A stretch of DNA of 39,703 nucleotides from a virus (lineage: Duplodnaviria; Caudoviricetes): IMG/VR virus record IMGVR_UViG_3300020045_009352, positions 1 through 39,703 of that record; one strand, written 5' to 3'. The position numbers and the translations under genes were made by a program. Below the pieces are notes generated by a model that was not told where the DNA came from, made no database searches, and saw only the letters and a list, made by a program, of their open reading frames with translations. Within the stretch, counting starts at the first letter, position 1; the number at the start of each line of letters is the position of its first letter. This document shows positions 1-39,703 of the stretch, piece by piece.

Positions 1-121
1 ATGGGAATCGATACCCATACTTATAAGTTTTGGGAAAAAGAAGTCGTTGAGAACCCATCGGAAGGAGAAGATCCTGTAAATTATAATCCTTTAGATAAAA
101 GATATTACTTCTTAAGGATGA
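1..121 (+). repeat. Terminal overlap, copy 1 (identical to 39583-39703)
   Basis: Exact 121-nt identity ATGGGAATCG...CTTAAGGATGA; it lies mid-gene, as expected for an assembly circularisation overlap. Confidence 0.97.
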
Positions 122-705
122 GCGAGGTATTTAATTCCGTAACGATGATATCAACCGGCCTATCACAAACAGGTACATCAGCAAAGTACTACAGAGAAAG
201 CTATGCCGGCCTTTCGTTTACTGACATTATACAAACCTATTACTTAACCATGCAAAGTATATTGGACAGGTTTATCAGTGTTATTGCCGAAATGTGGCTA
301 AAGGATGTAGATATTATCCATTTCGACTTTAGGAAAGTTTACTACATCGAGCAGCTTTCAAACTACTTTATTGTAAATAAGATTAATAATTATATCCCAG
401 GCAAGCCTACGCAGGTAGAACTTATACGCGTATTGTATTCAGAACCACCCGCTATAACAACACCTATTCAAATAACAAATTATGTAGTAGATGGCCTGCA
501 AGTAACTATAGACTACATACTGAATGCCGAAATAGATACATTCATATTCGAGGTATCAACCGATGGCGGCGTTACATGGAGTGGCACTATAGCTTTTTAC
601 ATACCAAGCCCGATAGTATTAAATGTAGACGGCCCCGGCGTGTACTACTTCAGGCTAAAATTTCAGGAATCATATTCAAATATAATAACCGTAACTGTAA
701 TATAA
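1..705 (+). CDS. 3' part of the tail (baseplate hub/tip-like) protein that starts at 38095; C-terminal FN3/Ig-like domain
   Basis: In frame with ATG 38095 across the junction (39583-38095 = 496 codons; joined product about 730 aa). The C-terminus FEVSTDGGVTWS...YYFRLKF..YSN resembles FN3. Confidence 0.75.
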   Translation: MGIDTHTYKFWEKEVVENPSEGEDPVNYNPLDKRYYFLRMSEVFNSVTMISTGLSQTGTSAKYYRESYAGLSFTDIIQTYYLTMQSILDRFISVIAEMWLKDVDIIHFDFRKVYYIEQLSNYFIVNKINNYIPGKPTQVELIRVLYSEPPAITTPIQITNYVVDGLQVTIDYILNAEIDTFIFEVSTDGGVTWSGTIAFYIPSPIVLNVDGPGVYYFRLKFQESYSNIITVTVI

Positions 706-707
706 CC

Positions 708-3700
708 ATGGCAGGAGAAAGAATAAACTTAGCAACATTAGATCTTGATGTTCAGGACCTGATAAAGAAAGCAACTGAATCAAAACAATCACTTATAGCA
801 CTTAGGTCCGAACAGGCCGAACTTAAAAAATCAGGTCAGGAAGGGTCTGAGCAGTTCGTAAGGAATGAGGTTGAGATGCGCAACCTTACCGCCACTTATC
901 GTTTGCAAACTACAGCCATACAAGCCCAGGTATCTGAAGGTGGCCGGTTGCAGAATGCCCAGATGTCCATCAATGAAGCAACGAGCAGGCTTAACCAAAC
1001 TGAAAATGAGTACCGCGCTAACAACACGCTACTGCTGAAGTTGAGAAAAGACCTTAATATAAATGATGCTGATTATAAAAAGAATCTTGATGCGATTAAT
1101 GCTAAACTTGATGCAAACAACGAATTTATAAAAGAGAATGTTTCGGGTTACGAAAAGCAGAAAATAGGTATAGGGGATTACAAAACCGCCATCAAAGAAG
1201 CTATTAATGATACTGGTGTTTTCGGTGGTTCTTTAGGGGCGCTTAAGGCAGACTTTGACCAAGTCGTAAATATTACAAAATCTTTTGCGCCAATATTGGG
1301 CGACCTTAAAGGCAGGTGGCTTGAGGTAGCTAAGTCTATGGGCTTATTTAAAACTGCCCAGGATGCAGCCACCGCTGCAACTACAGCATCTACAGCAGCC
1401 ACCGAGGCTGCAACCGCCGCCGCCGCAACACAAGCAGCAGCAGAAGATACATTGGCCGCTTCAACAGCAGCTGTTGTGGTTGAGACTGATGCGTTAGCGG
1501 TTAGCGAAGCAGCCGCCGCCATTACCACAGAAGCGCAGGCGGTGGCGACGGGTTCGTTAGTGATTGCAGAAGAGGCAGCTATAGGAACTACAGGCTTACT
1601 GATTGCTGAAACTGAAGCTTTAGCGGTTGTAGATGGCATAGTTGCTACAGAAACGGCGATACTCACAGGAGAAACAGCAGCATTGGCAGCTACACAGGTA
1701 GCGGGTGCGGGTGCATCAACAGTAGCGGCTGGCGCTACCGGTATATTATCCGGAGCGTTAGCAATACTTCAGCTGGTTTTAGATTCATTAGGCATAGGCC
1801 TTATATTACTTGCATTGGTTTTGTTGATAGCTGCTTTCAGAAACTTTACCCCGCTTATAGATTTAGTAGAACAGGGGCTTGCAGCTATGGGCGCTGCTTT
1901 TAAAGTGGTGCTTAATGCAGTAATAGCACTGGTTACCGGTGCGGCATCATTAGGGGATGCGTTCTCAGGTCTTGGTAGTGATATGGATGAAGCCGCCTCT
2001 TCTGCTGTCAAGTTAAAGAAAGCGCAGCAGGATCTGGAGGATCAAATGAAATTACAGGAAATTGCAACCGCCCGTAACCGCGCCGAAATAAACAGGCTTA
2101 ATATTCAGGCAAAGGATAGGACAAAATCAGAAGAGGAACGTTTGGCATTGCTGAAAAAAGCATCACAGTTAGAGGATGACGACTACAATGCTCGTAAAAA
2201 AAATGCAGATGAGCAATACAGGCAGGCGCTTGAACAAGCTAAATTGGATGCTAACCTTAGTGATGCCGAATTCGCAAAGCTTAAAGAAATTACAGACTTG
2301 CAGATAAACAGCGATGCTAACCTTACCGCTAAAGAACAGGACCAGTTAAACGCCCGGGCCTCTAAATATAAAGAGTTCTTGGAAGATAGAACCGGCGGGG
2401 TTGATGACTTGTATAAAACTATCGAAGATGCCCAAAAAAAGGAGCTTGAATTAGATAGCGAGTATTACACCAACATGGAAAAAAACATCAATAAGCAAAA
2501 CAAACTTATTGAGGATGCTGATAAAGCAAGGGAGGATGCAGCCAAAGCCCAGGAGAAAAGGCAGGCTGATGCCGAAAAGGCAGAAACGGCCAGGCAAAAG
2601 AAAATACAGGATGCGCTTGATATGTATACTGAAAAACTAAAATTACAGCTTCAACTATTTGAGCAGGTACAAGGGGAAAAATTCAAATCGGTTGATGAAG
2701 AGATTAAGCAGGCCGAAAAGCTTAGGGATAAAAACATTGAAATAGCGCAGGCCCAATACAACGCCTCAAAGAAAACAGCTAACGACTTAAAGAAGTTACG
2801 CATAGCAACCAACGATGCGCAATTAAAACTAATGGCCACGCAAACCGATGCCGTTGTTAAGAACGCCGAAAACGAGTACACCGCCATCATTGCAGCCAAT
2901 CAGTCTAAGCTTGATAATAACAAGTTTCTTAATGATGAAATGGTTAAGCAGGAGCTTGCAAGGCTTGACGTTGTATCGCAGGCAGAGCGCGACCGGGCCC
3001 AGGTTGATTTTGATAATAAGATAATTTCGCAGCAGGCTTTAGATATTGAGCTTGCAAAAATAGACGATGAGAATCAAAAAAGCAAAGTAGCTTTAGCACA
3101 ACAGCGCAAAGAAGCCCAGCAGGCCGCTGATGTGGCGGATATCGAAAATAAAAAGATAGTAGCGGGTATCAACTACCAGTATGATCTTGATGCCCAGTTG
3201 GCCGACTACGACAAGCAAAGGGCAATACAAAGGGAGGCAGCCTTAAAAATGGGCGCTGACATGTTGGCATTCGATGCGGCAACAGCTGATGGCCGTAAAA
3301 AAATAGAGCAAACAGTACAGGATAATAAACTTGCTTTAGCCAGCGCAACATTTGCTAACCTCTCAAATATTGCGGGTAGAGAGAGTGCGCTTGGCAAAGC
3401 GTTGGCTATTGCGCAAACTACTATCGACACCTACAGGGGCGCTACATCTGCTTTTGCATCATTAGCCACTATTGTACCGTACGGGCCGGTATTAGGAGCA
3501 GCCGCCGCCGCCGCCGCCATCGTATCGGGATTAGCTAATGTTAAAAAGATTGCATCAACAAAAACACCTAAAGCTGAAAGGGGCGCATTATTTGGTATTG
3601 GCGGTAAAAGGCATAGCGCGGGCGGTACACTGTTTACTGGTGCAGACGGTACACGTTTTGAAGCTGAACAAGGAGAACTCATAGGTGTTATGAATCGTAA

Positions 3701-3986
3701 CGCCGCCGCACACTTTATGGCGTTTAACAATGCGTTCCCAGCAGGCGGTAGCAGTGGAGTATCGAACTATCTTGCAAGTGGTGGTATGGTATCGCGTGAA
3801 ATCAGAAGTAGCGCATCAGATGTATTGTCTTTAGATTATGATTTGCTTGCTTCTAAAATTGGAGCGCAAACTGCAATTGCCACATCTATAGCAGTAAGTA
3901 ACATGCCAGCTCCGGTTGTTTCGGTTCACGACATAGTTGATGTAAACAGCAGGGTTGTCAATGTCAGAAGCGGCGCAAATTTATAA
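708..3986 (+). CDS. Tail tape measure protein (about 1092 aa)
   Basis: Long coiled-coil with an Ala-rich/hydrophobic segment and a C-terminal GG.RH..GG...EAE.GE motif typical of TMPs. Start moved from 576 to ATG 708, just after the upstream TAA. Confidence 0.85.
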   Translation: MAGERINLATLDLDVQDLIKKATESKQSLIALRSEQAELKKSGQEGSEQFVRNEVEMRNLTATYRLQTTAIQAQVSEGGRLQNAQMSINEATSRLNQTENEYRANNTLLLKLRKDLNINDADYKKNLDAINAKLDANNEFIKENVSGYEKQKIGIGDYKTAIKEAINDTGVFGGSLGALKADFDQVVNITKSFAPILGDLKGRWLEVAKSMGLFKTAQDAATAATTASTAATEAATAAAATQAAAEDTLAASTAAVVVETDALAVSEAAAAITTEAQAVATGSLVIAEEAAIGTTGLLIAETEALAVVDGIVATETAILTGETAALAATQVAGAGASTVAAGATGILSGALAILQLVLDSLGIGLILLALVLLIAAFRNFTPLIDLVEQGLAAMGAAFKVVLNAVIALVTGAASLGDAFSGLGSDMDEAASSAVKLKKAQQDLEDQMKLQEIATARNRAEINRLNIQAKDRTKSEEERLALLKKASQLEDDDYNARKKNADEQYRQALEQAKLDANLSDAEFAKLKEITDLQINSDANLTAKEQDQLNARASKYKEFLEDRTGGVDDLYKTIEDAQKKELELDSEYYTNMEKNINKQNKLIEDADKAREDAAKAQEKRQADAEKAETARQKKIQDALDMYTEKLKLQLQLFEQVQGEKFKSVDEEIKQAEKLRDKNIEIAQAQYNASKKTANDLKKLRIATNDAQLKLMATQTDAVVKNAENEYTAIIAANQSKLDNNKFLNDEMVKQELARLDVVSQAERDRAQVDFDNKIISQQALDIELAKIDDENQKSKVALAQQRKEAQQAADVADIENKKIVAGINYQYDLDAQLADYDKQRAIQREAALKMGADMLAFDAATADGRKKIEQTVQDNKLALASATFANLSNIAGRESALGKALAIAQTTIDTYRGATSAFASLATIVPYGPVLGAAAAAAAIVSGLANVKKIASTKTPKAERGALFGIGGKRHSAGGTLFTGADGTRFEAEQGELIGVMNRNAAAHFMAFNNAFPAGGSSGVSNYLASGGMVSREIRSSASDVLSLDYDLLASKIGAQTAIATSIAVSNMPAPVVSVHDIVDVNSRVVNVRSGANL

Positions 3987-3989
3987 GCT

Positions 3990-4235
3990 ATGATTCCAAT
4001 CATTAACATATTAACCGGATGGAAAAACTACCTTGATAAAAGCGAGGTGGTAGAAAAAGTAGCTAAGGAGCGGGCGGCAATTTGTGCCGTTTGCCCTTTT
4101 GCAAAACAAGGTAAATTGCTTACATTTGTAAAAGACACTTTAACCGAAGTGCAGGGAGCTTATTGTTCTGAATGCGGTTGCCCGTTATCTGCAAAAATAA
4201 GGTCTCATGATATTTGCCCAAAACTAAAATGGTAA
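3990..4235 (+). CDS. Small Cys-rich (Zn-finger-like) phage protein
   Basis: CAVC...CSECGC...CP..KW pattern. Confidence 0.7.
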   Translation: MIPIINILTGWKNYLDKSEVVEKVAKERAAICAVCPFAKQGKLLTFVKDTLTEVQGAYCSECGCPLSAKIRSHDICPKLKW

Positions 4236-4481
4236 ATGAACCGCTATGAAACTATAGTCAATAATGAGAAAACAATTCTAAGCCTGATCTGCAAAAACAT
4301 TGTCCCGGTTCACATACTGGATTGGAAAGTTTACTATGAAGCCTACCTTCAGGATTTAAATAACCAAAAGAAAAATTGCTCAAAGGTAAAAGTAATGGAG
4401 GCCATGAAAACAGTTGCCGCTAATTACGATGTAAGCAACAGGCACATGCAAAGGATAGTCGCTTATATGGAAGCATCATAA
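4236..4481 (+). CDS. Small HTH-like protein, candidate late-gene regulator
   Basis: C-terminal AMKTVAANYDVSNRHMQRIV resembles a helix-turn-helix. Confidence 0.5.
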   Translation: MNRYETIVNNEKTILSLICKNIVPVHILDWKVYYEAYLQDLNNQKKNCSKVKVMEAMKTVAANYDVSNRHMQRIVAYMEAS

Positions 4482-4483
4482 AT

Positions 4484-4515
4484 AAAAAAAGCCGGTATTA
4501 GTTACCGGCTTTTTT
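4484..4515. terminator. Bidirectional intrinsic terminator
   Basis: A7-GCCGGTA-TTAGT-TACCGGC-T6 between convergent ORFs. Confidence 0.9.
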
Positions 4516-4771
4516 ATGGGTTAAGCAGTTCTTTAAATTTGTTTTCTGCTTCTATATCTTCTAAATATTCAATCCTATTTAATGGGATGCCGTCCGGATT
4601 ATTCTTAGCCATCCACTTTAAATACTGGTTATAATCCCTACCGTTCCGTATTTTTTGCTGATGCTGGGCGATATAACCATTCTTAGATTTAGGTATAAAG
4701 AAGCGAACCGTTTTTATAACGGCCATCCCTATAGCTATACAGCAAATTAATAATCCAGTTATCCACCACAT
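4514..4771 (-). CDS. Small membrane-anchored protein (moron-like)
   Basis: N-terminal TM helix MWWITGLLICCIAIGMAVI; opposite strand, with its own promoter motif and terminator. Confidence 0.7.
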   Translation of the reverse strand: MWWITGLLICCIAIGMAVIKTVRFFIPKSKNGYIAQHQQKIRNGRDYNQYLKWMAKNNPDGIPLNRIEYLEDIEAENKFKELLNP

Positions 4772-4776
4772 AAACG

Positions 4777-4830
4777 CAAATATACGACATAACCGTGTCG
4801 TTAAACATCTTTTTTACCTATCTAATTTTA
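4777..4830. promoter_or_regulatory. Divergent promoter region with dyad ACGACA-N6-TGTCGT
   Basis: Leftward TATATTTG (CAAATATA, 4777-4784), inverted repeat 4784-4801, and a degenerate rightward -7 element TAATTTTA (4823-4830). Confidence 0.6.
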
Positions 4831-4834
4831 CAAC

Positions 4835-5896
4835 ATGATAGGAAATATTTATATAAGCGGACAAATTGGAGAGTTCGACGGGGTAACAGGTGTTACTCTC
4901 ATAGATGTTATTAGCCAGGTTAAAAAGCAACCTGATGCTATTTCATTCAACGTGCATATAAATTCAGAGGGTGGCCTTGTAGATGTTGGCTTTGATATTT
5001 TTTATTACCTCAAAGCCTTAGGTAAACCCGTAACCACTATAGGCAGCGGTATCGTTGCATCTATAGCCACGGTTATTTTCATGGCAGGAAGCACAAGGAT
5101 GGTAAGAGAGAACACTCCTTTCATGATTCACATGCCCTGGGGTGGTGGTGCCGGAAATGCTGATGAGCTTGAAGCTTTTACTGCTGAACTACGCAACATT
5201 GAAAAAAAGCTGACTGACTTCTACAAAAAAGAATTGAGCCTTGAATCTGAAGCTGTAGAGCCACTTCTTAAAAACGAAACATGGCTTAGCCCTGAACAGC
5301 TCGACACATTGGGCTTCACAAACTCGCAGCCGGTTAAAGCTGTAGCAGTTGTTAAAACGAATTTCAAACCTAATAATAATGATATGACAGAGAAAGACAA
5401 AAGCTGGATGGAAGGCCTATTCAGTAAGGTGCTTGCTAAATTTTCAGGCGCAAAAGCAATGATTGTTCAGGATGCCAATGGTACCGAGATTGACTTTGCT
5501 GGTTTGGCCGATGGCGACACGGTCGCAGTAGGAGCAACGGCAACCGTAGACGGCGCGCCTGCTGATGGCGAATACACGCTGCCTGATGGTACTACCTATG
5601 TGTTTGCAGCAGGTTCGCTTACCGAAATTAAGCCTGCTGAATCAGGAGACAACGCAGAGCTTGATACTGCTAACGCACGTATCGCAGAGCTTGAAGCGGA
5701 ACTGGTAGCAGCCAAAGCAGAAACAACTACAACTACTACAGCAATGGCTTCTATAAAAAAAGAGGTTGAGGATTTAAAAACTCAAATCTTTTCAAAGTAC
5801 AAGCTTGATGGTAAAGTTGACCCTAAGAAAAAAACAGAACCAGCAGACAGGGCGGCTGGTCTAAAGAATTATTTAGAAACCAAAAAAGGTAAATAA
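4835..5896 (+). CDS. ClpP-like prohead protease fused to a scaffold-like region
   Basis: INSEGG, IVASIAT (Ser), FMIHMP (His) and ETWLS..LGF motifs; coiled-coil C-terminus; directly upstream of the capsid gene. Confidence 0.9.
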   Translation: MIGNIYISGQIGEFDGVTGVTLIDVISQVKKQPDAISFNVHINSEGGLVDVGFDIFYYLKALGKPVTTIGSGIVASIATVIFMAGSTRMVRENTPFMIHMPWGGGAGNADELEAFTAELRNIEKKLTDFYKKELSLESEAVEPLLKNETWLSPEQLDTLGFTNSQPVKAVAVVKTNFKPNNNDMTEKDKSWMEGLFSKVLAKFSGAKAMIVQDANGTEIDFAGLADGDTVAVGATATVDGAPADGEYTLPDGTTYVFAAGSLTEIKPAESGDNAELDTANARIAELEAELVAAKAETTTTTTAMASIKKEVEDLKTQIFSKYKLDGKVDPKKKTEPADRAAGLKNYLETKKGK

Positions 5897-5898
5897 CA

Positions 5899-6960
5899 AT
5901 GGCATCAGTAATAGACGCAACAGCTTTAACGCTGAACCCTCGTGAGACCGAAATGGTAAACGAGGTAATTTTTGAGAGGGTTTTCCTTAATGGGGAACTA
6001 TCTGAATTCCACGACATTGAGACAGGCATCGATATGAAAACACAAATCGTGTTTGGTGGTAAAATAGGCTTGTTAGGTAAAACATCTTCAGGATGTGTAC
6101 CAAATGATGCTACCGGTTTAACTTTTGCTGAAAAGTATTGGGACCCGGCTATTGAAGATTTTAGGCTTAAACATTGCCAGGCAGATATGCCAAAACTGCT
6201 TAAGCTTTTCAAAGGCGCTAAGAAAATGAACCCTGATTTTTACGATGCTGTAGGCTCGGAAGAGTTTGGCGTAATCATCTCTGTTGTTGAAGATGCCATG
6301 ATTGAGAACCTGCACCGCAAGGTTTGGTTTAACGATAAAAATGCAGCGCTTGCTTCAGGCGGTGGAGTGTTTAAAGCGGGTACCGACTTAGGATACTGGA
6401 ACAGCTTTGACGGTTTGTTTAAACAGATATACGCAGATGTCCCAACAACAGCATCTAACTATGTGGCTATTACAGCCAACGCAGGAACAACTTATGCAGG
6501 CCAAGTCCTTGCATCTGATGCTGCTGTGGCTATTTTAGGCAGTATGTTTACTTCTGCTGATAGCAGGCTTTTAGAAGATGCTGATGCTTTTTTCCTTGTT
6601 ACAAGGTCTATAGCTGATAACTATAGGGCTACACTTCGTAATAAAAATCTTGGTGCTGGATTCCTTGAGGTTGTTGAGGGCGGTCGTTCTAAACTTTACT
6701 TTGAGGGTATCGAAGTTAAAACTCGTTACGACTGGGATCGCAACATCAAGGCTTACCAGGACAACGGTACAAAATACAACTTACCAAACCGCGCAATACT
6801 TACCACCAAAGCCAACATCCCTTTAGGCACTCTAAGTGAGGAAGACCTTAAAAAGCTTGAAGTGTTTTACGATAAGACTCTTAAAACAAACATCATCGAT
6901 GGTGTTTATAGCATAGATGCTAAGCACATGGAAAAATACATGACAGTAGCTGCTTACTAA
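5899..6960 (+). CDS. Major capsid protein
   Basis: 353 aa, follows the protease, followed by a terminator; composition fits an HK97-fold MCP. Confidence 0.8.
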   Translation: MASVIDATALTLNPRETEMVNEVIFERVFLNGELSEFHDIETGIDMKTQIVFGGKIGLLGKTSSGCVPNDATGLTFAEKYWDPAIEDFRLKHCQADMPKLLKLFKGAKKMNPDFYDAVGSEEFGVIISVVEDAMIENLHRKVWFNDKNAALASGGGVFKAGTDLGYWNSFDGLFKQIYADVPTTASNYVAITANAGTTYAGQVLASDAAVAILGSMFTSADSRLLEDADAFFLVTRSIADNYRATLRNKNLGAGFLEVVEGGRSKLYFEGIEVKTRYDWDRNIKAYQDNGTKYNLPNRAILTTKANIPLGTLSEEDLKKLEVFYDKTLKTNIIDGVYSIDAKHMEKYMTVAAY

Positions 6961-6974
6961 GCAGCTACTTTTTT
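6945..6974 (+). terminator. Intrinsic terminator overlapping the MCP stop codon
   Basis: AGTAGCTGCTT-ACT-AAGCAGCTACT followed by a T run. Confidence 0.8.
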
Positions 6975-6995
6975 AACCTCATAAAAATATAGATT

Positions 6996-7871
6996 ATGCC
7001 TATAGATTGCACAGGCCAGTTAACGGCCGATATACTTTTTGATTGTGCTAACCCGTCGGTGGCGGGTATAGAGCAAAACGTGGTGCTTATCAATAAAGAT
7101 GATATTGATGTAGCAAACAGCACTCTTGATCCGGACAACCCACTAAAGGTTACTAACATCCAACTCAAGCCCGGCAAAACAGGTTACAAACTTACTGGTG
7201 TTAAGCAAAGCAACGGTAAGGCGTGGGAGCTTGTTAAAAAAGACAATGCCCCTGATAAATTCAAGCACACCTTTACCGGCGTGATATTTAACCCAAGCCT
7301 TGAAAACAAAGCCCAGGCTTACAACCTTAGTAAAGGCAGTAAGTACGTTGTGGTTGTAGAACAGGTTTGGAAAGGCCAGGATAGTGCAGATGCCTTTGAA
7401 GTTCTTGGATGGAATTCAGGCCTTGAACTTTCTACCATGACCAACAGTTCTAAAGAGAACGACAACATGATCATGTTTGAGTTGGCCAGTGCTGACGGTT
7501 ACGAAGAAGGTACCATGGCTAAAACCTACCTTGATGGCACGTATGCCACTACTAAAACAACGTTCGATAACAGCTTCTCACAAGCAACTGTTACGCCTAC
7601 AATTACAAACGTAAACATTAGCGCACCAACTGCTGCTACAGGTACAGTTGGCACAGCGTTCACATTACAGCTGGTAGCCACCAACACGCCTACCGTGTTT
7701 ACTTTGTTCAGCGGTGGCCCACTACCAACCGGATTAAGTTTGAACAACAGCACCGGCCTTATATCTGGCACACCTACAGCGGCTAATGCAGGGGCATCCT
7801 ATGTGTTTACCGCGACCAACGCACAAGGAACAGGCCCACAAAAAACGCTGTTCTTTAAAGTTAATGCGTAA
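6996..7871 (+). CDS. Major tail (tube) protein with C-terminal Ig-like (He_PIG-type) domain
   Basis: About 195-aa beta-rich N domain plus PLPTGLSLNNSTGLISGTPT Ig signature. Confidence 0.7.
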   Translation: MPIDCTGQLTADILFDCANPSVAGIEQNVVLINKDDIDVANSTLDPDNPLKVTNIQLKPGKTGYKLTGVKQSNGKAWELVKKDNAPDKFKHTFTGVIFNPSLENKAQAYNLSKGSKYVVVVEQVWKGQDSADAFEVLGWNSGLELSTMTNSSKENDNMIMFELASADGYEEGTMAKTYLDGTYATTKTTFDNSFSQATVTPTITNVNISAPTAATGTVGTAFTLQLVATNTPTVFTLFSGGPLPTGLSLNNSTGLISGTPTAANAGASYVFTATNAQGTGPQKTLFFKVNA

Positions 7872-8572
7872 TGGATTTTACACAGCTTGATATCAACGCC
7901 ATCATTACCGGTCAAACGGATGGTGGCGTTCGTTATCTGGAGTTGTTTCTAAAAGAATACACCTCGATCTTTAGTGAAGCAGTCAACCCAGGCTGCAACA
8001 AATGTTTAACCACGTACTTGGAAAAGTACAAAAAACACTTTTACAAAATGTCAAATACAACAGGATACATATTAAAAGCAAAATACGAGAACCTACCGTT
8101 GGAGTTCGGTTCTCCTATACTGGTAAACAACGGTAATATTACCGAGGAATATGCTCGTAAATTGCTGGAGCACCCCGATGGCGAACGCTACTTTGAGAGC
8201 ATGCCGGAACAAATTGAAGATGCAGAAGCTGATAAGCTAAAGGCTGCTGTAATTAAAGCACGGGCTAAGGTTGACGGCTTAACGCCTGATGCTAAAAAGC
8301 AGGTGGTTACACTGGCTAACAATGCGCTTACCAAAGCACAAAAGGCATTGGAAGATTACAAAGAAACCTTAGCTAAAAAAACAGAACAGGAAGATGTAGA
8401 CCAGGATGCAGCCAACGAAATTGAAGTAATCCTTACTGCTGAAGATGTTGAGAACCCTGAACTTGCAGAAGCTGGGTTTAAAGCCGGGGATGTAGTTGTG
8501 GCTGATGCTAACGACTACAACGACGGCGTGTTGACTATTTTAAGGCTTAAGAATGAAGTAACACCTGAATAA
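7871..8572 (+). CDS. Hypothetical virion-module protein
   Basis: Translationally coupled ORF with a CNKC motif and acidic/coiled-coil C-terminus. Confidence 0.6.
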   Translation: MDFTQLDINAIITGQTDGGVRYLELFLKEYTSIFSEAVNPGCNKCLTTYLEKYKKHFYKMSNTTGYILKAKYENLPLEFGSPILVNNGNITEEYARKLLEHPDGERYFESMPEQIEDAEADKLKAAVIKARAKVDGLTPDAKKQVVTLANNALTKAQKALEDYKETLAKKTEQEDVDQDAANEIEVILTAEDVENPELAEAGFKAGDVVVADANDYNDGVLTILRLKNEVTPE

Positions 8573-8574
8573 CC

Positions 8575-9732
8575 ATGCGCACGCTACTCATAGATATTTG
8601 GAAACGGTACACGCCGTTTACAAAGTCTACAGAAATACATAGCAACGATACTGATAACGCCTATCCTGAACGCATGGATAGGCTTATTAATAATAGTGTA
8701 ACCGCAAAGAGCGCGGCTGCTATGATGGTTCAGTATCTTATCGGCAAAGGGTATGGCGTTGATGTTGATAGTCTGATTATTAACAAAGATAAAAACCTCA
8801 AGCTGGTAGACTTTGCCGATGACGTGGCCGATGACCTTGCAAAGCAGCGTGGCGTGTTTATTCACGTCAACTGGAATGCGATGTATCAAATTGTAGATAT
8901 GGCCGTAATTCCTTTTGAGTGGTGTCGTGTAGGTAAGAAGGATAGTAAAGATTGGGCGGGTAAAATTATCATTCATAGGGATTGGCCAAAGTTCAAAAAA
9001 GGAGAAGGCGAATTTATCGATGTATACAACCCTCGTAAAAAAGTGATTGATGCGCAGGTTGAAAAGGCCGGTGGCTGGGATAAATACAAAGGGCAAATTC
9101 TTTTCATTAACATGGATAGTAAATTGATCTACCCATTGTCCCGTATCGAAGCCGTGGCTAATGATTGTGATAGTGAAGCGCAATCTGCTGTATATAAAAA
9201 CAGGCTTTTACGTAAAGGCTTTTTTGGTAATACACTTGTGGTAACACGGCCATTGGTAGGGGAGGGTTTAGAGCCTGGCAGCACCGCATTAATTGACGCA
9301 GAAAGTGAGCGTGAAAAATTCCAGAAAGCCATTAAAGATAGTTTGGGTGCTGAAAACACCGGCGGTGTGCTTTGCCTTGAAATGGACTTTGCAGGCGAAA
9401 AGCTTGAAGACGCTATCCTTATCAAGCAGATTGAAAGCAATATTGATGATAAGCTTTTTAATTATACCGAAACGAGTGTACGCGAAAACATTTTAGTAGC
9501 TTTCAATAACCTGCCTGCTGGCCTTATGAAAACCAATGACACGGCTATGTTTGGCAATTCAGGGGAGGCTATCCGGGAAATGAAAAATATGTACTGGGAA
9601 AATACCAATAAGGAGCGCAACCTGCTTACCGCTACAATAAACTTACTGCTTTCAAAATCACAAGATCATTCGGGTGTAATTATCCAACCTACAAAACTAA
9701 TAGAAGATGCAGTTACTAATAACGAGGTCTGA
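8575..9732 (+). CDS. Portal protein
   Basis: 385 aa; ..G.EN.GG.L, ILVAFNNLPAGLM and helical C-terminus resemble portal proteins. Confidence 0.75.
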   Translation: MRTLLIDIWKRYTPFTKSTEIHSNDTDNAYPERMDRLINNSVTAKSAAAMMVQYLIGKGYGVDVDSLIINKDKNLKLVDFADDVADDLAKQRGVFIHVNWNAMYQIVDMAVIPFEWCRVGKKDSKDWAGKIIIHRDWPKFKKGEGEFIDVYNPRKKVIDAQVEKAGGWDKYKGQILFINMDSKLIYPLSRIEAVANDCDSEAQSAVYKNRLLRKGFFGNTLVVTRPLVGEGLEPGSTALIDAESEREKFQKAIKDSLGAENTGGVLCLEMDFAGEKLEDAILIKQIESNIDDKLFNYTETSVRENILVAFNNLPAGLMKTNDTAMFGNSGEAIREMKNMYWENTNKERNLLTATINLLLSKSQDHSGVIIQPTKLIEDAVTNNEV

Positions 9733-10207
9733 TGTTGCCCAATACAGGCAAATATCCAAAACACCACATGATGATAAGCTGAACGAGCAGATACTGGATG
9801 CGCAGATGCTCGACCTGCAGCCGCTGTTAGGCGAACACCTGTACAATAAAATATTGACAGCACCCGCCAATTATGCTGCCTTGCTTGATGGCGGCACTTA
9901 TGATCATGACGGCGTAACCTATACTAATTACGGGCTTAAAATGGTGTTGGTATACTATGCGCATGCCCGTTACATCATGTTCTCATCTGCTATAGATACA
10001 CCTTTTTCGGTAGTTGAAAAACTAAACGATAACAGCAGGCCAGTTGAAGTGTCGACTAAGAAAAGTATTTATAACCTTAACCGTGAAGCGGCTTCGCAAA
10101 TATGGAGCAACGTAAAAAACTACCTAACGAGAACCAATGACCCTGATTTTAACCATTGCCATAGGCCAGCGCGCCCGGGTGGTATGAAATTCACAAAAAT
10201 AGGATAA
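9707..10207 (+). CDS. Head-tail adaptor/connector-like protein
   Basis: Follows the portal; AQMLDLQPLLG..LY motif seen in Bacteroidota phage connectors (DUF6712-like). Confidence 0.6.
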   Translation: MQLLITRSDVAQYRQISKTPHDDKLNEQILDAQMLDLQPLLGEHLYNKILTAPANYAALLDGGTYDHDGVTYTNYGLKMVLVYYAHARYIMFSSAIDTPFSVVEKLNDNSRPVEVSTKKSIYNLNREAASQIWSNVKNYLTRTNDPDFNHCHRPARPGGMKFTKIG

Positions 10208-10209
10208 CC

Positions 10210-13200
10210 ATGTACTATATTATAAACATAAGCGATACGCGCTTTAGCCTTGACGGTATTCAATATCTTAAAAATTACGTATCTACCGTTTACGGCACCC
10301 GTTTAGAGATATTCAACTGCTACGAACGCAGCGATGTGTTGGTAGAGCAGGCTAATTACGATCAGTTTTCTGTTGATGGTATTGTATACACTACAGCTGC
10401 ACAGCTGCAATCTGCTTTAGCATCGGTTATATACTCACGCACAACCCTCGGGGGCGGTGTAACCTTTGACCAGGACAATATTGATATTGTAAAGACCGTT
10501 GCTTTCGCGCTTGCAGATAATGATGCTGCTATTTTAGCTAAAATAAACGCCCTGCCTGCCTATACTATTGGCGAAAAGCAAAGCGTGTGGTTCGATTCTG
10601 CTGTATTAAAGTATAAAATGCTTAATTACGGCAAAGGCACATATGGTGTTGGTGGCACACAGCTTACTTTGGCAGATATCATACTTATTTATAAAGATGT
10701 GCAGGGTCAAATAACAGATGTTGAAGCCGATATTGCAACACTACAAGATGCCCAGGATAATATTGACATCATAAAGCCTGTAGGTAAATTATACCCTGGC
10801 TTTACTATAGCCGATGTACTCGAAAAAATAAACGAGGTAGGCGCTTATACTATAACCGACGTGCAATCTATATGGTTTCGGGCCCAGGTGTATGATGTTA
10901 TTGGCACAGACCCGTTTGGCGAGCCTATTTCCGGCGTGGTGCGCACCCTTGTTTATAAAATGATGCGTAAGGGTAAAGGTGCATACGGTGTAGGGGGCAT
11001 CGAATTAGTAGCGGCCGATATTTTACAGGTTGTAGATACGCCGGTTGTTGCGAGTGATATCCCTGCAACGCAAACTATAAACTTTGGCGCGTTAACAACA
11101 CAAACGGTAAGCGAGTGGCTTAATGCTAAAAACCCTGCTATAGTAGTGCAGGCTGTTACCGATGGGTATGTTTTGTTTAAAGGCACCATTAATGGCGATG
11201 CTGCTTCTTACTTATTTGTGGGTACTGCCGGTACTTATGGCGTGGGCCAGTCGCAAAGCACAATGAGTGATTTTCAGTTACTTGATAACGCTGCAACGCC
11301 GCCGGTGGTTATACCTACAGCGCAACAGGTTTTAGGTGCCGGCAACACTGTAAACGATACTCCTTTGTTTTTAGTAAAAGGAACTGAGAAAATAAAACAT
11401 TCCGGTTTAGGTACTGATTACAAAAACGATGTAAACGGAAAACAGGTAAATATAAGATATGAAGTGCCGCCAGCTGGTGTGCCCAATGTTGTAACACTCA
11501 CGGTTCCTGCAAAGGCTGCTGATGATACTTTTGCTATGAAAAGTGATTTATTGCCAGCCGTGCTAAATGTTACCGATATTGAAAACCTTGAACTTATATC
11601 TGTAGATGTTGGTTGGTATACATCTTCTGACGGAAGAAGATTGCACTACCTTACAGATATATACAGGACTTTTGACCTTACTCCTTGGGTGCCTGATATG
11701 ACCAACGGAAATGATATTCATAAAGTTGGCAACGACTTAATAATCATAGCTAATAGTACGGGGTCAACTACAGAAGCTACACCAATAAAACTTATAGTTT
11801 TAAAAGATTGTAGATTAGTAGATAAAATCCTTGTGCTGGGTTCTGTAACTGTTTGTAACGACTTAATAGTTAAGTCAAGGACACATGGGTCAGATTTTCA
11901 TAATGGGTATTTATATATAAGCACAAGACCCCCAAATGCTACTATACCTACACAGGTAATGAGAATCAACCCGTATGATTTTTCAGATAGGAAATATTAT
12001 GAGTTTCCTACATCTTTTGCTGCAAGACCTACTGATATTATCTCTTATAAAGATGGTATATACGCTTTGATGTGTAACTTCACAACAAACAGTAGTGTTC
12101 TAACTCATAAGTTCGTGAAGCTTGATGAAAATCTAAATAGCTACACGGTTGTTTTTGAGTTTCCAGGAAACGCACAAAGTAATTTACAAAAAGTTTATAG
12201 TGCTTACCCATTTGTCATTTATAATGATGAGATATATTTTCTTGCGAATAATGGGGGAGATTTCGGCACTGTTAGTATGTATGTATATAATTTTAAAGGA
12301 GAAATTGTAAGATCTAATAACTCTATAAATATAAATCCTTCAAGTGCAACATTAACAGTAAACTATGTTCCACACTGGATTAGTGTATTTGGAGGTAAAT
12401 TAATTATAACGCCTACAGGCACCAGTAGTCAGCAATGGAAAGTACTAAGAATAGATACATCAACACTATTGCTTGAAGATTTAAAAGTTTTACCAGTTAA
12501 CCCAACGGATGATAACACTATAACAAAAGACGGCACTATATACATGAACGGTGAGGGTGAACCTTCTGTCTCATATCTAATGAAAATGAAATATAATGAT
12601 TTTTCTACTTATTCAGTAGAACTATCAAACTATTGTTCAACAGGAAGTTTGAATAGCGCCCATTTTATACAAAAAGAAGCTAAGCGAACCAAATGGTCAG
12701 ACTTTATAAACGACGTTTTGCCAAACGTCAACAACACGTCCGATATAGCCAAACCTGTGAGCACAGCCCAAGCCGCGGCAATTGCGCTAAAATTAAATTT
12801 ATCAGGCGGCGCGCTTACTGGCCCTTTAACAACTTTAGGGGTTGTGCCCACCACTAATTTGGGGAGTGATTTAGGAGGCGCGGCATTACTTTACAACAAC
12901 GCTTTTGTAGGCACAATAAGAAGTTCCGTTTACCGTGCTATATCTTCTTCAAATGGCATTTTATTTAGTTCCACCGGCAATACTACGCTCTTAAAGATAT
13001 TTGATGCTACCGGTAATTTAATTGTACAGACAGGTGGCACGCCTGCTGATGACGGCATAAATAAGCTTCAGGTTACCGGAGGTATAAAACTTACAGGCCT
13101 GCTTGGTTTGGGTCAATTTACCACAGGTACAGAGCCTGCGTGGGTAAAAGGTTCTCAATACTTTAATACAACACTTAACAAGGCGCGTGTAGGCGGCGCA

Positions 13201-13230
13201 ACGGCGTGGGAAACAATAACATCAGTTTAA
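10210..13230 (+). CDS. Tail fibre/receptor-binding protein (1006 aa)
   Basis: Duplicated N-terminal module, beta-rich middle, NVNNTSD..KPVSTAQ and LSGG.LTG.L fibre motifs; lies just before the lysis genes. Confidence 0.75.
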   Translation: MYYIINISDTRFSLDGIQYLKNYVSTVYGTRLEIFNCYERSDVLVEQANYDQFSVDGIVYTTAAQLQSALASVIYSRTTLGGGVTFDQDNIDIVKTVAFALADNDAAILAKINALPAYTIGEKQSVWFDSAVLKYKMLNYGKGTYGVGGTQLTLADIILIYKDVQGQITDVEADIATLQDAQDNIDIIKPVGKLYPGFTIADVLEKINEVGAYTITDVQSIWFRAQVYDVIGTDPFGEPISGVVRTLVYKMMRKGKGAYGVGGIELVAADILQVVDTPVVASDIPATQTINFGALTTQTVSEWLNAKNPAIVVQAVTDGYVLFKGTINGDAASYLFVGTAGTYGVGQSQSTMSDFQLLDNAATPPVVIPTAQQVLGAGNTVNDTPLFLVKGTEKIKHSGLGTDYKNDVNGKQVNIRYEVPPAGVPNVVTLTVPAKAADDTFAMKSDLLPAVLNVTDIENLELISVDVGWYTSSDGRRLHYLTDIYRTFDLTPWVPDMTNGNDIHKVGNDLIIIANSTGSTTEATPIKLIVLKDCRLVDKILVLGSVTVCNDLIVKSRTHGSDFHNGYLYISTRPPNATIPTQVMRINPYDFSDRKYYEFPTSFAARPTDIISYKDGIYALMCNFTTNSSVLTHKFVKLDENLNSYTVVFEFPGNAQSNLQKVYSAYPFVIYNDEIYFLANNGGDFGTVSMYVYNFKGEIVRSNNSININPSSATLTVNYVPHWISVFGGKLIITPTGTSSQQWKVLRIDTSTLLLEDLKVLPVNPTDDNTITKDGTIYMNGEGEPSVSYLMKMKYNDFSTYSVELSNYCSTGSLNSAHFIQKEAKRTKWSDFINDVLPNVNNTSDIAKPVSTAQAAAIALKLNLSGGALTGPLTTLGVVPTTNLGSDLGGAALLYNNAFVGTIRSSVYRAISSSNGILFSSTGNTTLLKIFDATGNLIVQTGGTPADDGINKLQVTGGIKLTGLLGLGQFTTGTEPAWVKGSQYFNTTLNKARVGGATAWETITSV

Positions 13231-13244
13231 TAATAAAAAATATA

Positions 13245-13679
13245 ATGGCAAATTCAAATTTTACAGAGGACAGTAAACCTTATGAACTTTTATTCAGGTG
13301 GGGAGCCAATGGAGCAATCCAGGGTGCGCACATAGGTTTTTTAGATATTATTCTAAAAGATGGGCAAATTATCAGCCAAACACCAAGGGCGGTTGAAAGC
13401 GTGGCTATAGCAGAGCAGGCGGGCTTCCCGTTAAACGATGCTTTAGACCTGGTACATATAGGGTTGGTAAAGCAAGCCGAAGCTTTAGCAGTGCAGGCCG
13501 CGCAGTTAACAGCGGATAAAGAGGTTTTGGTTAATCACGTTAATGAGCTTACTGCTTTATATAATACTTTGGTGGTAAATACAAATGAAGTCTTTGCGGC
13601 CAATGCTGCCCAGGCTACAGAGATTACCGGGCTTAACGAAGAGATTGCACGGCTAACAGCATTAATACCCCGGGAATAA
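13245..13679 (+). CDS. Fibre-associated/hypothetical protein with C-terminal coiled coil
   Basis: ATG 13245 after an A-rich leader; heptad C-terminus. Confidence 0.55.
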   Translation: MANSNFTEDSKPYELLFRWGANGAIQGAHIGFLDIILKDGQIISQTPRAVESVAIAEQAGFPLNDALDLVHIGLVKQAEALAVQAAQLTADKEVLVNHVNELTALYNTLVVNTNEVFAANAAQATEITGLNEEIARLTALIPRE

Positions 13680-14218
13680 TGAAAATAGCGATACTAAAAT
13701 ACTATTATTCTATAATACTTCTGGCGGCAAAAAATGCCCATGGCCCCACGTTTACCGATAAAATGTACTACCTGGCAAAGATTATTGTAACGTTTGGCCC
13801 TATTGCGGCCGCGCTCGATAAAATGGGTTTTTGGTTTACCAATAACGAATTGTTTTTCCGGGGTATGATATTCGCAATTGCGGCAAATATGTACTTCGGG
13901 TGGCGGTTGCATAAAAAAGCGGGCGATTTTAAGTGGCGTGAGTTTTTTATTCGAAATATCGAAATGTGGGGTATTATTATATGTGTGTACCCATTGCTTG
14001 AGATAATTTCGGCGCTGGCAGGTAGTAATGTTATTGGCGAAACCTTTAAGATTGTGGTGCAAATGAGTACAATATTATACCCCGGCAGCAAGGCCTTGAA
14101 AAATGCCCACCTGCTAAGTGAAAAGCGGTACCCGCCCGCCTTCCTTATGAACCGCTTTTTTACCTTCGAAAAAACGGGTGATATTAACGAATTGTTTAAA
14201 ACAGAAAAAACAGAATAA
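13679..14218 (+). CDS. Holin-like membrane protein
   Basis: Several hydrophobic helices and a charged C-terminus; coupled to the endolysin gene. Confidence 0.7.
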   Translation: MKIAILKYYYSIILLAAKNAHGPTFTDKMYYLAKIIVTFGPIAAALDKMGFWFTNNELFFRGMIFAIAANMYFGWRLHKKAGDFKWREFFIRNIEMWGIIICVYPLLEIISALAGSNVIGETFKIVVQMSTILYPGSKALKNAHLLSEKRYPPAFLMNRFFTFEKTGDINELFKTEKTE

Positions 14219-14766
14219 TGAAAATAACATCAAAATACGATTGGCTGGGCCGTATAGATGGCCTGCCAAAAATGGTAATAGAGGCGATTGCGCTTGGAAA
14301 ACTGGATACTACCGAAGTACCCGGCGCAAAAAGCAACCCCGAAATTATGGCCCTGGCTAAAGAAGCCGGTGTGGCCGATATTTATACCAGCGATGAAATT
14401 GCCTGGTGTGCCGTTGCGCATACCGCAATTGCGCTGCGTGCCGGTAAAAACGTACCGTTTACGGGCGTTGCCAGGTTGCGGGCGGCATCGTTTGGTAAGT
14501 TCGGTAAAGAAACGGGTGTGCCGATGCTGGGCGATACACTGGTATTCCATCGCGACGGTGGGTACCACGTGGGGCTTTACATTGCCGAAGATAAGGAATG
14601 TTACCACGTGGCCGGTGGTAATCAGGGTAATCAGTACAGTATTACGCGGGTTAAAAAAATACGCCTTATGGCAGCGCGCCGCCCTGAGTATAGTGCGGGT
14701 GTCCCGGCGAGTGTAAAACGCATTTATGTGAGCGCTGAAGGTGTGGTAAGCGAAAACGAAGCATAA
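14218..14766 (+). CDS. Endolysin, TIGR02594-family (NlpC/P60/CHAP-like peptidase)
   Basis: DEIAWCA (Cys), GYHVGLY (His) and GGNQGN motifs. Confidence 0.85.
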   Translation: MKITSKYDWLGRIDGLPKMVIEAIALGKLDTTEVPGAKSNPEIMALAKEAGVADIYTSDEIAWCAVAHTAIALRAGKNVPFTGVARLRAASFGKFGKETGVPMLGDTLVFHRDGGYHVGLYIAEDKECYHVAGGNQGNQYSITRVKKIRLMAARRPEYSAGVPASVKRIYVSAEGVVSENEA

Positions 14767-15398
14767 TGAAAAAATACATTCAACCCGTAGTAATAGCGGT
14801 CCTGGCGATCGCTTTGCTTTTCAGCCTGCAGCAATGTTCCGGATACAAAAAGCGTGGCGAAGCAAATGCGGCTGCGCTCAGCGATTCTATAAAATATTTC
14901 CGGAATGAGTTTGGCCAGATCACGGCCAGCATCAACACGCTCGAGCTCGATAAAAAACAAGCGCAGGATCTGCTCTATAAAAAAGATGCGCAGCTGGCGG
15001 TAATGGCAAAAGAATTTGCAAAAGTACACAGCTTTACAAAATATAGTACCGTTACAAAGTACGATACTATTAACGTGACCTACCGTGATACCGTGCCATG
15101 TGTTTTTGAGCGCTCAGGCGTGGTTAAAAATGATTGGTATAGCTTTGGTTACCGGGCTACGCAAAAAGGCTTTGCTGTCGATAGCCTGGCTATACCAAAT
15201 ACCGCTACAGTAATGACCGGTATAAAGCGTAAATGGTTTTTAGGTAAAGAAACCTTAACGACCGATATTGTGAATACAAACCCTCATATTACGGTTACCG
15301 GGATAACCGCTGCTGAAATCACATTGCCTGAACCATGGTATAAAAAGTGGTATGTTTGGTTGGGTGTAGGATTGGCGGGCGGGTTGCTTGCAAAGTAA
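14766..15398 (+). CDS. Spanin-like protein (possibly unimolecular)
   Basis: Hydrophobic N-terminus ending at Cys20, coiled coil, and C-terminal TM WYKKWYVWLGVGLAGGLL; last gene of the lysis cassette. Confidence 0.65.
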   Translation: MKKYIQPVVIAVLAIALLFSLQQCSGYKKRGEANAAALSDSIKYFRNEFGQITASINTLELDKKQAQDLLYKKDAQLAVMAKEFAKVHSFTKYSTVTKYDTINVTYRDTVPCVFERSGVVKNDWYSFGYRATQKGFAVDSLAIPNTATVMTGIKRKWFLGKETLTTDIVNTNPHITVTGITAAEITLPEPWYKKWYVWLGVGLAGGLLAK

Positions 15399-15429
15399 AA
15401 ATGAGAGCTTAACGGCTCTCATTTTTTTT
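15397..15429. terminator. Bidirectional terminator between lysis cassette and integrase
   Basis: AAAAATGAGAGC-TTAACG-GCTCTCATTTTTTTT. Confidence 0.9.
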
Positions 15430-16627
15430 AACACACGGGGGATAGCGCCATGAGCTGCTGCCTGTATATCTTTTTAACTGCCTTAGCATACACCTCTGTA
15501 GTTACTTTTGAGGTATGGCCATACAGCATACTCAATGCCGAAAGCTCCACCCCAGCCAGTATCTTCATATCGGCTCCAAAGTGCTTGTAAGCATAAAGAT
15601 TTACATTGATACCTAAATCTATCTTCACAAGCTTCTCCCATCGCTTGGTAGCTGTATCCCGGCTTAATCGTGTAGGTCCTGGTATAAAGTCTTTATTTGG
15701 CCCTACATTGCCCCGGGCTTGCTGCCTGAAGCTGCCAAACAAATAATAATTTACAGGGTTGTCTATTCGCTTTGAGATACATTCCCAAAGGTGGTCATTG
15801 ATAGGAACGATCCTTTCTTTACTGGTTTTGGTTATTTCGGGCGGTAAATGTATATTTCGCTCGGTAATAATTTCAGCAACCCCGTTATTAATTACAGCGT
15901 GTTGTGTTTGGGTAATCATACCCACTTTTAATTGGGTAATCTCAACCGGCCTTATCCCTGTGTGAAACAACACCAGAATAAAATCCCAAAAATCAGGATA
16001 ATTTATTTCAAGCCTTGTTTTAATCCGTTCGTGCTGCTCAGGGGTAGGGGGTACATTGTAATTAGATTCCATAACCTTAAGCGGCTTTATATTGTGCGCC
16101 GGGTTAACAGGGATAATATCCCATTGTATCAGTTCGCTTAAAACCGCCTGAATCGAATGCAGGTGTTTGTTAAAGCCGGTGTTTGCCCATTTCTTTTTTA
16201 CCTTAAGATGCTCTAAAATTGTTTTGATGTGTACGCGCTTGGTATCTACAATAGGCAGGTAGGATAAATTAAGGTCTTTTACCGCCTCTTTGCAGTAGCG
16301 AACGGTTACCATATACCCTGAATAGGTTTTAGGGGCTATGTTGGGCCGCTTTTTATCCATAGCGAACTCTAATGCCTGGTAAAAGGTCATATCGAGCCCT
16401 TCAATGTCAGCAAGCCCGGGAACTAATGGGTTCCAATTATCTTTGAGCATTTGATGCAATGCTTTAGCTAAAGCGATGCCGTGGCGCTCACGTTCTTTGC
16501 TGGAACGGATACGGTTCATGCCGTCGGTTTTCTTAATAACTTTGCCGTTGTACCTGAAATAAACGTACCACGTCTTTTTTAAGTCATCAAATTTAATGAG
16601 TTTCGGGATAGAATAATCAACCTTCAT
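15428..16627 (-). CDS. int: Tyrosine recombinase/integrase
   Basis: HTGIRPVE (Arg), TKT (Lys), YAYKH, LYGH and VYAK (Tyr); N-terminal WYVYF arm-binding-like domain. Confidence 0.92.
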   Translation of the reverse strand: MKVDYSIPKLIKFDDLKKTWYVYFRYNGKVIKKTDGMNRIRSSKERERHGIALAKALHQMLKDNWNPLVPGLADIEGLDMTFYQALEFAMDKKRPNIAPKTYSGYMVTVRYCKEAVKDLNLSYLPIVDTKRVHIKTILEHLKVKKKWANTGFNKHLHSIQAVLSELIQWDIIPVNPAHNIKPLKVMESNYNVPPTPEQHERIKTRLEINYPDFWDFILVLFHTGIRPVEITQLKVGMITQTQHAVINNGVAEIITERNIHLPPEITKTSKERIVPINDHLWECISKRIDNPVNYYLFGSFRQQARGNVGPNKDFIPGPTRLSRDTATKRWEKLVKIDLGINVNLYAYKHFGADMKILAGVELSALSMLYGHTSKVTTEVYAKAVKKIYRQQLMALSPVC

Positions 16628-16680
16628 CAGAATTGAATTTATGCTTGAGGGAGCTTATAAATCCAGTTTTTAAGAAGTGA

Positions 16681-16860
16681 AGTTGTAACAAGTTGTAACA
16701 ACTTTGAAAAATCCTCTACACAAAACCCCTGTGTTTGCAGGGGTTTTAGAGAGTTTGCGGAGGAAGAGGGAGACCCTAATCTCTTTTTCAAATTCTTAAA
16801 ACACTGAAAATCAATATAAACTTTTGAAGCAGGTTAGTAAATAATTATCGTTTGTAACAA
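16681..16860. other. attP region: 15-bp core (16757-16771) flanked by TTGTAACAA arm-type repeats
   Basis: Minus-strand core T-CCCTC-TTCCTCC-G-C parses as the T-stem, acceptor stem and discriminator of a tRNA (Ser-like). TTGTAACAA occurs at 16683, 16693 and 16852. Confidence 0.75.
16722..16747 (-). terminator. Terminator just downstream of the tRNA-like att core
   Basis: AAAACCCCTG-TGTTTG-CAGGGGTTTT. Confidence 0.8.
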
Positions 16861-16882
16861 GATATGTGCTTTGTTTTATTGC

Positions 16883-17476
16883 TTACAATGTGAACCTGTA
16901 ACCAAGTCCCATTTGGTAGAATCTATTTTTGATGGCTGTTTTGGCTTCTGATTTTCCCACATCATTTAAATTAGCCAGCCCTATTAAATACCTGGTTTCA
17001 AAAAACAGGCCTTTATAAATATTCACTTCTATACCTATGGCAACACCGTAATCAAATGACTTCACGCTGCTTTTATAATCATATTCTTTATTGTCGTATT
17101 CATACTTAGCGCTCGATATACGCCCGGCATAGCCACCGGCTTTTAGCGTTACATACTCGGTAGCGTAATATTTACCAAATAGAACTAAGTTAACAGTGTT
17201 CTTAAAATTAAGCTGGGCCTGTTTATTAAAGCCGGTTGCTGTTATGTCATTTTCAGAACCGCCATTTGTTAAGTGTAATTCGCCTTCAGCTCCAAAGCTC
17301 CCCATCTTATATTCAAGCCCTACACCTGCGTAGTAAGAAGTTTTGCCTGATGGCTCATATAATTTTGAGCTACCAAAGTGATTGTCATTAAACGATAATC
17401 CACCTTTAGCTGTTAGGTATTTTTGGGCGTGGGAGTTTAAAGTGATTAATAAAAGTAATATGGTAATTTTTTTCAT
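16883..17476 (-). CDS. Outer-membrane beta-barrel protein (porin-family/OMP_b-brl-like)
   Basis: Signal peptide ending HA|Q, alternating amphipathic strands, FDYGVAIG and ETRYLIGL motifs, C-terminal LGYRF beta-signal. Confidence 0.85.
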   Translation of the reverse strand: MKKITILLLLITLNSHAQKYLTAKGGLSFNDNHFGSSKLYEPSGKTSYYAGVGLEYKMGSFGAEGELHLTNGGSENDITATGFNKQAQLNFKNTVNLVLFGKYYATEYVTLKAGGYAGRISSAKYEYDNKEYDYKSSVKSFDYGVAIGIEVNIYKGLFFETRYLIGLANLNDVGKSEAKTAIKNRFYQMGLGYRFTL

Positions 17477-17483
17477 GTATGAT

Positions 17484-18263
17484 TTAATAGATTAGTTTTT
17501 TGCTTAATTGTTTGTTAACGTCTACAACGTAAAACAAAGCCTGCACATCATTCAAAGATAAATCGAAGTCTGAATAATCCGGGCCGTCATTTAACGAATG
17601 GCATCTAATTACTCCCGTTTCTACATCATGATTAATAATTTCTTTTAAAAGAGGGTACTTGCTTTGGGTGGTATAGATAACCCAGTATTGAAAATCTTTA
17701 AACCTGATTTTATCAGTCCAAAGGTGGCGCTGCAGCTCTCTCGTAGAAACAATACTATTTTGTTGTATAGCATTACTGGTGCCATCATCCATGCTATCCC
17801 CTTTAACCCTGAAAGCTATATAGCGCCCTTTAGCTGGCTTATCAACTATAATACTATGTTGATTTAATCCTTTTAATTTTTCAATATCCTGGTAGATGTC
17901 TAAAAAACCAGCCTGGATGTTGTATTCTGCGAGTGGCATTGTCATTAAGTATTGGCCGTTTTCAAGTTTAATAAAGCTGTTTGAGTTGTTATTCTCTAAG
18001 TAAATAACTTCAAAAGGATCTATTACAGTTACATCTTTTCCTCTAACATTAGATATTGCTTCGCCAATACCATCTTTTAGCCATTCAAAATTTATATCTA
18101 ATATTTCTGCAACCTTCTCTAATTTAATTAGATCAGGAGTTCCTTTATTGATAATATAATTCTTAATTGTTGATGGATGCACACCTGTTTGCACAGCTAA
18201 CTTGTTGGAACTAAACCTTTTTTCTAACATAGCTTTCGCTAATCTTTCCCCAATAGTATTCAT
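17484..18263 (-). CDS. CI/LexA-like repressor (HTH + S24 peptidase)
   Basis: N-terminal XRE HTH, QAG putative cleavage site, RVKGDSM (Ser) and LLKEI (Lys). Confidence 0.9.
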   Translation of the reverse strand: MNTIGERLAKAMLEKRFSSNKLAVQTGVHPSTIKNYIINKGTPDLIKLEKVAEILDINFEWLKDGIGEAISNVRGKDVTVIDPFEVIYLENNNSNSFIKLENGQYLMTMPLAEYNIQAGFLDIYQDIEKLKGLNQHSIIVDKPAKGRYIAFRVKGDSMDDGTSNAIQQNSIVSTRELQRHLWTDKIRFKDFQYWVIYTTQSKYPLLKEIINHDVETGVIRCHSLNDGPDYSDFDLSLNDVQALFYVVDVNKQLSKKLIY

Positions 18264-18282
18264 TGTTTAGAATAGTTATAAA

Positions 18283-18362
18283 TTAGATAAAAATATCTAA
18301 CGATATTTTGTAGTATCTAATATTAGATATATATTTGTAAACGAATTACAACAGCAAATATA
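18283..18362. promoter_or_regulatory. Immunity region: operators and face-to-face promoters
   Basis: TTAGATA-N4-TATCTAA (18283-18300) with related sites at 18303 and 18323. Rightward TTTG(18307)-N19-TATATTTG(18330); leftward CAAATATA (18355-18362). Confidence 0.75.
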
Positions 18363-18370
18363 TACAAAAC

Positions 18371-18688
18371 ATGAACACTACATCACAACAATCTGTTAAC
18401 GCCTCAAAAATACCCACAGTTAGGGATGTAAATGTAACCGAAATCAAAAATCAGGTGTATGCTTTACTGGTTGCTAAAAGCTATAAGCAAATCAGGAGTA
18501 TGGCAGAAGTGCAAGCTGATATTGTTGCAATGAAAGGTTTTGAAGATGAGGTGTACAGCTTTCTTGAAGTTGCAGAAGTTGTGCCGCTTGAAGTTGATGA
18601 GTTGCTTGAAACGATACAGGAAGCAATTACAGACTTAAGGTTTGAGAAAAGAGAGATAGAGTTTTGGATTAGAAAACAATCAGCATAA
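18371..18688 (+). CDS. Early hypothetical protein
   Basis: First ORF after the rightward promoter; A-rich leader. Confidence 0.7.
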   Translation: MNTTSQQSVNASKIPTVRDVNVTEIKNQVYALLVAKSYKQIRSMAEVQADIVAMKGFEDEVYSFLEVAEVVPLEVDELLETIQEAITDLRFEKREIEFWIRKQSA

Positions 18689-18702
18689 TTATAACCACCA
18701 CC

Positions 18703-19062
18703 ATGAATAAACAACAATTTATCGCCGAATACCTGACCAACGTAAAACTTAAAATACATAACAGGGCTGAATGCTACATGTTTCAAAGAGTGGCTTTCGA
18801 TATGGGCATAAAGCTTCATACGGGCGATATAAATACTTATATAGCCTATAACATTACTGATACACAGCCTCAGTGCAAAGGAAAAAGCTATGCTGTTGAT
18901 ATGACCAACTTAACAATAAACAATAAAAGAGGTATTCAAATGACTTCGTTTTTTAATCTTGAAAAGGATCTTAAAGAAATAACTTTTGATGAATTTATTA
19001 CTGAGTATCATAAAATGCTTAACCACGAAGAACTGAAAGAAACAACGACTCCTTTTGATTAA
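18703..19062 (+). CDS. Early hypothetical protein
   Basis: ORF in operon context. Confidence 0.7.
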   Translation: MNKQQFIAEYLTNVKLKIHNRAECYMFQRVAFDMGIKLHTGDINTYIAYNITDTQPQCKGKSYAVDMTNLTINNKRGIQMTSFFNLEKDLKEITFDEFITEYHKMLNHEELKETTTPFD

Positions 19063-19078
19063 TCCATAACCCACCACC

Positions 19079-19324
19079 ATGAAAAAAACATTTAAAGATC
19101 TACAGAAAGCAATTAGCCTTATAAACGAGTGTAACGCTGAAATAGCAAATATCCAAACCCTGCCATACTACAAAATACAAGGTTCGGAAGCCGAAAGGCA
19201 GCAAGATATTGCGGCTCTTAGAAACAGGATTGAAAACCTCGAAATTGAGAAACTGGCTTTGATAAACAAAATGCAAAGCGAGCTTGAACAAATGAAATAC
19301 GCTACCCATGTTACGGCTGCTTAA
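19079..19324 (+). CDS. Early coiled-coil hypothetical protein
   Basis: Heptad pattern; operon context. Confidence 0.7.
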   Translation: MKKTFKDLQKAISLINECNAEIANIQTLPYYKIQGSEAERQQDIAALRNRIENLEIEKLALINKMQSELEQMKYATHVTAA

Positions 19325-19436
19325 CTACGATAAGTCTTTCATTCCTGCTAAAAGGCTGTATAAAAGAAAGCCCTTTACTAAAGTGGCTTATCAATCAGGG
19401 AACCAAGTGTTAGAATTTATAATCAGTAATAATTAA
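19308..19436 (+). CDS. Small ORF, 42 aa (MLRLLNYDKSF...), not in the track
   Basis: Fills the gap between neighbours; overlaps the upstream gene end. Confidence 0.45.
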   Translation: MLRLLNYDKSFIPAKRLYKRKPFTKVAYQSGNQVLEFIISNN

Positions 19437-19440
19437 CCGT

Positions 19441-19590
19441 ATGAATACAGACTTTACCCCCGCTATACCTGCTTTAGTAATGTTTACCATAGCAATAAGC
19501 ACTGGTTTTATAGCCTCCTTTTTTATATGGCTTCACGCTAAAAAAGCGAACAAAGAATATTTGAAAAACAACCCACGCAATGATAAATAG
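19441..19590 (+). CDS. Small single-TM protein, 49 aa, not in the track
   Basis: MNTDFTPAIPALVMFTIAISTGFIASFFIWLHAKK...; hydrophobic helix followed by a basic tail. Confidence 0.6.
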   Translation: MNTDFTPAIPALVMFTIAISTGFIASFFIWLHAKKANKEYLKNNPRNDK

Positions 19591-19861
19591 TGAAGAAAAT
19601 TACGGTAAGCCAATCAGTGAACAACTTGCTGAATATTTAAAGACTTACACCGACAATAATGATAGGGCAAATGTAGCCGCTAAAACAGGAGTAAGCATTT
19701 CAACCATCAGAGATGTAACCTACAGGGCAAACAACCTTACAGAAAGCAACGCTGTAGCTATAGTAGAATTAATGCGTGTAGCGGTCGCAAACTGCACCCA
19801 TAAGATAGAACACGGTAAACGCGCTAAAAAAGATTTAGAATCTCAAATCGCTGCCGTATGA
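19580..19861 (+). CDS. Cro-like HTH protein
   Basis: RANVAAKTGVSISTIRDV HTH. Confidence 0.65.
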   Translation: MINSEENYGKPISEQLAEYLKTYTDNNDRANVAAKTGVSISTIRDVTYRANNLTESNAVAIVELMRVAVANCTHKIEHGKRAKKDLESQIAAV

Positions 19862-20088
19862 AAATGATAGAAATACCTGAAAGTGAATACAAAGAGTATT
19901 TAAACTTAAAGGAAGAGGTTAACAGCTTGAGGGAGCTTGTAGGTCAGTTTATAGGTAAAGCCACTAAACTGATGCCCAGGAAGAGGGGGGCGAAGGAGTT
20001 GCCCCCCACACTCCGGGAGGTTGAAAAGGTTGCCAAAATGACCCAAAAAGAAAAGATAGAACATATTAAAAGAAAATTCGGTCAATAA
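19858..20088 (+). CDS. Hypothetical protein
   Basis: ATGA-coupled to the upstream gene. Confidence 0.65.
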   Translation: MKMIEIPESEYKEYLNLKEEVNSLRELVGQFIGKATKLMPRKRGAKELPPTLREVEKVAKMTQKEKIEHIKRKFGQ

Positions 20089-20140
20089 AAAAACCCGGTT
20101 GCACCCGGGGTAAAATAAATTTTTAATCAAAACAAAGTTA
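20087..20140 (-). promoter_or_regulatory. Antisense promoter motif plus terminator (possible ~40-nt RNA)
   Basis: Minus-strand TAACTTTG at 20133-20140; CCCGG/CCGGG hairpin (20094-20109) followed by U7 on the minus strand. Confidence 0.45.
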
Positions 20141-20148
20141 CAAAAATT

Positions 20149-20577
20149 ATGGAAAATCAAAACAACGAAACCGTAAAAGCAAATCTTTATCCTAAAGGAG
20201 GAGAAGTTACATTTTTAATGCCGTCTACTAATGCCATAGCAAAATTAAAAGACGCTAAAAAAGGCCGCGAACTTACCATGAAATACCGCACTAAAGAGGA
20301 GTGGTTTGCTATGGTTGACCAACCTGAAAGATGTTTCTTTTTAGGCTTAAAAGAAGCTCCAGACGACAAAGGTAATACGTTCTACATAGCCAAGCTATCG
20401 AACGGGGATAAAACATTTGTGTGTGCCCAAACAATCCTTATACAAGCGTTGAGCCAAGTCCCATTTGGTCAGGGTGTAGAAATTACCTGCACCGGTTCTG
20501 TAAAAACGAACGGTAACAACATACCTACGTTTGAGGTTATCGACCTTGAGATAAATATTCTCGATGGATCTGAATAA
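20149..20577 (+). CDS. Hypothetical protein, possible OB-fold ssDNA-binding/annealing partner
   Basis: Beta-rich C-half; directly upstream of the exonuclease. Confidence 0.45.
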   Translation: MENQNNETVKANLYPKGGEVTFLMPSTNAIAKLKDAKKGRELTMKYRTKEEWFAMVDQPERCFFLGLKEAPDDKGNTFYIAKLSNGDKTFVCAQTILIQALSQVPFGQGVEITCTGSVKTNGNNIPTFEVIDLEINILDGSE

Positions 20578-21262
20578 AGATACTATAGCACAGCTAAGGG
20601 CGGAGCATGAGGCCGCCCTTGCTAAAATGAATAAGGTTAAGCGTGAAGATGAGCAGCGTAGTAAAGAATGGTACGAAATGCGCCGTGGCCGCTTCACGGC
20701 TTCTGAAATTCATAAGTTAATGGGTATACAAGGAATGGGCGCAACAGGCGAAACCTATTGTTTTGAGAAAGCCGCTGAAATAGTTTTCGGTATCGATGAG
20801 GATGATTTTACCTCGTGGGACATGAAACGCGGTATTGAACTTGAGCCCAAAGCTTTTGCTAAATTCAAAGAGCTAAAGGCAGCTAAAGGTGTTGAGGTTA
20901 AAGAAGCTTTCTTTTTTCCTTATACCAATGATGCCGGAGCCAGTCCTGACGGATTAGTTGAAGATGATGCGTGCGTTGAAATTAAATGCCCTAAGCCCAA
21001 TAAGTTTTTCAAGCTTATTAAAGATGGCGTTAAAGCTATTGATAAAGAATACTTATGGCAGATGCAAAAACAGATGCTTGCTTCTAACTCAAAACGCTGC
21101 TACTTTTTTAATTACATAATCTTTAACGGTGTTGAGATGTGGCATGAGATAATAGTTGAGCGCGACGAAGCTATGATTGAAAAAATCAAAGAGCGTTTAG
21201 CGCCAGCTGTAAAACTAAGAAATGAATTTGTACAATATCTGACCGAAAAAAAACAGTTTTAA
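20564..21262 (+). CDS. YqaJ/lambda-exonuclease family protein
   Basis: EWYEMRRGRFTASE, GIELEP, GASPDG, EIKCP and Y.WQMQ motifs. Confidence 0.92.
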   Translation: MDLNKDTIAQLRAEHEAALAKMNKVKREDEQRSKEWYEMRRGRFTASEIHKLMGIQGMGATGETYCFEKAAEIVFGIDEDDFTSWDMKRGIELEPKAFAKFKELKAAKGVEVKEAFFFPYTNDAGASPDGLVEDDACVEIKCPKPNKFFKLIKDGVKAIDKEYLWQMQKQMLASNSKRCYFFNYIIFNGVEMWHEIIVERDEAMIEKIKERLAPAVKLRNEFVQYLTEKKQF

Positions 21263-21675
21263 TGAAAGTCTACTTAGTCAAGCAACTATCCGGCCAGTTC
21301 AAGTTAGCAGATGGCACTGACTATGAAAAAGCTAAAAAAATAAAGCTTAATGAGATTTACGAATGTGAGATAAAGCAGCCCCGTAACCTCAAGTTTCATA
21401 GAAAGTTTTTTGCCTTGCTAACGATGGTTTTCGAGAACCAGGAGCAGTACACTAACATGGAACACCTGCGTAAAGATTTGATTATTGCGGCCGGGCATTA
21501 TGATTTACGTTACAATTTCGACGGCCTTGAAATCTGCGAAGCAAAATCAATCTCCTTTGCTAAAATGACAGAAGACGAATTTGGAGAGTTATACAACTCG
21601 GTTATAGATGTGATAGTAAAATACTTTCATTTTGACCGGGAAGAGATATTACAAAACATAGAGCAATTTTTTTAA
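21262..21675 (+). CDS. DUF1367-like (NinB-like) protein
   Basis: PRNLKFHRKFFALL and KSISFAKM.EDEF motifs. Confidence 0.75.
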   Translation: MKVYLVKQLSGQFKLADGTDYEKAKKIKLNEIYECEIKQPRNLKFHRKFFALLTMVFENQEQYTNMEHLRKDLIIAAGHYDLRYNFDGLEICEAKSISFAKMTEDEFGELYNSVIDVIVKYFHFDREEILQNIEQFF

Positions 21676-21686
21676 AACAAACAATT

Positions 21687-22460
21687 ATGAAACCAAGAAA
21701 AATACAGGGTAATTTAATTATTACAGTAGAGAATCAGAACGAATATAAAGATATAACAGAAGTATCAAGCTCCATCTACGTAAGCGAGAATGCTACACTA
21801 ACCGCACCGGCCTTAACAGAAGTATCAGGCTACATCGACGTAAGGGCGAATGCTACACTAACCGCACCGGCCTTAACAGAAGTATCAGGCTCCATCGACG
21901 TAAGCGAGAATGCTACACTAACCGCACCGGCCTTAACAGAAGTATCAAGCTCCATCTACGTAAGCGAGAATGCTACACTAACCGCACCGGCCTTAACAGT
22001 AAGCGATAATACTGCTAAAATAGGGGGTAAAACTTATGAAGTCACCCGTTACGATGGGCTTATGTTTTTAGTTGATAGCTCAAGGACTTCAAAAGGAATA
22101 AAAATACTTTCAGGTATTTACGCCTTAAAAATCACGGATAATAAAGTTGAGTATAAGAGCGGTTTTATTGCCTTAAAAGAAAACTTTACAGCGCACGGAG
22201 AAACTCTTAAAAAAGCTATATCTGACCTGCAGTTTAAATTAGTTTCAGAAAAGCTTAAAAACGAACCAATACTACCTGATACTATTATCAATGATAATTA
22301 CTACAGGCTTGTTACTGGCGCGTGTGAAATGGGAGTTAAGGAATGGCGAAAACAAAACGGCATTATACAAGACGAAATTACAGCAAAAGATTTGCTGCCT
22401 ATCTTGGAAAAATCAAATGCTTACGGCTTAGAGAAATTTAAAACCTTAATAGATTTTTAA
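21687..22460 (+). CDS. Solenoid-repeat protein with conserved phage C-terminal domain
   Basis: Four 20-aa repeats (TEVSxxIxVxxNATLTAPAL); C-terminal AHGETLK.A..DL.FK and YRLVTGAC..G motifs. Confidence 0.75.
   Translation: MKPRKIQGNLIITVENQNEYKDITEVSSSIYVSENATLTAPALTEVSGYIDVRANATLTAPALTEVSGSIDVSENATLTAPALTEVSSSIYVSENATLTAPALTVSDNTAKIGGKTYEVTRYDGLMFLVDSSRTSKGIKILSGIYALKITDNKVEYKSGFIALKENFTAHGETLKKAISDLQFKLVSEKLKNEPILPDTIINDNYYRLVTGACEMGVKEWRKQNGIIQDEITAKDLLPILEKSNAYGLEKFKTLIDF
21754..21999 (+). repeat. 60-bp tandem repeat, 4.1 copies
   Basis: Units start at 21754, 21814, 21874 and 21934; units 1 and 4 are identical. Confidence 0.97.
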
Positions 22461-22461
22461 A

Positions 22462-22737
22462 ATGACAATCACAGGAACAATTGAAAGCATAGAGTATCGT
22501 AACACGGTAGGCCACGAAAAAAAGGTTGTGACGATTATTCCTGACGAAAAACAGCAGTTTTTTAATTTGCAGCAAAGGCTTTTTGTTGAGTTTAGAGGCA
22601 AAAGTATAGCGCTTTTAAATAAAATAGAAGAAAATGACATTGTGACTATTGCCTTTGATTTTGACGGAAAAACTTCTGAAAGGACAGGTATTCAATTCAA
22701 CAACCTAAATGCGTATGCTTTAAGTAGAAAAAAATGA
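22462..22737 (+). CDS. DUF3127-like OB-fold protein
   Basis: MTITGTI...VEFRGK..LL..I..ND.V.I.FD..G...FNNL.AY pattern. Confidence 0.65.
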   Translation: MTITGTIESIEYRNTVGHEKKVVTIIPDEKQQFFNLQQRLFVEFRGKSIALLNKIEENDIVTIAFDFDGKTSERTGIQFNNLNAYALSRKK

Positions 22738-23339
22738 ACATACCAATAAAAGAAAAACCCTGCAAAGGTACCGGGCAGGCTCATGGTTACGGGTGCGGAA
22801 AATTAACTAAAAACCACACCTATGGCCTTTGCCAAATGAAGTGTTACCCTGACTGGCTGTTGAATTCAGAACCTGGAAAAGTGAAATTGAGTAAATCAAT
22901 ATTTCAGGCGCAAAAACCACGCTTAGACTTCGAGAAAGTTCAGGTAGAACACAGGGAAGAATCTGCACTTAACAGGGCTAAGAAGCTGACAAAAACAGTT
23001 GTTCATGCTTACATACGCCAAAGGGATGCCGGTAAGCCCTGTATAAGTTGTAGCGAACCGTGGCGGCCAGACTTTCAGGCCGGGCATTACCACAAGTCAG
23101 AACTGTATGAGACTTTGAAATTTAATTTAGATAACATACATGGCCAGTGCGTAGGGTGCAATATTCATAAGGATGGAAACCTTGAGCAGTATAACATTAA
23201 CCTGCCATTGAGAATAGGCGCTGAACGCTTTGCAAACTTGCAGGGGTTAGCCCAGATCGACAAACATCAGGTTAAGGTATGGAATGTAGAGAATTTAAAA
23301 ATAATACGGGAGACCGTGAAAAAATTAAACAAGCAATGA
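22734..23339 (+). CDS. NinG/Rap-like endonuclease
   Basis: YIRQRD..PCISC, QAGHY and NIHGQCVGCN motifs. Confidence 0.88.
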   Translation: MNIPIKEKPCKGTGQAHGYGCGKLTKNHTYGLCQMKCYPDWLLNSEPGKVKLSKSIFQAQKPRLDFEKVQVEHREESALNRAKKLTKTVVHAYIRQRDAGKPCISCSEPWRPDFQAGHYHKSELYETLKFNLDNIHGQCVGCNIHKDGNLEQYNINLPLRIGAERFANLQGLAQIDKHQVKVWNVENLKIIRETVKKLNKQ

Positions 23340-23584
23340 ATTATAAAATTAAAGGTTTAGTGGTTGCTGTAGGAAATATTACAACCACAAAATTAGGCAC
23401 AGCGGTGCAGCAACTGCATTTTGAGCAGGAAACCGGCAGGATGTTTTACCCGTCGGCATTAGGAACAAAAATAGAACTGCTAACCGATGTTTCGCCCGGT
23501 GATGTATGTGAGATTGAATTTCATATTTCAGGCTCAAAAGGGACGTACAACAACGTGATTATTGATAATATAGTAAGGATATGA
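23336..23584 (+). CDS. Second small OB-fold (DUF3127-like) protein
   Basis: ATG 23336 overlaps the NinG TGA; MNYKIKG.V...GD.CEIEF.ISG....YN pattern. Confidence 0.55.
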   Translation: MNYKIKGLVVAVGNITTTKLGTAVQQLHFEQETGRMFYPSALGTKIELLTDVSPGDVCEIEFHISGSKGTYNNVIIDNIVRI

Positions 23585-23590
23585 TACGCC

Positions 23591-24373
23591 ATGGCTGATA
23601 ACAAAAAATCATTTGTAGCATATGTAGACTGGAAAAATACATTTGATATGCTAAACGATACCGAAGCTGGCCAACTTGTAAAGCACCTTTTATCTTATGT
23701 AAACGACGAAAATCCAGAGCTAAATGATAGATATCTAAAGCTTGCATTCGAGCCTATTAAGCTACAGTTAAAGAGGGATTTACAAAAGTATGAAACAGTA
23801 AAAGAGAAGCGTTCAGAAGCAGGAAAAAAGAGTGCAGAAATTAAGAAACAAAATGCATCAAATTCAACACATGTTGAAAGTGTTGAACAAAATCAACAAG
23901 CTTCAACAAATTCAACTGTAAATGATAATGATACTGTTAATGTAAATGATACTGTAAATGATACTGTAACTGATATTCTTTTAAAAAAAGAAACAAAAGA
24001 TATTCCTGTCATTTTCAATTTCAAAAAAAGTTTATTAGAAACAGGGGCTGATGAAAAGTTGATTGATGACTGGCTAAAAGTCAGAACCAAAAAAAAAGCC
24101 ACCAATTCAGAAACGGCATTTAATTTATTCAACAACGAGCTTAAGAAAAGTAACACGCCGGTTAACGACATCCTGATTCTTTGCATAAAAAAAGACTGGA
24201 AAGGATTTCAAGCATCATGGCTAACAACTGAACAATATGGAAAACCACCACCAAATAGCAACACAACATCAAATACCGGTCAGGGTTACAGGCCTGCAAG
24301 TGTCAATACCGGAGAGCTTGTACAAGAGCTTACCAACGATCTTGCAAATGGAGATATCCCAGGCAAATATTAG
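23591..24373 (+). CDS. Replication initiator (DUF6291-type N-terminus, lambda O-like architecture)
   Basis: KKSFVAY.DW...L...EAGQL...Y, RSEAGKK, internal low-complexity iteron region, and a W...R.KK..WKGF C-domain. Confidence 0.8.
   Translation: MADNKKSFVAYVDWKNTFDMLNDTEAGQLVKHLLSYVNDENPELNDRYLKLAFEPIKLQLKRDLQKYETVKEKRSEAGKKSAEIKKQNASNSTHVESVEQNQQASTNSTVNDNDTVNVNDTVNDTVTDILLKKETKDIPVIFNFKKSLLETGADEKLIDDWLKVRTKKKATNSETAFNLFNNELKKSNTPVNDILILCIKKDWKGFQASWLTTEQYGKPPPNSNTTSNTGQGYRPASVNTGELVQELTNDLANGDIPGKY
23858..23975. repeat. Putative replication origin iterons inside the initiator gene
   Basis: TTCAACA-CA-TGTTGAA dyad (23863-23878); TCAAC at 23893, 23903 and 23912; then ACTGTAAATGAT-type repeats. 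Confidence 0.65.
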
Positions 24374-25091
24374 CAACAGCCTTGTTGAGACAAAAACCAA
24401 GCTTACTGATGATTTATTCCGGTTGATGCAGGTAAGGGACAAAAACAAAGACATGGCTAAAGACTGGCTGCTTTACCTAACCACCTCTAAATTTTGCAAG
24501 CTAACACCCGGAGAAGTCTATAAAGCCTTTCAGATGGCTGTATCAGGCGATTTAAGAAAAGAAAACGGAGAGATGATATACTTTACTCACGAGTTAAGCA
24601 TTATCGCAACAGGGATGGTCTTAGATGCTTATTTGAAATATAAAAATGATGATGCTGTTTACCAGCTTGCGAAAGATAAATTAAAGCAATTAGCATTGCC
24701 GGATATTTCAGAACCATCAGATGAGCAAAAGAAAACAATCCGGGAAGGTTTTTTGAAAGTAATATATCAGGAAATAAAAACAGATGGTTACAGCCACGGA
24801 GCGCACCTCCTGTTTTTAGAACTTGAAAAATCAGGCAAATTGATAATTTCTATCGAAGATAAAAAAAAGCTATATGCAGAGCAGTTGAAAATTTATATCC
24901 CAAACGAGCAGGAAGATATAAAATCGAAAAGATCTCTTAGTACAAAACATCTTCTTAAAGAATTCAGGGATAAAATAAATTCAGGTAAGTCTATTGTGCA
25001 AGTTGTAAATAAGTGCCGGAGCATAAGCGTATGTAATTACTTGAAAGATTTTGTTAGCGATTTTGAAACATTTAATAAAGAAATCCAATGA
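24237..25091 (+). CDS. Replication-associated protein (helicase-loader position)
   Basis: Directly follows and overlaps the initiator; start uncertain (24237 or a later ATG). Confidence 0.55.
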   Translation: MENHHQIATQHQIPVRVTGLQVSIPESLYKSLPTILQMEISQANISNSLVETKTKLTDDLFRLMQVRDKNKDMAKDWLLYLTTSKFCKLTPGEVYKAFQMAVSGDLRKENGEMIYFTHELSIIATGMVLDAYLKYKNDDAVYQLAKDKLKQLALPDISEPSDEQKKTIREGFLKVIYQEIKTDGYSHGAHLLFLELEKSGKLIISIEDKKKLYAEQLKIYIPNEQEDIKSKRSLSTKHLLKEFRDKINSGKSIVQVVNKCRSISVCNYLKDFVSDFETFNKEIQ

Positions 25092-25420
25092 AAGAAGTCG
25101 TTAAAATCGTTGCTGAATACTACAAACTACCAGTGTTTGCGATTTATCAAACTACCCGGGCCCGGCAAATAGTATCAGCAAGGAAAGTAGCCATGTACCT
25201 GATACGCGAAAATTCAAAGCTGCCTTTTGCCGACATAGGGAAGTTCTTTGAAAAAGACCATGCTACAGTTATTCACGCATGTAATTCTGTAAAAGCGCAT
25301 AGCGAGGTTTACCCTGCTTTTGCTTCTGATATAAGTTTCCTGCTTGAATATACTGCTACTGTAAAGTTTGAGACACCATGCCACCTAATGCACTTTAGAC
25401 CACAATTTAATATAAAATAA
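25088..25420 (+). CDS. Stand-alone DnaA domain IV (Bac_DnaA_C) HTH protein
   Basis: R.RQIV.ARKVAMYL.RE...F.DIG.FF.KDHATVIHA signature. Confidence 0.85.
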   Translation: MKEVVKIVAEYYKLPVFAIYQTTRARQIVSARKVAMYLIRENSKLPFADIGKFFEKDHATVIHACNSVKAHSEVYPAFASDISFLLEYTATVKFETPCHLMHFRPQFNIK

Positions 25421-25421
25421 A

Positions 25422-25631
25422 ATGAGTTTAGATAAAACAAAAGCTTTCTTAGAGAAAGCTATCGAAGGACTTCAGGATGAAATTAACCAACTTGAAAAAA
25501 CAAACTTCATACTCGATGGCGCTCATGCCAATATCCGCACGCAAACAGCAATCGAAGATTTATTCGACAACCTGGATTACATCGCGATAGAAGATTTAGA
25601 AACTTTTATAAACACCCACAAGAAAATATGA
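25422..25631 (+). CDS. Hypothetical protein
   Basis: Coupled ORF. Confidence 0.65.
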   Translation: MSLDKTKAFLEKAIEGLQDEINQLEKTNFILDGAHANIRTQTAIEDLFDNLDYIAIEDLETFINTHKKI

Positions 25632-26740
25632 AATTAACCATCAGCAGTAAATCATTACTCAAAGCATTGCAAACAGTAGGGAGTGTTGTAAACTACAGCC
25701 ATAGCATGCCAATACTTCAAAGCTTTAGTTTTGAGATTACAGACAAATTAAGGATAACCGCTACCGACCTTGATACTACACTATCCTGTGTAATTGACGC
25801 AGAAGGAGAAGGCTCGGTTTGTATCCCTGCAAAACTAATAATTGACACTTTAAAAGCTTTACCTGAACAGCCTATTGAATTATCATCAACAGGATCTGTT
25901 TTGCTTCTTACTGCAAAGTCAGGAAAATATAAGCTGCCATGTTCTGATTTTTCAGAGTTCCCGAAGCCGGTTGAAATAAAAGAACCGTCTGTTATTTCGC
26001 TACCTGCCGAGGTATTATCGGAAGGGTTAAATAAAACTGCGTTCGCTACATCTACCGATGAGTTGCGCCCTATTATGTGTGGGGTACTGTTCAGGGTGGC
26101 TAATAATGGATTAACCTTTGCTGCTACAGACGGACATAAGGTAAGTGAATATAAGAGAACTGATATTCAAAATAGTGAAGATAAAGATTTTGTAATACAT
26201 AAAAAATCAATCAACATTATTAAAAATATGATTGTACAAGGAGATTTAAAAATAGAATACAACTCTATTAATGCTAAATTTATTTTTGATAATTGTGAGT
26301 TCACTACAAGATTATTAGAAGGGAAGTATTTGAACTACGAAGCTGTTATCCCGAAGGATAACCCTATAAAAATTATTGTTTCTAAAAATGATATTATCGG
26401 TAGTTTTAAAAGGGTTGGCATCTTCTCTAACTCAAAAACAAGCGAAATAGCTTTAGATATAACACCCGGCAACATGAATATAAAATCTACTGATTTTGAT
26501 TTCTCTACCGATGCCGAAGAGAATATCGCTATAGATTTCAACGGCGAGCCAATTAGAATAGGCTTTAACCACAAGTTTTTTACAGAGGCGGTTAACAGTA
26601 TGAGCTGCGATGAAATTATAATTGAATTATCAGTACCAAACAGAGCGGCTGTAATTTCTCAAGCAGATGGGCTTGATGAACATGAATCTGTTTTGGTTTT
26701 AGTGATGCCTATGATGCTTACACCAATTAAGCTACAATAA
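25628..26740 (+). CDS. dnaN: DNA polymerase III beta sliding clamp
   Basis: 370 aa with PIL, ATDL, FA.S.DE.RP..GV, ATDGH, LLEGKY.NYE.VIP, IGFN and LVMP motifs. Confidence 0.95.
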   Translation: MKLTISSKSLLKALQTVGSVVNYSHSMPILQSFSFEITDKLRITATDLDTTLSCVIDAEGEGSVCIPAKLIIDTLKALPEQPIELSSTGSVLLLTAKSGKYKLPCSDFSEFPKPVEIKEPSVISLPAEVLSEGLNKTAFATSTDELRPIMCGVLFRVANNGLTFAATDGHKVSEYKRTDIQNSEDKDFVIHKKSINIIKNMIVQGDLKIEYNSINAKFIFDNCEFTTRLLEGKYLNYEAVIPKDNPIKIIVSKNDIIGSFKRVGIFSNSKTSEIALDITPGNMNIKSTDFDFSTDAEENIAIDFNGEPIRIGFNHKFFTEAVNSMSCDEIIIELSVPNRAAVISQADGLDEHESVLVLVMPMMLTPIKLQ

Positions 26741-26770
26741 TATTTGACCTTCGGGAATACCAATTTAAAA

Positions 26771-29305
26771 ATGGTACCTTATAATGAATTTTTAGAAAGC
26801 AAAATACTCGAAGTAAAAAACACAGGATTCGAGTATAATAATTTCCACGATAATACTTTTCCACACCAAAGAGACACCTGCCAATGGGCGCTATATGGTG
26901 GCACCAGGGCGATATTTTGCAGCTTCGGATTAGGCAAGACAGTTATCCAATTAGAGATAGCTAAAGCAGTTGTAGAACGTACTGGTAAGCCTTTCTTAAT
27001 CGGGCTGCCTTTAGGTGTAGTTCAGGAGTTCAAAGATGATGCTAAAACTATTTTAGGCTTAGATGTTTACTACGTTAGAGACATGGAGGAGGCTCACAGT
27101 ATTGTAATTGAAAGAGGGTACAATAACTTTATTTATCCGGGAATATTTCTTTCAAATTACGACAGGATACGCGAAGGTGCTTTTGATTTATCATTCTTTG
27201 GAGGTATATCTTTTGATGAGGGAGATGCTATCCGTAACCGCGAAACAAAAACCAGTGAGTATATAATTACCGAGGCTTCAAAAGTGCCATACAGGTTTAT
27301 AGCTACCGCAACCCCCGCGCCAAACGAATTTACGGAAATACTTAACTATGCTGAATTTTTAGGCATTTGCGACCGCGGCCAGGCGTTAACGCGCTTCTTT
27401 CAGAGAGATAGCACAACAGCCGGTAACCTCACTATTTACCCGCACAAGGAAAAAGAGTTTTGGATATGGGTGCGCAGCTGGGCAATCTTCATAGAGTACC
27501 CATCTGATCTTGGTTATAGTGATGAAGGCTACCGTATGCCCGACCTGCAGGTGCATTACCACGAAGTAAATGTAAACGACCGCGCTGTTAAAGTTGATAG
27601 GGATGGGAATTATAAAATGTTTACCGATGCATCTAAAAGCCTAAGTGAAGGCGCAAGGGAGAAACGTGAAAGCCTTGCCGCTCGTGTTGAAAAATCAGTC
27701 GAGCTTGCGTTATCTGAACCGGAAAAGCATTTTATACTTTGGCATGATCTCGAAGATGAGCGAAAGTATCTCGAAGCTTTATTGCCAAAAGAGAAAACGG
27801 TATCAGTTTTTGGCACTCAGAAGCAGGAGGTAAAAGAGCAATACCTTAATGAGTTTAAATATGGACAGTTCCAATACTTAGCAACAAAACCATCTATTGC
27901 CGGGGCCGGTTGCAACTTTCAAAAGTATTGCAGTGATGCTATTTTCGTAGGTATAGGTTATAAGTTTAAAGACTTTATCCAGGCTATACACAGGATATTG
28001 AGGTTTAGGCAGGCCAACCAGGTAAATATACACCTTGTGTACACTGATGCCGAAAGGGACATTCTTAAAAAGCTTGAAATAAAATGGTCTAACCATAAAA
28101 AAATGATAGCCGAAATGACTGCCTTAATGAAGGAGTATGGCCTTGACCACCGCGCCCAGATAGAGCAGTTAAAGAGAACAATGGCTATTGAGCGCAAAGT
28201 ATACTGCAACGACGATATAAATTTGATTCACAACGACTGTGTAGCAGAGGTTCAGACAATGCCGGATGATTCTATTGAAATGATCCTTACCTCTATCCCG
28301 TTCAGTGACCAGTACGAATATTGCGAAAGCTATAGGGATTTCGGGCATAACGATGGTAATACCGGATTCTTTAAGCAAATGGATTATTTAGTTCCGGAAC
28401 TATTAAGGATAACACAACCGGGGCGTATCGCTGCAATCCATGTAAAAAACAGGATACAGTTTAGTTACCAAAACGGCGTGGGCTTCTCGTCTATAATAGA
28501 TTTCCGAGGCTTGACTACCCAATCATTCATTAAGCACGGCTGGCACCTGTTAGGGGAGCATTACATCACTACCGATGTAGTGCGCGAAAACAATCAAACC
28601 TACAGGCTGGGTTACACCGAGAACAGTAAAGACAGCTCTAAAATGGGGTGTGGTTCGCCGGAGTATCTTTTAATTTTCCGTAAGGCACCAACGGATACGT
28701 CCAACTCATACGCCGACGTTCGCGTGCAAAAAGATAAAGCAGCTTACACTTTAGGCCAATGGCAAATGGATGCTCATAGCTTATGGCGAAGCAACGGCAA
28801 CCGCATGCTTACCCCTGCTGAATTACGCAGTATGGATATGAGCCAGATATCTAAATGGTGGAAAGACTATGTTACAAACAATCCTTACAGCTTTGAAGAT
28901 CATGTAAACCTTTGCGACCAGCTTTCAAGCATCAAGAAGCTACCGACTACCTTCATGCTGCTAAGCCCGTGGACACATACACAAAACGATTTTGTTTGGG
29001 ATGATATAAGCAGGATGCATACACTAAACACTATGCAAGCCAATAAGAAAAAAGAAAAGCATGTTTGCCCATTGCAGTTTGATATTGTTGACAGAGCTAT
29101 AACGCGCTACTCTAACCCCGGCGAATTGATATATGATCCTTTCGGCGGTTTAGGGACCGTACCGCTTAGAGCTGTGAAGTTAGGCCGCAAAGGCATGAGT
29201 ACCGAGCTAAACGAAATGTACTGGAATGATAGCGTTGAGTATGCTAAAGCTATGGAGCATGACAAAAAGCAGCCGAACCTTTTTGATTTAATAGATGTAG
29301 CATGA
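26771..29305 (+). CDS. SNF2-like helicase fused to an amino (N4-C/N6-A) DNA methyltransferase
   Basis: GLGKT, FDEG, TATPAPN and QAIHR..RF helicase motifs; then TSIPF (motif IV) before DPFGGLGT (motif I), i.e. beta-class order; C-terminal KQPNLF. Confidence 0.88.
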   Translation: MVPYNEFLESKILEVKNTGFEYNNFHDNTFPHQRDTCQWALYGGTRAIFCSFGLGKTVIQLEIAKAVVERTGKPFLIGLPLGVVQEFKDDAKTILGLDVYYVRDMEEAHSIVIERGYNNFIYPGIFLSNYDRIREGAFDLSFFGGISFDEGDAIRNRETKTSEYIITEASKVPYRFIATATPAPNEFTEILNYAEFLGICDRGQALTRFFQRDSTTAGNLTIYPHKEKEFWIWVRSWAIFIEYPSDLGYSDEGYRMPDLQVHYHEVNVNDRAVKVDRDGNYKMFTDASKSLSEGAREKRESLAARVEKSVELALSEPEKHFILWHDLEDERKYLEALLPKEKTVSVFGTQKQEVKEQYLNEFKYGQFQYLATKPSIAGAGCNFQKYCSDAIFVGIGYKFKDFIQAIHRILRFRQANQVNIHLVYTDAERDILKKLEIKWSNHKKMIAEMTALMKEYGLDHRAQIEQLKRTMAIERKVYCNDDINLIHNDCVAEVQTMPDDSIEMILTSIPFSDQYEYCESYRDFGHNDGNTGFFKQMDYLVPELLRITQPGRIAAIHVKNRIQFSYQNGVGFSSIIDFRGLTTQSFIKHGWHLLGEHYITTDVVRENNQTYRLGYTENSKDSSKMGCGSPEYLLIFRKAPTDTSNSYADVRVQKDKAAYTLGQWQMDAHSLWRSNGNRMLTPAELRSMDMSQISKWWKDYVTNNPYSFEDHVNLCDQLSSIKKLPTTFMLLSPWTHTQNDFVWDDISRMHTLNTMQANKKKEKHVCPLQFDIVDRAITRYSNPGELIYDPFGGLGTVPLRAVKLGRKGMSTELNEMYWNDSVEYAKAMEHDKKQPNLFDLIDVA

Positions 29306-29655
29306 CACCTAAGCAAGAAGGATTAAAGCGCGTTCGTAAAAACAATACTGTAGACTACGAAAAGCTACTTGCTTTCGCCAAACAATGGGTAAAGCAAAAG
29401 ATGTACCCTTTCACATCAGAAGATTTAAAACTGGCATACGAAGCAGTTAACACCCCGCCCCGGCAACCAAACATATACGGGGCGGCTGTTAATGCCTTAG
29501 CCTGTAAACATCTTATTTATGAAAGCGGAACTGCGAGGGCTAAGCTTAAAGCGGCCCATGGCAGGTTAATATTAAAATGGATAAGCCACGAATACAGGCT
29601 TGCCCAATCTGAAAAACCAAAGAACCAAAAGCAAATTAACCTGTTTGATTTATGA
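29302..29655 (+). CDS. Small basic protein with C-terminal KQINLF
   Basis: Coupled between the two MTase genes; possibly winged-helix-like. Confidence 0.7.
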   Translation: MTPKQEGLKRVRKNNTVDYEKLLAFAKQWVKQKMYPFTSEDLKLAYEAVNTPPRQPNIYGAAVNALACKHLIYESGTARAKLKAAHGRLILKWISHEYRLAQSEKPKNQKQINLFDL

Positions 29656-30665
29656 AGCACATATCATTATTTTCCGGCATAGGCGGCTTTGACCTCGCAG
29701 CCGAATGGATGGGATGGGAGAATGTTGCTCATTGCGAATGGAACCCATTTGGTCAACGAATATTAAAATACTACTGGCCTAAATCAATATCATACCATGA
29801 CATTACAAAAACAGATTTCACTATTCACAGAGGGCATGTTGACATCGTTACAGGAGGATTCCCCTGCCAGCCTTACAGCGTTGCAGGAAAACGAAAAGGA
29901 AAAGAAGATGAGCGTCACCTGTGGCCCGAAATGCTTAGAGCAATTCGCGAGATTCAACCGCGCTGGGTTGTGGGAGAAAACGTTCGCGGGATTATTAATT
30001 GGGATGCCGGGGTGGTATTCGACGAGGTGCAGGCTGACCTGGAAGCTGAGGGCTACAAAATACTCCCGTTTTTACTTCCAGCTGCAAGTGTCAACGCTCC
30101 ACACGAACGATACAGAACGTGGTTTGTTGCTTTCAACCCCAAGTTCAAATCCGATGGGGAATGTAACGATGGAACGAGCTCAGGAAATGAATTGGAAATG
30201 GCTGGGGACTTCTTTGGTACGACCGGATGGCAGCAAAGTACAGACAACCCTCATACATCAGATAACGGCGGGTTTACTGCTAACACCTACGACAAGGGAG
30301 GAAGTTCAGGACTTGGAGAAGTTCCAAAAGAGAATGGAGAAATACCCGAATGGAACAAAGATGCCGAACCTTGCTACTCAAGTGATAGGGATGTTGCCAA
30401 CACCTCAAGCATACGACAGCCCGGAGAAGAATACAGGCAAGAGGAATCAGGATGGACTTCAAAAGAGAGCGTTCGAGATGACTGGCAAAACTTCCCAACT
30501 CAATCCCCAGTTCGTTATGGAGATGATGGGTTTTCCTCCCAATTGGACGGAATTACCTTTCCTAAATGGAGGAACGAATCAATCAAAGCCGGGGGCAACG
30601 CTGTAGTTCCCCAAGTTGTTTACCAAATTTTTAAAGCTATAGAAAATTATGAATATAGAAAGTGA
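29652..30665 (+). CDS. C5 cytosine DNA methyltransferase, alpha-type polypeptide
   Basis: Motifs I SLFSGIGG, IV GGFPCQ, VI ENV, VIII HERYR.W and X GNAVVPQ; no motif IX in this frame. Confidence 0.92.
   Translation: MKHISLFSGIGGFDLAAEWMGWENVAHCEWNPFGQRILKYYWPKSISYHDITKTDFTIHRGHVDIVTGGFPCQPYSVAGKRKGKEDERHLWPEMLRAIREIQPRWVVGENVRGIINWDAGVVFDEVQADLEAEGYKILPFLLPAASVNAPHERYRTWFVAFNPKFKSDGECNDGTSSGNELEMAGDFFGTTGWQQSTDNPHTSDNGGFTANTYDKGGSSGLGEVPKENGEIPEWNKDAEPCYSSDRDVANTSSIRQPGEEYRQEESGWTSKESVRDDWQNFPTQSPVRYGDDGFSSQLDGITFPKWRNESIKAGGNAVVPQVVYQIFKAIENYEYRK
29797..30606 (+). CDS. Nested +1-frame polypeptide: C5-MTase beta-type subunit (TRD-like repeats + motif IX)
   Basis: 269 codons open inside the MTase gene; ends LNPQFVMEMMGFPPNWT (motif IX-like); three L..TP units; N-terminal KQISLF. 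Confidence 0.8.
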   Translation: MTLQKQISLFTEGMLTSLQEDSPASLTALQENEKEKKMSVTCGPKCLEQFARFNRAGLWEKTFAGLLIGMPGWYSTRCRLTWKLRATKYSRFYFQLQVSTLHTNDTERGLLLSTPSSNPMGNVTMERAQEMNWKWLGTSLVRPDGSKVQTTLIHQITAGLLLTPTTREEVQDLEKFQKRMEKYPNGTKMPNLATQVIGMLPTPQAYDSPEKNTGKRNQDGLQKRAFEMTGKTSQLNPQFVMEMMGFPPNWTELPFLNGGTNQSKPGATL

Positions 30666-30909
30666 AATTACAAAACAAGGGTTTCAGATTATAAATGTTG
30701 GAGTGCCTGAAATGCTTAAGCTGGGAGGTCTATGCATATGCGATAGCTGCAATAATGCAATGTTTAAAGGCACATTCATTGGTGCGTTGAATAGGGTTTA
30801 TTGTCCGGAATGTTATACTGACTGGCACGAAAACGCCACTTATTACGAAGAGGATAAACCTTACGAAACAAGAATAATCAACTCAACTTTAAAAAAACTA
30901 AAACCATGA
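30649..30909 (+). CDS. Small Zn-finger protein
   Basis: CDSC...CPEC. Confidence 0.7.
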   Translation: MNIESEITKQGFQIINVGVPEMLKLGGLCICDSCNNAMFKGTFIGALNRVYCPECYTDWHENATYYEEDKPYETRIINSTLKKLKP

Positions 30910-31964
30910 TAAATTTATTTAACGCACAATTTAACACTGCTTCCATCCATAAAGTAGGAAACAAAAGCCGGGGCGAAAATCTATTCATTGCAGCATCGGA
31001 ATACCGCCTTGATGACGAGATAACCCCGCTGCTAAAAGAATACTTCTTAAAGCCATTCAGGGATAAAGAGGAAAACTATTTCCAGTTTTACCACGATGTA
31101 CATCTTGACTACAACGAAATGTATTCGCTTGCAAAATCTGTATTTAAAGCACAAGGCGAAAACATGCATCGAAAGTCTGAGAACATTGCCAGGCATCTGT
31201 ATGGCCAGTCCAACCACCCACACATAAAAGCCGGGGAGCTTTATGTTGTCTACATGAAAAACGTTACCATAGATAACAACGTAGTTGATGCTATCGGAAT
31301 TTTCAAATCAGAAATAAAGTCAGACTTTCTGCAATTCAAGCAGAATGATAACATCCTGCTGCCAAAGCTACAGCAAGGCATCAACTTGGATAAGCTGGAC
31401 AAAGGCGCAATAATCTTCAACTATAAAGCTGATGAGGGCTACAAGATCCTTTGTGTTGACCAAAACCGTTACGATGCCCGATACTGGCTTGAACACTTCT
31501 TAGGTGTGGATTTGCTCCATGATGAGAACTTCGTTACAAAGAAGTACCTTAAAATGGTTCAGGACTTTGCAAAGGATGTAGTACTGCCTGCCGAGGATAA
31601 AAAGGAAGAAGTAATGTTTATGAACCGGTCTGTTAACTACTTTGCCAAGAACGACGAGTTTGAAGAAACTGCTTTTCTTAACGAAGTACTTGATAACCCA
31701 GACCTAATACCGGAGTTTAAAAACTATAAAACAGAAAAGGCCGGTAAGTACTCAATCGAAGATGTAAGCAATTTCCCTATCTCTAACAGCGCGGTAACCG
31801 ATGCCCGAAAAAAGATTAAATCGGTTATAAATCTGGATACTAATATACAAATAAAACTTGACTTTATCAACCCTGAAAGCGCGGAAAAGTTCATTGAAAA
31901 AGGCTGGGACGAGGAGAAACAAATGTATTATTACCTGTGTTATTTTAATAAGGAAGCGAAGTAA
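30906..31964 (+). CDS. Nucleoid-associated protein (NA-37/YejK-like)
   Basis: IHKVGNK, HP.IK.GELY, AIGIFKSE, KLDKGAII and YW...FL motifs, resembling the Bacteroidota chromosomal gene. Confidence 0.82.
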   Translation: MINLFNAQFNTASIHKVGNKSRGENLFIAASEYRLDDEITPLLKEYFLKPFRDKEENYFQFYHDVHLDYNEMYSLAKSVFKAQGENMHRKSENIARHLYGQSNHPHIKAGELYVVYMKNVTIDNNVVDAIGIFKSEIKSDFLQFKQNDNILLPKLQQGINLDKLDKGAIIFNYKADEGYKILCVDQNRYDARYWLEHFLGVDLLHDENFVTKKYLKMVQDFAKDVVLPAEDKKEEVMFMNRSVNYFAKNDEFEETAFLNEVLDNPDLIPEFKNYKTEKAGKYSIEDVSNFPISNSAVTDARKKIKSVINLDTNIQIKLDFINPESAEKFIEKGWDEEKQMYYYLCYFNKEAK

Positions 31965-32203
31965 TGACCCATGAATTAAAAACATGGCCTGAACATTTTG
32001 AACAGGTTTGGAATAGAGTAAAAAAGTTCGAGGTAAGAAAAAAAGACCGACCTTACAAAGTAGGGGATAGGCTTTACCTAAAAGAGTTTGATCCTAATAC
32101 CCAAAAATATACTGGCCGCTGCTACAATGTTGAAGTTACCCATTTACTTAACGGTGGCCAGTTCGGGATAGAAAAAGGATTTTGTGTAATGTCAATAGAG
32201 TAA
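31964..32203 (+). CDS. DUF3850 / ASCH-like (PUA-fold) protein
   Basis: HELKTWP..F......K.FEVRK.DR.YKVGD.L.LKE motif. Confidence 0.85.
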   Translation: MTHELKTWPEHFEQVWNRVKKFEVRKKDRPYKVGDRLYLKEFDPNTQKYTGRCYNVEVTHLLNGGQFGIEKGFCVMSIE

Positions 32204-32251
32204 AATACATAAAGCTTTAACCATAATAGAACCCATGAAATAGTCAACCAC

Positions 32252-32350
32252 ACCCGAGGCGGTAAACCAGGGGTAGCGATCGTTAAACGCTAAGGCAGGG
32301 ATGCCGACCGCCCAACCAACCCACGTGAAGATAGTACCGTGGGTTTTTTT
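32252..32350 (+). ncRNA. Candidate structured RNA followed by an intrinsic terminator
   Basis: GGCGGT/ACCGCC encloses TAGCG/CGCTA and GGCA-GGGA-TGCC stems; terminator AACCCACG/CGTGGGTT-T5 at 32318-32350. Confidence 0.5.
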
Positions 32351-32651
32351 ATACGCATTTACCTCTGAACTTGCAAATGTTATAGCATATCTCAGAAATC
32401 AAATGAATATCTACGATAGTTATATTTATGTTTTTTTTGAAATATTTTTTTACTGATTTAAAGGTTTTCTTTAATTTTTTTAAAACTGGTTTTACTGGCA
32501 TAATTATATTAAATTAAGTTTATTGCAAATTTAAATTTTAGCTTTGATATTTAAAAATCCATAAATTTGTATGTTATGCAAACAAATATAATGCACGTTT
32601 TTTGTTTACACAAAAGGTTAAGATTTCGTCTTAGAATGCATATATTTTTTG

Positions 32652-32829
32652 TATATTTGCTACTCTAAATAGCTCTATTATAGAGCGAGTTACTACAAGT
32701 TTTGGGGCGACTGCCCGTATGATATTTGATTATATGCCATAAGAGCATGTACAAGGGATTAACCCCCGCATTAAAAAATAACCGCAATACCCCAATAAGC
32801 ACACCCTTTCAATCCGAAATGGGTGTTTT
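32652..32829 (+). promoter_or_regulatory. Promoter motif, hairpin-rich leader and terminator-like hairpin upstream of late genes
   Basis: TATATTTG 32652-32659; hairpins at 32672-32686 and 32705-32716; ACACCC...GGGTGT-TTT at 32801-32829. Confidence 0.5.
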
Positions 32830-32865
32830 CTGCATTTGCGGTATTCAAAAATCACAAAACACATT

Positions 32866-33273
32866 ATGAAAGCAGAAGATTTACGAAAAGGGAATTTTGT
32901 GTTTGTAAATAATTTAAAATACCGTAAAGAATTACAAGGTATCCCGCTTACGGTAAATGGAATACAAGAGCGTAGCAATGAATTATTCCCAAACTCAAAT
33001 AATGTTGTTAGCTTATTACATGTATGGGATACAGTTTCTCAATTTGAGGAATTTATAGAACCCATCCCAATAACAGAAGAGTGGCTTTTGAAGTTTGGGT
33101 TTAGTAAAATAGGAGAAAATTTTGATTTAAAAGGATTTTGTATTTGGTGGTCAACAATAGTAAAAGAATACCATTTCAGGATTAATGGGTCCGGAATACA
33201 CTTAAAGCACATCCACCAGCTCCAAAACCTGTACCACGCACTTACTGGAGAAGAACTCACTTTAAAAGACTAA
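32866..33273 (+). CDS. Conserved Bacteroidota-phage hypothetical protein
   Basis: MKAEDLR.GN, IEPIPITEEWLLKFGF and HQLQNLY.ALTGEEL motifs; ATG 32866 preferred. Confidence 0.75.
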   Translation: MKAEDLRKGNFVFVNNLKYRKELQGIPLTVNGIQERSNELFPNSNNVVSLLHVWDTVSQFEEFIEPIPITEEWLLKFGFSKIGENFDLKGFCIWWSTIVKEYHFRINGSGIHLKHIHQLQNLYHALTGEELTLKD

Positions 33274-33276
33274 CCT

Positions 33277-33405
33277 ATGAAGCGATATAAAAAAATAGCC
33301 ATATCCATTTACTTTCAAATAGGAGTAAACATAATAGGCTTACCGGACTTTCACATACACACCGGGACAATGCAATTGCAGGTAAGAAGTAATTTTCATA
33401 ATTAA
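33277..33405 (+). CDS. Small ORF, 42 aa, not in the track
   Basis: Fills the gap after the upstream stop. Confidence 0.35.
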   Translation: MKRYKKIAISIYFQIGVNIIGLPDFHIHTGTMQLQVRSNFHN

Positions 33406-33412
33406 AAATACC

Positions 33413-33559
33413 ATGAAACCAGAATATAAAAACACGCCTGATTACCCTGAACACGGAATAAGAGACGTTCGGGACATCGAAGTTTATATAACAACCGAAA
33501 GCGAAGATATTGCCTTATCTAAAGAATTACTTAAATCTAACAACAATGGCAGAGGATAA
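33413..33559 (+). CDS. Small ORF, 48 aa, not in the track
   Basis: A-rich leader; overlaps the terS start. Confidence 0.4.
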   Translation: MKPEYKNTPDYPEHGIRDVRDIEVYITTESEDIALSKELLKSNNNGRG

Positions 33560-34094
33560 AAAACTAACCGATAAACAAGAGAGCTATTGCCAAAACTATA
33601 TTATATGTGGTAACCAAAGTGCTGCCTATAGAATAGTATTTGATGCAGAAGTAATGAACGCTAATGCCGTTGCTGTAGAGGCTTGTAGGCTGCACGCTAA
33701 CCCTAAAATTACCCTAAGGTTAAAAGAGTTACAGCGCGAAGTATGGGAGCGTAATAAGGTTACTATTGATGAGATAATCCAAACCCTTGGAGGGATGATA
33801 AGGTTTGATATCGCGGACCTATACGATGATGATGGTTGTTTATTACCATTAAAGCAAATACCCTTAGCGGCCAGGCAAATGATTAGCCAATTAGATATTG
33901 AAGAACTGTTTGAGTATATAGATAAAGACAAGATTCTAATAGGCCATACCAAGAAAGTGCGCACATACAGCAAGCTCGATGCTATCGAGAAGCTCATGAA
34001 GCACCTTGGAGGGTACGAAAAAGACAATAAGCAGCTGAAATCCGATAATATTATAATGCTTAACCTGGGCGACGGCCATCCTGAAATAGAATGA
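33546..34094 (+). CDS. terS: Terminase small subunit
   Basis: LTDKQE.YC..Y....N.SAAYR, A.RL..NPKI and KLDA.EKL.KHLG motifs. Confidence 0.9.
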   Translation: MAEDKKLTDKQESYCQNYIICGNQSAAYRIVFDAEVMNANAVAVEACRLHANPKITLRLKELQREVWERNKVTIDEIIQTLGGMIRFDIADLYDDDGCLLPLKQIPLAARQMISQLDIEELFEYIDKDKILIGHTKKVRTYSKLDAIEKLMKHLGGYEKDNKQLKSDNIIMLNLGDGHPEIE

Positions 34095-34142
34095 TTTTGT
34101 AAGAAGAGTATCCGATAATAGGGCTTGTGTGTAAGAAAACCA

Positions 34143-35468
34143 ATGAAACTACTAAAAAAGCAGCAAAATGCAATCTACTACCTTAAAGACAATGCTACAG
34201 AGGAAATACTGTATGGTGGCGCAGCCGGTGGTGGTAAATCCGCCCTTGGTTGCCTATGGCTTATAGAGATGTGCCAAAAGTACCCCGGCACGCGCTGGCT
34301 TATGGGTAGGGCTAAGTTAAAGACCTTAAAAGAAACTACGCTTAACACGTTCTTTGAATTAACGTCCTCATTAAAACTAAGTAAGCAATTTACTTATAAC
34401 GGGCAATCGGATATTATCACATGGTCAAATGGTAGCCAGATACTTCTTAAGGATTTATTTAGCTATCCATCAGATCCAAACTTTGACCGGCTTGGTTCGC
34501 TTGAGATAACGGGGGCTTTCGTCGATGAGTGCAACCAGGTAGCCTACCACGCATGGCAGATACTTAAGAGCCGTATTCGTTACAAGCTTACACAATATGG
34601 ACTAATGCCAAAAATATTAGGCAGCTGCAACCCTGCAAAGAATTGGACGTATAAAGAGTTTTACAAGCCGTGCCGGGATAAGTCGCTCCCTGAATATCGC
34701 AGGTTTATACAAAGCCTGCCAACCGATAACCCGCACTTACACCCAAGCTACCTGCAATCGTTGCTAAGGCTCGACAAAAACAGCAGGGAGCGCCTTTATT
34801 ACGGCAACTGGGAATATGACGACGACCCGGCTACACTTATAGATAACGATAGCATATCAGATTACTTCAACCCTGAACACATCAAAGTTGAGGGGCTCAA
34901 GTACATGACTATTGATGTTGCGAGAAAAGGTAAAGATAAAACGGTATTCAGGATATGGCACGGTTGGTTATGTATTGCCCGGGAAAGCATAGGTAAAAGC
35001 GGCCTCGATGTAGTTGTGAAGAGAGCAAAAGAACTACAGGTTAAGCATAGCATAGCTTTATCTAACATCGTTGCAGATGAGGATGGTGTGGGTGGCGGTG
35101 TGGTCGACTTCCTGAAGTGTAAAGGCTTTGTGAATAACTCAAGCCCTTTGGAGATGCTTGAGGGCAAAGTATATATTAAGCCCAATTTTGACAACCTGAA
35201 AAGCCAATGCAGCATTAAGATGTCTGAAATGATTGTTAAGCGAGAAGCCGGGGAGATATGTGATGATGATGCAGTAAAGGAGATAACCTCTGAAGAGATG
35301 GAGCAGGTTAAGATTAAAGATATTGACAAAGATGGCAGGCAGGGCATTATCCCTAAAGACAGGATAAAAGAACTTATAGGCCGTTCCCCTGATGAGTGGG
35401 ATAGCATTATGATGCGCTACTGGTTTGCCTTAAGAAAAACATACACCACCCGTGTGCGGGTTAATTAA
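34143..35468 (+). CDS. terL: Terminase large subunit
   Basis: YGGAAGGGKS Walker A, FVDE Walker B, SCNP, DNPHL, and nuclease motifs DVAR.G.D, DEDGVG and SPD..D. Confidence 0.95.
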   Translation: MKLLKKQQNAIYYLKDNATEEILYGGAAGGGKSALGCLWLIEMCQKYPGTRWLMGRAKLKTLKETTLNTFFELTSSLKLSKQFTYNGQSDIITWSNGSQILLKDLFSYPSDPNFDRLGSLEITGAFVDECNQVAYHAWQILKSRIRYKLTQYGLMPKILGSCNPAKNWTYKEFYKPCRDKSLPEYRRFIQSLPTDNPHLHPSYLQSLLRLDKNSRERLYYGNWEYDDDPATLIDNDSISDYFNPEHIKVEGLKYMTIDVARKGKDKTVFRIWHGWLCIARESIGKSGLDVVVKRAKELQVKHSIALSNIVADEDGVGGGVVDFLKCKGFVNNSSPLEMLEGKVYIKPNFDNLKSQCSIKMSEMIVKREAGEICDDDAVKEITSEEMEQVKIKDIDKDGRQGIIPKDRIKELIGRSPDEWDSIMMRYWFALRKTYTTRVRVN

Positions 35469-35490
35469 GGCGAATTCGCCATAATAAGAA

Positions 35491-36033
35491 ATGAAAAACC
35501 AAACTATAAAACAGTTCATTGCATCAGCAACCGCTATAAAGGATAATGCAGTCCTGTCAAGCATAATCCCTAAGAATAACTTTTTAGGCAGGCAGATGAA
35601 CGTGAACAGCATGCCGTGGGCAAACGTAAAATATTGCGTTCGCCTGCTTGGTAAGGTCGACAACTGGGATACTATTGCCGAACTATTCGCTATATGCTTC
35701 GATGTTGATGTAACAGCCTTTTGGGATGCACCGGTAACGGAATATTACCACGCTAACAAGTATATGATTGAAGCTTTACAAGTGGCTATGCTAAATGAAA
35801 GCAGGATACTGGCCAGTCAATCTACAGATGAACACCTATGGCAAATGGCAGGCTCTGATAAGCTAAAGCAGTTTAGCGATACATTGCCCCTGGTGCAGCT
35901 CGGTAAGCAGTTTGGTATGTATCCGTTTGAAATCGGGCGAAAGCCATACGGAGAAGTATTAAGCCTGCTTGCACAGGTTAAAACCCAGAATGAGGTTGAG
36001 AGAGAATATCAAAAACTAAGTATGAAAAAATAG
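35491..36033 (+). CDS. Probable tail assembly chaperone-like protein
   Basis: Helical; C-terminal LGKQFGMYPFEIGRKPYGEV resembles the gpT-type part of TACs (inference). Confidence 0.45.
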   Translation: MKNQTIKQFIASATAIKDNAVLSSIIPKNNFLGRQMNVNSMPWANVKYCVRLLGKVDNWDTIAELFAICFDVDVTAFWDAPVTEYYHANKYMIEALQVAMLNESRILASQSTDEHLWQMAGSDKLKQFSDTLPLVQLGKQFGMYPFEIGRKPYGEVLSLLAQVKTQNEVEREYQKLSMKK

Positions 36034-36037
36034 AGAT

Positions 36038-36487
36038 ATGAAAGATATAGTACGCATCCTCCAGGACATAGCCCTTGATAAAAACATTGAATACCACTAT
36101 GGCAAAAAGGCCGCCCTAAACCTTTTGGACGGCACTCTTGAGCCTGACAAGATATTCATGCTGCATGAGTTTACCAACCGCAAAAGCGAATATAATACCA
36201 CGGGCACCGCTATAATAGCTGCCAACTACGAGGGTAAATTCTTTTTGGTAAAGCATTCAGATTACGACCAGCAGTATTTTGCTGAACGTGGCGAAGAGTC
36301 AACTTCAAAGTACACCACCAATATAGAGCCGCTGCTGCAGGTGTTTAATGCTTTAGGCAATACTTTAGGGTGTACCGACCTTACCGTTACCCAATGGGAT
36401 AACATAGATGTTACTGATGCGCTTGATGCTAATATGGATGGCATCCTTTGTAGCTATAAAATTAAAGTACCTGCAAATTATGTTTAG
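36038..36487 (+). CDS. Tail terminator-like structural protein
   Basis: Size, acidic alpha/beta pattern and position. Confidence 0.45.
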   Translation: MKDIVRILQDIALDKNIEYHYGKKAALNLLDGTLEPDKIFMLHEFTNRKSEYNTTGTAIIAANYEGKFFLVKHSDYDQQYFAERGEESTSKYTTNIEPLLQVFNALGNTLGCTDLTVTQWDNIDVTDALDANMDGILCSYKIKVPANYV

Positions 36488-36944
36488 CACAACTGATATA
36501 CTAACCGCTGAATTTGAAGCCCTCAAAACCGACCTCATTAAAAAATATGATGAGCTTGGTATGAGGGCATCTGGAGCATGGCCTGATAGCCTCGAAGTGG
36601 TTGTGACAGAAAACAAGGCGGTGCTGATGGGTGCTGAATATTCGCAGCAGCTTGAAAGCGGCCGCGCACCGGGTAAACAGCCACCAAGTGAAGCTATCAT
36701 CCAATGGATAAAAGATAAAGGCATAGCAAACCGTATAGAGGGTAAAATATCAATAAGCAGTCTTGCATTCCTAATAGCCCGAAAGATTGCAAAGGAGGGT
36801 TGGAAAAGGCAGGAGCACGGAGGGGTTGACTTGATTAGTCAGGTGGTAACCCCTGAACGTATACAGCAAATAATAGATAAACTAAGCGATATCTATGTTT
36901 CAAATTTTACAAACGACTTAATAGATTACTTACAAGCAGCATAA
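36480..36944 (+). CDS. HK97 gp10-like tail completion/neck protein
   Basis: ASG....SL, Y...LE.GR.PGK.PP...I..WI..KG and IARKI..EG motifs; ATG 36480. Confidence 0.65.
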   Translation: MFSTTDILTAEFEALKTDLIKKYDELGMRASGAWPDSLEVVVTENKAVLMGAEYSQQLESGRAPGKQPPSEAIIQWIKDKGIANRIEGKISISSLAFLIARKIAKEGWKRQEHGGVDLISQVVTPERIQQIIDKLSDIYVSNFTNDLIDYLQAA

Positions 36945-36946
36945 CT

Positions 36947-38095
36947 ATGATAGTATTTTTAAACGACATAAGGCCGGAAAAGCTAAGGATGGCCTTTAAT
37001 AACGACATTGTTAGGTTCTACAGCAACAACAGTAGTGTCCTGCCAATATATTGCGATATAACCGCATCGCTTGGTTTTCCTGCTGTGAGGCTATACCCTG
37101 ACCCTAACAATCATTTCTTTATAAACTTCAAGCCATTTGTTTCTGCTTTAATCAATACCAGGAACTTCGAGGACTTAACCCAAACAGACTTGGATGGCAC
37201 CGATCCTGATACCTTTCTGTATAACAGCACAGCCGGTACATTCGTTAATTATAACATAGTATTCACAATAACCTTCACTGATTTAACTACCGATACAGCC
37301 GGGCATCTTATGTCGTGGCTTGCAGGTGTTGAGCAGTTGGGGGATTATAATGCTTTCAACCTGAATGACACTTACGTGTTAACACCCTTCAGGAAAGCAA
37401 CAGCCAATCAATACTATCTGAAATACTGGCAGGGATACCCGTTTGATTTTTCACTATATACAAACAACGGATCTATTACTTTAAAGAACCAAACCACATT
37501 GGTAGAACAATACTTTAACCTGCCTGGCATCGTTAACCGCATGTTCTTTAGTGATGGACGTGTTGATGAGAGTATTGAAGATGCTATGCCTCTATCTGTT
37601 GGGTTTAATCAATTACGCCTTATGCTCAACGATGAGCCTGCTGATGGGGATAAGTTCCTTATGGTAGAGAAATCTGCATATAAATGCGGGGTATACTTCA
37701 AGTGGCTAAATAAATACGGCGGATATAGCTACTGGCTGTTTGAAGATACTGCAGCAGTAGACAGATCTGTAAAATCAATTGGCGAACTGGACCGTGATAA
37801 CAACAATCTTGATGATACGTTTACCCGGGCTATTCAAATAGGCAAAGAAAGCCAGGATACCATAAAGGTAGTTGCCGAACAACTTAATGAAGATCAGCAG
37901 CGATTGCTATTAGGGATAGCTGACAGCCCAAAGATATATATGTTTACAGGCGTGCCATACTCACAAAGCGGCTACCGTAATTGGGTAGAGGTTAGTTTAA
38001 AAACATCATCGGTAAGGGTAAGGAATTACAAGCAAAGCCTTAACAATTTCGCTTTAGAATTTGATTTACCTGAACGCTATACACAAACACTATAA
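36947..38095 (+). CDS. Tail protein (distal tail-like)
   Basis: KWLNKYGGYSYW.F and I..SPKIY motifs common in Bacteroidota siphophage tail genes. Confidence 0.6.
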   Translation: MIVFLNDIRPEKLRMAFNNDIVRFYSNNSSVLPIYCDITASLGFPAVRLYPDPNNHFFINFKPFVSALINTRNFEDLTQTDLDGTDPDTFLYNSTAGTFVNYNIVFTITFTDLTTDTAGHLMSWLAGVEQLGDYNAFNLNDTYVLTPFRKATANQYYLKYWQGYPFDFSLYTNNGSITLKNQTTLVEQYFNLPGIVNRMFFSDGRVDESIEDAMPLSVGFNQLRLMLNDEPADGDKFLMVEKSAYKCGVYFKWLNKYGGYSYWLFEDTAAVDRSVKSIGELDRDNNNLDDTFTRAIQIGKESQDTIKVVAEQLNEDQQRLLLGIADSPKIYMFTGVPYSQSGYRNWVEVSLKTSSVRVRNYKQSLNNFALEFDLPERYTQTL

Positions 38096-39703
38096 TGGGA
38101 TTACTACTATACATCAACGGCCAGCTGGCAGACCTTGCGCCCGGCAATGTTATTGCCCAGACTAAACAGGTTAATGACCTAAACAGCCTGGATAACCGTA
38201 ACTGCAATTACACTAATACTTTCAAGCTGCCAAAGACAGCCGGTAACGTAAGGATCATGCAGTACCTTACCGTTACCGGTAACACCTCGTTTGTACCGTA
38301 TCAAAAGAATATATGTAGTCTGTATAGCGATACCGGCGAATGCTTTGTATATAATGGGTGGGCGAACATTACTGATGATGGCGATGCTTATAGTGCGTAT
38401 ATATATGACGGCATAATTGATCTGTACAAAGCTATAGAGAATAAAGCGCTATCGGACATTGTAGGTTCTGACTTTAACCACACGAAAGATGTTGAGACGG
38501 TCAAAGCTACATGGACCGGGGCATATCCATTCGCTTATTTAGTTGCTGATTATAACGGCAACAATTCTCATACGGATAACACCACAATTGATATTGATTA
38601 CCTGGTGCCGTCTGTTAAAGTAGAGGAATTATGGAACAGGATTTTTTACCTGAATAACTTTACATATACAGGAGCTGTTTTTGACACTGCCAACTTCAAA
38701 AACCTATGGATGACTTTTCCTAAAGCACCTGAAGCATCATCTGTAACTACAGATATATTTGTTTCGTCTGATGTTTATTCGCATAATATAAGAAGGAGGT
38801 TTCCTTTAAGATATAACTCATCAACTACAAATCTTCTTAACTCTATAGTTACACAAGGGGCGACGGATAATTTAAAAGTTAACGCTTCAGGTAACTACAA
38901 ACTTCATTTTACTGGTACACTGGAAGGCGAAACAGGATACAACACACCGCTGCCTACTAAGGTAATTTTAATTAAGAACGGCGGCGGTATCGTTAACGAG
39001 TTACCGCCCCTTGTGCCTTTTGTGGTGGTCGGAGGTGTTAATGAATACGGAGCACCCATAGATGCTATGTCGGAATCATTCTACCTTGATGCGCTTGAAA
39101 CCATAAGCGTTGTAATTGTTGATGGTGTGGACAGCCCTGAAGAGACTTATTACGACTTGCTTGGTTTTTTAAATGGTTTAGAAACCGTAACAGTTGAACT
39201 CATCAAGGTAGATGCTAATGTGATTGACTTTGAAAGTGCGCTATCCGATTTCTCAATTAAAGACTTTTTAAACGAGGTGGTGCAGCGTTTTGGCCTTACA
39301 ATGTTTAAAGATAAATATACAGGAAGCTATGAATTTCTTACGCTTCAGGAACAGATAGCCAACGCTCAAGCGGTAAACTGGAGTTCTAAATACAATCAAA
39401 AGAAGAGTGAGAATTATATTTATGGGTCATACGCCCAGCGTAATTATTTCAGGTATGCATATAACGATAAAGAAAGCAGCCACAATGACGGGTTTATTTC
39501 TGTAAATAACGTGAACATAGCTGATAGCAGAGATGCTATAAAATCTAAAATCTACAGCCCCGAGCGCGGTACGGTTAAACTGATGGGAATCGATACCCAT
39601 ACTTATAAGTTTTGGGAAAAAGAAGTCGTTGAGAACCCATCGGAAGGAGAAGATCCTGTAAATTATAATCCTTTAGATAAAAGATATTACTTCTTAAGGA
39701 TGA
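38095..39703 (+). CDS. 5' part of the tail hub/tip protein (continues at 1-705); missing from the ORF track
   Basis: ATG overlaps the upstream TAA; reads MGLLLYINGQLADL...YTNTFKLPKT..N; in frame with the ATG at 39583 that equals position 1. Confidence 0.8.
   Translation, partial: MGLLLYINGQLADLAPGNVIAQTKQVNDLNSLDNRNCNYTNTFKLPKTAGNVRIMQYLTVTGNTSFVPYQKNICSLYSDTGECFVYNGWANITDDGDAYSAYIYDGIIDLYKAIENKALSDIVGSDFNHTKDVETVKATWTGAYPFAYLVADYNGNNSHTDNTTIDIDYLVPSVKVEELWNRIFYLNNFTYTGAVFDTANFKNLWMTFPKAPEASSVTTDIFVSSDVYSHNIRRRFPLRYNSSTTNLLNSIVTQGATDNLKVNASGNYKLHFTGTLEGETGYNTPLPTKVILIKNGGGIVNELPPLVPFVVVGGVNEYGAPIDAMSESFYLDALETISVVIVDGVDSPEETYYDLLGFLNGLETVTVELIKVDANVIDFESALSDFSIKDFLNEVVQRFGLTMFKDKYTGSYEFLTLQEQIANAQAVNWSSKYNQKKSENYIYGSYAQRNYFRYAYNDKESSHNDGFISVNNVNIADSRDAIKSKIYSPERGTVKLMGIDTHTYKFWEKEVVENPSEGEDPVNYNPLDKRYYFLRM
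39583..39703 (+). repeat. Terminal overlap, copy 2
   Basis: Identical to 1-121. Confidence 0.97.

What the first reader, a model, noticed from the sequence alone, without database searches (positions are those of the whole stretch)
25628..30665. Candidate system: phage sliding clamp plus three consecutive clamp-motif proteins (replication-coupled DNA methylation module)
Seen: a full dnaN is followed by a helicase-MTase ending KQPNLF (29270-29284), a 117-aa protein ending KQINLF (29632-29646), and the nested C5-MTase partner starting MTLQKQISLF (29812-29826). All three are terminal K-Q-x-[NS]-L-F peptides. Known: the beta-clamp-binding consensus is QL[SD]LF/QxxLF and usually sits at protein termini. 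No polymerase or clamp loader was found. Inference: the phage clamp tethers two kinds of methyltransferase to nascent phage DNA, giving processive anti-restriction modification at the fork. I do not know of this being described as a system.
Basis: partly seen in the sequence, partly recalled or inferred. Interest (0 to 1): 0.85.

Follow-up and report, generated by a model that had tools for sequence, protein, structure and literature searches.

The report
Clamp-docking tags beside phage sliding clamp
A small bacterial virus carries its own DNA sliding-clamp gene next to two DNA-methylating enzymes and a predicted DNA-binding protein, each tagged with a conserved short peptide that likely grips a clamp; relatives without a clamp gene keep the same tags, so the enzymes probably ride the host's clamp by default and the phage clamp is likely an optional extra.

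Summary
In this complete 39.7-kb temperate Flavobacteriaceae-type phage, dnaN is followed by three near-terminal QxxLF peptides, the only strict matches among 49 proteins. They sit on an SNF2-methyltransferase fusion, a predicted winged-helix protein (not a methyltransferase) and the nested second chain of an EcoHK31I-type C5 methyltransferase.

The motifs are under selection: 137 of 139 fusion relatives keep an xP[TS]LFD or QxxLF tail, and synonymous sites under the nested motif are nearly fixed. They do not depend on a phage clamp: 121 of 139 fusion loci and 79 of 80 C5 loci show no dnaN nearby, and cultured phage FCOV-S1 has tagged genes but no dnaN. Still, dnaN recurs beside the fusion in several clamp lineages, and tags cluster around dnaN in Bacteroidota phages (25 of 146 nearest genes against 11 of 468 farther; five gene families).

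Best reading: clamp-coupled methylation of new phage DNA on host-loaded clamps, with the phage clamp as an optional accessory. Binding is untested. Ten paper searches found no description. This scan reported the theme before on other DNA (at least six findings).

The parts
25628..26740 (+). Phage-encoded beta sliding clamp (DnaN), 370 aa; member of a small diverged phage clade, 42-47% identical to Flavobacteriaceae host clamps
   Evidence: Pfam PF00712, PF02767, PF02768; TIGR00663 above cut-off; homologue search; quick tree; pocket segments
26771..29305 (+). SNF2/SWI2-type ATPase fused to an N4/N6 amino-methyltransferase, 844 aa (GLGKT at 53, DEG at 149, TATP at 179, TSIPF at 507, DPFGG at 789)
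   Evidence: Pfam PF01555 and weak PF00176; phrog_16 and phrog_67; motif positions; AF2 model matches Snf2-family motors
29270..29284 (+). QPNLF clamp-binding-like motif, 6 residues before the fusion's C-terminus; family consensus [MVA]P[TS]LFD
29302..29655 (+). 117-aa predicted winged-helix protein with a low-confidence C-terminal tail
   Evidence: phrog_12515; AF2 mean pLDDT 84, tail 54-70; winged-helix matches Z 7-8; alignment
29632..29646 (+). QINLF motif, 2 residues before the stop; relatives end in QINLF, QVSLF, QISIF or QTLNLF
29652..30665 (+). C5-cytosine methyltransferase catalytic (alpha) chain: motifs I-VIII in residues 2-162 and motif X in 306-333; no clamp motif
   Evidence: PF00145; alignment to M.HhaI; profile mapping
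29797..30606 (+). Nested +1-frame (beta) chain, 269 aa: N-terminal tag, variable LPTP repeats (inferred target recognition), and a motif IX-like segment at about 30493-30558
   Evidence: phrog_1008; nested hit in 80 of 80 related loci; alignment; hhalign to motif IX, probability 83%, pairwise E 1e-5
29812..29826 (+). QISLF motif at residues 6-10 of the nested chain, written over alpha-frame codons T54-D55-F56-T57-I58

Best explanation
Two phage DNA-methyltransferase chains and a predicted winged-helix protein carry conserved near-terminal QxxLF-type peptides that likely dock them on a bacterial beta sliding clamp, probably the host's by default, with the adjacent phage clamp likely serving as an optional extra. 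Shown: the genes, the motifs, their conservation, and the recurrent neighbourhood of dnaN. Inferred: (1) the phage has no polymerase or loader and has an O-like initiator gene, so host Pol III and the host clamp loader copy its DNA; (2) clamps left on new duplex DNA recruit the SNF2-N4/N6 methyltransferase by its tail and the two-chain C5 methyltransferase by the tag on its nested chain, so new phage DNA is methylated soon after synthesis, probably against restriction; (3) the winged-helix protein uses the same docking for DNA binding or transcription control, as Mu C does; (4) phages with several tagged proteins gain by encoding a host-derived clamp next to them, which would add clamp supply and ease competition with host clients.
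For: Fusion tail: LF-type motif in 137 of 139 clusters (85% identity) across many phyla; 10 have a canonical Q motif, including QISLF, QITLF and QKSLF in place of the usual P. Nested chain: of 68 distinct N-termini, 49 have a pentamer, 9 a hexamer-type variant and 10 neither. A subgroup that lost the first motif starts later with QTQLMF, QTELIF or QLTLF, most of which fit the published QxxL(x)F consensus (PMC5371812 passage). Synonymous test in 50 non-redundant genes: ACA 41 of 43 (background 0.37), TTC 38 of 50 (0.33), ACT 27 of 33 (0.26), ATT 33 of 33 (0.45), while neighbouring I51 and T52 vary freely. In 31 loci without dnaN, 15 of 965 genes have a terminal motif and 6 of the 15 are methyltransferases. 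dnaN lies within 10 kb in 18 of 139 fusion clusters, 15 of them on the same strand within 2.1 kb, with clamps from Bacteroidota (two groups), Actinobacteria and Alphaproteobacteria lineages. In 26 Bacteroidota phage dnaN clusters, terminal motifs occur in 25 of 146 genes within three genes of dnaN, against 11 of 468 farther away, 6 of 394 in dnaN-free controls and 0.26% in shuffles. Precedents: DNMT1-PCNA (PMC9690074 passage) and Mu C with the beta clamp (bioRxiv 2025.01.04.631326 passages).
Against: No binding data exist. The family's usual tail lacks Q and has a nearly invariant P (128 of 137), at a fixed 48 residues from the DPF motif in 136 of 137, directly after a predicted helix with pLDDT about 72; this also fits an intramolecular or dimer-packing role. 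None of 42 C5-methyltransferase ORFs beside the fusion has a terminal motif; 2 have internal ones. Enrichment near dnaN rests on five gene families in mostly related phages and is absent outside Bacteroidota (0 of 90, fusion excluded); the P[TS]LF part of the pattern was chosen after seeing the data. Methyltransferases as a class are not significantly enriched near dnaN (11 of 26 against 7 of 31, p=0.15); only the fusion is (9 of 26 against 3 of 31, p=0.027). dnaN also occurs in 3 of 34 control loci, close to its 13% rate near the fusion. Six of 11 cultured-phage dnaN neighbourhoods show no DNA-modification gene within about 5 kb.
Confidence: 0.6

Rival explanations
1. Dedicated system: the phage clamp has diverged to prefer its own tagged enzymes and is a private processivity platform for DNA modification, largely apart from replication.
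For: dnaN and the fusion lie within 35 bp in 8 of 18 co-occurring clusters and in Paracoccus phage Pthi1. Helicase/methylase and clamp are 2 of 9 fully conserved phams of Arthrobacter cluster AY (PMC13760350 passage; layout). The window clamp departs at two otherwise nearly invariant pocket-segment positions (V172 for L, L235 for P), and its clade drifts further. Cellulophaga phi38:2 has dnaN right after a 7-deazaguanine gene cluster.
Against: The tags are the same with or without phage dnaN (p=0.62) and persist in complete dnaN-free genomes. The full four-gene order was seen only here and in one sister phage. No loader is encoded.
Confidence: 0.2
2. The phage clamp serves ordinary replication or host takeover (extra processivity factor, or relief from clamp titration by tagged proteins, as in Mu C toxicity), and its place beside methyltransferases reflects shared early-operon position.
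For: dnaN in 3 of 34 control early regions; PcfK-PcfJ, not a methyltransferase, accompanies dnaN in 11 of 26 Bacteroidota clusters; many cultured dnaN phages have primase, recombinase or lysis neighbours; Mu C titrates the clamp.
Against: Among 25 gene families recurring near the fusion, dnaN ranks third in closeness (median 450 bp), and tags fall off with gene distance from dnaN.
Confidence: 0.25
3. The peptides are not clamp ligands: the fusion's tail packs on its own enzyme, and the nested QISLF is a by-product of the overlapping frame.
For: Fixed spacing, invariant P and no Q in most fusion tails; partly ordered tail in the model; the motif overlaps conserved alpha residues.
Against: Synonymous positions free for the alpha chain are nearly fixed to spell QxSLF; lineages swap in QISLF or rebuild a motif at a new start; unrelated folds carry the same terminal peptide.
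Confidence: 0.12

Closest known systems
Bacterial beta-clamp clients with QL[SD]LF / QxxL(x)F motifs, including transposases (PMC5371812, passages seen)
   Same: Same short consensus, near protein ends, on DNA-acting proteins of a mobile element.
   Different: The carriers here are DNA methyltransferase chains; binding is untested; the fusion family mostly uses a Q-less xP[TS]LFD form.
DNMT1-PCNA coupling in eukaryotes (PMC9690074, passages seen)
   Same: A DNA methyltransferase held on newly copied DNA by a sliding clamp.
   Different: Bacterial clamp and motif; phage orphan enzymes; anti-restriction purpose inferred rather than maintenance of epigenetic marks.
Phage Mu C and Mor, clamp-dependent transcription activators (bioRxiv 10.1101/2025.01.04.631326, passages seen)
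   Same: Small phage DNA-binding protein with a clamp motif in a phage that relies on the host replisome.
   Different: The Mor/C motif is N-terminal and Mu encodes no clamp; the 117-aa protein has a C-terminal motif, a winged-helix model and no Mor family hit.
M.EcoHK31I, two-chain C5 methyltransferase (as described in PMC3404938, passages seen)
   Same: Motifs I-VIII and X on the large chain, motif IX on a second chain.
   Different: There the target-recognition domain is predicted on the large chain; here the variable LPTP repeats lie on the nested chain, which also bears the clamp-type tag.
Phage-encoded DnaN (phrog_947) and 'DNA helicase/methylase' of Arthrobacter cluster AY (PMC13760350, passages seen)
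   Same: Both genes are annotated in cultured phages and both are core genes of cluster AY.
   Different: The passages list them without a functional link or any mention of the tail motif.

Membership tests
Beta sliding clamp (DnaN) | Three clamp domains over the full length | tested here: met
Beta sliding clamp (DnaN) | Intact hydrophobic client pocket | tested here: inconclusive
   R147, T167-D-G-H170, N314, M360-P361 kept; V172 and L235 replace nearly invariant L and P. That these segments line the pocket is recalled from E. coli structures.
Beta sliding clamp (DnaN) | Forms a dimeric ring loaded by a clamp loader | not testable with these tools
   No loader in the genome; loading by the host loader is inferred
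Beta-clamp client | QxxL(x)F consensus near a terminus | tested here: met
   consensus from PMC5371812
Beta-clamp client | Motif conserved in homologues | tested here: met
   the fusion family mostly lacks the Q
Beta-clamp client | Motif on a flexible, exposed segment | tested here: inconclusive
   117-aa tail pLDDT 54-70; fusion motif pLDDT about 72 right after a helix; nested chain not folded
Beta-clamp client | Motif-dependent binding to a clamp | not testable with these tools
   Needs an experiment
EcoHK31I-type two-chain C5 methyltransferase | Motifs I-VIII and X on one chain, IX on a second | tested here: met
   the motif IX match is weak but falls at the expected profile position (432-452, just before motif X)
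EcoHK31I-type two-chain C5 methyltransferase | Second chain is a conserved, selected ORF | tested here: met
EcoHK31I-type two-chain C5 methyltransferase | Target-recognition domain on the large chain | tested here: inconclusive
   Variable LPTP repeats lie on the nested chain; their role is inferred
EcoHK31I-type two-chain C5 methyltransferase | Both chains made and needed for activity | not testable with these tools
   No expression or activity data
SNF2 ATPase-N4/N6 methyltransferase fusion | Walker A/B and motif III plus methyltransferase motifs IV and I; Snf2-like fold | tested here: met
SNF2 ATPase-N4/N6 methyltransferase fusion | Product (4mC or 6mA) and target sequence | not testable with these tools
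   Motif IV reads SIPF; a lean to 4mC is recalled, not tested
Mor/MuC transcription activators (for the 117-aa protein) | Mor-family sequence or fold with an N-terminal clamp motif | tested here: inconclusive
   No Pfam hit; generic winged-helix matches only; motif is C-terminal

The most novel reading that the evidence does not exclude
Temperate phages of several phyla have repeatedly captured a host sliding-clamp gene and turned it into a private, host-loaded platform that carries tagged DNA-modifying enzymes along new phage DNA, a bacterial counterpart of DNMT1-PCNA with a pocket drifting towards the phage's own tags.
Probability: 0.22. Interest if true: 0.85.

Novelty: new variant of a known kind. 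Interest (0 to 1): 0.6.

Why it matters
How phage methyltransferases modify fast-copied DNA before restriction enzymes cut it is open, and so is why polymerase-less phages carry dnaN. A conserved clamp tag on a cross-phylum SNF2-methyltransferase family and on a hidden C5-methyltransferase chain gives one testable answer to both. Cultured phages supply the natural contrast: Arthrobacter cluster AY has the fusion and a clamp as core genes, while FCOV-S1 has the tagged fusion and winged-helix gene without a clamp. If true, it extends clamp-coupled methylation from eukaryotes to bacteria and phages.

Tried and rejected
Complex prediction of the phage clamp (residues 1-366) with the fusion's last 33 residues returned 'no answer' (score 0.13, mark 0.32); it is not used either way. 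Sequencing-run search: none was listed. The ESM Atlas was unreachable twice. A single-sequence viral scan with dnaN found no relative; alignments were needed. The metagenome dnaN scan gave the sister phage and 50 other loci, taken as mostly chromosomal clamps without checking their context; a subset served only as tree and alignment rows. The nested-chain profile hit nothing meaningful in PDB or Pfam. No PDB match with E<=0.001 for the 117-aa model by Foldseek. The 117-aa family is not the HTH gene between fusion and clamp in Arthrobacter phage Persistence. The promoter and terminator scan gave no more sites than shuffles. The careful tree did not finish; the quick tree is used, with long-branch and composition warnings. 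The dnaN-by-fusion table inside the control set is uninformative (1 of 3 against 3 of 31, p=0.32). Rejected: that the nested motif is only an overlap by-product, and that a canonical Q tail tracks phage dnaN. Ten paper searches found no paper linking phage or bacterial DNA methyltransferases to the beta clamp; the library lacks most subscription journals, and bioRxiv supplements were not seen.
Full report
What the window is. The window is a complete 39,703-base virus record with direct terminal repeats. Family scans of 49 ORFs show a temperate phage: integrase, CI-like repressor, YqaJ, NinB and NinG-like genes, an O-like initiator, terminase, portal and lysis genes. Its DnaN is closest to a small group of four proteins (60-75% identity; the nearest lies in a sister phage) and then to Flavobacteriaceae host clamps at 42-47%, so the host is probably a flavobacterium (inference). 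No polymerase or loader family was hit.

The observation. They are near-terminal. The carriers are (a) an 844-aa fusion of an Snf2-type motor (AF2 mean pLDDT 82, best Foldseek hits Mot1, Chd1, ISWI) with an N4/N6 methyltransferase; (b) a 117-aa protein modelled as a winged helix with a low-confidence tail; (c) a 269-aa ORF nested in the +1 frame of a C5 methyltransferase. The C5 catalytic chain has motifs I-VIII and X; the nested chain has a segment that aligns to motif IX of single-chain enzymes (hhalign probability 83%). That split matches M.EcoHK31I as described in PMC3404938 (passages).

Are the motifs selected? Fusion: 178 loci from three scans gave 174 full-length proteins in 139 clusters at 85% identity. 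137 of 139 have an LF-type tail: 123 xPxLF, 10 canonical Q, 4 other. The consensus is [MVA]P[TS]LFD, at 48 residues from the DPF motif in 136 of 137. Nested chain: a nested hit was found in 80 of 80 related viral loci. Of 68 distinct N-termini, 49 have a pentamer, 9 a hexamer-type variant and 10 neither. Because QISLF overlaps the alpha residues T-D-F-T-I, I tested the synonymous positions in 50 genes under 90% DNA identity. The codons needed for Q, S, L and F are ACA 41 of 43, TTC 38 of 50, ACT 27 of 33 and ATT 33 of 33, against flank usage of 0.37, 0.33, 0.26 and 0.45; adjacent I51 (23/19/7) and T52 (27/13/10) vary freely. The genes are related, so these are not independent events, but the saturated neighbours show the sites had time to change. 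A subgroup that lost this motif starts ten codons later with QTQLMF, QTELIF, QTKLIF or QLTLF. 117-aa family: most of 19 aligned members end in QINLF, QVSLF, QISIF or QTLNLF-like tails; a few deviate.

Do the motifs need a phage clamp? No. dnaN was seen within 10 kb in only 18 of 139 fusion clusters (15 of 87 with at least 18 kb of DNA) and in 1 of 80 C5 loci, the sister phage; many C5 contigs are short, so absence there is weak. Whole-record checks are firmer: cultured FCOV-S1 has the fusion (tail VPTLFD) directly followed by a 117-aa homologue (tail ITLNLF) and no clamp domain, nor does a 100%-complete provirus with the fusion (0 of 5 records). A canonical Q tail is not tied to dnaN (2 of 18 against 8 of 121, p=0.62). 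In 31 dnaN-free control loci, 15 of 965 genes have a terminal motif and 6 of them are methyltransferases. The host clamp is therefore the likely default partner.

Is the phage clamp linked to these genes? Partly. Of the 18 co-occurrences, 15 are same-strand within 2.1 kb and 8 within 35 bp. Among 25 families recurring in at least 7 fusion loci, dnaN is third closest (median 450 bp), after an unnamed 115-aa family and C5 methyltransferases. A quick tree of 80 clamps puts the fusion-linked clamps in two Bacteroidota groups, an Actinobacteria group, an Alphaproteobacteria group and several long branches (careful search unfinished, long-branch warnings). Paracoccus phage Pthi1 has dnaN directly before the fusion, and Arthrobacter phage Persistence has fusion, one small gene, then dnaN; both genes are among nine fully conserved phams of cluster AY (PMC13760350 passages). 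From the clamp side, 41 viral loci retrieved with a Bacteroidota clamp alignment fall into 26 clusters. Terminal motifs occur in 25 of 146 genes within three genes of dnaN, 11 of 468 farther genes and 6 of 394 control genes, against 0.26% in shuffles. The near hits come from five families (the fusion, the 117-aa family, PcfK, phrog_14426 and a 60-100-aa family) plus one doubtful singleton.

Results against a dedicated system. The controls were 80 loci of the O-like initiator: 78 with a complete ORF, 51 clusters, 34 with at least 6 kb downstream, of which 3 have dnaN (one is the sister phage) and 31 served as the dnaN-free set. The fusion is enriched near dnaN (9 of 26 against 3 of 31, p=0.027) but methyltransferases of either class are not (11 of 26 against 7 of 31, p=0.15); the two sets are centred on different genes and are not independent samples. 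Outside Bacteroidota no other tagged neighbour was found (0 of 90, fusion excluded, 18 of 22 loci scored). None of 42 C5-methyltransferase ORFs beside the fusion has a terminal motif. Of 11 cultured-phage dnaN neighbourhoods read, 5 have a DNA-modification gene within about 5 kb and 6 do not; two of the five were picked because co-occurrence was suspected. The complete four-gene order was seen only here and in one sister phage. The window clamp keeps most pocket-segment residues but has V172 and L235 at nearly invariant positions, and its clade drifts further; this may mean changed specificity or relaxed selection.

Mechanism. Shown: gene content, motif conservation and selection, independence from phage dnaN, recurrent adjacency. 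Inferred: host Pol III and loader replicate the phage; clamps left behind recruit the tagged methyltransferases to new DNA; methylation protects against restriction (the genome has 0 CTAG sites against about 82 expected, a sign of strong restriction pressure); the phage clamp adds supply for several tagged proteins. I give this 0.6. A private phage-clamp platform gets 0.2, a replication or takeover role for the clamp 0.25 (partly compatible with the best reading), and a non-clamp role for the peptides 0.12, the last because the fusion tail is Q-less, rigidly spaced and partly ordered.

Comparison and novelty. Each part belongs to a known kind: DnaN, clamp-motif clients (PMC5371812 passages), EcoHK31I-type enzymes, phage helicase/methylases. 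It works like DNMT1-PCNA (PMC9690074 passages) and, for the small protein, perhaps like Mu C (bioRxiv 2025.01.04.631326 passages). Ten searches found no paper on clamp tags on phage methyltransferases; other listed papers were seen as listings only. This scan has reported the theme before on other genomes (at least six findings) and nested C5 chains several times; I read these after forming my view and they are not independent support. Pocket numbering and the 4mC lean are recalled. Verdict: a real, selected and testable feature, a new variant of clamp-client biology, less of a closed system than proposed. Interest 0.6.

Noticed in passing
window 1-39703: No CTAG site in the genome (about 82 expected) and GATC at 0.36 of expectation; the sister phage has 1 CTAG against 47 expected in 20 kb. 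Suggests strong restriction pressure at CTAG.
   Followed up: partly
L326:8264-11119, L330:8117-11113, L333:8241-11113 and others: A PcfK-PcfJ pair accompanies phage dnaN in 11 of 26 Bacteroidota clusters, usually directly upstream; most PcfK proteins end in a clamp-motif-like tail such as QIDLF or QSELF.
   Followed up: partly
L105:643-6086 (Cellulophaga phage phi38:2): dnaN lies directly after a 7-deazaguanine gene cluster (QueC, D, E, F and a tRNA-ribosyltransferase-like gene).
   Followed up: no
window 25088-25420: Stand-alone DnaA C-terminal DNA-binding domain two genes before dnaN; homologues occur in 17 of 80 C5 loci.
   Followed up: no
window 30906-31964: NA37 nucleoid-associated protein gene downstream of the methyltransferases, also in L001 and L002.
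   Followed up: no
window 29797-30606 and relatives: The nested chain has a variable number of LPTP-led repeats that differ between relatives, possibly swappable target-recognition modules.
   Followed up: partly
L326:11121-11351, L334:9488-9766: Two small unknown families beside dnaN carry QLTLF or QLSLF at the C-terminus (phrog_14426) or QLNLF at the N-terminus.
   Followed up: partly
window 16883-17476 (-): Outer-membrane beta-barrel gene between integrase and repressor, a possible lysogenic-conversion or superinfection-exclusion gene.
   Followed up: no
L343:7468-11116: A Prok-E2_D and ThiF pair lies directly upstream of a phage dnaN.
   Followed up: no
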